From NCBI GenBank assembly GCA_044892525.1, contig CM097888.1, positions 49,476,001 to 49,540,000 on the forward strand: a DNA stretch of 64,000 nucleotides, written 5' to 3'. Positions 1 through 64,000 of the stretch are shown here, in pieces (position 1 is the first letter of the stretch; each line of letters begins with the position of its first letter). Both the position numbers and the translations under genes were made by a program. The notes under the pieces are model-generated. The model was not told where the DNA came from, did not search any database, and was given only the letters and a program-made list of their open reading frames with translations. The DNA comes from Schmidtea polychroa. Its lineage: Eukaryota.

Positions 1-1808
1 AAAAAATTTATGAAACACATTATTATCTCGAAATATAAAAACATGCGACAAAGAAAAAATTGCTTATATTAGATTTCTGATTTAAATACATTCATTCACA
101 TCAAAATAATAACATTTTTTCCTACTTTTGACGGTTGAAAATTAGTCGATTATGGCGTTGAAACAAAGAATCAGAATGCTAATTTTTCCTCAGACAGTCG
201 AGCACATACAGTTTTTATTCCTTCAGTTTTCTAAATAATTGAAATATTTCACTATATTGTACTTGGAATAAATTCTAAAACAGTATATTAAAATTATTAT
301 ATATTCGGTTGTTTACAGCTTGTTTTATCTATGACATAGTTTATGAACATCAGATACTAAAATTTAATAAAGAAAAGAGTTTTTTTCCAATTTCACCACT
401 GATTTTTTCCCCATTTTATTTATTAAAAAGAGCTTGAATACTATAATAAAGAAAATAAAATAACATATCAATGTATTTGATACTAATGTAAATAAATTCA
501 GATACAAAGACACCCATAAACTATAATTGACAATAAGTCGTTAGTTAGGTTATAAAACTTAACGAAAAACTAACATAGGCAACTGGCAAACCGCTTTACC
601 TAATCTATAGGAATTTTTATTAGCGTCACGAGGGTGCTGGCAAACCTTTTCACGTAGCCACGAGTTTGTGGCATTTATAATTAATTTTTGTTTTAGTACT
701 AGACGCTAAGCAACTTCTAACCAACATTTTGCCAGATAAGTAATCGACATCTTTTCGTGTGAAAATATAGGTTGGGGCCCCTAAGCAACTGCCTATTTTG
801 CTTATACTTAAATCTCGCCCTTACTATAACCTGTCAAAATAACGGTATTTTTCATGTTTATTTTTCTACTTTAGATAATTAGTTATTTTTATCTCCTAAC
901 AACGTATAAATCAAAACACAATTTATAATATTCAACATTTTTAAATAAATTAAAATAATCAATAATTAATTAGTATTCATTTTAAACTTTTAAATAGTGT
1001 TCTAGCGTTTTGACGTGGCCCGGACACAATTTTAAACATCAAATCAATAATTGTCTTTTTTAGAATTCATATTCGAATTAAGCATGTTTTTAATTTAAAA
1101 AATTGATTCTAAGTTTACTTGAATTGTAAAAACGAGTTATATTTATATAAATGAATTTATTGTGGCCCATGATAGTATTTTTCCGAAAATTTGGCCCTTC
1201 AATTGATTTGGGTTGGCCACCACTGTTCTACTCATACATTATTAGAAAATTGTTTCATTTTAATAATTTTCTTTTAAAATTGTTTGTTTTAAGTCTGATT
1301 TTTAAATCACTACAATTAAGTTTTAAAATTCGTTCTAAATCCTAAATAATAAAATAATCAATAAATTTTTAAGTACAGCAATTTGTAAATTTTTCTACTT
1401 ATAATAAATTATTTAAATATATACCTTTAGCAATTTTATTCAATCAATCAAATAAAACCAATTCATCAGTTGTATTTATGAAATTTTTAGAAAAATCAAT
1501 ATATTTCCAGGTGATTTTATTTGATTGTTTTTAGTTATTCACTCGTTCATAATAATATTACTGATATAACGTTTTATGACACAAAATAGCTAACACCAGG
1601 GTGGCCATGAGATATGGATTTTTTTTGTAATATACAGTCAGAATTTAAGGAATTTTCTGAATTCAATTATTAGAAAAGTAATTATCAAAACAGTCAAAGA
1701 AATAAAAACAATCCCAAGTAAACAAAATTAATTGGCAGGGAAAATATTAAAACAATGGGTTCTAAATTTAATGTTAATTTTATTTTATATATATAATATA
1801 TATATTAT

Positions 1809-2210
1809 ATATAACGGATATCACCGAATAGTATCAGTGATACTATAAAAATAATATCATCAAAAAAAAATATATTAGATATTAGAGTTAGTATAGTGAT
1901 ATTATTCAGTGCTTTGGTCATTTTAATAAAAAATAAGTTTAGATAATTATCAAAAATTTATTCATCATCATCATCCAAATACTCAACGTCCTCATAATTA
2001 TCATTTTCATCAAGTATAGACTCGTTATTTAATCGGGATTCGGTGTTTGAAGAAATCCACGCCTTACAGAACTCCACTCCATATACATCGTGTTTGGCAA
2101 TATGGTGATATTATTTAAATAGTATCACTAAATATAAATGAATTTAGTTATGGTGTAGTATTAATGATACTATTAGGTGTAGTGATACTATTTGGTAATA
2201 TACGTTATAT
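1809..2210. mobile_element. Non-autonomous TIR element (deletion derivative) retaining a short C-terminal coding fragment
   Basis: The left end ATATAACGGATATCACCGAATAGTATCA matches the reverse complement of the right end (GTGATACTATTTGGTAATATACGTTATAT) with a few mismatches. The GATACTA/TAGTATC motif repeats internally. The minus strand at ~1960-2100 reads AKHDVYGVEFCKAWISSNTESRLNNESILDENDNYEDVEYLDDDDE*. Superfamily not determined. Confidence 0.5.
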
Positions 2211-2220
2211 TATGTAGATA

Positions 2221-2410
2221 ATAAAAATATTTATTAATTTAACAAATAAAATATACAAAAAACATAAATAATAAAACATAAATAAACAACATAAATAATC
2301 ATTGACCCCATATGGGGGGACAAAATATCTTGTCAGATAATATTTTATGAAATACATTATTATTTATGTTTTTTGTATATTTTAATTGTTAAATTAATAA
2401 ATATTTTTAT
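2221..2410. repeat. Foldback inverted repeat (52-bp arms, 86-bp spacer)
   Basis: 2221-2272 is the reverse complement of 2359-2410 with one mismatch. Confidence 0.85.
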
Positions 2411-3902
2411 ATTATACTATATAATACTATATTATTATAATACAACTGTGAAATACATTTATTATTAATGTGGTGGATGAGCTTTTTTATCGATACACCG
2501 TTTTTGAAATTGTGGTGTTATAGACGAAATAGCTACTCGAAGTTCTTTTTCAACTACTAAACTGACTCATAAATAAAATATTAATAAATAAAATTTTAAA
2601 TGTCTTATTATAAAATTTTTGCGACATCTCCAGAATTATTTCGTGTCACCTAGTTTGGAAACCTCTTTATTAGAGAGAATTGCAGAAATTAAGGTGTTTT
2701 GACGAAATTTAGAAAGTTTTAGTTTACAGTTAAAAAGTCAAACAAATTGCAAACGAATACGTGTCTGTCATTTTTCGATTAAGATGATCCGAAATAGATG
2801 TTATTTATTTGTGTTATAAATTTGAACTTGATCTCGAGTGACACCTACGAATCTTTGATTTAGATATTTTATAAAACTTTTAAATGTATATAAAATATAA
2901 AGTTTAATATATTGTTGGGGTGATTTATCGTCATTCAAGAACACTAGGAGCCAGAAAAGAATTATGTAATCGTTAAAACAATTTCAATTTTTTTTATTTG
3001 AACATAGCTGTTCCAATATACGATTATTACGAATATCGGTTAATCTTTTTTCTGTAATATTTAAAGTAATATTATTGTCTGAAGATTCCGAGTTATATGA
3101 TTCAAATGATTTCGAATCAAAGATCATAATTGAAATCATTCATTGTACTTTTGCATCATTTACATGCCTCAAAACACAAACTGTAATGTTTTTCTTTTTT
3201 AAAATGGTCGGTTTTACATTATGATTTACATTATAGACTTTCTAAAATTTTTTGAACGAACCGTTGTCAGGAATGAATTAAGTTCGTAATTTGTCATTGC
3301 AATGTAACCTGCGAAACCCCTGCGATATACTAATTTTAAAAAAATGTTTATTTAATTTTATTTTCAAATGACATGAAAAATGTAGAATATGAAAGTATTA
3401 AAAGGATATAATGTAACCATGTAATGTCCATCTAAGTATGTCGTGGTCTTTGTATTTATTGCATTGTAGTATGATTTTTATTTAGATTTTTGACGGGGAA
3501 CTCAATAAATCATTTTCTATACCTATTTCTTTAAGTATCGATAAAGAGCCTGTGAATTCGGTATTCATTTCCCACGAAACTGGTAATACAAATTTAATTT
3601 ATTTTGAATGAAAAGTACATAGTTTTTTTATTAACAATGCATAAGTTCATTAAATATCAAATATCTGATTTTGAATGATAATTATGCACCTAACCTTTTA
3701 ACAATGTAGCTTTTTATGACAGAATGAAATTTTTTTTTAAAAAAATGTAAGTAATGAAACCAAATGAAATCAAAGATATAAGAAACTAGGACGTTATGAA
3801 AGATTTTTGAAAGAAACACTTATGAACATCACTGCAAGAGGACAGCTAAATGTTATGCACAATGCTCAAAGAATAACATGCTTATAAAGAAGATAGACAA
3901 TT

Positions 3903-6900
3903 CTGCCCTCCTTATCAAATAGACCGTAACTGCAAAAAATACACTTAGGAGATAAATAACAAAACGTGTTTTCAATTCTGCCAACCAGTTAACCTAAACC
4001 AATCATCCATTTATATTTGTTTGCATCTAGGCCTAGTGATGCAGTTTAAAATGCAGTTAGCAAATTCTGACTTAATTGGCTTAATTGGTTAATATTGCAG
4101 ATACGGTCTATTAGCTAATAATGGTATAGCATACTGGCTATGGATTTACTTAGCAATAAAGCAGTAACTGACAATGAATCACACATTTACACTAAAACTC
4201 ATTTAATAACAAAACAGAAATACAGAATACACAGAAATACTGCTTGTATAGTTTCAAAACATTATCAAACAAAAGCATAAAAGCTTAAGAAACAGGTAAG
4301 AAAGTTCCTGCAAGGTCTGCAATAATTGGCGCTGATGACTATTTATAACTAAGTAATGATTGCACGGAATAATACTGTTAACGAAAAAATACCCGAGTAT
4401 TATTACCCAAGAATGACTGACTTCAAATCAAGAGTCCTGACGATTGCTACATAACTTTGCCTAAAGTACAATACTGACATACCGTTCTCATAAAATATTA
4501 CATGAAGTTAAAATGCAACAATGTACAGCACAAAACAAAACGAAAAACGTGGTTCACAGTCTGCACAGCATTCTTGCCTAGCGATAACAGACAACGTTCA
4601 AGTATTAAAATGGCGATAACTGGCATCAACACCCAAATAGAATAGTTGACAATAAACAGCGTCAACTGACAATGTTGAAATGCTAAAAGTGATTTATAGC
4701 TAACGACAAGGGTAAAATAAACCAGCTGACAATAAACAATAACAGAACTGCATGCAGTTACCACAAAAATGAAATCCACTGACAAAAGCAAACTATAATA
4801 ATATAACACAGAAAAATGCATGCAGGAAACAATGTCATTCAGCAACTACCAAGTCGGGAACATTTGCGACAGGTAAATCCTGCCAAAACTTCAGTCGAGT
4901 GTTGACCATCAAACCACCAAGTTTGTTGAGTATGTCATCCTTTTTAGCCTGAGGGACACCCCTGGCTTGCGATCTACATGGAGGCTTGGTAACACCACCT
5001 TTCAAGCATGCAGCTGTCAAGAAATTCAGCTGTTTATCCTCATCATTAAATGCCGTTTTATAGGCAAGACTCCTGCTGCCGCGAGTTGCAGTCACCATTA
5101 CCATATCACTCAGGTAAGGTCTCGGAGTGGTACGGTTAATTTTATAAGTAGATGATGCATCTGGCCAGTCAAAGAAATTAGAAATTTGCATTTCCTTCAC
5201 AGAAGTTTTACTATTTGCGTCCTGAACGCAACAGACAAAGTCGTTAAAATCATACACTTTTCCAGCCTTTTTCATACTCTGCTCAACCTGGTGATGAAAG
5301 TTATCGGCGCTCATAAACGTGTGGCCTGATTCAAAAAATTTTAGCTCAATTCTGTGAGCAGAAATTTCCGCACTGTTAACAAGATAGACAAGGTAAGAGA
5401 ATAAAGTCCAGTTTTTGTTCTGGCTGGCACAGTTGTCCAACCACAATGTAATTTCTTCAGCATCTCGCTGCGTCAAAAAGAATGCATGAAACGCACTTAC
5501 TAGATCTTCCTTTTTACGGCCTGCGACAGCCTCGTGCCACAACACAGCAACTGACTTAACAACTGGTTTGTCACCGAGTGGAACAAAACTTTCATTGAAC
5601 GCAATTATACGCCGAGTGAAAAGTACAGTTTTAAATGATTCCATGCGTGGCAGCATAATGACCTTTTGTAAGTCAGCCGAAAAAAATACATGTTTTGAGT
5701 CATTAGTCGTTGGTGTAGTACGGTCAGCTCTATATGCCTGCCTACTGTCATCAGCCCTCTTGATGTGAGTTTTCCACTTTGTACACATTTCACAACTTAA
5801 ATCCAAATTATCTTTGGTGTGGTTATTAGAATGAATGTTGAAACTTTCACAAACTTCACACTCTTCATGGCCTAATTTGGCAAACGAAATATCCATACTT
5901 TTAACTTCACTGCGATAAACCTCGTATGAACAATGTATGCCAGGATTTTTCTGCAGGAAATCCCGGTGCATACAACCAACAGTTATGTCAGAGGGCAAGT
6001 ATCGTTTGTTAGGTGCATGCTCACGACGATAATGTGAAACACATGGACCAAAGGATTCAACATGGGCACGTATTGCAATGCGGTCAAATTTCTTATGAAG
6101 GCCAGAACCTCGGCCATCTCGCTTCGGGACAGCAGAGCCTGGACTGAGTGAATGCAATGCTTTCTGCACAACCGAGTCATTGTTCCCAGCAAAACCCAGA
6201 GTGGTAAGATAGAACAGTTTGCAAACTGAAACCTCTTCACCCTTATCGTTACGCATGAAGTAATGAAACGTATTAGAACGTTTTGATTCACCTGGTGTCG
6301 TTTTGCGATCAACAGAATGGCGCTTGACGCCAGAACAAATAAATAAACGTCTTTCAAACCAGGTTAAGCTCCAAAAATCTGCATTCAGCTTTATGCGCTG
6401 AGCCTCATCAATTTTCGAGCAACATTTACGCTTGCAATTATCAAAGCATGGCACACGAATGGCGTGGGTTTCTACCATGTTCTCATGTTGTGCTTTCTTG
6501 CGCGATTTCGGAGACATCGTGTGACGTTTTCTCTTGCTCAGTCCGGTTTTTGGTAGAGGTTGAGCATGACCAGGAACACAAGATCCGGTTATTGGAGACA
6601 TTCTGGTAACAGTATCAGTATTGTCAAAAATGGGTGCTTCGGCAGATTCTGGATTAACTGCAGCATCACCAGCCTCGGGAGTTTCAACGTTCATCAAATC
6701 TGACACTGCTATGTCGCAGTAGAAATCATACGATGCAGTGTCATCTGTCAATCAATCAAAAAAATCAACAAATAAATTAGTTTGTCTTTAAGTAGGATAT
6801 TAATTTATAATCACTTTTATAATAATTTATAATATTCGTAAAGTTTATTATATACACAAAACCAAAGAGGAAATGCAATTCTGCGCATGCGCGTAAGCCA

Positions 6901-7147
6901 CCGTATCTGCAGCCACAATTTCCAATACCAACCAATCGAACCGTAACTGCTGTACGGTTTTATTGCTAAGCATACCACCGCCATGAGCAGATACGGTCGA
7001 TGTAAGTAATCAAATTTCTAAGGCCTCGGACTAGATAAGGTCTTATCGCTAAGCAGAATGAAGGTTAATTGCAACTGCATACAGTTGACGCCTCTAACTC
7101 GATTTTTGTAGTTTTGTCAGTTACGGTCTATTTGATAAGGAGGGCAG
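3903..7147 (-). mobile_element. Full-length Sola1-type DNA transposon (3245 bp)
   Basis: Perfect 30-bp TIRs CTGCCCTCCTTATCAAATAGACCGTAACTG (3903-3932; reverse complement 7118-7147). AATT flanks both ends (3899-3902, 7148-7151), matching the AWWT target of Sola1. It contains one long transposase ORF and is GC-richer than its flanks. Confidence 0.88.
4835..6751 (-). CDS. Sola1-type DDD transposase
   Basis: Uninterrupted 638-codon frame with motifs SADLQKVIMLP, WHEAVAGR, LWLDNCASQNKN and KFFESGHTFMSADNFH (three catalytic Asp), plus upstream Cys/His clusters (CFDNCKRKCC; CEVC...CEMC...H). The track start at 6751 is TTG. The first in-frame ATG is at 6694 (MNVETPEAG). A T-rich ACAG acceptor-like site near 6744 leaves open an upstream exon. 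Confidence 0.9.
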   Translation of the reverse strand: MTDDTASYDFYCDIAVSDLMNVETPEAGDAAVNPESAEAPIFDNTDTVTRMSPITGSCVPGHAQPLPKTGLSKRKRHTMSPKSRKKAQHENMVETHAIRVPCFDNCKRKCCSKIDEAQRIKLNADFWSLTWFERRLFICSGVKRHSVDRKTTPGESKRSNTFHYFMRNDKGEEVSVCKLFYLTTLGFAGNNDSVVQKALHSLSPGSAVPKRDGRGSGLHKKFDRIAIRAHVESFGPCVSHYRREHAPNKRYLPSDITVGCMHRDFLQKNPGIHCSYEVYRSEVKSMDISFAKLGHEECEVCESFNIHSNNHTKDNLDLSCEMCTKWKTHIKRADDSRQAYRADRTTPTTNDSKHVFFSADLQKVIMLPRMESFKTVLFTRRIIAFNESFVPLGDKPVVKSVAVLWHEAVAGRKKEDLVSAFHAFFLTQRDAEEITLWLDNCASQNKNWTLFSYLVYLVNSAEISAHRIELKFFESGHTFMSADNFHHQVEQSMKKAGKVYDFNDFVCCVQDANSKTSVKEMQISNFFDWPDASSTYKINRTTPRPYLSDMVMVTATRGSRSLAYKTAFNDEDKQLNFLTAACLKGGVTKPPCRSQARGVPQAKKDDILNKLGGLMVNTRLKFWQDLPVANVPDLVVAE

Positions 7148-7949
7148 AATTACTCTGACAATTAACACAATTTAGAAAATAGATAAAATGTTCTTGAGAA
7201 ATTTATTGTGACAAAGTAAAAAAAACAACACCGGATATAAATATTTCATTTCGTCAGCGGAGTCGGGGGGAAAAAGAAATAAAAGAAGACATGTACTAGA
7301 GAAAGTATGTAATAAAAATGAAGTGAATATAGAAACTTTTAGGTTTTTATTTTTCGCCTATATTCGCCTATAATCGCCAAATGCATTAGGAAATTAATTT
7401 TCAAAATGGAAGAGTATTGTGATGTTTTTTTATAAATATTGAAAATCTAACTGTCATAGAAATTAGCAATGTTAATTTACCAAAGAAATATGTTTCATAA
7501 GTTATACTTTTACACAATAAATATCTGTTTTTCATTTCATTAAAACTTTTTATTATTATTTAGACATGATATATAAGGAGAACCAATTACAATATAACTG
7601 GTGCAGTTTTAATTTGGATGAATTTAGAAGCAATTATTACCGTTGGTTTATATTATTTTTTTTAAAAAATAATTTGTTAAATATAAATACGCAATCTAAT
7701 ATGACTGATTAGTAGAGATAAAAATTGTTTACCGCACGGGGCTTTAATTCTCTAATAATATATCCGAGGAGCAATGTTTATTGTATCTTTGATTAATGAA
7801 CACGGGGGGATTTAAAAAAGAACTTTGTTTAAACTTTAAGCTCATCATCTGGCATTCTCGAATTCGATGTCTATACAGATTCGGGAATTAGTCAATGAAA
7901 TGATACTGATTTAATGTCCCAAAAGTTAAATGGAATAAGTACATTGGCT

Positions 7950-8640
7950 AGACAATTGTTGAAGTTTTCTATTATTTCTGAAGTTGCGGAGCACATAGGT
8001 TACGTAGAGCTTGAAAACAATCTCCCAAATCAATGTATCTCGAGTTCTCGATTTCATTACCGCCTGCCTTTATCACTTCCGGCTTCAGTACCCTTTTTGC
8101 GATCGAGCACATAACTTGTTAACGTATGATGCAATGGAATTATGCCAATCTGGCTTCAGTGTCGGTTTCCTGCAGTTGAGAAAGTAATCTGGCTGCAACA
8201 CCTCTTCTATGTCGTGTCATACATGCAGCTCCATTTGTCACCAAAAGTATTATGTTATCAAAAGAAAGATTGTATTACATCATAACTTTCTCTATTTTAC
8301 CCATTATATCCTTCTCTGCGGTGGTACCATGCATTGCTATCAACTCTAATAACTCTAATAACTCTTCTAGAAACACTCAATAGTAGCTGACTTTTTCAAC
8401 TGCTCTCTCAGATTTTGTGCAATGTCATCGACTCCATCTGCAACCGTATTTCTTGTTAATGCTATCTTTTTGAAATAATTCACTTTGTCAGGACGTACAA
8501 ATTCGGCATTCGTAATCAAGCACCTTTTAATAAGATCGCCTTCAGAGTAGGTTTTATTTCATCTCTAATTGCTTCTGCATATGTATCATATGTTGCCCTG
8601 TCCATCGCATAATGTCACTTGAGTTTGTGCTCCTTGTATA
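7950..8640 (-). pseudogene. Decayed hAT (Buster/Charlie, GTF2IRD2-like) transposase fragment
   Basis: Manual translation of the minus strand gives YSEGDLIKRCLITNAEFVRPDKVNYFKKIALTRNTVADGVDDIAQNLREQLK, then MHGTT, LLVTNGAACM and FHCII, with stops, frameshifts and internal deletions. Confidence 0.72.
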
Positions 8641-8743
8641 CTGCGATATTATATCCGCTACAGCAATGCGTATATTTGTGTAACTGATCACTATTAAAAT
8701 AACTAATGCTAGCTAATTTTATAATTAATTTCATTGAATATGC

Positions 8744-9121
8744 CAGTGGTTCTCAATTAATATAAAAGCGCGGAACACCATTCACATGATTTTTTTTACG
8801 CGGAACGCTGACAAAAAATACTTGCCCACAATGAGTGACCAATCATAAATTACTATAAATCTGTCGTAAACGTAAACAATGCCTTCTTATAAGCAAAGAA
8901 AATACCACGCGCAACAATAACAAGCAATAAAAACACTTTTACATTTGTATGTTTGTGTAACGGCTTTCTTACTGAATCATCTTATAAAAAATTAATTAAG
9001 GTTTTTGATGATATGTATCTTAAATGCAAATCTAAAGATAAAATGTCATTTTTTTCGCGGAACACTGGAAGCGTAATCGGGGAACACTGATGTTCCGCGG
9101 AACACGGGTTGAGAACCACTG
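8744..9121. mobile_element. hAT (Buster/Charlie-type) MITE, 378 bp
   Basis: TIRs CAGTGGTTCTCAA / TTGAGAACCACTG; perfect 8-bp TSD GAATATGC (8736-8743, 9122-9129); subterminal (C)GGAACAC repeats. Confidence 0.93.
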
Positions 9122-10090
9122 GAATATGCAGTCAGTGACGAATTAGAGGTATCAAATTTTTAAAATTGGTTCTCATAAAAAATCACTAGCGAGTCGCGTT
9201 TGACATATCTATTCTATGGTAACTTTATTAAATACTGTTGTAATTTATATCACCAAAATACTGAAGCCTACATTCTGAATGAATTGTGTATTATTTCAAC
9301 TGAGATCACCCGATCAAATATGATTATAACAACACATTTTTAAATGAAAATCTTACAATGTAAGGTTAAATTAAAGTATTAGACTTTAGAATATTTATCG
9401 AATTATTTATACAATAGCAACCAATCAGAAACTAAATATACAAATTTTGAAACAAACATCACAATCAATTGTAATATTTCTAAAATTTTCGTTACAAAAT
9501 AATCGATATAATTATAAAATAGAAATAAATTCCAAAAAATTAGTCAATAATTCAAGCTGAAATAAGATGATATTATCGAAATTTTCTGGTTGAAATTATT
9601 TTAATATTCATAAATACTTCCTGACACCCTCTGCTAGTCGATAAATTTCCTATGTTAATTTTCTAAATTTCTGCCAAATAAATATTCTAGAAATCATGCG
9701 CATTAAATTTTCATTCATTGATTTAATTTTGTTCCCAATCTACATTGAAGAATTCTCTGTCTGAATAAATGGGTTCTAGTAAATAGATTTAGGAATTTAT
9801 ATTTACATGTTAATGTATCAAGTGAACATATGAAATATCAAAATAATTGTGAATCCTGTGGATTACGTAAGAATTGTAAGAATACACTCCGTGTAGCAAT
9901 TAGGATGCGTTCCTAGACGATAAAGCGATAAATGTTATAGCGTTAAACGAAGTCATTTTAACACAATAAATATGGAAATAAAATAATTTTAAGTTATTTT
10001 AAAATTTATTTGTTGTATATGTTACATAATACAAACATAGGGACACAGAAATAGGAAGTTGTTTGTAATGAAGGTTTCGATAAAGTTAAT

Positions 10091-10712
10091 AAACCAAATC
10101 ACTCATTGAGGTAGGATTCAAAAGGATAAATTTTTATAATGAATTATGTCATATGATGAATTAATTTTCCACATTTTTCTTGCACCATCTCATAAATTTC
10201 ATTATACATGTTTATTGATCTTCAACATTTTATGTACTTTATCTTTGTTTCATTTGGTATGTCAATAATAGAGCAATCCAATGCAATATTTTATAATTAA
10301 TAAAAGCAAATTTGTATAAAATAAATGCAATTATTGAAATATTAGTATTTCGATAATTCTATCTAAAAATTCATTAAAAAATTATATTTTTTATATGAAT
10401 AATTCTATTTTTAATTTTGGATAATTTGCTTTCGTTTTAAATTTGCCTATAGATATCGAAATATAAAATACTGATAAATAAAGCTTACATAACCTTGTTG
10501 TTCTTATTTTAAACTGTTGGTATACTGTTTCGTTTCTGTTCGTTAGTACTTAGTACTTATAATAAATCCATAATTTTTCGAAGTTCAAAGGAACTCAGAG
10601 TCAAGAAACCAAATCACTCATTGAGGTAGGATTCAAATGGATAAATTTTTATAATGAATTATGTCATATGATGAATTAATTTTCTAAATTTTTCTTGTAC
10701 CATCTCATAAAT
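10091..10712 (+). repeat. Local direct duplication of 107 bp (10091-10197 and 10606-10712)
   Basis: Both copies read AAACCAAATCACTCATTGAGGTAGGATTCAAA...CCATCTCATAAAT and differ by only a few substitutions. Confidence 0.9.
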
Positions 10713-11502
10713 AATTCGCTTTTAAATATGATAATATATTTAGGTAAGTGTCGGAAATTTAAAATGGGTAATGTTTTCAATAATGAATTGAAGAGTAAAT
10801 TCGCATCATTAAAAAATCCAGAAATCAATAATTTTGTAATTTTTTATTAAATTTTTCTAAATATTATTTTAAAAAATTTTAGAAATCTAAAACTTTTATT
10901 GGTAAGACTTATTTAATTATATTTATTAATATTATTAAAAGTTAGATACGCAAAATATAATTTTATAATCATTGTAAACTACTATAATTTCTATTATCAT
11001 TACTATTTTTTCAGAGAAAGTATTATTTTATTAAATCTGCTAATTCCTGATTGTCAATTTTGAATAAATAAAATAAAATAATAATACAAAACACTAATTT
11101 GACACCAATGTATCGACATGAAAAGATAGATTTTTAAATTTTGTAAAAATTTTGATTATTTTAATAATAAAAAACAGGTGAAAATGGTTAAATTAATAAG
11201 AATAATATTGTTAGGCAAAAACTTCATTTGTTAAGAATAGAAAGGGATTCTGGGAAAGAATGTGTTTATTAAATAATATGCAAAACCAAGTAAAGTTAAC
11301 ATCAAACATGCTAAAATATCAATTAAACAAAGTAAAATGAGGAAAATGAACACCAAAATAATAAACATAAAAGTATAAAAAAGAAATGTATTTTTTAAAT
11401 AATTATAATATCAAATAGGAAGATAAAAGCAATATAATTTAAATGAATTTTACTGGATAAATAAAAGAAAAATCACGAAATTTATCATGGAGTCGTAATT
11501 AA

Positions 11503-11730
11503 CCACTTCACGCTCGCGCCAGCGTTCGCACCGGTGCGGCTGAATAGAATATCACGCTCAACTGATATTTATGGTACAGCTCAATCAAACCGACAAGAAA
11601 TGCCAACCCAATTAAAAAAATAAATTGCTGGCTGGTTAAGGGTGAATCGTGGCGTATAAAAATGGAAAAATGATGGTTTTTACAATGGATGGATAATAGG
11701 CCGGTAACAGTATTATTATTGGTTTATAAC
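11503..11730 (+). mobile_element. Possible piggyBac remnant (left end and short transposase fragment)
   Basis: TTAA followed by CC at 11499-11504. A downstream frame reads WMDNRPVTVL, resembling the piggyBac W-x-D-x-x-x-V-x-h-h motif. No convincing right end found. Confidence 0.3.
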
Positions 11731-13455
11731 AATGAAGTGAAAATTATGCAAAAATGAGGGAAGCTGAAATTGTTGATTTTAAGGGGGCAAATACAGAGAC
11801 AAAATCAGCTATACAAATGTCAATTGTTTTAGTCATTATAAGCACTTTCAGACTTTATTTTGCATCTTTTATTGAAAAGTAAGTACTTTTATTTTTATTG
11901 TAATGTCATTAATGTTTTAGGTTAATTAAATTTTTCTGATACCAAAATATTTTATGTTTTAATCAATGATATATTATACAATCGGAATGTCGGGTAGTTT
12001 AACTGTCATTTGCCGTTAATTTGGAAGACTCATGTATCGATGTGTTGACCTAGAAATGGTAGCTGGTGGAGCACCTTAACACTCTGAATAAGTCTACTTC
12101 CGTTATGGTCTCGCATCACAATATAACGCTCTCAATAAGCTGATCATAAAATTGAATAACAAGATTAGGATTTCGCGCCAAGCTTTTAGTTTGAACGTGA
12201 TATCCACGATCTTGAATACACTGAGAGTCTACTTGATGGAAGTCCGGTAAGTAAGATCAAGTAGACAAACAAAAAGTAAACAAAAAGCAGTTGATGCTTT
12301 TTAAATCATATCTAATTTTAAAACTTGAAATCTCGGTTTTGAGTTCATTACCCGAAGTATTTGAGTATCTTCGCATAAAACGTTTTACCCTTTAGTTATA
12401 TCATGTAGTCACCTCATATTTCCTTGCTGTTATTATCATTTAAACTAACCATCGAAACTACCAGTACTAAGGAGATAGATGGCACTGGGTATATAATTAG
12501 TACTGATCTTTCTTACATCACTTGAATTAATATAAATTCTTTCTCATAAATTAGCGAGCTCGATCGTTTACGATAGCAAGCGTGTTAAAATATCGATGTT
12601 ATTCCGACAAAACAATGCGATCGATATTGGCAAGAGGAATTATGTGGGTGTTCGATCCATGAGAGAAATGATTTAATGAAAATTAGAAATCATGAAATTA
12701 AATGTTTATTCCTTGCTAATAATAAACACATGCATGAAACTTTAAAACTGCACAATATTTTTATACTATTTCTTATAGTTTATATCTTCTTATAGTTTAT
12801 ATTTCTTATAGTTTACTCACTAAAATTATTGGAAACATTTCATTTCGTCAGATTTTCTTGCAAAAGTGACAAAGATCTTATCGGTCCGGTTAAGCATATT
12901 AATACATTTTCACAAAGGCATATGGAATGAGTATAAACAAGGGTTTTGTCAGATTCGATCAAGTTAAGTTTAGGATCTTGGTTGATGTATAACCCACACT
13001 CTGTTTATATTTTGTATTCAAACGTGACCATGCTTTTATAGTTTTATATTATGGCTATTAAGAAGTTATGTTATTTCTCCTGTGAATTTGGTTTTATTTG
13101 TGACGAGTACATGGTTAAAAGTCATCAAAGAAACATTAGTGATTTCTTGGCGAAAGTGTAATTAGCTTACTTCAAGTTGAAACTTGGGAAATAAGGCCTG
13201 CAAAAGATGTAGGGAAGACTATAGTTTGTAGTTTAAGGATAAAACAGTTTCGGCATTCGTATGATATCACGTAAACAGTGAAAGTCAGTGGAGACTGCTA
13301 TTTTGTTCGGTAGATGTAAAAGGTTTCAATACCAAAAAAAAATAAAATATCTTATCCAAACCTTAATTGGGCTATTCATCCATTTTCACATAGATCTGAA
13401 ATACCGATTCCCCATTGTTGTCTTTTTTGGAACTCATCATTTAGTCAATAGAAAT

Positions 13456-14690
13456 AAGACATTTTTTTGAATTTCTAAATCTTTATTTTTATTTCATTTA
13501 AATAATTTGATTACTATAAATACTTCTAGCATTTATAATAATTATTTAATTGATTTGGCTAAATAGCTCTCCGCCGAGTTCATGAAGTGACTTATGAGAT
13601 TCTTGGAGATGGACTGCTTTGAGTTTGTCTACCGATACTCGTAAAGTGGTCGTTGGTAATTGAATTTCAAATGTTTTAAAATCTGAACTTCGGCTAATTA
13701 CCCTGTATGGTCCGTCATATGCAGGCTTGATGGCGGTTCTTGATTCGCCACACGTGAGTAGATTCCTTCAGCTCGCTTCGTAGGAATGGTTTCCAATTTT
13801 GATTTCTTTTACTTTTGATTATGATATCACCAGGTAGCCGTCTACCAGTTCCAAAAACACTTTGACTTGGTGATACATTGGTTTCTTCGGAGATAACATT
13901 GCGAATTGATGGAAGTTCATTTGCCGAACTTCTGGAGAGGCTGCTTTAAAAGTTCTATGGAACCTTTCAACTTTGCCATTACATTGTGGATGATATGGTG
14001 TGGTGTTTCTGTGATCAGCATTGAATTTTTGATACATCTCTCTGAATGTAACCGAGATAAACTGCTTGCCGTTGTCAATGATGATGATTTCTGGAACTCC
14101 ACAGCGGCATATGCACTCTGTCTCCAGGGTTCTCGATATTATTTTGCTTTTTATTTCAGAGATCCGGATGGCCTCCGACGAGGAAGTGTATATGTCAATA
14201 ATAGTAATAATGGTCATGATGAAATTGCTTGAATCTTGTCTGATTGTGGTGATATTCCTGAACATAAATAAAAATCCAAGGAATTTTACTTCTGTTTGAG
14301 TTGTGCAACACTTATTTTCATTGATGGGCAAATTTGCGTCTTGCAAGACTTTCCGAATGACTGATAAGTGACCACGATGTTCTTCTCTAGACTCTGAGAA
14401 GATGATTATATCATCTATGTATGCTCTGTCAAATTCTCTGTACGGGCGCAGAAGTTTATCCATTAACCGTTTAAAGGTAAAATGAAAAATAAATGAAAAT
14501 TAAACAACAATTCGATAGAAAATGTAAAATTATGAAACTTGTAAAATTGGTCCCGGATAACCCTATAGTATCTTAGACATTTTTTGAATTTATAAATCTT
14601 TATTTTTATTTCATATTTAAACAAAGTTTAAATCATTTGATTATTATAAATATTTATAGTATTTATAATAATTATTTAATTAATTTGGCT
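13456..14690. repeat. AT-rich direct repeats (~105-115 bp) bracketing the Gypsy remnant (~13456-13560 and ~14575-14690)
   Basis: Both read AGACATTTTTTTGAATTT(C/A)TAAATCTTTATTTTTATTTCAT...TAATTTGGCTA-like, with indels. No TG...CA ends. Confidence 0.75.
13548..14463 (-). pseudogene. Internally deleted Ty3/Gypsy pol remnant (RT palm fused to integrase core, plus integrase C-terminus)
   Basis: ORF 13819-14463 has RAYIDDIIIFS (RT YxDD) followed by GVPEIIIIDNGKQF and TTPYHPQCNGKVERFHRTFK (integrase). At 13548-13740 another frame reads RTAIKPAYDGPYRVI...LRVSVDKLK (GPY/F module). RNase H is absent. Confidence 0.88.
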
Positions 14691-14739
14691 ACACCCATAC
14701 CGTCACAGGATGAATCTAGTTCAAATATTTTTGTCGATG

Positions 14740-15460
14740 AGAAATCACAAATTTTTTTCTCAAAGTGACCTCGATACTTGGTTAGAAATTTAGGTCTATC
14801 AAAAGGTGTTGCCGAAATGCTGGGGTCGATTAAGAAATAAAAACCTGCTATTACCAGGAACCTCATTTATTCGGCACAGGCACTACTAAAGAGAATTCAC
14901 TACATTTTTCAGTGGATGGTTTGTGGAGACCTCAAAATAATAACCACGATGTTGGGCCATTACGTAGACTAATCAAAATATTTCTGCTTTCTTTACTAAT
15001 GGGAACATTGAGCCAGAGATTTCCATTGGCTGAATAACCACTTTGAGACGATTTAACCCGCGGAGAAAATAACATTAATAATACGACCTTGGTTCCTCCT
15101 GAAAGGGTTTTTTTACAACCTCTTTATATTAAATTGGGGCTTATGAAGCAGTTCTGAAACTATGAGAGAAAAAGAAGTGTGGTAATCTTTCAAAAACATA
15201 CTGCATAAATTTTAGGGTCATACTAAAGAGCCTTGCTATAAAATTATTGTTCCACGCATAATGGCTGTGTATAAAGCTCAAGGGAACAAGATGAGCTTAT
15301 GAGTTCATTTCTTGTATACCCATATTAATTATTATCTCAAAAACCTGAGAGCTGTAAGATTTCACCAACAAGTACATGATTTCGAGATGAGCTACCAAGG
15401 AAAATGAAGCATTAATATGTTACCTGACTATTGTTGCATGCTGAAGCGGGAAACAGAGAA
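14740..15460 (+). pseudogene. Decayed CMC/Chapaev3-like transposase
   Basis: Manual translation gives CGDLKIITTMLG, GENNINNTTLVPPERVFLQPLYIKLGLMKQF* and FHQQVHDFEMSYQGK*SINMLPDYCCMLKRE. These match the LHIKLGLMK and ERFHQ...RYQG...MLxDYCW motifs I recall for Chapaev3. Many stops and deletions. Confidence 0.65.
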
Positions 15461-15529
15461 CGGAAAGCGGAGAATTATCAAAGAAAACAAAAAGGGTTTC
15501 ATAAGTAAAAAGAATGAATAAGGAATTTT

Positions 15530-15777
15530 GGTGACCGGACAAAATGGCACCGAACCAAATGTCGTGGTCAAAATGTCATGGTATCAATGTTGTGGAAGCG
15601 GATTAAAGGACGAGGTGGAGAGTAATAATAAAAATATACCATTGCGACATGTTTAGTGTGACCAGTACCCTTGCGACCAATACCCATAGGAGGACAAAAA
15701 AACTGATTATATATAATAATAATATTATGTTACATTTTGTCCACGACATTTTGACCGTGAAATTTTGTCATAGTACC
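15530..15777. mobile_element. MITE with GGT...ACC ends and CAAAATGTCGTGG subterminal repeats
   Basis: Left GGTGACCGGACAAAATG...CAAAATGTCGTGG motifs are inverted relative to the right-end CCACGACATTTTG motifs. The 8-bp flanks GGAATTTT / GGGATTTT match 7/8. A related right end CATTTTGTCCGGCCACC lies at ~18160-18178. Superfamily uncertain. Confidence 0.6.
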
Positions 15778-17439
15778 GGGATTTTAAGTACTTTTATTGT
15801 GAAAATTACTAATAAATCGAAACACTTTTCACACAAACCTATACAAGATGAAGTGAAATGGAGATCATTTTGGATTCAGCATAATAGAGCACCGTGGCAT
15901 ACAAATGATATGATGACTCATCCTAACCAGGTAATCAAATACATCGACACCGGAAGTATTTTGCAGTGCAGTGAGCGAGCTGCGCACCTCGACAGATAAA
16001 AAATCACAAGTGTATCGCAAACCGGAACGTGCTGCTTTCTGAAGGCTCAATAAGAACTGAAAGGATGTTTTAGTGACCTTCCTTTGGTTTTGAGAATTAT
16101 TAAATCACGGTTTATTTCTTTGCTATTCTTTTGATAACAACAATCTTTTGTGTTATCATTTAGCTACGTTGTGGAGTGCCATGATTTGAAGTGTTTGTTT
16201 AATCGAGCATACAATGGCGGAAATGCTGGTGCGCCAGCTTCAGATACTCAAATTAAAGCTCCAGTTTCGTCAAATTGTAACCAAAAGGCGTAAGGACGGT
16301 TAAGAAATTAAAATTAATTTTTAATAACTCCAGGGGACAGCTAGCTATCTTTGTTATTTTCAATATAAATCTGATTGATTTCCGGAAATTTCGTCGCATA
16401 ATTTGGCAAGTTTATAGTTGATTTTTATTTAATTTATTTTGATTCATTTATTAACAGTATTTTTTTATTAATTCAAAATATTATCTTTTCCGGAAAATGG
16501 TTTTATTTTCCACAATTTTAATATTAAATTTGTTTTTCTTGTCTTAAATGCAGGCCCCCAAATAATTTATCTTTATAAATATATAGTGTTGTGATGACAC
16601 TTCATAAAATCAATCGGAGAAGACTATTTAAAGTTTCATGCTTAGTAGTGTGGGGTGTGGTTCTGGTATTTTCTCACCTACTGATATAAAATGCAGTAAA
16701 CAATCATTAAATAATAATTGATATAATTATTCAGACCATTTGGGGATTTATTTTATTGTATTTTGTGATTTCATTAATTATTTTTTGTTCTATCTTTCAA
16801 ATAATAATAGAAAATTTCATCTTTTGACCATTTTAATAAAAGGTATGCAAACAATATGAAAGTTTTAAAACAAAAGAAATGTTCCATTTATAATACATAG
16901 AAATCATACTAGTAGTAACTGTCGTGGTCGTAATCTTTAGTATTGTAATTTAGCATTGGTCGTACTGGATCCTCAGTTGCATTAGTAGTCGACGGAATCA
17001 TTATCACGTGGAGTAAGTTAGTAACCAGTTTGGTCAGTTAGCAACTGGTGTGACTATTATGTAATGGGTACGCTTGCGATCAGCTAGCAACTGTTTGTGT
17101 CAGCACATGTAATGACCTAACCGATATTACGTAATATCAATACCATCCCTTTTTGTTTCTGATGAGCTAACATCCTCCTACTCACAACTCAACCTTAAAG
17201 AGGAGTTCAGTGCAATTAATTAAATTGTCAACTGAGACGACCCACATAACACGTAAAACGCACAAAGAATATTTAAAACTATTATGAAACACTGAATAAA
17301 ACAGAAGTAAAAATAAATAAAACAAAGTAGGGTTACAATATCCGGATGTGAACAGTACTCGAACTCGACCTTTGGAAGGAGTTTAGTGCAGTAAATTTCA
17401 ATTGTAGATTATAGTTTTAAACTCTGCGAATCTGAATGG

Positions 17440-17645
17440 AATCTGATTGAAAAATTAGAAGGTAACAGAAGAAATTCAATAAAAACAATCAATTAAATAA
17501 AAGAAGGTCATTCTTACCTAACAAGTACAAGCGCAAAAGAAACAAAGCAAAGAAGAAATTTAAATTACCTTATTATCTCGATGGCCTATTCGAGATAAGA
17601 GGAAAAAGAACATGGGTAATTCTTGAGATGAGATCGTCAAAAAGT
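17440..17645 (+). repeat. Dispersed repeat; second copy at ~26790-26972
   Basis: Shared TTAAATT...TTATTATCTCGATG...CATGGGTAAT(T/G)CTTGAGATGAGATCGTCAAAAA. Confidence 0.75.
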
Positions 17646-18357
17646 ACATATATCAACAGCTGTCAGCGATTACGGATTGCCCAATGGAACAGATAAAAAA
17701 AGAAATACATTACAAATAAGTTCCATTAGTTGGCAAGATATAAAAACTGGACACAAACTAGGAGAGGCGAGAAAAAAATTTTCGTCGTAAGAAATGTGCT
17801 AGGAGAATTAATAAATCTGAAGTGGTTGAGAAACACAAATCAAGTTAAAGATTATAATTTTAAACTCTGAGAATCTGAATAGGATTATAATAATCAAAAC
17901 CGGCAGGGAATTTTATTAACAACTAACCCCACAATATCTGAAACTGCAAACTAGGATTTGTGGAGTTCTCTAGTATTCCAGAGGTTCTATTAAAACAATT
18001 TTTCGTTTGACTAATTCAAAGTCCATGTGAACATGTAGTGTGGTAATTATCTAAATAATTTAGATAATGAAGAAATATTAAGAATAAATATTAAGATCTG
18101 ATAATCACCAAAATCAACTCATTTTATCCACAACATTTATACCATGACATTATTTTCGCGACATTTTGTCCGGCCACCTCATAATGAGTTCAATATAATA
18201 ATTCTTAGTTTTACTTTTGTATTGTTAATTTATCATACAATTGACTTTTCAAATTTCAATTGTCAACTCAATACCCTGGTCATTTAATTATTGTTGTCAT
18301 TATCAATGTTATTGCAGACATTTACCAGTTTTCCACTCAAGATATTATCATCAATGC

Positions 18358-18579
18358 NNNNNNNNNNNNNNNNNNNNNNNNNNNNNNNNNNNNNNNNNNN
18401 NNNNNNNNNNNNNNNNNNNNNNNNNNNNNNNNNNNNNNNNNNNNNNNNNNNNNNNNNNNNNNNNNNNNNNNNNNNNNNNNNNNNNNNNNNNNNNNNNNNN
18501 NNNNNNNNNNNNNNNNNNNNNNNNNNNNNNNNNNNNNNNNNNNNNNNNNNNNNNNNNNNNNNNNNNNNNNNNNNNNNNN
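18358..18579. other. Assembly gap (N run)
   Basis: Run of n. Confidence 1.
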
Positions 18580-18682
18580 GGCTATTAATTTTAGTATTAT
18601 TATTGATTTTTATAAATAGGGTTATTACTATTTCTAAGTTTACTACTCGTATAGATAATTTAAGCTTTGATGATACTGTAAT

Positions 18683-18814
18683 TGTCGCTTTCAAAGTTCG
18701 ATGGAACCTTTCAATTTTTACTGTTGGATTGAGGATGTTAGGCTGTCGTTCTGAAACTCTGTCTATCTGAATCAATTTCACTTTGTATTCCAAATCTTGA
18801 TATTCACATATCAA
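18683..18814 (-). pseudogene. Gypsy-type integrase fragment next to the gap
   Basis: Frame reads PNILNPTVKIERFHRTLKATI, similar to the NGKVERFHRTFK at ~13950. Confidence 0.6.
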
Positions 18815-19105
18815 GTAATGCTCGTTATTAAATTGAAATTTGAAATTTGTTCTTTACACTTTTATACTTATATTAATTTAGTTGGTTTAGTAATGAGTAT
18901 CATGTTATGAGGGGTCTGATATTCAATCTTATTATGATATGCCTTGAAATATAGATATAGTTTCTGAATTACTTAAAAACTTTAGTCGACCCTCCAGAAT
19001 TTCAGATGGATGACAAGTAAAGAGTAGTCTTGGCAACGAAGGTCGCCTGTCCACTTACACCCAGACACTATACAGTACCAACGTAGTCTATCATCATGGG
19101 CAAAC

Positions 19106-19165
19106 AGGGTTAGGGTTAGGGTTAGGGTCAGTACTTAACCATAACCCTAACCTAACCCCAACCCC
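19106..19165. repeat. Interstitial telomere-like repeats in head-to-head arrangement
   Basis: AGGG(TTAGGG)3 at 19106-19127, a 9-nt spacer, then the degenerate C-strand AACCATAACCCTAACCTAACCCCAACCCC. Confidence 0.85.
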
Positions 19166-21246
19166 AACAAACATTCACCTATAAATTTATTGAGATATGT
19201 CTTTGTTAACTTTACCTGTTTCATGAATGAGACAATGACTTCAAATACTTTAATATTCATTCAATCATATCACATTAATAATTATCCAAGTAATGAAAAT
19301 ATAACTCGTCTATCTCGAACTAATTCTCACAAACATTTAATTTTGTTAGCTACAACTGCAGTTACCTCTAATCTTTCCAATGAAGATAATCTCTTGCCAG
19401 TCAAAGAGACTAACTACTACAAACCGGTTAAAATGGCAAAATCCATCAAGACCGCCGAACAGCCTACAAAGTTAACAAAAGAAAAACATTTAAGTACAAA
19501 AATTAATAAAAAATACAAAAGAAGCAACAAAAAACTTACCAAAAATAAGAATTTATATTGAAAACTAGCACAAAACATCATGGAATGTTCTGGAAACGTC
19601 CATATCCATCATGGTACCAAATCTAATGAAAAATAAATCAAACATAAAAATTAGAAAATAGAATTAGTACTGTTTGAGTTAAGCGCGATAAAATCAATAG
19701 CCACAAGGCTAATCTGTAAATAAGTGCTAAACTGGATATTTAGATTAGGATAATTCTATATATAAATAAATAATTATTATAAATATAATTATTATAAAAA
19801 ATAGCATAAATTAATTGCCATAAATAAGATAAATATTAAATATAGCAATATATATTGTACATTATATAAAAATGGAAATTGTTAATAGTGCAAATTGAAA
19901 TATTATAAATAGAATATTAATAGTCAGTTGGGAAAATAATAATCACGCTTCAATCATTATTGATTAGAAAAGCAATAGATTAATTTTCAGATCTGACTAG
20001 CGAAGCAAGAGATAAAACAAATTAGGATTAAAATCAATAAAACCAGCCGTGATCAGCATTAATAGTTTTGGAAAACTCTCCAACGAGAAAGAATACCAGC
20101 TGCGACCAGAATTCAGTAACAAACAGGTGTCGAGCCATTTAGTATATAAGAAATAGTCTTAAACCATAAAGGTAGAGTTAATACATTATCTAAAAAAAAT
20201 TCGTATAGAAAATTCATTGAGAATAACCATAAGGTTAATTAATCTATCTACTTTTTGATAGTAAAATAAATTAAAGCACATCCGAACACAAACATCAGCA
20301 TTTCGGCCTGATTTGTCTGCTGTGATTTAAACTATTAGAAGTGATAAATCTAGTTAACGATAGAACTCTCTAATTCTATTCGATCATGTAAAATTCGGTA
20401 CTCGCCATCCATCTTAGTCATATCTTGATATACATCGCTGTGAGGCAGCTAGATTCAACATGTGTTCTTTTCTAAGGACGGTTAGAATAACCGATTTCTT
20501 TACTTGAGTAACAGCGGCATTTTTTTGGGAAATTCATTTTACAAATTGTAAAAAGCTTTGTGCATAATAAATATAACTTTAAATTAATAATCGTCTTACC
20601 TTAGTTAAATCATATCATTTATCTATACATCTATCTAGAAGCTGTGTTAGAATATCTTAGTCCACCAGATCAATCCTAGCAGTACTAATTTACAAAAAAT
20701 CGCCATTTAAATTGACAAAAATTAAGATTTAAAATTAACTAGTATTAAAATAATTCGAATTTGTTCTCGCAAACCAAAATTAGGGTGCATTTCGTTTCGG
20801 CAACAAATCACTCTTTTAAGCCAAAAACTTCACTTATATTTTGAAAAATTATTAAGAACGATCATGTTTTGTATAATTTTACTCATAGTGCATTTTGTGT
20901 TCATTTATTGGTTTTTAGTAGATGGATGTGTACCCTCAAGACCACCTGCCCCCGTTACAAAAATGTTTTTAAATTTTTCAAGGTTAAATTTTAATTAGAC
21001 GTGACTCATCAATAAAATATTATTATTTTTAAAATATTATTAAGTGGTCTAGCGGGCACATACTTTTTTTCATCCAAATTTTCAAGGTTAAATTTTGAAA
21101 TTTAAATTTTCAGAGTTCCCGCCAATGAATCTTTTGAATCATAGCTCATTCGAAAGAGGTGGATGGTCAAAATCCAAAAATAATATTTTAAATTAAAGAC
21201 ATGTCGAAAGATGACCAAATTATTGGTGTTTAGATAGAGGTGTAAG

Positions 21247-21504
21247 CAGTGGTGAGCTATGCATGTCCCGCGGGGGCTCGGCAGAGCCCCTTGTTAACTT
21301 TTTAAAAATTTTGCTAGCCCCTTGTTGTTCTTTCAACTGTAACTTTGCGCTTCACTTTCAAATTAAAATTTCTATTGTTTTAACGTAAAATGTAGAACGT
21401 TTTTTTTCGTAAAATCAAAAAATAATTTTCTGGACTCTTTTATATTTTACTAAAAAAGCAAATTCGTTTTCACAGCTTACCACTGTTTTCACAACTTACC
21501 ACTG
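21247..21504. mobile_element. hAT-like MITE, 258 bp, with duplicated right terminus
   Basis: Left CAGTGGTGAGCT; right ends (AG/AA)CTTACCACTG finish at 21485 and again at 21504. Perfect 8-bp TSD GGTGTAAG (21239-21246, 21505-21512). Confidence 0.9.
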
Positions 21505-22866
21505 GGTGTAAGTGATCTACAATATGATGTTACTTAGACTTTTGAAGGTTCAACCATGGTTACAATTTCTATTATCACATTTTGAAAATGCTAATTCGAT
21601 TGGCTATATCTATTGTTATAAATGTTAAAACAAAAGTAATTTAGTTATTAAGAAATTTATTTATTACTGATGATTTCTACAAAACTGTTGAATATGATTG
21701 TGGCAGTTTAAATCACAAAACCCATTTGGTAACGTTAATATTTTGTTAATTTTTTCTATATATGAATTTTATAGCAAGGAAGTCCACCTAAAAATAAGGA
21801 AAATGAAAAATTAGTAAAAGTTAAACTAAATCAAATCTATTCCGAGGATAAGTGTATCCATATCGAGTTTTTAACAACACAAGCGAAGATTTTATAAGTA
21901 ATCATGATACTCACACTGATATGGAAATCATAAATATTTAAAAAATTTTCAAACTCTATTGAATATTTGATTGCTTTATTTAATTATGATAAATGCATTT
22001 TGAAGTTATCTAGTTATTTAATGTATTTAGACAAAACAGGGGTAAACAACGATTCACTGAATGAATAATTTTGGAGTTGCATGGATTTAAGGTAGAAACC
22101 TGGATATAGTAGATAGATTTATGAATGGATAGTGAAAGCCGATTTGATTAAAAATAAGCTAACGGAAAAACTGAACGATGTTAAGAAAAGGTTGTTATAA
22201 AACTATAACCCTGGGCAAAAGTTCGTTTTCCAGGCCTAGGCTTTTAAAAAGGCTTTTAAATTTGTAAAGAAAATCAAGTTTCGGTTTTGCTTTTACTGTG
22301 TGGTCACGTAATTGTTTGTTTTAAGTGTCACGAGAAGAATGTTCGAAATTGTTAAGCTTGTTCAACACTGATTAATAAGTATCATACTATATACGTGTAA
22401 GTTCTCAATACTTCTATATATATATATATCAATATTATACCAAAATCAAATGAATTATTACCATACATAATGACAGTCCTATGACGGAGAAAACTTTCAA
22501 ACATCGAATAGTATTATATATGAAATCATCTCGGTAATTGTAAGATCTGTCTTTATACCATACTTGGATTCAATCATATCATCGTTGGAGACCAGACTAA
22601 TGAAAATAACAAAATCAATTTCAGTCTTATTTCACTTCACCTAGTGGAAATGTTGAAACTTTGAAAAGATGAATTCAAAACTCACACAGAAAACATCATA
22701 ATGGAGTATCAAATTGAAAATTTTGACGCTGAGACAAATACTTGGTTTGAGATGTGGTCAAATAAAAAGTCGGATTTTGAAATCAAGTCGCAATGGAATG
22801 ATGGATTTATTACAATTTACAGACCTTTTTCCAGCTATTAAGAAAGCAGTTCTTGTTGCTCTAAGA

Positions 22867-23459
22867 CAGGAGTGGCCAACCGGCGGCCCGCATGCTTTAA
22901 TATTTTGAAAATATAATAAAAACTTTTTAAAATACGATATAATACAAAAAATGTAATAAATGCAACACAAAGAATATATAGTTAATAATTACAATACAAA
23001 CTATAAAAATTTTTATCAAAAAAACGAAACCTAACCAATAAATTAAAAAGGTAAATTGCATAATTTAATAACTGTGTTACTTTTGTTGATCGTCAATTTA
23101 CGGTGCATATATCATATTGCTTCCAGATAATTAATAATCGTGCAAACTTTGTTTATTTCATATACAGTGTATTTTTGCCCGATTCATTATGCTTTATAAT
23201 CAGGGCTATCAAGTATAAATAGAGCCAGTTTATCCTGTACCTAAGAAGCATAATTTATTTAACATGCACGCAAATGCTTTATTGTTTTTTAGCGGTTGTC
23301 TCAGACCCCACTACGGGCTATTACTGCGCTTCTCCTGTTCCTTAGTTGGAATTAGCACAGAAGCATTAGTTAAAAATTTACGCCTTTCAAACCTGCGGCC
23401 CGCCGCATTATTCAAAAATATTGTAATGGCCCTTTTACCAAAAAGGTTGGCCACCCCTG
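22867..23459. mobile_element. hAT (Buster/Charlie-type) MITE, 593 bp, copy A
   Basis: TIRs CAGGAGTGGCCAACC / GGTTGGCCACCCCTG; perfect TSD CTCTAAGA (22859-22866, 23460-23467). The last 284 bp are near-identical to copy B. Confidence 0.93.
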
Positions 23460-23524
23460 CTCTAAGACGTTAAAAATGAGCAATCAAATAATGAAATCCA
23501 ATGGCGTGAACTCTGAAAATTTGA

Positions 23525-23692
23525 ACATGACTCATGATTTTGAGGATGATCATGAATGAGTCACACGACCTCTAAAATGACCTTGAATTAGTTGCCGGGT
23601 GAGTCATGGTCTATGTTCTAATGACCTTGATGAGTCACTCTTTGTTTTAAATTTGACCTTGAAAATTTTTTTGTAATCCGGGTTATGTGGTC
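23525..23692 (-). repeat. TGAGTCA/ATGACCTTGA motif cluster, same family as 20939-21110 and 37926-38190
   Basis: Repeated ATGACCTTGA and TGAGTCA. 23628-23692 resembles the reverse complement of 20939-21010. Confidence 0.7.
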
Positions 23693-24934
23693 TATTTTTT
23701 ATTATTTCATCATCACCTTAAACCACTGACATGTAGGTTTAAGGAGGATCCTTGTTGTTTAGGATGTTATTTTTATCGACGAGATCCTTCTACCCCTATA
23801 TCTGCCCACAGCCACATACATACAAGATAGCAAAATAATTTATAACCCGGATGTTACTGCGCGTTTACGCGGAGCAGTTTGACCAACCTGCATGTCAGGA
23901 ACTCCGTGGTGACCAGTGCAGACAATGAATATTACTGACTTTGTCTGTGTCAGGTGTAAATATATTAAGTAAATCTGACCGAGGCCACAACATAAAAAAA
24001 TTAAATACTTCTTTCAAATTAAAACTTAATGTAAATTTTTTATCAATTAATATTTTTTTATCTGGAAGTTATTTGAAAGTTTAAATGGAAACTGATATTA
24101 AAGTAAAATGTTTACTTTGTGTCTGAGAACGTGAAAACTAATTATTTGGTTATTATGGTTACATTTATACTTATATATACTGTGATTAGTGAAAATATTT
24201 ATAATTTTTTAAAGAAAATACTTAGAAAGTTAATAAAATCAAAATATTAATTTTATTATGTTAAGTATATGTTTCATAGGGTTCCGTGGAACATAGTTTG
24301 AAGACCGCCGCTATACATCAAACAACATTTAGCACAAAATTCAATTAATTTAAATCTAGCTCTATTCGCAAAAAATCAATTTTCTTAAACGCAAAATTAT
24401 CGCGAAAGTTTATTTTAGATTTTTGCCAATTTGAAAAAAGCATTTTTGTTTGTTCTGGCAAAAATTCTAACTTTGACACTGATAATTGGAGATTTTGTGT
24501 AACATTTAAAAAATTTGCAGTGTCGAAAAATAATTTTCATGAATTTTTTTTATATGGATAATTTAATAGATAATATAATAATTTTTAGGAATCTTGGTAA
24601 TAGAAACGGTTATTGGTTTAATCGCAGGTTTTGGAGTTATATATTTAATATATTTAAAGTTAGAATTATTTTATTGTAATTTTATTTTAAATTTTGATTT
24701 ATTAATAATAATTTGTTTATCATAAGAACTTTTTTTTCAAATTTCAACACTGATTTCTTTTCCATTGATATTGTATTTATTAAAAAGCTTGACAATGAAT
24801 CAATAAATATATCAAAAACATCGATATATTTATTGACTTATAGTAAAGCTTTTTCATAAATATAATAATTTATTTTTTAATAAAATAGGTTATATAAAAT
24901 AAATGGGTATAAAATGTATTAAATAACTCACAAA

Positions 24935-25050
24935 ATAGCTCAAGACAAAACAATCCCGTCATAATATCTCAAGACAAAATAGTCCCCTCATAATTGCTTG
25001 CCCACAAAATAACTCAATACAAAATAGCCCCGTCAAAATAGCTTTACCGC
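24935..25050 (+). repeat. Degenerate short tandem array of CAAAATAGC-like units
   Basis: Several CAAAATA(G/A)C / CAAGACAAAA units at short spacing, typical of subterminal arrays of TIR elements. Confidence 0.55.
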
Positions 25051-26301
25051 AATATGAATTCCCAGAAACGTCGATAAATGAAATTAATGCTCAAATTGCT
25101 CCTATATATTCTGTATTGCAACCAAACGGCATTCTAAAAAAAACATTTTCATTACCTTCACTGAAATAATTATGCTAATATTATTATTTAATGTTGTAAT
25201 TCTTATTGATTATTTGTTAAAACTTCGGAATAATGTAATGTAAATGTTATTGATTAAATTATATATGTGTTGAAGTGTAGTTTTAATATTTTACCCTTTT
25301 ACATCACTGAAAAGAAGTTTTGGGCTTTTACACAAAGCGTACTGGCAGGTATGAGTGTGTGTGTGTTGATTACGAGCAGTCCCCATATGACCTGTACTAC
25401 TTTGTCGGATAAACTCAAACTATATATAAATGTCTACATGACTATATGTATACTATATTTAAATGTATAAGAACAATGCTGTATAAATAAATATGATTAT
25501 AGTTACTTTTTTGTGTCCAGGGTATTATGACAGGGTGCCCATTTTTCATTACTTTATTTCAAGAAATTTCCCATGCAGGTTTGTTTTAATAACAAGTGAA
25601 ACTTTTTAATAAATAAAAATTGAAATATCTTTAAATTATAAATGCTATTGATACAAATCCCAATTTACCTAATAATCATTTTGACTTTGATTTCGATTTT
25701 ACGTTTTTCTCTTTCTACATACCTTTTGCTATTTTATGAATCTCAACACACACAGTATCTTTCGGTTATAATAAAGTGCCTTCTACCAGAAAAAAATAAT
25801 TATAGCCGATTGTATTATTGAATTATCCAATCTGTCATCTATTTAACAGTGATTGTGTTTTTGCCTACGCATTGCACATTACAAACAGTAAATAGGATAA
25901 AATCGCACATTTTTCATTGTCGCAAAGGTCTTTAATACTACTCAGATGAACAAAAAATGCCATTTAAATACAACATGATACATTCACAACATATACGTAA
26001 TGAACATACACAAATCAGACATATCAGCTACTGTATTAACCACGTTTTACCTTTCTATCAAGCGTGGTTTGTCGCAAGTTATTGTATGTATGTTGAGTTA
26101 GAGAACTTTGCAAGACTCGTAAAGAGTTAAAATCGTCCACAGAAGTCGAATGTTTTAAAAGATAAAGATGAATTTGATGTCACATTTGCAAAGCTTCTGT
26201 GGGTGTATGAGTGTGTGAATCGGTGTCATAAGAGCTTTTATCATCGGAATGGTCACTTTCGATGTCATATATCAAACGAGGTAAGAAGTGTCATTCTAAA
26301 G

Positions 26302-26741
26302 CAGTGTTGTCCAAACTGTGTGCCGTGGCGGATGCCCCAGTGTGTCGTGAAATTTTTTTTTAAAAAAGTCCAACAAACCCTGTTTTTCAAACAACTTAAT
26401 AAAAGGAAATTGAATTGTGGATATTTTAACAGTTATTTCAAATTTAAATGTTAATCAGTCAATTAAGTGCGAAATTTATTTGTTTACAATCATATTTATA
26501 TTTCTTACTAGAAATATTGACTATCTAAAATACGTAAGCAGCTTAATTATGTTTATTTTTCATTCACTAATTTTTCCAAATTTAAAATTTTTTACATTAA
26601 ATTTATTTCAAGTAAATAAGTTTTTCATTTCTTATTAAAAGATTAGTAAAAGTGCAATAAAAGTGCAATAATTTAGGTGTGCCGCGAAAATTTTTAATTC
26701 AGCCAAGTGTGCCGTGGCTCAAAAAAGTTTGGACAACACCG
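26302..26741. mobile_element. hAT (Charlie-type) MITE, 440 bp
   Basis: TIRs CAGTGTTGTCCAAACT / AGTTTGGACAACACCG (1 mismatch); four GTGTG(C/T)CG subterminal motifs. TSD not recognisable. Confidence 0.72.
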
Positions 26742-27250
26742 ATATACGGTTTATGTTTTTAATTGATTGTGGAATAGGAGTGGAAGAGAGATAAGAGAGA
26801 AAAATTAGGAAGCAGAAGAAAATCAATAAAAAGAAGGCAATTAAATTAATAATACAAAAGAAGCGATACAAAAATTAAAGATAAAATTTAAATTGCTTTA
26901 TTATCTCGATGCCTTATTATTCAAGATACAGGGAAAGGACATGGGTAATGCTTGAGATGAGATCGTCAAAAATGCATTATCAACTAATTTCCACAAATAT
27001 AACCCACGTAGTATCGTGAAGTGAAGGCTAATCTAGAATTCATAAATAATTGTAATTAAATAAAACAAATTAAAATGGCCGCTTTAATGTTAGCATTTTT
27101 ATTAATCCGTGAATTTATTAATAAAATATTTTGTTAATAATTTACAGGTGTAAATCACAGCAAAAAATTCTGCGGAACGAACGTGAGAAATTATTAATAA
27201 AAATTGAAGTAATAAAGCATTCGTTTTTTTATCAGTAATAATTAATTGTC

Positions 27251-27577
27251 NNNNNNNNNNNNNNNNNNNNNNNNNNNNNNNNNNNNNNNNNNNNNNNNNN
27301 NNNNNNNNNNNNNNNNNNNNNNNNNNNNNNNNNNNNNNNNNNNNNNNNNNNNNNNNNNNNNNNNNNNNNNNNNNNNNNNNNNNNNNNNNNNNNNNNNNNN
27401 NNNNNNNNNNNNNNNNNNNNNNNNNNNNNNNNNNNNNNNNNNNNNNNNNNNNNNNNNNNNNNNNNNNNNNNNNNNNNNNNNNNNNNNNNNNNNNNNNNNN
27501 NNNNNNNNNNNNNNNNNNNNNNNNNNNNNNNNNNNNNNNNNNNNNNNNNNNNNNNNNNNNNNNNNNNNNNNNNNNNN
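27251..27577. other. Assembly gap (N run)
   Basis: Run of n. Confidence 1.
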
Positions 27578-27789
27578 TACATTCTTAGCTATATATGTAT
27601 AATCTTTAGATTTATTTTTGTTAATATTGTTTCAATTGTCATAATGAAATGTTTTTAACATTTTTTTTTCTAATTTTAATACTTGTAGTGAAATAACAAT
27701 TTCGCAATTGCGATTTCAATCAAAAACTATTGACATCAGCTGTCATAAAATATGAGATACAATGTCACATTATGTGGACCAATAATTTT

Positions 27790-28460
27790 AATGAAATTAA
27801 AATGTATCTATTATGAATTTTATTGGAAAATTTATACAAAAGTTTTTTTGTTAAAGGAAATTGCGAATTAAGTAAGACACATTATGAACTATTGGCAATT
27901 TAAAGGTTTGTTTTTTATTAAAATTACATACAGGATTTTTAAAAATTTTTGTTAAATTTTATTAAAATGTTATTAAAATGAAAATGTCGCCTTTATTATG
28001 AATTCAATTAGAATTATTTACAACATCCATCAAAGGTATGTGATGAAAGGACATATCATTGGCTATTGGTTATTTAAAGATCATTTTTTAATAATTTTAG
28101 TGAAATGAAAATGTATTTATCAAGAATTTTATTAGAATTATTTATAAACATAATTTTGGCAAAAACACATAATGGAGATTTATTTTTAAAAATTTACACA
28201 AAAAATAGCAAAAAGAATAGATTTTGTACAGTTGGTTTTTTAATATTTGTTATAAATAAATAATTTTATTTTTAAAATTAATATTTTTGCAAATATGGCA
28301 TGAGCCTTTCAAGAAAAATATTTCAATTTCAAATAAAAAAGTCAATTAATAATACTTGAAAGCATTGGACTTTTATGTGAAATTTAATAATAATTTGAGT
28401 GAAATGGAAATGTCGTATTTATTATGAATTTTATTAGAAAATTTCCACAAAAGATGTCGA
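27790..28460 (+). repeat. Degenerate AT-rich repeat, about four irregularly spaced units
   Basis: AAATG...TATTATGAATTTTATT(A/G)GAA-like block recurs near 27795, 27978, 28103 and 28402. Confidence 0.6.
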
Positions 28461-29682
28461 TAATTTAGTGCAATGTTTTGGGCAATTGGCAAAGTTATTG
28501 AATTTTTTTTGAATACATAAAGTTATCGAACAATGATTTTTTCATTAAGATTTTCTAGAAATTTAATTTCAATTATACCAATTTTTTAAAAGTTTTTGGA
28601 TTTTACAAGGTTAAAGACTTTATATATATAAGATTTTCGATGCTTATATTTCCAGTAACCTGTCGTTATTTTTCAAATTTTTAAGTAAATTAGCAATAAT
28701 TTTGAATTTCATTTAAAAGTTTATATTTTATATTCATATTCTTCACGTAAATGCATTTTTTTCATTGAAAAATTCTTGTAAAGACAATTTTTTGTCCTTA
28801 TATATTAAGATAGAAAAGCTGTTAAAATTTATAATAATATTTGTATTTAAATATTTTTAAGAAAGCGTTATTTGAAAGTCATGGTATTGCTTTGGTTTGG
28901 GAGATTTTTCAATTTCAGTTATTGAGCTTGCTCTAAGAATAATAAATATTCTTATAAAATCGTTTTGTAGTCAATTTTAAATTTTTACAAGAATTTTTGA
29001 GATTTTTAATAACATTTCAAAGTATATTATTTATTGAGATATGTCTTTTGCTGGGGTAGTGCTTGATTGACCTTAACTCATTTACGCACCTGTCTAGGAG
29101 ATGAGTGTCCATTCATTTACGCTAAGTGTGCTTACGTCAATCCGGAGCAAGACCCCGCACAACTTGTACTCCAACATAGCACCCGTGAATTGCTCCACGT
29201 TGGAAATGTGCTATGCCGGTGAGACACCAGTAAGCAGGTGAGCCCCTACCTTAGGACTACTCCTTACTGAGGCCTCGACTTCCTTTTTCTGACTGCCGAT
29301 GGAAGGGCTTACGTCTGATCACTCCACCATTTCCTTCCGTACCTGACACCGAGTTATATACAGATTGTCTAATGCTTTTCGAACTAAAGTTTGCGCTTGG
29401 GTTGTAAAAACTACTCTGAACCTTTATAATGGCTAATCAAACAAAAACTTACAATAAGAAATGACGAAAATTTCTTTATTCTACTATCATAGTACGCTAT
29501 ACAGTTAAAACTACAGGACTAATATAAATCAAGGGAAGACGGTTTACGAGAACATATAAGTCAGAATCGTTCAATTTACTAAACATGATCGATGTAGTTG
29601 CATTGGATTGAGATCTTTACTTTTCCCATTCTGCGTCGGCTAACAGCTCCTCCAGCTCGAAGAATTCGGAGGCATTCTCCTC

Positions 29683-30366
29683 CTAAGTTACACCAGCGGC
29701 GGAGATGATTCGCCCTGGGATCCCTACGGTTAAATCGATCGTTACAGGGGGATCGTTCGAAGTACTGGAGAGCTCGGCAGATAGTCCACTTTGTTTGGCG
29801 ATTGCTCGTTCGCGCTGACGCTTTTTACGATCAGCTCTGGACAACTGTCGACGCTTGGGTTTTGGAACAATCAGGGTGTTTGATAGTACGACAGAGGAAG
29901 ACGCGGTCGATGATAACCCTTTCTGGGCTCCAATGGGAGACACTATGGTTGACCTGGGAGAGAGATCGGCTTCCACGCATTCCCGGCAGGGCTTCTTAGC
30001 CGAAGATGACGAATTGGAAGGAAGTTCATGATGGACGGGGAAAAGGTCGTCCGCTCCATTGATAGGTATACTCACTATCTTTCTAGTTGCTGCCGCTTGT
30101 ACGTAGACCTTGTGTAGAGCCTCGGACTGCTCTTTGATAAGACTGCGTTGGGCCCTACTCTCGCTTATTAAGGCGTCGCGACAGTGCTCGCTTCGGTACA
30201 ATTTCTTTTGTACCTCCTTCATTTGTACTGGGCTGAACCATGTACCTTCCAGATGGTCGATCGCTTTCTTGTATCGACCGATCTGGGCTTGCAAATCCCT
30301 GATTATAGAATTCTTATCTGAGCATGAGAAGCAGGGTTTGAGAGACGACTTCGAGCTTGGTAACAT
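29683..30366 (-). CDS. Orphan ORF (227 aa from ATG 30366) in a GC-rich island: CxxC motifs, helical/coiled-coil N-half, Ser-rich region, basic NLS-like patch
   Basis: Long open frame in locally GC-rich DNA with PCFSC, PCREC and PKPKRRQLSRADRKKRQRER. The track start at 30372 is TTG. No family recognised. Confidence 0.5.
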   Translation of the reverse strand: MLPSSKSSLKPCFSCSDKNSIIRDLQAQIGRYKKAIDHLEGTWFSPVQMKEVQKKLYRSEHCRDALISESRAQRSLIKEQSEALHKVYVQAAATRKIVSIPINGADDLFPVHHELPSNSSSSAKKPCRECVEADLSPRSTIVSPIGAQKGLSSTASSSVVLSNTLIVPKPKRRQLSRADRKKRQRERAIAKQSGLSAELSSTSNDPPVTIDLTVGIPGRIISAAGVT

Positions 30367-31698
30367 TCTCAATGGCTATAATGAAAGAAACAATAAGGAT
30401 AAAATACAAGATTCGCTATGTCTATTAAACCAGCCTGGTGGCCTAATCATCTATGAATTTTCCTACAAGCTATACATTAATTTTGATGTGGTCCTAATAT
30501 ATTAAGAGGAAGGGATTTATGCTAATGGGTGAAGAAAATCTCTGAGTTATTATTATTAAATTCGAATGTCATCTACCGGTCGAGTTGTAAGCCGTGACCC
30601 CCTTTCCCTTGGTGTAATGGAGAAACAACAAAAACAAATTCGTAATTTATTAGATGCGGGGATGCCCAACCTCCTTGTACACAAAATGGACAACGAAATT
30701 GAGCCGATAACTAATAATTCCTTCAAATAATATCTTTGGAAATAGACCAAACGCAGAAAACAAAATTTTATTGTTAACGCCTTCCGATTTCCCGCTTAAC
30801 CAACGCATTATTCCCCCAGGACATAACTCAGAATTCCCACCTCGGCAAGCGGATGCGCAGGCAAAATTAATCTCCACTCAATAGCTGCTGGGTCCCCGTT
30901 TAATACCAAATTGTTTGGAATATGCACCAATCACCTGGCCGTTATCTATTATTAATGTTCGGAATTACCATTCTGCAAGTTAAAATTTTAATCTACGATG
31001 AAATTAGCTATATGTCGGGAAACACCTGTAATAAGATTAATCTCATGAAAAATAGTTCGTCATGCCAGATAATGGAAGCATGAGACAGGCGGCCTGCTAT
31101 CTATCCGAGCCAGCCTTGTTGTCTGTGCGTGTTTTAATTTCGGTTCTCAATACTTGTAGCTGACTGGGAAAATACTGCATGTCGCATATGTGAGTAAGTA
31201 CTAGTGTGTTAGTGCGTGTGATTTATCTCGTATGTTTGCTCATTATCGGAATTATCGTTCGCAGATGATCGCAATACACCACTGGGTCGAATCAATTCGT
31301 GGAATCAATATGTCATCTAGGTTGCTCTCTCATCAAACGCTAATGTTGGATTTGTTCCCCGCGATGTGCAGTTAATTGTGTTTTCTACTTGGATAACTTT
31401 ATTTCGTGGACATTTCCTTCGACTTATTCGAAAAATCTGCAATTTGACAAGGTCAATCGGAGGTGTCCTTTACTGAAGGGAGTTTATCCTACTGTGAGTG
31501 TAATTTTCAGAACACTTCGAAATAATTTGGTTAAAAATAAAACAGTTTCGTAATACATTTTCTTATTAAAAAATTGTGTTCAATAAATTTCATCTATACT
31601 TCTCATGTGATTGTATAGCGTCGACGAATGGGTTGGTACTCAGTTTCTACAGGTCAGACGGAAATTGACGTGCATTTCAACAGAAATGGGTTTGGTAC

Positions 31699-32013
31699 TC
31701 AGAAGATGGAATGTCGATTGGCACACTTAGGCGATTCAGACTGATTACGGGTATTAGGTAAAGAATTCAAGATGTAACAGCTAAGAATGATGGGTTTTGA
31801 AAAATAAACGTTTGTAGCCACCTCAGTCATGGTTTTTAAGATCGTCCTCATCTTCCAATCCGAATGGTATTCAATGTTATTGTCAGCTAATTCTTGCAAC
31901 ATTTTAATTCCCTCAGCGACGGACCCGTGAGGAAGCCCCCACTTTCCGGCCCACGTCAGCTGCGTTATTGAAGAAGTCTGTACCCACCGGCTGAGCTCCC
32001 GAAGGCTCCTCAC
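31699..32013 (-). CDS. Orphan ORF fragment in the GC-rich island
   Basis: 104 codons open from a GTG; protein-like composition; no family recognised. Confidence 0.25.
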   Translation of the reverse strand: MRSLRELSRWVQTSSITQLTWAGKWGLPHGSVAEGIKMLQELADNNIEYHSDWKMRTILKTMTEVATNVYFSKPIILSCYILNSLPNTRNQSESPKCANRHSIF

Positions 32014-33450
32014 ACCATGGTACAGGTCTCCTCAACTCCACGTTACTCAACCATAATTTTCATATAAATTCCATAAAAATCGAAATCATCATGCATAGTT
32101 ATCTATCATAAAAGGTTTTAAATTTCATTACTGAAAATACTTGATTATTAAAATATGAGACCAAATGGAGAGAACATTAAAATTTTATTAAAATTGTGAT
32201 AATAAACATTATTACTATTAACTTCCATGAGAAACATTTACTCGAATTCATAATAAGAATACATCCTTACTTTATTCTTTATCGATCTGTGATCTCGAAA
32301 AGCTGAGTCGAAAAGCTGAATTCGGTTATTGTACTGAGTTGAAAATCTAATTGTCCCTGATAGTCGTTTAGGTTGTACGTCGGTGATCGTCTGTAATGGT
32401 TGAGTGTTGATCTGTAATGGTGTTTGTTAAACAGTAGTTTTTAAATTATGAGCTTACCTGTAATGGTGTTTGTTAAACAGTAACTATATTGAATTTGCTG
32501 TTTGCTTATATAGGAATTTTTTGTTTATGCGGACCAATCAAAATTGAGTACCGCTTTAACTTTTAAATTAATTTGTTTTTCTTATTTCTTTGGTTGTTTT
32601 TCCTTATTTTTCTTTATTTTAATATATTTTTTATTTGTTTCTTAAATTCCTCATTATTTGTTGCATTTTTCGTCATTTTATTCCTTATCTTATTACCTTA
32701 TTTTAATTTTTCTATTTTTTATTTTTTGTTTTAATCTTAATATTTTACGTTATTGTTTCTTTTGTCTCTTGATTTATTTATTTTAGCAATTTGTGGTCTT
32801 ATTTTATTTGTTCGCGTCTTATCTGTCCTAAATTTGACGATTATGCTTTCGACTCAGCCCAAGACTTTATTCTGACCCGCTAAAAAGTGATATTTTCAGT
32901 AATTCATTAGGATCTTTGAGATTTTTGAAAAATTCCTTTGAGAGCTATATATTTTCTTACAACTTTTACAAATAATTTTAGCAGGCAGGAAAAGTGTTGA
33001 ATTTCTAATTTATAGGTAATCGAGTCGAATCACAGCCGTTTTATTTATAAATTTTTATGCTGATGCTTTTAGATCTTTTAAATGTTCTTTGCGAAAATAT
33101 GGAAATACATGCGATCTTTCTTTTTGGTAACAATAACTTCTGATTGAAAGCTCTCAAATTTTAGGGAAAAGATACTTTTGAGTTCTTCTCTATCTAAAAG
33201 ATGTCTTTGGAATGTTTTACTGTTCACGATTTTTTCATCTCCATCAGTACGTGTTTAAATTCACATTCGAAAATCTAACTTATTATATTTAATCTAGTAT
33301 TTTTATGTTTTACTTGTTACATTGATATTTTTTTTAAATTTGATAAAAATAGGAAATGATAAGATAAGTCATTTTGATAATCAAAACAGTTTTGGTTTTC
33401 TGCCGGAAAGTAGTAATATCTATTCATAAAAGAAATTCGTTGAGTTAGAA

Positions 33451-33912
33451 CAGGGTTCCCAACTTTTTCATTGTAATGTATCTTTACGTTGTAAACAATT
33501 TGATGGCATACCGGTAAACCTAATTTTTTTAATGGGGTATAAAATACAATGGAGATTTCTAATAAAGAATAGTAACTTCCGATATACTGATAAACGTATA
33601 AATAAAATATAATTGTGACTTAAAAATAGTCAGTGGGAAGGTTGGATCTGTTTATTATTAACTAAAGAAGAAATATCGGGCTCAATGTTTCTCAGTTTAA
33701 GCCGAAGATTCGATTCAATCGCAGTTATTGCAGAATATCCTGTTCCACATAAATATGTGGTCTCAATTGGCATTCAAAATTTTAGAAAATTAGAAATTGT
33801 AAAATATTAAAATGTATTGGTTATTTTAGTTTTTTTTCTCGCTTAACAGATTTTTAATAGTTTTTTTTAATATATAGTAAAGTAATTCGCGTACCGATAC
33901 TGGGAATTCCTG
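33451..33912. mobile_element. Degenerate hAT MITE, 462 bp
   Basis: Ends CAGGGTTCCCA / TGGGAATTCCTG; flanks AGTTAGAA / AGCTAGAC (6/8, central TA). Confidence 0.55.
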
Positions 33913-36900
33913 AGCTAGACAATGCTGATTAATATATAATGGTCTAATAATTCCCATGTCAATCTAGACAATCTACTTTACATTTTTAGTCATAATATTA
34001 GCATTGATATTTAATTGCAAACGCATATTATTAAAGTATGTTAGGTACAACAAAATTCTTGGCTATCATGTTCTTGAAGTTTTAATATTGAATTCCCAAC
34101 TGGCAGTTGGTATATAAATTATATTATAATATATTGATTAACAATCCGTATGTACGCCCTGTTAGTTTGTCACTGTCTCAATAATTGTGATCATTCATCT
34201 TTTGTTATATTTTTGTATTGTTTACTTTGTTATATATTAATTACTGATATTTCTTATAATTTTTGATTTGTTATCTGTCTCGGTTTAGTTTTTTAACCCA
34301 AGACCACGTTCCAAATTTTGCGTGGCTTCTTTCCGTGGCATTTGATTCTTTTGTCACACTTTTAGCTAAGTTTAACTGTTGTTTGGTAATTGGAAGTGGG
34401 TTATGAAGGCTGATTAATTATTATAATTTATTATTCGAGAAAAATTCACCAATCATTGGTAAAATCTCGGACTTAACTTGTTGAATAGTTGCTTAAGATT
34501 TTATCTTCTAGTTGGGTTGCAACGTTTTCAAATGTCTAAAGTAGGAAACACTAACCTGCGTGTCTCAAAATTAAGAATTATCGTATTTGGACCTTTTCAT
34601 TTTTTAAATGAAATTTTTGTTTTAAATAAGATGAAAAACTACATTTGGTTTCATTCATTGTATTGTTCTGGTTTATTATTATAGTTCTAAAAAACTCATT
34701 TAATCACAGATAAATAATCACAAATCAATTCAGCATATATATCCTCAATATTAATATAATAAAACTGATAAAAACAAGAAATTAAATGCCTGAATTTATA
34801 TTTAATATCGCCTTTAGCAAATTTTTAAATATCCAAGTTGCATTTTAACATTTTTAAAAACCGTTTGACAATTTGCCTGAGAATTAATTTTTACCAATAA
34901 TTCTGGCGCAATTAAATCAACAGGTGAACTGTTTCTGTCTTCGCTGCAATATACGCTACAATATTCAGCACGAAAGAGTATCCCTATCACAATTTTCAAA
35001 TATTACTGGGATTTTAATTGTTTATTCTAAAAAGCGGTGTCTACAATTTACTGTAAATGATCATTTAGGAAAGGATATAGTCAAATAGTATTATCTAGAA
35101 TAGTTAATGCAATTACTTTCTCCTCAATTTCGAATTCTCACTAAAATCAAATCGTTTTTTATATACTCTCGGAATGGTGTAAAAATTGTATAAAAAGTAA
35201 ATGAATTTATTAGTTTCATTATTTCCAAACTGGCGTAATTTCTTCATCACTTCATAGCCATAAAATGGCTACTCTATTCGTGAGCTTGCTTGATTTTTGT
35301 TTTGCTATGTTGTCCAAGAAAGAAAAGTGAATCAAATAATTATATATTTATAAATTCAAGACTCAAATTTATTCTTATTTTTAATTAACATTATAACATT
35401 TATTTAAATAATAATTATATTATATTAATATATTACTGTTCAATGACAATTTCCGAATATTCCGCCGTTTCTCGGTTTGATTGGTCTCGTAAATGGAATT
35501 GAGAGTCATCACTAAATTACAATTAGTAAATATTTATCGGCTATTCTATGTACAATAACCGAATAATGTTTCTCTGATTTTCTTCCATATTTATATACGA
35601 AGACTCTTCAGGTGTCTGAACAATTTCCTCATAGACATTTCTAAGACTTTTAAATTTCTTATCTAATTAAGAAATTTTTTACATTTTTGAAATCGAGGTA
35701 AATTTCTTTGTCATTCGTTTTTTGATAAGGACACAGGCAAGGACAAATACAAGTAACAAGGTTGATAGCAACGAAATGGCAATGAAAAGCCAACAATTAT
35801 TCTAGAATTATTTAGTTTGACCACATTAATTTAGAAAAGAAAGAATATGAATTTCGAATGTAGAAAATATATTCGCTATAAACTTGTTATAAAATTATCA
35901 AAATGACAAAAGTGCAAAAATTCATAAACTTTGAAAAATAATATTGATCTAGAGAAATGGGTATGGTTGAACGCCAAATCAAGGCACGAGCCCAGGAATA
36001 ATGACGTAACAACAAATTAATTATTCAGCTAGTGGGGAGTCCGAGCTAATGGGAAACCCGATGCGTAGACAGTCGAAAAATTATGGAAGCACGATAGATT
36101 ATTTAATGATTAAAATAAGTTTAGAGAAACCATCGAAAAAGGGCCTAGCAATTTACTTGTTGTTGAGGTTATTGATTGAATAATTGTTGAATGGCAATAA
36201 TTGTTTTGAAATACTGAATATAAAGAAAGAGAGAGCTGTAGCCAGTTTGTCAAATATGCAATAAAGAATTTCTGAACGTTTATGAAGCTCCGAGAGAAAC
36301 AAAAGATAAAATTTAAATGAAATTAAAGAAAATTATCTTACCAGCAAAGGTGATTAACCTTTGGGCAACACACTTTATAGATTATTTTGAGATAAAGGTA
36401 CAGTGATCATACAGCTATATGTTTTAATTGTGATAAAAATTGAATGAAGTGTTCTGTGCTGGGTTATAGTTATTTGATTGCAATAATAAAGGAAATGAGG
36501 AGTCTGGAACTATCCGAATTGTTAAAAAATAACTCAACAAACTTTTTAACAAAATATATTAAATATTTTAATTGCTTACAATAAATAATAGAAATATTTT
36601 AATTATTCTATTTCGATAATTTACGAATATTATAGTTGTTTAAATTTAACATTTTTGGCTGAAAAAAATTTTTAAATTCAAATAATAGTGAAATCGAACA
36701 AAATCTTTTAACAAAGAAAATTAAAGGTGTAACTGAATGCTTGGCAAAGAAGGTTTGATTATATGACGTGTTAATCAATTTAAAAAAATTTAAAAAACTA
36801 GCGAAATAAAAGGTCAACAAAATCGATAAAAAGAAAATTAAAAATTTTTTTTTAATAAATATTAATAAAATACAATGACAATTAGCAAATTTACCTCTTG

Positions 36901-37285
36901 AATGGTTTCAATGGAAGCAACAAAATGATCTGGATCATATTGAAATGCTATAAAAGGTATATAAAAAATAGAAATGATATTATAGTTAGGTAACCAAATC
37001 CTGATGTTATTGGTTTGCACTTGTCATTGTTATGACTCCATCCAACTTTTACATATTTCCCCAATTTAAATGAAGGATAATAAATTTTTTTTATAAAATC
37101 ACCATTTGAAATCTAATGAAACAAAATTATAAAAATATAATTAAAAATATAAAAACAAATTATTAATTTAATACAAAATATTTTAAATTCAATTCATTAA
37201 TATTGCATATTTTCTAAGAGCCGCAGTGAAAATTTTTTTGAATGCTTGCTAGGGAATTGTCAGACATAGTTAGGTGATAGTAGAG

Positions 37286-37904
37286 CAGGAGTTGCCAACC
37301 GGCGGCCAGCATGCTTTAATATTTCCGTGTCTACATTTGATGTTAGTATAGAAGAGCTCTCATCTGGCAAACAAGCTCAGGTTTCTCACTGAAAGACATT
37401 TGCCCTGAATAGTTAAAACGTAATGTTTTTGTGCAAGAATGTTTTTTGAATGTAAAGTTTTAAATATCTCTTTCTTTTCTTGTTTTCAGTTGGTAGCTTT
37501 ACGAACTGTAGTAAAAAATGTAATAATGGGCCGCCGGTAAATATTGAACAAAATTTATTGTTTATTTCATATTTTTATCTATTTTAACCAATTAGTTTTG
37601 TATGCTACATTTTGAAAATATGCCCGATTCATTATGCTTTATAATCAGGGCTATCAAGTATAAATAGTGCCAGTTTATCCTGTACCTAAGAAGCATAATT
37701 TATTTAACATGCACGCAAATGCTTTATTGTTTTTTAGCGGTTGTCTCAGACCCCACTACGGGCTATTACTGCGCTTCTCCTGTTCCTTAGTTGGAATTAG
37801 CACAGAAGCATTAGTTAAAAATTTACGCCTTTCAAACCTGCGGCCCGCCGCATTATTCAAAAATATTGTAATGGCCCTTTTACCAAAAAGGTTGGCCACC
37901 CCTG
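37286..37904. mobile_element. hAT (Buster/Charlie-type) MITE, 619 bp, copy B
   Basis: TIRs CAGGAGTTGCCAACC / GGTTGGCCACCCCTG; TSD TAGTAGAG / TAGTAGAT (7/8). 37621-37904 matches 23176-23459. Confidence 0.9.
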
Positions 37905-37925
37905 TAGTAGATGGAAGTGTGCTCC

Positions 37926-38780
37926 ATGACTCATCGTTTCTTTGTCATTTTTGCACTACCCCCCACGATGACTCATCGCTAAACAACGACATATGACTCA
38001 TCAAGGGCACATGACCCGCTGATGACATCATTGATGTCTCATCAAGGTCATTCTATTTTTAGTGCCAAGGTCAGATGACGTCATCGATGACTCATCAAGA
38101 TCATTCTATATTTAGTAACTTGATCACGTGGCGTCATCGATGACTCATCAAGGTCATTAAAGTACACATGACTCATCATTTTTAAACAAAGTCGAATATA
38201 TATCATTCGAAAGGTATTTGAGAGGTCTATTTAATGGTCATATCTTCGAAGGCATATGGTTGGTCAATAACCTTCAAAGGGTCAAAANNNNNNNNNNNNN
38301 NNNNNNNNNNNNNNNNNNNNNNNNNNNNNNNNNNNNNNNNNNNNNNNNNNNNNNNNNNNNNNNNNNNNNNNNNNNNNNNNNNNNNNNNNNNNNNNNNNNN
38401 NNNNNNNNNNNNNNNNNNNNNNNNNNNNNNNNNNNNTGAGTTCGAAGGTCAAAGAGTCCAAGGGTCCAAGGTTGAAAAATTTTTAAACCTTATAATATAC
38501 ATATCAAACAAGAGGTATTTGAGATGTAAGTATAATGGTCATACTTTCAAAGGTTTATGAATGGTCCTGAACCTTCATGGAGTCAAAAACCTGTAAACCT
38601 TATACTTATACATATGTATACATATCAAACAAAAGGTAATTCAAAGATGAGTATGATGGTCCAAGTTTGAAGGTCAAAGGGTCCAAGGTTCAAATTTTTT
38701 AAAACCTTATAATATACATATCAAACCAAAGGTAATTCAAAAGTGAGTATGATGGTCCAAGGTCAAATGGTCCAAGTAAT
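37926..38780 (+). repeat. Complex repeat array: GATGACTCATCAAGGTCA units, then longer CATATCAAAC...GGTCCAAGG units, spanning a gap
   Basis: Seven TGACTCA copies at 37926-38180; repeated CCTTATAATATACATATCAAAC...GAGTATGATGGTCCAAG blocks at 38440-38780. Confidence 0.8.
38288..38436. other. Assembly gap (N run)
   Basis: Run of n. Confidence 1.
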
Positions 38781-40018
38781 AATAATAATATATCAGACAA
38801 GAGATAATTTAAATCAATACATTTATTAAACAATAAAATAATTTAAAATTAACAATGGCTTTTTAAATATTGATGTACTCATATTTGCTGCCATCTTGTT
38901 TGAAATTGGTAACGTTGAATTGGTTTTCAAATTTTCTATCGATTCTTTTATTGTTCGAATTTTGAATATTATTAAATCAATCTTTCTCAACAAATGATCA
39001 TGTTTCTTATCAATAATTTTCATATTCTTTTTATTTTCAGCAATTGAGTTATTGAAAACCTCAATATGATCAATCAATTTAAATTTTGTATATATTCAAA
39101 AGATTACTCATAGCTATTTTCTAAATTCTCCAATCTTTGGGATATTCTTTTTCCTGGATGCTTTGAACATTTTAGTTTGTCAAGAATATATAAAATATCA
39201 AACACATTGATTTATTAAAAGAATCCACCGTTATTGTTGTATTGTGTGAGCACACACTCCTTATAATAATTAGCAATAGAAATATAGTTTTCATGTTGTA
39301 CCAAATCAAATCTATTATATTTTACATTTATAGTCTATCAACCAATCAGAATCATATTATACACACACAGTAGTATAAATAAGACATTATATTAAAAATT
39401 ATTGTAAAAATGTCTCAATTTATTGAAAAAATTCTGAATACTCTAGTCACAGCGAATATAGTCGACAGCCTCAATTTCCTGGTCAATCGGACCGAACAAA
39501 TTATTGAAGGCAACCATTGTAGATTATTCAACTAATCAACAAATGGTTGGACCCAAATACGTTCAGAAAATTAAAGTTAGCTTTTCATCAAGCAAAAAGA
39601 TGTGACTAGATTGTGCATACCTTTGATATTGAGAGTCAAATTAATTAATTATGTTATTGTGAATTGAGGCTGCGACCAGGATACAATTGTTTCATATAAT
39701 TAAATGTTATTTTATTGCAAAATTGAATTTAATTAATATGCATTGTGTAAACATTCGAGTTATTATTTTACTAAAAAGCAAAAGCAGCTGGTAAATAATG
39801 GACCGGTTCATTTATAAAACTCATCAAGTTGCAGAAGGCCCCTTATGACAAGATAAAAAAATGCATTTAGCCATGACATATAGCAAGCTATACTTGCAAG
39901 CATTTTTCAAACTTGAAAATTAGATGAATGAAGAAATTGTTATGCTTTTCTACTTGACTTGACTAGAAAATTTATTTACATTTTGTAAATTTAAAGTTTA
40001 TTTATCTCACGATCTTAC

Positions 40019-40423
40019 CTTTATGATAGCTAGAGAATCAACAAATTTTACAATTAAAACATGGGTACGATTGGATTGTAATTTGTACAGATTCGTCCTA
40101 TTCAATATATCTAGCTGCTGATTCCATAGGAGCAAAATGATTTCACCGCTTGGATTTACATAGATTGTGATTAAGCAATTATTTCTAATTATTTCAAGTT
40201 AAATTGCTAAATGATATATTTCGAAACTTAGTTACGATTTCGATCAAGCATTCATTTTCCCCAGGTTTTGGCATCCACGCAAATTTTACAATTCGAATAT
40301 TTGACTCCTTTTCAACAATACGATAAGAACTCTTTGATTGCTCAGCTTGTACTGACATTGTATAAATTTTGTCAAAAGAAACAAAATAAAATAATGTGAG
40401 CCAATGGCACAACCAGGGCTGTC
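40019..40423 (-). pseudogene. Candidate laminin-G-like exon with one frameshift
   Basis: Phase-1 acceptor (TCAAG|GA at 40423) and donor AAG|GTAAGA at 40019. Two frames join near 40200: ...VSFDKIYTM...IVKFAWMPKPGENECLIEIV... and LITIYVNPSGEIILLLW...KLQSNRTHVLIVKFVDSLAIIK. The pattern resembles the first two-thirds of a LamG fold, but similarity is weak. Confidence 0.4.
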
Positions 40424-43400
40424 CTTGATAGATATACCGCCCTCAGGTGAATTACCTTATATATGTTAACCACTATCTAAAAATTATTTCTGAAATGCTT
40501 ACTGGTGCCAGGTAACAGCCTAACGTAATATATGTTGCCTAAATATTGAATTTAGTTTTTGTAAGGGTTCTACGTTGTTTACGTCTCTTTGAAGGTCATT
40601 TAACATTTACTAATACAAGTTTATCCTAAATTCTGTTCTCAAACAATAGAATAACAAGATTATAATAGTTATAAGCTAAGATTACCACTATCATTGATAT
40701 AAACATAAAAATTTGAAAATAATAAAAATGTTTTAGAAAGTTTAAGGAAAAGATATTGTAGAAAATTTACAATTAAAATGATAAATATCTATTTCAAAAA
40801 AGTAATTTTTATGAATGAATGCAATTTTAATCATAGCTCTATTTGATGATATTGAAATTATAATCTCATAATTTTATTTGAATACTGAAGATTGATGATC
40901 TAAATTGACATGTTGGAGTTATTTTTGATTTTAAATAAATATTTTTGACATCAGAAATTAATAATTGGCGCATTAATGCAACTGATAATTGTTTCACTAA
41001 TTGTTTATTGTTTAAAGTCGAAGAATTACTAGAATAAATTGTTTCAGTTATTTCATAAAAACTTTTGCTATGGAATAGATGCTACATTTCTCTCTGTGTG
41101 TCCAATCGGGGATGTTTGTTTGTCGCTTGGTGTGTTTTTGTGTATTTTTTGCTCGTTTGTTGCGCCTATTGTTGTGTTTTTAGGTATGTGTATTGGAATA
41201 GTTTGTTGGATTTTTTAGAAATTATTATAAACTTTAACAATGGCATAAGTAAATAAAGTTAATAATTATGTATCTTCTAATTTGGATATGAGAAAAAATA
41301 GAACGATCAAATTGAAAAGTAATTTAAAGTTGTGAAAACTGCCAAGAGAAAACGATTACAAAATGTACCAAAGAGACAATAATCAACCTAAAATCCCATC
41401 ATTATTTGAAACAATTCTAATAAATTTTTGAGGTTCATTTTAAACGACAATCAATGGTAAGAAATGTATATTAGCGATTACGAATGTGTTCAACAGATGT
41501 ATTTCTTTATATGCACAACATCAACACAGAATAAAAATGCAACTATAAATATTTTAAGAAATAATTGGAACTTAAGATTAGGTGCACGAAGACTTATACA
41601 GTTTGATTGAGGGAAAGCATTTGAATCCAACCTAATCTTGTTCGAGGCCCATAACGTTTGCCGTTTGATCGACATATATAATACAAACAATATCAGGTTG
41701 AAATTCAGGAAATCGGAAGCCACAGAGATCTGATGTGATAGACGTCGGAATGAAGTGGAGAAGATTGTATACAAATCGAGATTTGAAAGAAAAAAATTTA
41801 AGAAATTTTCCAATTAATTATCAGAAAATTCGATTTATTGATTATTGTAATGCTATATTATGACATTAAAAATTAATATAAATGGAGCTATTCATTACAG
41901 AAATGATGAAAGGGCCCAGAAAGATACGTGGATCCAATTCTACCATATGTTGTTTATCACTTTAACTATGCAATGCAATTGTTATATTATGCTATTAATT
42001 CATCTGTGATTATGGCGCCAAATCCTTCTCAACCAACTAAGATTAATGCTAATGATCACAATAGTAATAAAGTGGAATTATGTCGCCAAATAGTGATATA
42101 GGTATTGTTAGCCAAACTCCCTATAATATTGTTAGCTGTCACGATATAGCTGATAATTATGAAGGTAATTAGGAAAAACTTAAATGCGGAAGTTGAGGGA
42201 TAATCTTTATATTATTTATACTAACATCTGCATCTAGTGGCTTGTAGCCATTTATAAATGTAGCCTTATCATTCTCAACACATTACGATTAACGATTATG
42301 ATCATAGTAGTAATGATCGAAGTAGAGTTATGTAGCCAAATAGTGATATAAGTATTGAGTAGGTAGTTATGTGGGGTCCAGATCCATGTGAGGTCCAGAT
42401 CTAGATACCCCCCCTACTTTTTTTAAAAGACCCCCCACTTTTTAAATTTTGTTTTAATTATCGATTACGTAATAATTTTAATTTTGTTTAAATCACTAAT
42501 TACGTAATATTTTTAATTTTGTTTAATTATCTATTGCGCAATAATTCCATTTTGTTTAAATCGTTGATTGCATGATATTTTTAATTTTTTTAATTATCTA
42601 TTATGTGATAATTTTATTTAAATCATTGATTACGTTATAATTTTTTATTTTATATAAGAATTTTTATGTCAATATACTTGAAATTTAATTCTCTATTAGA
42701 TGAGACTATGACGTAATCAAAATTCTGAAATTTCATATTTAGTACACCATTTTTGAATTTACACATCTTTTAAACAAATATACATCTTTTTCATTCATTC
42801 ATTCATCTTTATTGAAATATTTAGACACCAACATGTTTTAGTTATCAATAAATCGAGTAAGGGTAGGAAATTATTTAGAACCAACAAGTAACACACAGAC
42901 CCTAGTGTAATAGATGTTAATACAATAAACCCACTCACATGCGTATACATATATTAAACCACGCACATGTTAATATTATTATTCAATACACATACCAATA
43001 CCCCAATCAATCAAAATCATGCATTGATATTGCAACTTTATTGCATATAAGTAATATCAAAACTATAAAAAATATTACATCATTAAATAATAATAACTTC
43101 TATTACAGTATTTTAAACTATATTCAATCACTAATTATTGTAAAATAATAAATTATTTCAGTTAATGGTTACAAAATTAATAAAAAATATTACAATAAAT
43201 CAAAACAACATAACGAACTCTTTCAGTAAATTACAATAATGTTATAAAGTATTCATTAAGTTGCAATAAAGTGGGAAATTATTTCTGTGAATGGCAGCAA
43301 TTTAATAAATATTTTACACTAAATTACCACAAAATTATGAAACCTTTCATTAAATTACAACAAAGTAATAACATATTTTGGAAAAATTTCATCAGTTGTA

Positions 43401-44197
43401 AAATATTTAAGCAAATTGTAACAAGATTATAAAAATATTGCAGCAAAGTAATAACATACCGATAACTAGTTAATTATATGTGTTAGCACTGTACGCAAAA
43501 CTTATATTAGTGTTTTTTATTTGGGGGATGTGAGATTTTATGTCAGGATATTAAATATTTATATCAATTCAAATTTCTGTTTGTCACAATAAATATTATT
43601 AAATAAAATTTCTCTCAGTTTTATGAACTTAATAATAAATTATTATTGAAAATAATAAATCTTATTGATAAATATATTATTTTTTTAAAGTTTATTCAAT
43701 TCTCAACTATGTTTCTCAATATCCTATAAATTGATAATATATTAATGCAATACTAAAACCTACTAATTTATGCAACTAATTCCTAATTAATTCGAATAAA
43801 ATGTTAATTTAGAATTCTTAAATTTAATAAAACTTATGATTTTTAAATATTATTTTAAAAAACATAATTTAAAAAACATTTTTAAGTTTAATTTTAATCT
43901 ATTTTAAAAAATTAAGATTTCTAGTTACAACTCAAACGATAGAATGATAGAATTTAAAACTCTACAAAATGACATCATTATTTATTCACACTCAAAACAC
44001 CTAAACCAATGCCTTTTTCATCCAAATTTTATATACACTTTTAAAGATATTAATCGATACTTAAGAAAACCTATTCTCATATTAAAACTAAACATTTATT
44101 AAAATCATGAGAAGTTCGATCGTTGGTGATATGACCTAAACTATAGAAATTCGTCAACAACTAAGGGTAAAATTTTAAGGAACCGCATCAATTTTGA

Positions 44198-44198
<1 letters not shown>

Positions 44199-44264
<66 letters not shown>
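44199..44264. repeat. (TA)33 microsatellite
   Basis: Perfect TA run. Confidence 0.97.
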
Positions 44265-44267
<3 letters not shown>

Positions 44268-44871
44268 CACTGAAAATATGCATTTTATTAGGGTTAGTAA
44301 ATAAAATAAAACTTATCACATGTAATCCCTATTTTTAATAATGTAAACGATAAAAATCAAGACAAGAGAGGACAAGGCAAAGTTTATGCATTTAGTATTG
44401 CCAGGCCTAATGAGCAGTGACCAAATATCTGTGGCTGAAAGACACGGTGGATTTGTTCGCATCCGCAAGGGTTGACTGTGCATCCTCCAAGTGGGGTTAG
44501 AATTACCTGGGCATTATAGTGCTCCGTACGGAACATTACGCCTAGAATGTCAGGGTAGTCAACTACCAGCACATTCGAAACGTATTAAAATATATTACAA
44601 ATGTGCGAGCATGACAATGCGTCATTGGAACTATAACCAAATTAATTAATGTTTTCACTAACAACAATATATATTTACAGAGGCATCCCACTAGTTGGAT
44701 TACAACCGCCCACCACGACGCTCAGCTTGTAAATATATATTAATTAAAAAGGGCCCCCAACCCTATTATATTTAATTTACAAAATAATGTTTTTAAAGGG
44801 CTTCTCCGTCAGTTTTCTCACTCTTCTGGATTTTCTCTGGAATTATTATTATTATTATTATTATTATTTAA

Positions 44872-44916
<45 letters not shown>

Positions 44917-45700
44917 TATTAGCATTATTATTATTTTTAAAATTTTATTCTGAGAACAAATTCTAATAATATCAAGAAATTTGTATTTATTTTTTTCATT
45001 TTAATTATTATTATAAATTACTTAGTATAAGTTGGCGAAGCCCTAAACAAAGAAATCTATTCAACATTGAACCATCTAATAAAACAGAATATGAGCATCC
45101 TTTAAATTAATTAATAAAATATTTTTATTAGGATAAAGAAATAAACCTAGTTCTTTCCGAATTTCATTTATATATCCTCAGTAAGTTGGATTTATCTATA
45201 AATTTATATTACATTATTTATTATTTTAAGTTAAACTACCCAATAACTACTGAGATAAAGTTTTGCAAACAATAAACTGTAGTTCACTGGATAGAAACGA
45301 AAGAATTTTCAAAAAATCCACTAAAATTTTATCATAAATAATATTGAATAAGTAATTTTGAAATTCTGTTCTAAAATAGAGTTATAAAATTATTTTATAT
45401 ACAAATTAACTTTACTTTGAATTTAAAAAACTAACTATAAAATTTGCTTTTATATTTAAACAAAGTTTTAAACAAGTTATAATAAAATTATTTTTTCGTA
45501 AAAAATGATTATTTAAAGATGATGAACTATAAAATAAATATTATTACTTGAAAATAATTTTATTTTTTATTGGAAATTTAGTTTTCTTACATAAATTATT
45601 ACCAAAAATTTTAATATCTTTATAAAAATATTTAAGGATAAGTAAATAACATTAATTAAATTAATCTTAATTTTAATTTATATCAATTCATTAATTCACT

Positions 45701-46170
45701 AACAACAAGTTACCGTTTACTTGGTACAAGATATCAACAACCGGATACCTACAACTAGATACCAACAACCTTTTACCAACTATGTATTAAAAATGGCTAC
45801 CAAGTACTAACAACTATCTACTAACAACCAGATATTAACAACCAAGTTGTTACAACTAGACACTAACAACTAGTCACCGTTTACTTAGTACAAGATATCA
45901 ACAACAATAACAACAACAACAGTTTACCTACAACTAGATACCAACAACCTGTTACCGAATAGATACTAAAAACTATATACTAACAACCAAGTACTTATTA
46001 TTAGACACTAACAACTGGACACTAACAACTAGATACCATTTACATAGTACAAGATATCAACAAAAATAACAACAACAACAACACCAACTGGATATCTACA
46101 ACTAGATACCAACAACCTGTTACCAAATACCAACAACCTGTTACCGAATAGATACTAAAAACTATCTACT
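45701..46170 (+). repeat. Minisatellite with ~160-bp higher-order period built from CAACTAGATAC/CAACAAC subunits
   Basis: The anchor C(G/A)TTTAC(T/A)T(G/A)GTACAAGATATCAACAA recurs at 45714, 45878 and 46037. Confidence 0.85.
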
Positions 46171-49100
46171 AAGTATCAACCTAAATTCAATCACCGGCTA
46201 AGTATTTTCAACTACTCACTAACTTGAAATTATAATCATTGATAATCCAGTAAATATTTATCTTAAATAGTAATTATTCAAGTTCTTTCTTGTCCATGAA
46301 TTGCCTTTTTATGATATTTATTTACTATGATTTGAATAATTTCATCAATTTTTACCTAGTTATTTGAAATCTTACAAGTACTGGTACCTTGAATTCCAAA
46401 ATATGTTAATACTTTGTTGTAATTTAATGAAAGGTTTCATAATTTTGTGGTAATTTAGTGTAAAATATTTATTAAATTGCTGCCATTCACAGAAATAATT
46501 TCCCACTTTATTGCAACTTAATGAATACTTTATAACATTATTGTAATTTATTGAAAGAGTTCATTATGTTGTTTTGATTTATTGTAATATTTTTTATTAA
46601 TTTTGTAACCATTAACTGAAATAATTTATTATTTTACAATAATTAGTGATTGAATATAGTTTAAAATACTGTAATAGAAGTTATTATTATTTAATGATGT
46701 AATAAATTTTACAGTTTTGATATTACTCATATGCAATAAAGTTGCAATATCAATGCATGATTTTGATTGATTGGTATGCGCTTAACCTCTATGACTTGTA
46801 TGTATTGAATAATAATATTAATATGTGCGTGGTTTAATATATGTATACGCATGTGAGTGGGTTTATTGTATTAACATCTATTACACTAGGGTCTGTGTGT
46901 TACTTGTTGGTTCTAAATAATTTCCTACCCTCACTCGATTTATTGATAACTAAAACATGTTGGTGTCTAAATATTTCAATAAAGATGAATGAATGAATGA
47001 AAAAGATGTATATTTGTTTAAAAGATGTGTAAATTCAAAAATGGTGTACTAAATATGAAATTTTAGAATTTTGATTACATCATAGTCTCCTTTAATAGAG
47101 AATTAAATTTCAAGTATATTGACATAAAAAATTCTTATAAAAAATCAAAATTTATGACGTAATCAATGAATTAAATAAAATTATTATATAATAGATAATT
47201 AAAACAAAAATTAAAAATATTACGTATTTAGTGATTTAAACAAAATTAAAATTATTGTGTAATCAATAATTAAAACAAAATTTAAAATTAAAAAAATTAA
47301 CAAATTATGGGATGGGGGTGTTTTTAAAAAAATTTTAAAAAAAAGTATGGGGGGTATCTGGATCTGGACCCCACATAACTACCTACTGTTTTGCTAGTCA
47401 ACTTTATAAGATTATATATTTATAAGATATTTATAAAATTATTAGCTGTGAGTATATAGCTGATAATTATGAAAATATTGAAGAAAAACCTAAATGTGGA
47501 AGTTGAGGGATAATATTTATTGGCAAAAAAGCACAAAATGAAAGTCGAATATTCAAGCTTATGGCATCACTCGGAAAATGGAATGATTGATTATCAATTC
47601 AGGACAATCAGAGATGCAATTCAAATATCTATGCAACGCAGAATATTTAAAAATTTAACTGAGCTATATCCTGCGTATGGTAAAAAAATATTTAAATAAA
47701 AACTAGTCTGGAACGAAAATAGGAATCCGAATGAATATATGGAAATACAAATTGAGAAAAGAAAATCGAGATACATGAAATAAAAAATAATGAAAATAAA
47801 ATTATTTACAAAAAATTAAGGCACGAACAAATCTAGAATTTGATAGAAAAGACGTACATACTAAAGAAGCCGACTGGTATGACAGACTAGGGAAATAATT
47901 AAGAGACATGATCCAGCCAAATTATCAAATTGAATAATAGAAGACATATCACAAAAAATGTGGAATGGTTTAGAGAATTTAAAACTAAGAGTTAAAATGT
48001 GTTGTTTGAGGGGAGTGTGAGATAAATCTAACAATATATTAATCGTTAATTTATAATGTTATATATTAAATAATATTTGTAAAACGTCAATCCAATATAG
48101 AATTGAAATTCAAACTAAATCAATCTAAATTGCTCTTTTTCAAAAAAACTAATTCATTAATTTTTAAAATTATTTTTTGCTAAAAATCATAAAATTCTGT
48201 TTTCTTAATTCGAGTTTTTAAAAATTTTAAAACTACGTACAATCTATTCGTACATGACTAGACCCAAATTATCACTTACTGATCCTCCTATAAAGTGTAA
48301 TACATGGAGTACTATACTCTGAGTTTCGGGGATCTCGTAGAGTATTTGCTTAAGTCAATAATCAGACCAAGGTCTTAAATAATTTTTCTAAATATATACA
48401 TTCTACAATAACTAATTGTAATTTATAATAAGTTTTTGTAAAATAATTTGTTTACTTAGTAAAACAACTGTTGTGCCTAATAAAAATACCAAAATAATAA
48501 TTTTTTTTTTAAATATGTATAAAAATAAATCAAAAAATAAAGAGTACTACATAAAACATTAATATTCTCCTATAAATCATTTAATTCAAATTATTATTAT
48601 TTCCTCCACTTCGTCTTAAACTTGGAAGACTGAGATCTTGAATGGTAGTTCTGCTTCTCGATATGTTGGCTATTTTATCATATAATTAAATATAAACTCT
48701 CCTAATTGATGAATTTCTTCGCTGCATAGGTTAGAAATTTCGGGGGTATAATCATTTATTAACCTAAAAAAATGACGGGACAGCTTGATGAAATTTAATG
48801 TTATATTCATTATTACATTCATTCATTCATTCATTCATTATTATATTCATTCTTACATAAATTTCCGTTAACCATAAAGTTTACATAACAGTTATATTCT
48901 GCTTTAGTATTTATTTCTTGCAGGCATTAGAATTATAAAAAAAAATATTATATCTTTAAAATCGATTTATAATTTATATTAAAAAATTATTATTATTTTG
49001 GTATTTTTATTAGGCATCACATACTTAGTAAAACAACGCCCTTGTGTGATTATATATTATATTACTTTATTATTTCTTCAATTTCACCACTGATTATTTT

Positions 49101-50048
49101 TTTATTAGAAAGAGAGTTTGAAGACTATAAATCAGTAATATATCGATGTTTGTTGATACTCACGAATTTTCGGCACTGCCTTTTTTCATGTGAATTTTTC
49201 ATATATATATATGATGTTTGGACTAAATTTGACAATTTGTTTTTGTTAAAATAGATATGGATCTTTGGGATTTAATTAAATTTGACAAGTATAAGCCACC
49301 TGAATATTGGCAAAGAGTTGACTGCATCATGATAATTTATACTGAGCATCAAAATCGCACAATCATAGCAGTTGGTCAATGCTCTTTAAACTCTGGAAAA
49401 GCAAAGTGAAAAGAGAGGCAGTGGAGACTAGAAAGTGACGGAAGACTCAAGCAAAGAAATGCAAGCTTTAGTGCAGGAAATGGGTGTTGCAGTTTCCTCC
49501 ATGAATCTATATTCTATCAACATTTCAATTTTTCTTTAATCACAAGATTTTTATATTACTTATTATAATTTCATTAATTTCTATTTTTAATAAATATAAT
49601 TTACTATAATTATTCCTCTTTTATTACAATTATTTTAAATAATAATTACTATAATTTGTAATTTATTTTCTAAAATTAGTATTATTTAAACTTTTGTTAT
49701 TTTTGTTTAACTAAATTAATTTACTAATATTATCTAAAGTTTTAAATGCACATTTAATTTTTATTTTTTAATTAATTTTGTCTTTAGTCTACCATTATTG
49801 TTTAAAAATTGCTAAAATATACGCTGGAGTTACAGGTATGTCATACAAAAAAATCCAAGAGTTGAAATGGTTAATTACAAATTTTTCTAAATATATCCTA
49901 CAGTGATCTAAAATTAACTCAATCTAATCTAACCTAATGTTTCATCCTTTAAATAACTTTATTAAAACTTTTCTTCCTTCTCCCATTAATAAATTTCTGG
50001 TTTAGCCATTGATTTGAGCATATATAAACATTGACATTTTTTATTTAC

Positions 50049-50841
50049 TTTTAAAGCAGTGTCTTCCGGCATTAATTCCTGATAAACTACAGCAAAGGAT
50101 GTAATAATCAACTGATCTGTTCCTACAAATGGAATCCTCGCAAATCGATTCAGTAGCTCGTTTTGCACAATACGGATAGAAATAATCTCCCTTTTGAATG
50201 AATTTGACTTTTCTATCATTAACATAAAAATCCTGAATACAACCGATAATTCTTGTGAAGGAAACGTTAACAGTTCCATTTAATTGAATATTATTTACAT
50301 TTCCAACGAAAATATTTGTTTTGTTGATTTCTCGATAAAAATTATAAGCATTTAATATATCAGGAAACGAAACTGAATAAGTTGAAAGATTAATTAAAAA
50401 ACTCCAATAAAATTATTACTTGGATTCGGTTTAGAGAAAATATTTTCTAATAAAATTGTTTTGGAATTCAAATGACATAAATTATTATTTGTAATTAATA
50501 GCTGTAAATGTATTTGAAATATTTCTTCGTCGAAAACCAAATCATTAGCTTGATAGCCAATCAAAATGATCAAAATGAATAAAGAAATTTAAACGAACCT
50601 GATTGGCTGACAATGGAATAATTCAAACCGTTAAAATCAATAATTAATTGAAAGTTCTTGTGGAAATTTTCCCCAGTCATTACGGTAAACGAATTATTAT
50701 TCCTGTCGATTGCTAGCAATAAATGCCGGTTAGAAATTGGTTTAAAATATAAGAAAATATCTAATTCCATTTCATTTTTGAAATGTTCATCTAAATGACC
50801 AATTAGAAATCCTTGCAAAATGTCTTGGAAGTGAATGAAAA
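50049..50841 (-). pseudogene. Laminin-G plus degenerate EGF-like module exon with two frameshifts
   Basis: Acceptor TTCAG|TT at 50841 and donor A|GTAAAT at 50049, both phase 1. Frame 1: ELDIFLYFKPISNRHLLLAI (LamG start). Frame 2: ILIGYQANDLVFDEE... Frame 3 (50412-50049, no start codon, absent from the track): ...NIFVGNV...RIIGCIQDFYVND...CEDSICRN...YYILCCSLSGINAGRHC. GCIxxhxhN is the LamG C-terminal signature, followed by an EGF-like Cys pattern. Confidence 0.62.
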
Positions 50842-51433
50842 CTGAATTTCAAATCAACTAAAGATTTATAGAATTGCAGAATTTCTTACTGAATGTTGTT
50901 AATAGCGAGTGAAAATTTTTCATTGTTTCAATTTAAATTTAATCCGTATCAAATGATAATGATAAATATAATAATAATAATAATAATAGTTTCATTGTTA
51001 TGTATATCCGGTGAATTTGTACAATATCTGTTTACCGCTTGTGTTATTAAATTTAGAAATTATTTTGAGATTTATTAAATATATAGTTTTATGATGAATG
51101 GTTTTAATTAAAATTAATTAAATACAAATTAAAATTGGAACTTTGTGTATTATCCAAAACAGTGTTTCTCATTTATTTTAATCTCTGGTTTTTTTAAATT
51201 CCCAAAGGTTTCTTGTATTCTTAATCGTTTGTAGGCATTTTAGACTTTATTCCATTACACTGTGTCACTAGAGGAGCAGACAGGGACTATTTATTGACAC
51301 ATTATTTGATATTAATATAAATATAATTGACTCCAGGTAGGTAATACTTGCATAATATTAAACCTATAGTTTTCAAATTTCATAAACTTCTCATTTATAT
51401 AAAATAGTATTATTCTTCAAATATTATTTATAA

Positions 51434-51461
51434 CTAACCGTATTGCCGTGCTTCGCTACGG
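51434..51461 (-). mobile_element. Isolated Helitron-like 3' end
   Basis: The minus strand has the hairpin CCGT-AGCGAAGC-ACGG followed by ...TTAG|T (degenerate CTAG|T). Confidence 0.4.
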
Positions 51462-51799
51462 TTATTTTTAACATTATTTATAATTAGGATTTTATACGTT
51501 AATTTCAGTGAATTAAATGTTTTCAAAAACAGTCATCCATGAAAACAATTGACAATTGGCAGGCAGAAAAAAATTATACAACATTCAATAAAATGAATGT
51601 TCTACTTTATACAATATTCTGACTCAAATATTTCCTCGCAAATGTTCCCTCTTAATGGTTTTGTCGCACTATTTCTCTCTTAACTATTCTATCCTGTTCT
51701 GCTGTGCTTCCTCCTTTTATACTTCGTCACTTTGTAGCACTTCAGTTTATCTTTAATTTCCCATTTTTTCTCCAACATAATTCCCCTACTTTTCCCTGC

Positions 51800-52040
51800 A
51801 ATAGAGTTACCTTTGACAACTGTCAAGATATTCGCTAGTTTTTCCTTTTCGCCGCTCCAGCCTATTTTCTTTTCGTTCCCTTTATCTCTGACAAGCTGTC
51901 GAGATAAGTACATTATTGTTGTTTCTGTTTTTCCAGATTTTGAAATTCCTTTTCCTTTTGTACTAATTAATTAGTATTGCCCTTTGTTTTTGTTTTCTTG
52001 TCTGATTTCATTTGATTCATTCCTCTTTCTCATTTCCCAT
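51800..52040 (-). repeat. Dispersed repeat, inverted relative to ~61550-61780
   Basis: Shared TAATTAATTAGTA...GAAAAGGAATTTCAAA...AAAACAGAA and TCTYGACAGCTTGTCAGAGATA motifs. Confidence 0.72.
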
Positions 52041-52427
52041 TTCTTTTCATTTCCGTACTCTTCTCCCGTTTGTAGTGACTAAAAACCAAACAAACATACT
52101 TAGAGTTTTATATATAAGATATCCTTATCAATTTAATTTTTTATACGTCGATAAAATGCTAATGAATTTATTATTTTTTTATAATTTTAGGTAATAGACT
52201 TTATTTATTTTTATTTTGATCATGTCATGCCACACAATAGCTTGCTGTCTCCACCTGATATTTCCCGTGGCTCCCAATTGACCAATACTGATCTAAACAA
52301 CCAGTAATCACTGTTAAAGAGATTAATATTTTTTTTATCTATAACACTACTTTTCGACGAGTCTGCTTGGTTTTCTACTAATTCTACTTGGTATTTCCTG
52401 TAATTCTGCCTTTTTTATTCTCTAGAA

Positions 52428-52809
52428 CAGTGTTTGAAAACCATTTGAAGCACACTAAGTAAATTGTAAAATTTACAAACACAACATTTTCAATAAATTA
52501 TGAAGAAAGAAACTTTTGATTTTCACACATTTTTTCAGTGTGAAGGTTAAGTACCAGCAGCAACTTGGAAACGAATTTAAATGAGAAAAGCATTCAGATA
52601 TAATAAAAAGCACAATACGTTGCCAGAATTAATCTAGTACCTCAATTTAAATTTCCGTTAAGTCAACAGTGATATGATGTAATTTTTAAGTAATTAATGA
52701 GTTTTAAAATTTATTCGCAAGAGCTACCCGTGTATTTTCAGAGTTTAAAAACACTAGCAATTTTGAATATTTTTCAAAAATCTCGCGGCGCACAGGTTGG
52801 GAACGACTG
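52428..52809. mobile_element. Old, degenerate hAT-like MITE
   Basis: Ends CAGTGTTTGAAAACC / GGTTGGGAACGACTG; flanks CTCTAGAA / TTTTAGAG (5/8, central TA). Confidence 0.4.
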
Positions 52810-53197
52810 TTTTAGAGTCTATAATTTTCTTCTTGATTCTTGTTTTTGAACTGATAATTGTTAATCTCAAGACATTGATACATTTTTACATATCTTCTCT
52901 TATGACTTTCTTACCTATACTGTATTTATTCAGAATAGATTAGTTTTCAAATTCTGCTATAATAATCCTTTCTTTTGTGTTCTGAACAATAATCCAGCTA
53001 CACTTAACTTCTGTGAATAAAGTTCTAATGTGCTCGCTTTCATAAATATTTTCTAAATATGGATTTAAAATTTTCGAAGTTCCAAATTCTTTATCAATAA
53101 ATTGTGTTGTTTTTTAATTTCTGTGTGTTCATATAGAAATAAAATGAATCACTGATATTTTAAACTTAGTTTTATTAATAACTCTATTATTCTAACC

Positions 53198-53390
53198 CAG
53201 TGGTTCTCAAACTTTTTTGATCACGACCCAAATTTTTGACATTTCATGCCAAAAATTTTATTGCGACCCACATGACAAAGATTAATTTTAAAATAAATGT
53301 TTTTTTAATGAGAATAACTCTATTTAACTCTAGTTATTCTAGTCATCGCGACCCAAAAATAGGTCGCGACCCATAGTTTGAGAAACACTG
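53198..53390. mobile_element. hAT (Buster/Charlie-type) MITE, 193 bp
   Basis: 16-bp TIRs CAGTGGTTCTCAAACT / AGTTTGAGAAACACTG (1 mismatch); perfect TSD TTCTAACC; four CGACCCA subterminal motifs. Confidence 0.93.
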
Positions 53391-53831
53391 TTCTAACCCA
53401 ATATTCACAGCTTGTTGCATAAACTCGTGTTTATTTTCAGCCCTTCTAGAGTTACTACATTATTTCATTTTCAAAAAGAAAACTTTATTACCAAAGTAAA
53501 CATTTAAATACGTAATTTAAACTTATAAACGAATTTTAGTTAAATTATAATTTACCATTTAAAAAAAATATTAAACAATAGGAATTGCTAATTCATAATT
53601 TAGAAAAATTTTATTCAAAAAATAATATTAATTTGATTGCGTATTAAATACATATTGTTTTAATATTTCTATGTTGTATATTCAAGGTCATGGTAATTTA
53701 AATCTAGAAGATAGGAAAATTTTAATTTTAATTCATTTTATTTACATAATTAATTTAACATAGTTATTTGCATTATATTTTTATTGGATCATTTTGAATT
53801 TTAAAATAATTTATGAAGATCGAAAGTAGTA

Positions 53832-54192
53832 ATGGGAAATATATTTAAAAAACCTAAAAAACCCAAAACTCAACAATTGAAACATATCGAATCTTTTCGG
53901 AGTTCAGTCAAAGTATGCGCCATATTTGATTTTACATCAGGCAATCCCGAAGAATTATCGTTTGAAAAAAATGATATTCTTTTCGCCATTGAAAAATCCA
54001 ATCGATTATGGTGGCATGCTCGACATGGAAAATCGAAAAAAACCGGATATATTCCACAAAATTATGTTGTTGAATATGAGCATTGTTATAAATTCCAACC
54101 AGCTTGGCATGATATTACAGATCTCGAAGCCGATCGTAAATTGTTGAAAACCGATCAACAAATTGGAACGTTTATCATTCGTCCTGACAATG
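53832..54192 (+). CDS. Src-family-like protein exon 1: myristoylation motif, SH3, start of SH2
   Basis: MGNIFKKPKKPK (Gly2 plus basic patch); SH3 AIFDF...EELSF...WW...GYIPQNYV; SH2 start AWHDI...GTFIIRP. Phase-1 donor G|GTTAGT at 54193. Confidence 0.9.
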
Positions 54193-56352
54193 GTTAGTGA
54201 GGTTTTGACTTTTCCCCATACATTTTCAAATCAATTCGAAATTTATATTGAAAATTTTAAATTTATTAATTTATTAATTCTTATCAGAAATATTGATTGT
54301 GCATTTATTTATAATTTTTTTTTATTATTTTTTTATTAATAATTTTCTAGTTTTTCTTTAATATATATTTAATTGGAGAAATTATTATTATAAATATCAT
54401 TTTATTGCAATAGTGGATGGGAGGGGTATAATTGGCTGCCTTACCGGGTTGATTCTATGCATAACACGATGAAATTATTATTTCAATTAATTACTCTAAT
54501 GTTACAATTTATTATTTTCTTATAATTTTGTTTTATCATTTATTGCGATTCTTGTTTTCCATCATTCCTGGACAGTGGCGTGAAATATATTAAGCAAAAC
54601 TAGTTCATCTTTTTTAACATTAAAAAGGCGAAGAGACATTTTTTTCTCATACTTTTTTAAATGAATTCTTTTCCTTAGTAAATCATTTCTGTGGTTCAAA
54701 TAAATCTAGATTAAATTACTCATCAACATGCCTTTTTAAAGATAGGACTACGGGGGTTGTGGCTCTCAAATTCTGTATTTTGTCATGCTGAGGCGAATTT
54801 GGAGAGTGAATATGCAGATGAAGCAATATTTTAATTTATGTACTCACTCTTTTTATATCTAACGCGTTATAGTAATAGTAAAACACAGATGTATAAAAAA
54901 TTAAATGAGCCATTTATAATTTGAAAGTCGAAAATTTTTATTTTCTTCTGATATCATTAATAAACACTATTATATAATAAATTTACATTATCTATAACTA
55001 CAAAACACACAAAATATCTCTGTTAGAGCTTATCAATGTATTGGAATCGTTAACTATCTCATTATAACATAAAATGCTCTTGCCCCATTTTCAAAATAAA
55101 TGTCTAATAAGTTTCATAGTGAGAAGGGACTCAGGTTTACGACTTCTGAAATATTACAAATCACTCGGTAAAGATAGAACTTAGTGTCAAAAATTAAAAT
55201 TAATTAAATTGGCATAAACGTATCGTTTCTGACATAAATTTATTAAATAAATTATTTCATTGAACTAAATTTTCTCTTCATGTTTAGTAAATAATAAACT
55301 TGTTCTACACAGCAGTCGAATAAATTTGTTGAATGTGCTGAAGGAAGCATTTAAAAAATATTTATTTTTACAAATTATCAATGTGCAATGAAAAAAAATA
55401 CTTAATGTACTTTTAAATATGAAAATAAATGTAGATATATATTTTAGGAATATATGCTATAAAAGAACTAATAAGAAAGTTCTCTACACTTAAATCAAAG
55501 GCCTGGTAAAATAAATATTATTCATATTAATAAAATGACAAACCTGGCACGCTGACAAATGAAATCCTTGATGCGCCATTTCATTATATCCGGGCTAGAT
55601 TCTATTGGCCGTTATCTAATCCAAATTATCAAATATAAATTCTTTTCAGATTATGTAATAATTATGAATGGATGCAAATTATGTGTCCATTAAAAATCAA
55701 TTTGAAAAACTTGTTATTCCATATTGACAATGAAGAATAATTATGGTCGGCAGAAGAAGAAATGAACAGTCCGGGAAATACGCCTCTTATAAATCGTATA
55801 AATCTTATAAATTTATCATTATCTAAATTGTATAGGAAACTGCCGGAATGGCTTGAAAACCAAACTAAAAATGTGACAATTTAGTTGAAAACGTAAATCT
55901 TTCTTGGGTTATGGATATTATTTTGAGTTTTTACAGAAAAATATTTCGACCAAGAAGCAAATGGACATCGCTCAAACCACTGAGTTGACATTTATTGACT
56001 ATTAACTGCTTGCAACTTACATACCCCTTTAATTTGATTAGACACTTATCTCGGTTAGCCTTCTTTATTCTTAGTAACAACTAACACCAACTGAGTTTCA
56101 ATAGGCAATCAAGGAAAGGTTTTAAGTTAAGTTGATGATCCGGGTTTTTTCTTGATTGCTCTTGATGAAAACCCAATTCTCGAGGAACCCTAAACATATT
56201 TAAGTTATATCACTTTATTACAGTTTGCTTTTTAATTATCATAAAGAAAACACATGTCTACCAGCCTAACTCAAGAGACCCAAATGATAATCCCTTTTAT
56301 TATGTTTATATACTGAAAATCAAGGAGAAAATATAATTTTGAAAAAAAAGTA

Positions 56353-56562
56353 CCGTATATACTCGTGTATAAGCCGAAGTGAGTTTTTATAGTCAATTTT
56401 TTGTCCAAAATCAAGTACCCGTATATAAGCCGAAGTAAAAAAAATAGCTAAAATCTGACGAATTATTTAAATAATCACAAAATCTTGTTTTTGACATGTT
56501 TTTGAAAAAATTAGCTTAAAAAATTGCCCAAAATTTCTCGGCTTATACACGAGTATATACGG
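56353..56562. mobile_element. Tc1/mariner (Tc2/pogo-like) MITE, 210 bp
   Basis: Perfect 25-bp TIRs CCGTATATACTCGTGTATAAGCCGA; TA on both sides; an internal partial TIR copy near 56420. Confidence 0.92.
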
Positions 56563-57431
56563 TATTTATAAAATATTATATTATGAAAAAAATCAAATTT
56601 ATTTTTGTAATTTTTTAACCATTTCGTGATCTGGTACACATATGTAGCATTTAATTTTTGTCAGGACTAAGCGCTTTAAATTGGGTTCGATTTGGTTTAT
56701 ATGCGTAACACAACAAAAGACTAATGATACTGATATATATCCTCATCAACTCCTTGATGTTTCTACCTCATTTTCTAATAAAAAAAGATAATTTTGACTT
56801 ATAAAAACATTAAAAAATATTCCCATGTCCTCTAGAAAAAAATAAGTCGTGAGATGGTTAAATAGAACAATTTCTGTTTTCTTGAACTTTTCTGTCCATT
56901 CTCCATATGACAGCATATCAAATGTTGATAAGCCCCTCAGTTATCTATCCCACAGTGAAATTTGGACCCAGTCCCAATTATTTATACGTTCATTTCATGT
57001 CCTATATACAAATCCAGTAATGAAAATAATTCCGTAACGTGCTTACCGATTACGATAATTGCTTTGTGCATTTTTATGTACCAACGGACTGAATGACAAT
57101 TGTAAAAGATCTAATGAGCTTCTGTTGAGTTGAAATATGAAATTTACTATCTAATTTGCATTATTAAACTGTTTATCTATTGAATAACTGACACAAAATT
57201 CATTAAATTGTAATTAAATTTATGTTTAACCAATATTCAACATTTGCATATTTTCCATCATTATTGTAAGGTGCAGTGCCAAATTATTTTATAATATTTC
57301 TGTAACAATTTTACATTAGAATAACCATTCGAAATCATATTTTCCATTTATTTCAGTACCGAAAACATTAATTCTCATAGAAATATTCAATTACTGTATT
57401 TACTCTTCATTTTCAAGATCAAACATAAAAT

Positions 57432-57454
57432 ATAATAATAATAATAATAATAAT

Positions 57455-57490
<36 letters not shown>

Positions 57491-57510
57491 TATAATAATA
57501 ATAGTAATAA
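57432..57510. repeat. (AAT)n microsatellite
   Basis: Long, nearly perfect AAT run. Confidence 0.95.
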
Positions 57511-57737
57511 GTTTAAAATACTAAAGGTAATCGGATACATTTGTAAACAGTTTCCCCGTATCGTTTAATGTTTTTGTTCGCTGAGGTGATTATGATTTTT
57601 CATACGCCATGTTTACAAGTTTACAGATTTTCTATGACCAAGCTAATAAGCAAGTGATGTGATTTAGAGTTGTATAGAGTTGAATCAGCAATAGTGTATA
57701 CTTACCTGGCGCGAAGAGAACTCTTCGCGTCTCCTGC

Positions 57738-57790
57738 ATAGTACTGATGAGAGCCAAAGCTCGAAACTAGTCTTCTATTGGGATTTGCAC
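57738..57790 (+). ncRNA. Type I hammerhead ribozyme with minimal palindromic helix III
   Basis: Core CTGATGA (57744-57750); helix II GAGC-CAAA-GCTC (57751-57762); GAAA (57763-57766); palindrome ACTAGT (57766-57771); predicted cleavage after GTC (C57772); helix I ATAGTA / TTCTAT with one U-U mismatch. Confidence 0.8.
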
Positions 57791-58039
57791 TGGGTATCAC
57801 AAAGCTTGTCCTGTTTATATTATTCAAATAATAATAATAATAATAAATTTTGCTTTCCTACCAATAAATTTCCCCAGCTCTAATTTACACAGGACAAAAT
57901 GGCAGATAATTTAACCAATCGCTTGAAAAATTTTACTCATTATTTTTGTGCTTTTTATCAGTGAAATGTATGAAAATTGAAAGATTTGATAAATTTTTTA
58001 CTGTCTACAAATCGATAATTGATTATATTAATTATTCAG

Positions 58040-58186
58040 ATAAGCACCAATTGGTGCTGTCTGTGAAATGTGAATGTGGAAAGCCAATAGTGAAGCACTA
58101 CAAAATCAATAACGATTTCAATAGATATTTCATTTATCGCGATAAAACATTCGCTAGTTTGGTTGAGCTTATCAAATATTACACCG
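58040..58186 (+). CDS. Src-family-like protein exon 2: SH2 core
   Basis: Acceptor TTATTCAG|AT matches the phase-1 donor of exon 1, giving IIRPDN-D-KHQLVLSVK...VKHYKI...KTFASLVELIKYYT. 147 bp; donor G|GTAAGA. Confidence 0.88.
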
Positions 58187-58728
58187 GTAAGAATTTATTA
58201 CTTTTTTTTATCTTTTCCATAGATTATATGTCTAGTAGGCCCTAATGATGCCTGATTTATATACGATTCTTATTGGCCAATTCAACTCTGGCCAATAGAA
58301 TATATTCAAATAATGATTGGCACGGTAATTCATTCACAATTCCGCAGGTTTTGGCCTTCTAATTTCTTGTCAACGCAACTGAATTTATAATAAGGCTCTG
58401 TTTTAATTACACCAACCGTAGATGATTGATGTACAATATAGTATAAGAAAATCAATTGAATGATAAAAGCACTATAAATTAAGATATTATTAAAGATATG
58501 AGGAGGATAAATAGGATATAAAATTAGAAAAAGTATATCGATAAACCTGTACTATCATGGCGCGTACGCCTATCATAAAATACGTACATTTTGACTTTTA
58601 ATTCGGCAAGAGTGCAATTATGAATGGTCATGGTTGAATGCCTTTAATATATAAATGTCAACAGCTACCATCGAAAGAATGTGGGAAAGAGACAAAGACA
58701 AGTATTAGCATAAATATTTTTGTTGCTT

Positions 58729-58950
58729 CTAAACAACATTCTGCTGCACATTCACCAAGTTCAGTGAAAGTGTAGTACCAGGCACATAAATTGCTAATTC
58801 ATTTGTTGCTCTAATGCGAGCTTGGGGTCCGGTATAGATGCCAGACATATTAGTTCCATTCTCATATGATTTATCACGACAATAATTCCAATTTCGAAAA
58901 TCTTTCAACCGCCGTTCCGTTTTCTTGCACATATCTTACTGTTATTGTCA
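58729..58950 (-). pseudogene. hAT (ZMYM1-like/Tip100-type) transposase fragment
   Basis: CRDKSYENGTNMSGIYTGPQARI...AIYVPGTTLSLNLV resembles the CRGQxYDxxxNMxG...GVQAxI...AxYVxCxxHxLNL motif. Confidence 0.78.
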
Positions 58951-59049
58951 ATTGATCTACATGGGAAATGTCTTGAGTTGAATCTATTATAATATTATAA
59001 TCTAGTATATTATATATTATAATAATACTCATATTTTTTTCAATTCACA

Positions 59050-59560
59050 GATTATCGAAGTTTGTACATTATTCGTTAACGTTTCAATAAATTCGTCAGA
59101 AATTCTTGCGAATAATTTTGAAACATTTCCTTTACCTTTGTTCCCATAGTCCAAAAGCGCTACTCAAACATGAAATTTGTGTTGTTACTCAGAAGCTTTT
59201 AACGATTACAAAGGGAAGATAAGAAAGCAGTTAGGGAATTTAAACTATAGGATTGTGTCAAATTCATGTAAAGTATGCAATATGTTTATTAATAAGTCAA
59301 AAGCTCCGGTTGAATTGTGTTCTGATCTCGTTTATCAGTTTACATGTAATGAATGTAATTTCACGTACATTGGAGAGGCTTCCCATCATCTCTGTATTCG
59401 TACACGAAAAATTTATTGACCGAAGGCATTGACAAATGTTAGTGAACACAATAAGGGCTGTAAGAGTCTGATTTTAAAATTTTATTAAAAAATTTAAATA
59501 ATTTGTAAGGTGTTATAGATTAAGTCATTGAATCCAAAAATTAATATGCAAAATTCAGTG
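59050..59560 (+). pseudogene. Penelope-like element 3' remnant (GIY-YIG endonuclease)
   Basis: SDLVYQFTCNECNFTYIGEASHHLCIR matches the Penelope VYxFxCxxCxxxYIGxT motif. After a frameshift it continues ...NVSEHNKGC...FKI. Confidence 0.78.
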
Positions 59561-59964
59561 AATACTAACAGTGAATTTTAATATTTTAAAAGTTTATATT
59601 TGATTGCTAAAATTTATAAAAATTATATATTACTTTAATTATAATTTTTAAAGAATTAAATATTTTTATTAAAAATTTAATATAATTATCATAATAAATT
59701 TATTCAAAAATCTATAATTTCTATAGTTATTATATCCTACCTGATGATGACAAGAAAACTGTAGAAATATATCGTGAAACGAATGTTTGAGTGGCGCTTT
59801 CTTATAATTAAATCGCTGCCATGTATGTTTAACTATTTATTCAAAAATTAAATTTTTTAATTATATTACTTTTTTACCATACAACAAATCGGCTTTTTTA
59901 AATTTATTATTCACAGTTCATATAAAAATTCTGATTTTCGTGTCATGCTCATTATATAATTATA

Positions 59965-60257
59965 CCAGCTGGGGTACCCGGCGTTACAATATTTAAAAAA
60001 TAGTAAACAGATTCAAAATAAAGAAATTTAAAAAATACATAAAAATTTAATTAAAAAATAGTGTATGTAATTTATATATCACTTATAATAAAGCTTGTCG
60101 ATAGACTATATTTTTGATCTTTCTTTCTGGTGCAAAAAAACATAGCCTACTACCTGTCCCAGGTCAAATGAGGGTCACATGCAAAATTTCAGCACCCTAG
60201 GTCCAACGGTGGGGAATTCTATGGGTAACAAACAAACTTTCATCTTTATATATTAGA
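59965..60257 (-). mobile_element. Non-autonomous Helitron-like element, 293 bp
   Basis: The minus strand starts A|TCTAATATATAAAGATGAAAGTTTGTTTG and ends GC-rich ...GCCGGGTACCCCAG-CTGG|T: TC...CTRR termini inserted at AT with no TSD. Confidence 0.7.
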
Positions 60258-60516
60258 TATGTTTCTCAGCAAAATGCTTAAATTATGTTTACTAGTTTAA
60301 CAGTTATATGTAGTAATAGTTATTAATTATTAAATTATTAACAAATTAAATTAACAAATTAATTAAAATTAAAAAAAATTATTAAACAAATTAATAATCA
60401 AACTAAAAACTTTGCATATCCAAAATAGAAAAATATAAATTTTAACATTGTTCGATTTTGATACAAGCAGGTCAGAAGAAGGGGGTGCTTTGTATTGATG
60501 GTTTGATTTGTGTGCG

Positions 60517-60590
60517 AGCACACACACGCGGTCACATTGCACACACACACGCGGTCATATTGCACACAAACACGGTCACATTGCACACAG
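60517..60590. repeat. Minisatellite of ~21-bp GCACACACACGCGGTCACATT units
   Basis: Three near-identical tandem units. Confidence 0.85.
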
Positions 60591-61477
60591 TTCGTTTCTG
60601 CACTTTAGTTTTCTGATTGATTTGCATAACACTTGTGTAATTATAAAAACAATATTAATAATAAACAATAAATAATAACAACTTAATTAAAATGAAATAC
60701 AATCAAAACTGGAAAGAATTTTTGAAAATTTATAATTGAATTATGTCTATCATATTTTGCAAAAAATTTGTTTTCTAATCCCTACCGATTTAGGCGATTA
60801 GGGGGAAAATTATGGATAAAATTCACGAGGGAAACCAATTAGCTCAACCAGAATATAATTAAAATTTTATATTTCCTATCTTGCTGGTTTTTATTGTCAA
60901 TTTCACCTTGATCATCTGGAAGATAATTTCTTAGAGATTCGAATCAAATCTCATGAAATTGATTGAAAGAACATATGAAAAGAATTGCTGAATGCACCTT
61001 TGTTTGTTCGGTGGTTAAATCCCAGCAATAACATCAACACCAAAATTTAGTAATTCATCTTATCTATCAGCGGAATCTTTTCGGAATACGTTCAAAACTA
61101 TCTTTTTGTCAAACTGATATTTGAGCGCCCAAATTTTTGTCAAAGTTCTAATTTTACAATTTGCAATATCAGTTGCGGTATGAAAAAGATTTGCTAAGAA
61201 GAAGGGAGTGATAAATACTGAACTTTCAACCTGACATTTCCCAGTGCTTTATATATTTACACTTATATATTTACTGCTTTAAAATGAACCCGAACTTTTC
61301 TAAAATTCAATTGTTGATTTTGCAAAGACGATCAAGCTGTGTCTTAAACATTACATTTCTGTATATTTATCTTTGTTTATATACTCACATACACGTTCTA
61401 ATTCGCGACTTTACTATTGTTGAGAATACCAAAATAGCAAGTAATATAATAAATAAGTAAATGACCTGGGGGAAAAT

Positions 61478-62394
61478 CGTCATGACAAACGGGACGATTT
61501 AGGGGAACTCGGAGAAGGAAACAAAAGTAAAAAGAAATGAAAAAAATGAGAAAAAGAAACCAAACAAAGAAAACAAACAAGAAAGCAAAACTAAGGTCAT
61601 TATTAATTAATTAGTAAAAAGAAGAAAAGGAATTTCAAATTCCAAAAACAGAACAAGAGGAAAAAGGGATATCTTGACAGCTTGTCAGAGATATCGGAAT
61701 TGCCGAGAGGCGGCCTAGCAAAAAAGTAAAACATATCTCGACATTTGTCAGAGATAAAATGGGAACTGTCGGAAAATGCGGGAGAAAGAGAAGCGGGAAA
61801 CATTTGATTATCTCTAGTGCCACAAATGAAACAAGTTATATAAAGAAAAACTGTCGGACACAAAATTCAGACAAAATATCCGACGAAAATTTATTGGAGA
61901 ACGAAACGGAAAACGAGTTAAGAATCTACGACAAAGATGATAAACTAACGGAGAAATTGCGGAAGAAATTTTATAGAAGTTATTGAGACGAGTATTTATT
62001 GGAAAACGATTTGTGGGAGAATAATTTTTAAAGAATAATTGTGAAGAATAATTGTTGGAGAAGATTTGCAGAGAAGAATTAGTTGAAAAATAAACGAAAA
62101 GAAGTAATTGAATATTTGAATAAAGTTGTCGAAGGAAGTCAAAGAAAACAACCAACTCAAAGTCGCAGTCGATAAACTAATCAGTAGTTAGTGATCTTTC
62201 AATCCGATGTTGTACACGATTGCTATTCTTCACTGAGTGTTGCAATAGACATTGTATAGTCACCGAGCAAAGTGTTGAATCAATTGTCAGCGTAAAGTGA
62301 AAATTATTTGTGATTATCAATAAAAATTTCTGTTGTCAAGGGTTATTTGTAGGTCAGTCATTATTATCACCAACCCAATAACCCAACACCATAC
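61478..62394 (+). mobile_element. Possible solo LTR or LTR fragment
   Basis: Purine-rich 5' part, AATAAA near the 3' end, ends ...CCATACA. The 5' end (CGTCATG) lacks a clean TG and the TSD is ambiguous. The 5' part matches the repeat at 51800-52040. Confidence 0.35.
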
Positions 62395-63948
62395 AGGAAA
62401 TTATTATTTCAAAGGAAAAAAATATTTATTATATGATGGACTAAAACCAAAGTATTATGACTAAAAAATAACATCAAACTTTGAAGCATAAACAACTAAA
62501 GATTTCTCTCATAGTTTCATGTAACAACACCTTTTATAATTAAAAATATAAATAAATCTTATAATATAGGTAGCAAACCGATTTGCCTGTGTGTTGAAAG
62601 TCTTGCTACATTGAATAAGTGGATTATAGATTTCTAACTTTGTCAGAGAAATAAATTTTCTCACATCATAAAATTACAATTATAAAAAAAATGCTACCAA
62701 ACTAATAATCATAAAAGTCTTTAGCGTTTGATAGCATCCGAATAAGTTTTTTGGGAACAACTTATTTTTTAAAATAATGAATCTTGAAGTTCGTATTTGC
62801 CCACCCCCTCAAATAAATTATAGATTATCAAATATAAATTAGGGATGAGATATTTTAATAAAACCTTTATTTTGGTTTTGTTATGAGAATTGTATGAGAA
62901 TAAACAAAAACAATATATATTTTTAGTTAAGTCTTCAAATCCAAGACATTACAATAAGTCCGGATGAAATACTTTCTGAATTAATGAAGGGATAAGGACG
63001 AATTAATATTATATTGTAATATATTCTATGTAATATACATTGTTAATAATTAATAATAAATTTATTAATTATCTTAAAATATTTTTTTTTATTATTCCGT
63101 GTCATTTCCGTGTCTCGATGAATTGTAATAATTAATAATTTTGTCCCCCCTAAGCTGAAATCCTGGCTACGTTCCTGAAAAATGCAATAGAAAAAAATGA
63201 ATGTAACGACTAAGTTTTAATTGATGTCGCTTTCTGGCAATAAACGCAATCACCGATGAAAATATTTTTGATATCATCTTTATGCTCAATTGGCAGTGAT
63301 GCTTCAATGATTCTGGTTGCAATTTCTTTTATCAATCCTGTCTTAATAAAACTCTTAAACTTTCTAGTTTGTCCTTTGATTGAATTAGGAAAATTATTTA
63401 CTAACCATCTGAAACTATCATCATTAACTCTATATTAACTCTTATAACTGTAAGTCAAAATATGTTTTAAAATTTTTTAATTGCGAAGGACATAGAAATA
63501 TTACCATGAACAGTACGTAACCCCAAGATTACTAGTATATGATGGGCTACAATCAAACTTGGAGATATAAACAAAGAAGATGCATTAATTTCTCTCATCA
63601 TATTTAAAACCATTTTTAGCGTAAAAAATTCGGAAAATATTTTTGAATTTGCTTATATGAATGTAGAACATTGTCAAAAAATAGATAGCAGATTTCTTCC
63701 TACATTCGATTCCCTTCTACTTCGGCGCGGAATCAAATTTGAAGAGGAATTAACTGGGTATCCACCGTAAAAGGGTTAAATGGTAAACAAACCAATCACA
63801 TGGATTAATGTCATTCATTTTATCACCCCTATAAGTCTCTGCCCATAGAACACAACTGAACCTTTGATATAGAAGTCACATTGAATAATCAATGATTAAA
63901 TAAAGCAGAATGTTGCCTATTTATTTTTATCTTATTTCTTGTTTTTAG

Positions 63949-64000
63949 AATTCAGTGACGGCCTGTGTTGCACTCTCGCCCAACCGTATACGAGTGAAGA
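63949..64000 (+). CDS. Src-family-like protein exon 3 (partial): SH2 end
   Basis: Pyrimidine tract and TTTTTAG|AA, phase 1. The spliced product reads LIKYYT-E-FSDGLCCTLAQPYTSE, matching the Src/Frk DGLCxxLxxP motif. Runs off the window. Confidence 0.85.

Follow-up and report, generated by a model that had tools for sequence, protein, structure and literature searches.

Does the hammerhead-like motif carried in an intron of this DNA represent a genuine ribozyme motif, and if so, where did it come from and does it have any bearing on the gene in which it lies? An earlier note on this locus, made from the letters of the sequence, described a dimer-type hammerhead within the pre-mRNA of a Src-like gene and proposed that it might tie that gene to the expression of a retroelement family. 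Herein we examine these proposals computationally across the window, by which we mean the whole 64-kb stretch of DNA that was analysed, whose G+C content is approximately 28%.

The motif lies in an intron that splits an SH2 domain

The gene that hosts the motif was modelled as two exons and the intron between them:

53832-54192, + strand: host exon 1, which runs from the start codon through a short N-terminus and an SH3 domain into an SH2 domain, whose first half it encodes (Pfam SH3_1, E 1.2e-13)
54193-58039, + strand: host intron, phase 1, 3847 nt, which holds the hammerhead (GT at 54193, AG at 58038-58039)
58040-58187, + strand: host exon 2, which completes the SH2 domain with its second half (Pfam SH2 at profile positions 33-77, E 3.1e-7)

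The splice donor reads ATG/GTTAGT at 54192/54193 and the acceptor reads TTATTCAG/AT at 58039/58040, and when the exons are joined in phase 1 they read ...RPDN-D-KHQLVLSV..., which is a continuous SH2 domain. The donor that follows exon 2 reads G/GTAAG. These junctions place the motif in the SH2-splitting intron and on the + strand, in agreement with the intronic, sense-strand location first proposed for it, and the distance from C57772 to the exon base at 58040 is 267 nt, as had been given.

The closest protein on record is P0001, a 214-aa SH3-SH2 protein. Exon 1 is 93% identical to its residues 1-121, and 47 of the 49 residues encoded by exon 2 are identical to its C-terminal part; the open frame of exon 2 returned no relatives from the protein collection that was searched. 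When the P0001 model is set against the window, positions 57906-58039 (+) correspond to a stretch inserted inside the SH2 domain. Given that the 54192/58040 splice model yields an uninterrupted SH2 domain, the database model for P0001 may use the wrong acceptor. The description of the host as Src-like is therefore justified in part: the Met-Gly start, the SH3 domain and the split SH2 domain are all present, but no kinase exon is found up to base 64000.

The motif has the architecture of a type I hammerhead

The motif itself occupies a short segment close to the intron's 3' end:

57732-57784, + strand: hammerhead domain, type I (RF00163, 24.9 bits; RF02275, 19.1 bits; model R1, 48.0 bits; descriptor test)

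Read directly as RNA, positions 57738-57778 (+) are AUAGUA-CUGAUGA-GAGC-CAAA-GCUC-GAAA-C-UA-G-UC-UUCUAU. The conserved hammerhead core bases, among them the A-U pair forming the base of helix III, are all present at 57744-57772, and the full catalytic core that had been claimed is accounted for by CUGAUGA at 57744-57750, GAAA at 57763-57766 and a GUC in which C57772 is the cleavage-site base. Helix II is, as described, a clean stem of 4 bp (GAGC/GCUC, 57751-54 with 57759-62) closed by a CAAA loop; all of its pairs are Watson-Crick and it starts with a G-C pair adjoining the core.

Helix I forms five of its six possible pairs, matching the earlier count, between AUAGUA (57738-43) and UUCUAU (57773-78), with a U.U at the second position. 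Its proposed extension through UGCA/UGCA is less likely than a closing stem that RNAfold predicts beyond helix I, between 57732-36 and 57779-83. At minimum, the closing pairs C57733-G57781 and C57734-G57780 are backed by alignment to natural hammerheads, and a small loop 1 remains under either version of the closing stem.

Of helix III only the palindrome ACUAGU is left, as had been reported, and we read it at 57766-57771. Since a loop of 2 nt is too short to be closed by a C-G pair, the monomer holds at most one helix III pair, the A-U pair, and it is on this structural ground that the label "dimer-type" is appropriate.

The hammerhead motif exceeds chance expectation

No Rfam match at gathering level was found anywhere in the 64-kb window. 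The earlier note had suggested a Hammerhead_1 search, and when one was run the motif was indeed matched by RF00163, but at 24.9 bits, which is below the gathering cut-off of 34 (E 2.7e-4 under permissive settings in a 161-nt search). In place of the stable helix III hairpin that RF00163 calls for, the motif has only the ACUAGU stub. The bare core pattern, for its part, is expected by chance 0.23-0.45 times per window. Together with the sub-threshold Rfam score, this expectation is what could be cited for a fortuitous origin, in which a hammerhead-like sequence arose here with no past as a ribozyme.

The complete motif is a different matter. Arithmetic from the 161-nt search gives a Rfam E-value, scaled to one family over the whole window, of approximately 2.5e-5. 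We also defined a strict descriptor, in which the core must come with helix II, with the pair of helix III and a palindromic loop, and with no fewer than five of the six helix I pairs; this descriptor finds one site in the window, the motif, and returned 0 matches in 60 Mb of simulated sequence carrying the dinucleotide composition of the window.

For comparison with natural relatives, we fetched hammerheads from metagenome contigs with a degenerate pattern derived from the motif, which yielded >120 type I loci, nearly all of which have a four-base palindromic helix III loop. Ninety distinct natural type I hammerheads from these data form alignment A1, from which the covariance model R1 was built. 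Helices I and II covary strongly in A1: pairing holds in 89.6% of cells, and changes on both sides affect 191 cells, as compared to 54 in shuffles; for helix I, covariation is seen at all six positions. Under R1 the motif scores 48.0 bits over the full length of the model (1-57), as compared to 16 bits for the best of the other sites in the window, and members of the metagenome set score 23-83 bits. The core portion of the R1 score is partly circular because the training sequences were retrieved with a pattern derived from this same motif; the R1 alignment also agrees on features that lie outside the search pattern, namely the helix I register, the loop 1 residues and the two closing pairs. 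Collectively, the empty simulation, the scaled E-value and the R1 score with its agreeing loop 1 and closing-stem features leave a fortuitous origin very improbable, and we conclude that this is a genuine hammerhead-ribozyme motif.

The motif resides in a candidate insert bracketed by microsatellites

The composition of the intron changes around the hammerhead, and repeats lie on both sides of it:

57515-57826, + strand: candidate inserted element of approximately 312 nt (composition profile and microsatellite bracketing; boundaries inferred)
57432-57510, strand not assigned: (ATA/AAT)26 microsatellite that precedes the candidate insert on its 5' side, scored 137 by Tandem Repeats Finder
57827-57844, + strand: (AAT)6 on the 3' side, either the tail of the element or leftover target microsatellite (direct reading, pattern count)
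57494-57514, + strand: upstream member of a 21-nt direct repeat, matching 57830-57850 at 19/21 positions

Positions 57515-57826 have a G+C content of 0.32-0.52, as compared to 0-0.2 in the flanks. The (AAT)6 tail previously noted is found at 57827-57844. There are only four AAT-type microsatellite loci in the 64 kb, two of which bracket the block, and the probability that two of the four would lie within 320 nt of each other by chance is roughly 4%. The 21-nt direct repeat is possibly a target-site duplication or possibly a split microsatellite; because both of its copies are mostly (AAT)n, a target-site duplication is merely suggested and the resemblance may be coincidental.

Elsewhere in the window, no sequence similar to the 57515-57826 block was found, and the hammerhead motif is unique, as the earlier description of a single copy implied. 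Apart from the microsatellite, the window contains no tandem repeat around the motif. No tRNA-like or polymerase III promoter-like part was found in the block, and a tRNA-like SINE head was rejected as no tRNA-like part was found. The 312-nt RNA folds no better than shuffled sequences (z -0.7) and adopts no compact viroid-like fold; compact circular RNAs have been described for retrozymes, whereas this block lacks such fold strength.

Outside the window, a scan of viral contigs gave no matches, and a full-text search of the literature for the sequence matched only cloning primers. None of the >120 metagenome type I hammerheads has the ACUAGU stub or similar flanks, and the flanks of the block bear no resemblance to any of 120 metagenome hammerhead loci. 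Among 100 metagenome contigs that carry this kind of hammerhead, the majority have either a single copy or two inverted copies spaced by 200-450 nt. Same-strand pairs occur in a few of the metagenome contigs at spacings of 364 to approximately 1750 nt (loci L003, L009, L013, L023, L031 and L097 were examined for pairing).

Comparison with known hammerhead systems

Type I hammerheads with a palindromic stub for helix III had been put forward as the relevant class, and this architecture has been described both in retrozymes of metazoans and in some Penelope-like elements (PLEs) (PMC4209133, PMC7229834). The canonical metazoan type I hammerhead has a helix I of 6 bp, a helix II of 4 bp and a helix III of 1-2 bp with a 2-4-nt palindromic loop, and acts as a dimer if another copy lies close by (PMC4209133); it is placed in tandem non-LTR retrozymes of ~170-400 nt (PMC7229834). 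The motif resembles the non-LTR retrozyme hammerheads (Cervera and de la Pena 2020, PMC7229834) in being type I with six helix I positions and a helix II of 4 bp, in its core-adjoining G-C pair, A-rich loop 2 and a helix III of two pairs whose palindromic loop is short, and in its AT-rich host element of a few hundred nucleotides. It departs from them in that there is one copy here, whereas retrozymes form head-to-tail tandem repeats of 150-450 bp. Relative to most of the retrozyme-type members compared, loop 2 has 4 nt instead of 6 and the helix III loop has 2 nt instead of 4, and the U.U in helix I falls at a position that is paired in 91% of those members.

PLEs provide a second point of reference. 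Their minimal hammerheads combine a helix II that is long (7-8 bp) with a helix I that is short (4-5 bp) (PMC4209133), unlike the 4-bp helix II and six helix I positions found here. Most PLE-type motifs are dispersed singles that probably derive from truncated PLEs (PMC4209133).

In the next intron of the host gene, beyond exon 2, an 81-codon open stretch on the + strand (59174-59416) contains a GIY-YIG-like motif at 59330-59374 with an internal CxxC. This frame lies 1.4 kb downstream of the hammerhead on the same strand and is interrupted on both sides; it has no Pfam match and matches phrog_29191 with an E-value of 1e-5, and no reverse transcriptase remains were recognised upstream of it. 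An internal CxxC within GIY-YIG has been described for Penelope-like endonucleases, and the remnant hints that PLEs may once have been present in this locus. The motif is thus comparable to the hammerheads of PLE terminal repeats in its expected dimer action and its occurrence as a single motif, and possibly in its microsatellite setting and the GIY-YIG-like remnant 1.4 kb away. In contrast to PLE copies, it has no adjoining reverse transcriptase or endonuclease frame, and a host exon parts it from the remnant.

Other hammerheads offer more partial parallels. The amniote hammerheads HH9 and HH10 act as monomers and are conserved across species. Like them, the motif is type I, lies on the sense strand of an intron and has a closing stem beyond loop 1; their helix III is stable, whereas here it is a stub. 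The SINE-like hammerhead elements of schistosomes and the satellite hammerheads of newts are short, dispersed or repeated non-coding sequences that carry a hammerhead of the same type with a weak helix III (cited in PMC4209133 and PMC7229834), and the motif shares both this type and this weakness.

A solitary retroelement copy is the probable explanation

The reading that in our estimation probably accounts for this locus is that of a short retroelement carrying a hammerhead and present here as a solitary genomic copy, either a solo non-LTR retrozyme monomer or a truncated PLE derivative, that is silent within the intron. A retroelement origin of the motif is likely. The element would have inserted into or beside an (AAT)n microsatellite within the SH2-splitting intron, in the same orientation as the gene, and as a consequence of this orientation it would be transcribed as part of the pre-mRNA. 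As helix III is a palindromic stub, the active fold needs a second matching copy, as is provided in the multimeric transcripts of tandem arrays; with no matching copy nearby, the motif is expected to be catalytically silent or nearly so. The hammerhead would then leave with the spliced intron, without consequence for the host gene. Silence in vivo is what we would expect from a helix III loop of 2 nt, and counting against it is one coral retrozyme hammerhead that cleaves efficiently from a monomeric repeat (PMC7229834).

Several published observations bear on this reading. Solo retrozyme monomers are common and evenly spread along chromosomes, with ~43% of the copies in Xenopus being intronic, and retrozymes are related to the terminal repeats of PLEs (bioRxiv 10.64898/2026.07.22.740005). 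PLEs favour microsatellite targets, the published preference being mostly for (TA)n, and several PLE clades are present in cnidarians (PMC8557442). Taken together, the published single copies and the metagenome contigs indicate that elements of this sort usually occur as a lone copy in an intron. We regard the motif as most likely the silent leftover of an insertion, which is a common thing in invertebrate genomes.

If the solitary-copy explanation is true, the locus adds one more dispersed copy to a class that is catalogued by the thousands per invertebrate genome, and its value lies in annotation, as the marker of a retroelement that inserted within an intron of a signalling-adaptor gene. 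Were the motif conserved in orthologous introns or cleaved in vivo, it would matter more, as the invertebrate equivalent of those intronic hammerheads that amniotes conserve.

A U1-like 13-mer and a hairpin adjoin the hammerhead

Two further features lie immediately upstream of the motif within the candidate insert:

57698-57710, + strand: 13-mer that, read as its complement on the minus strand, gives a perfect donor consensus, CAG/GTAAGTAT
57708-57731, + strand: strong GC-rich hairpin with 10 pairs and a 4-nt loop (RNAfold minimum-energy and centroid structures)

The 13-mer at 57698-57710 presumably reads like the 5' end of U1 snRNA, and the hairpin overlaps its last bases and abuts the closing stem of the hammerhead. 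The exact 12-mer of this sequence has a single match in the window, where composition predicts 0.006, and this excess gives some footing to two accounts of the region. Under the first, the minus strand carries an antisense exon (~57710-57809) that ends at CAG/GTAAGTAT and the hammerhead is incidental; a 41-codon open frame on the minus strand does span the motif, but its peptide has no relatives in the protein collection. Under the second, a 5' fragment of U1 was added to a plus-strand retrocopy by template switching, such that the element runs from 57698 to 57826. Additions of this kind to retrocopies are documented for SINEU elements (PMC4494074); here, however, position 57698 is not flanked by a target-site duplication, Rfam yields no U1 match outside the 13-mer, and U1-like motifs show no enrichment around 125 other hammerheads. 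Neither account explains why the hammerhead is complete, and we consider the pair of them unlikely.

Further candidates were also tried and rejected. A U1 gene, pseudogene or SINEU head was set aside as there is no Rfam U1 match at E<=10 in 57690-57850 or at E<=5 in the whole window. A minus-strand spliced-leader RNA gene was rejected, with no Hydra-type Sm site and no likeness to a published leader, and a minus-strand match to U4 (17.5 bits against a cut-off of 46) was taken as chance.

One could also imagine that the 13-mer, the hairpin and the hammerhead make up one functional RNA module of an undescribed short retroelement, which would pair with donor sites while carrying a dimer-dependent ribozyme. 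We attach very little credence to this idea, which, if true, would mean that sense intronic copies could disturb the splicing or processing of host transcripts. The locus would also gain in importance if the U1-like 13-mer and the hairpin were to prove constant parts of a family.

Improbable readings as a host-selected or trans-acting ribozyme

Two other explanations would give the hammerhead a role in the host gene. In the first, it would be an intronic ribozyme selected by the host, conserved in the manner of amniote HH9 and HH10, that acts in cis on the pre-mRNA. The core is intact, the site lies 267 nt before an exon, and the HH9 model (RF02275) aligns over its full length, though weakly, at 19.1 bits (E 0.069). 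This score is far below the HH9 cut-off of 52, however, and the helix III stub means that the monomer is not expected to fold actively, while the microsatellite flanks and the GC-richer block suggest insertion. We judge host selection to be highly improbable.

The second is the proposal of the earlier note that the intronic hammerhead pairs in trans with RNAs of its family and cleaves the pre-mRNA, making host output depend on the expression of the retroelement. The motif does lie on the sense strand of the intron, its palindromic stub ACUAGU permits a 6-bp intermolecular helix III, and dimeric activity is documented for this type of hammerhead (PMC4209133, PMC7229834). The documented dimers, however, form within one multimeric transcript (PMC4209133, PMC7229834), and a productive double hammerhead requires a partner with a compatible helix I, of which there is none in the intron or elsewhere in the window. 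The predicted dimer is also weak. RNAcofold gives -29.3 kcal/mol for the dimer versus -25.4 kcal/mol for two monomers, a net stabilisation of merely -3.9 (minimum energy) to -4.5 (ensemble) kcal/mol, and a gain of ~4 kcal/mol implies a Kd of ~1 mM, which is near the millimolar range. Furthermore, PLE-type dimers cleave poorly in vitro (PMC4209133), and a PLE hammerhead site in another species is without RNA ends in public RNA-seq (PMC11167929). A regulatory link at the RNA level is thus predicted to be thermodynamically unlikely, and the proposal that trans cleavage ties the host gene to retroelement expression is not supported; we assign it a very slim chance.

Other features of the window

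Several features unrelated to the hammerhead were noted during the analysis. The sequence contains runs of N at 18358-18579, 27251-27577 and 38288-38436, totalling 698 bases. At 44629-44726 on the minus strand there is a weak match to metazoan SRP RNA (25.8 bits, cut-off 70, E 0.0097) next to a long (ATT)n stretch at 44842-44916, and this is possibly a fragment of a 7SL-derived SINE. Nearby, 44196-44272 gives weak matches to microRNA-precursor hairpins (mir-1277, 30.5 bits, E 0.11; mir-297 on both strands); the segment is AT-rich and is probably a low-complexity palindrome.

Two reading frames attributable to mobile elements were also recognised, both on the minus strand. An uninterrupted frame of 638 codons at 4835-6751, located in a GC-richer block, encodes a DUF7869 domain (E 6.2e-9) and is likely the gene of a DNA transposon. 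A 214-codon frame at 13819-14463 encodes the end of a reverse transcriptase domain and a partial integrase core, and represents a truncated piece of pol from an LTR-type retroelement.
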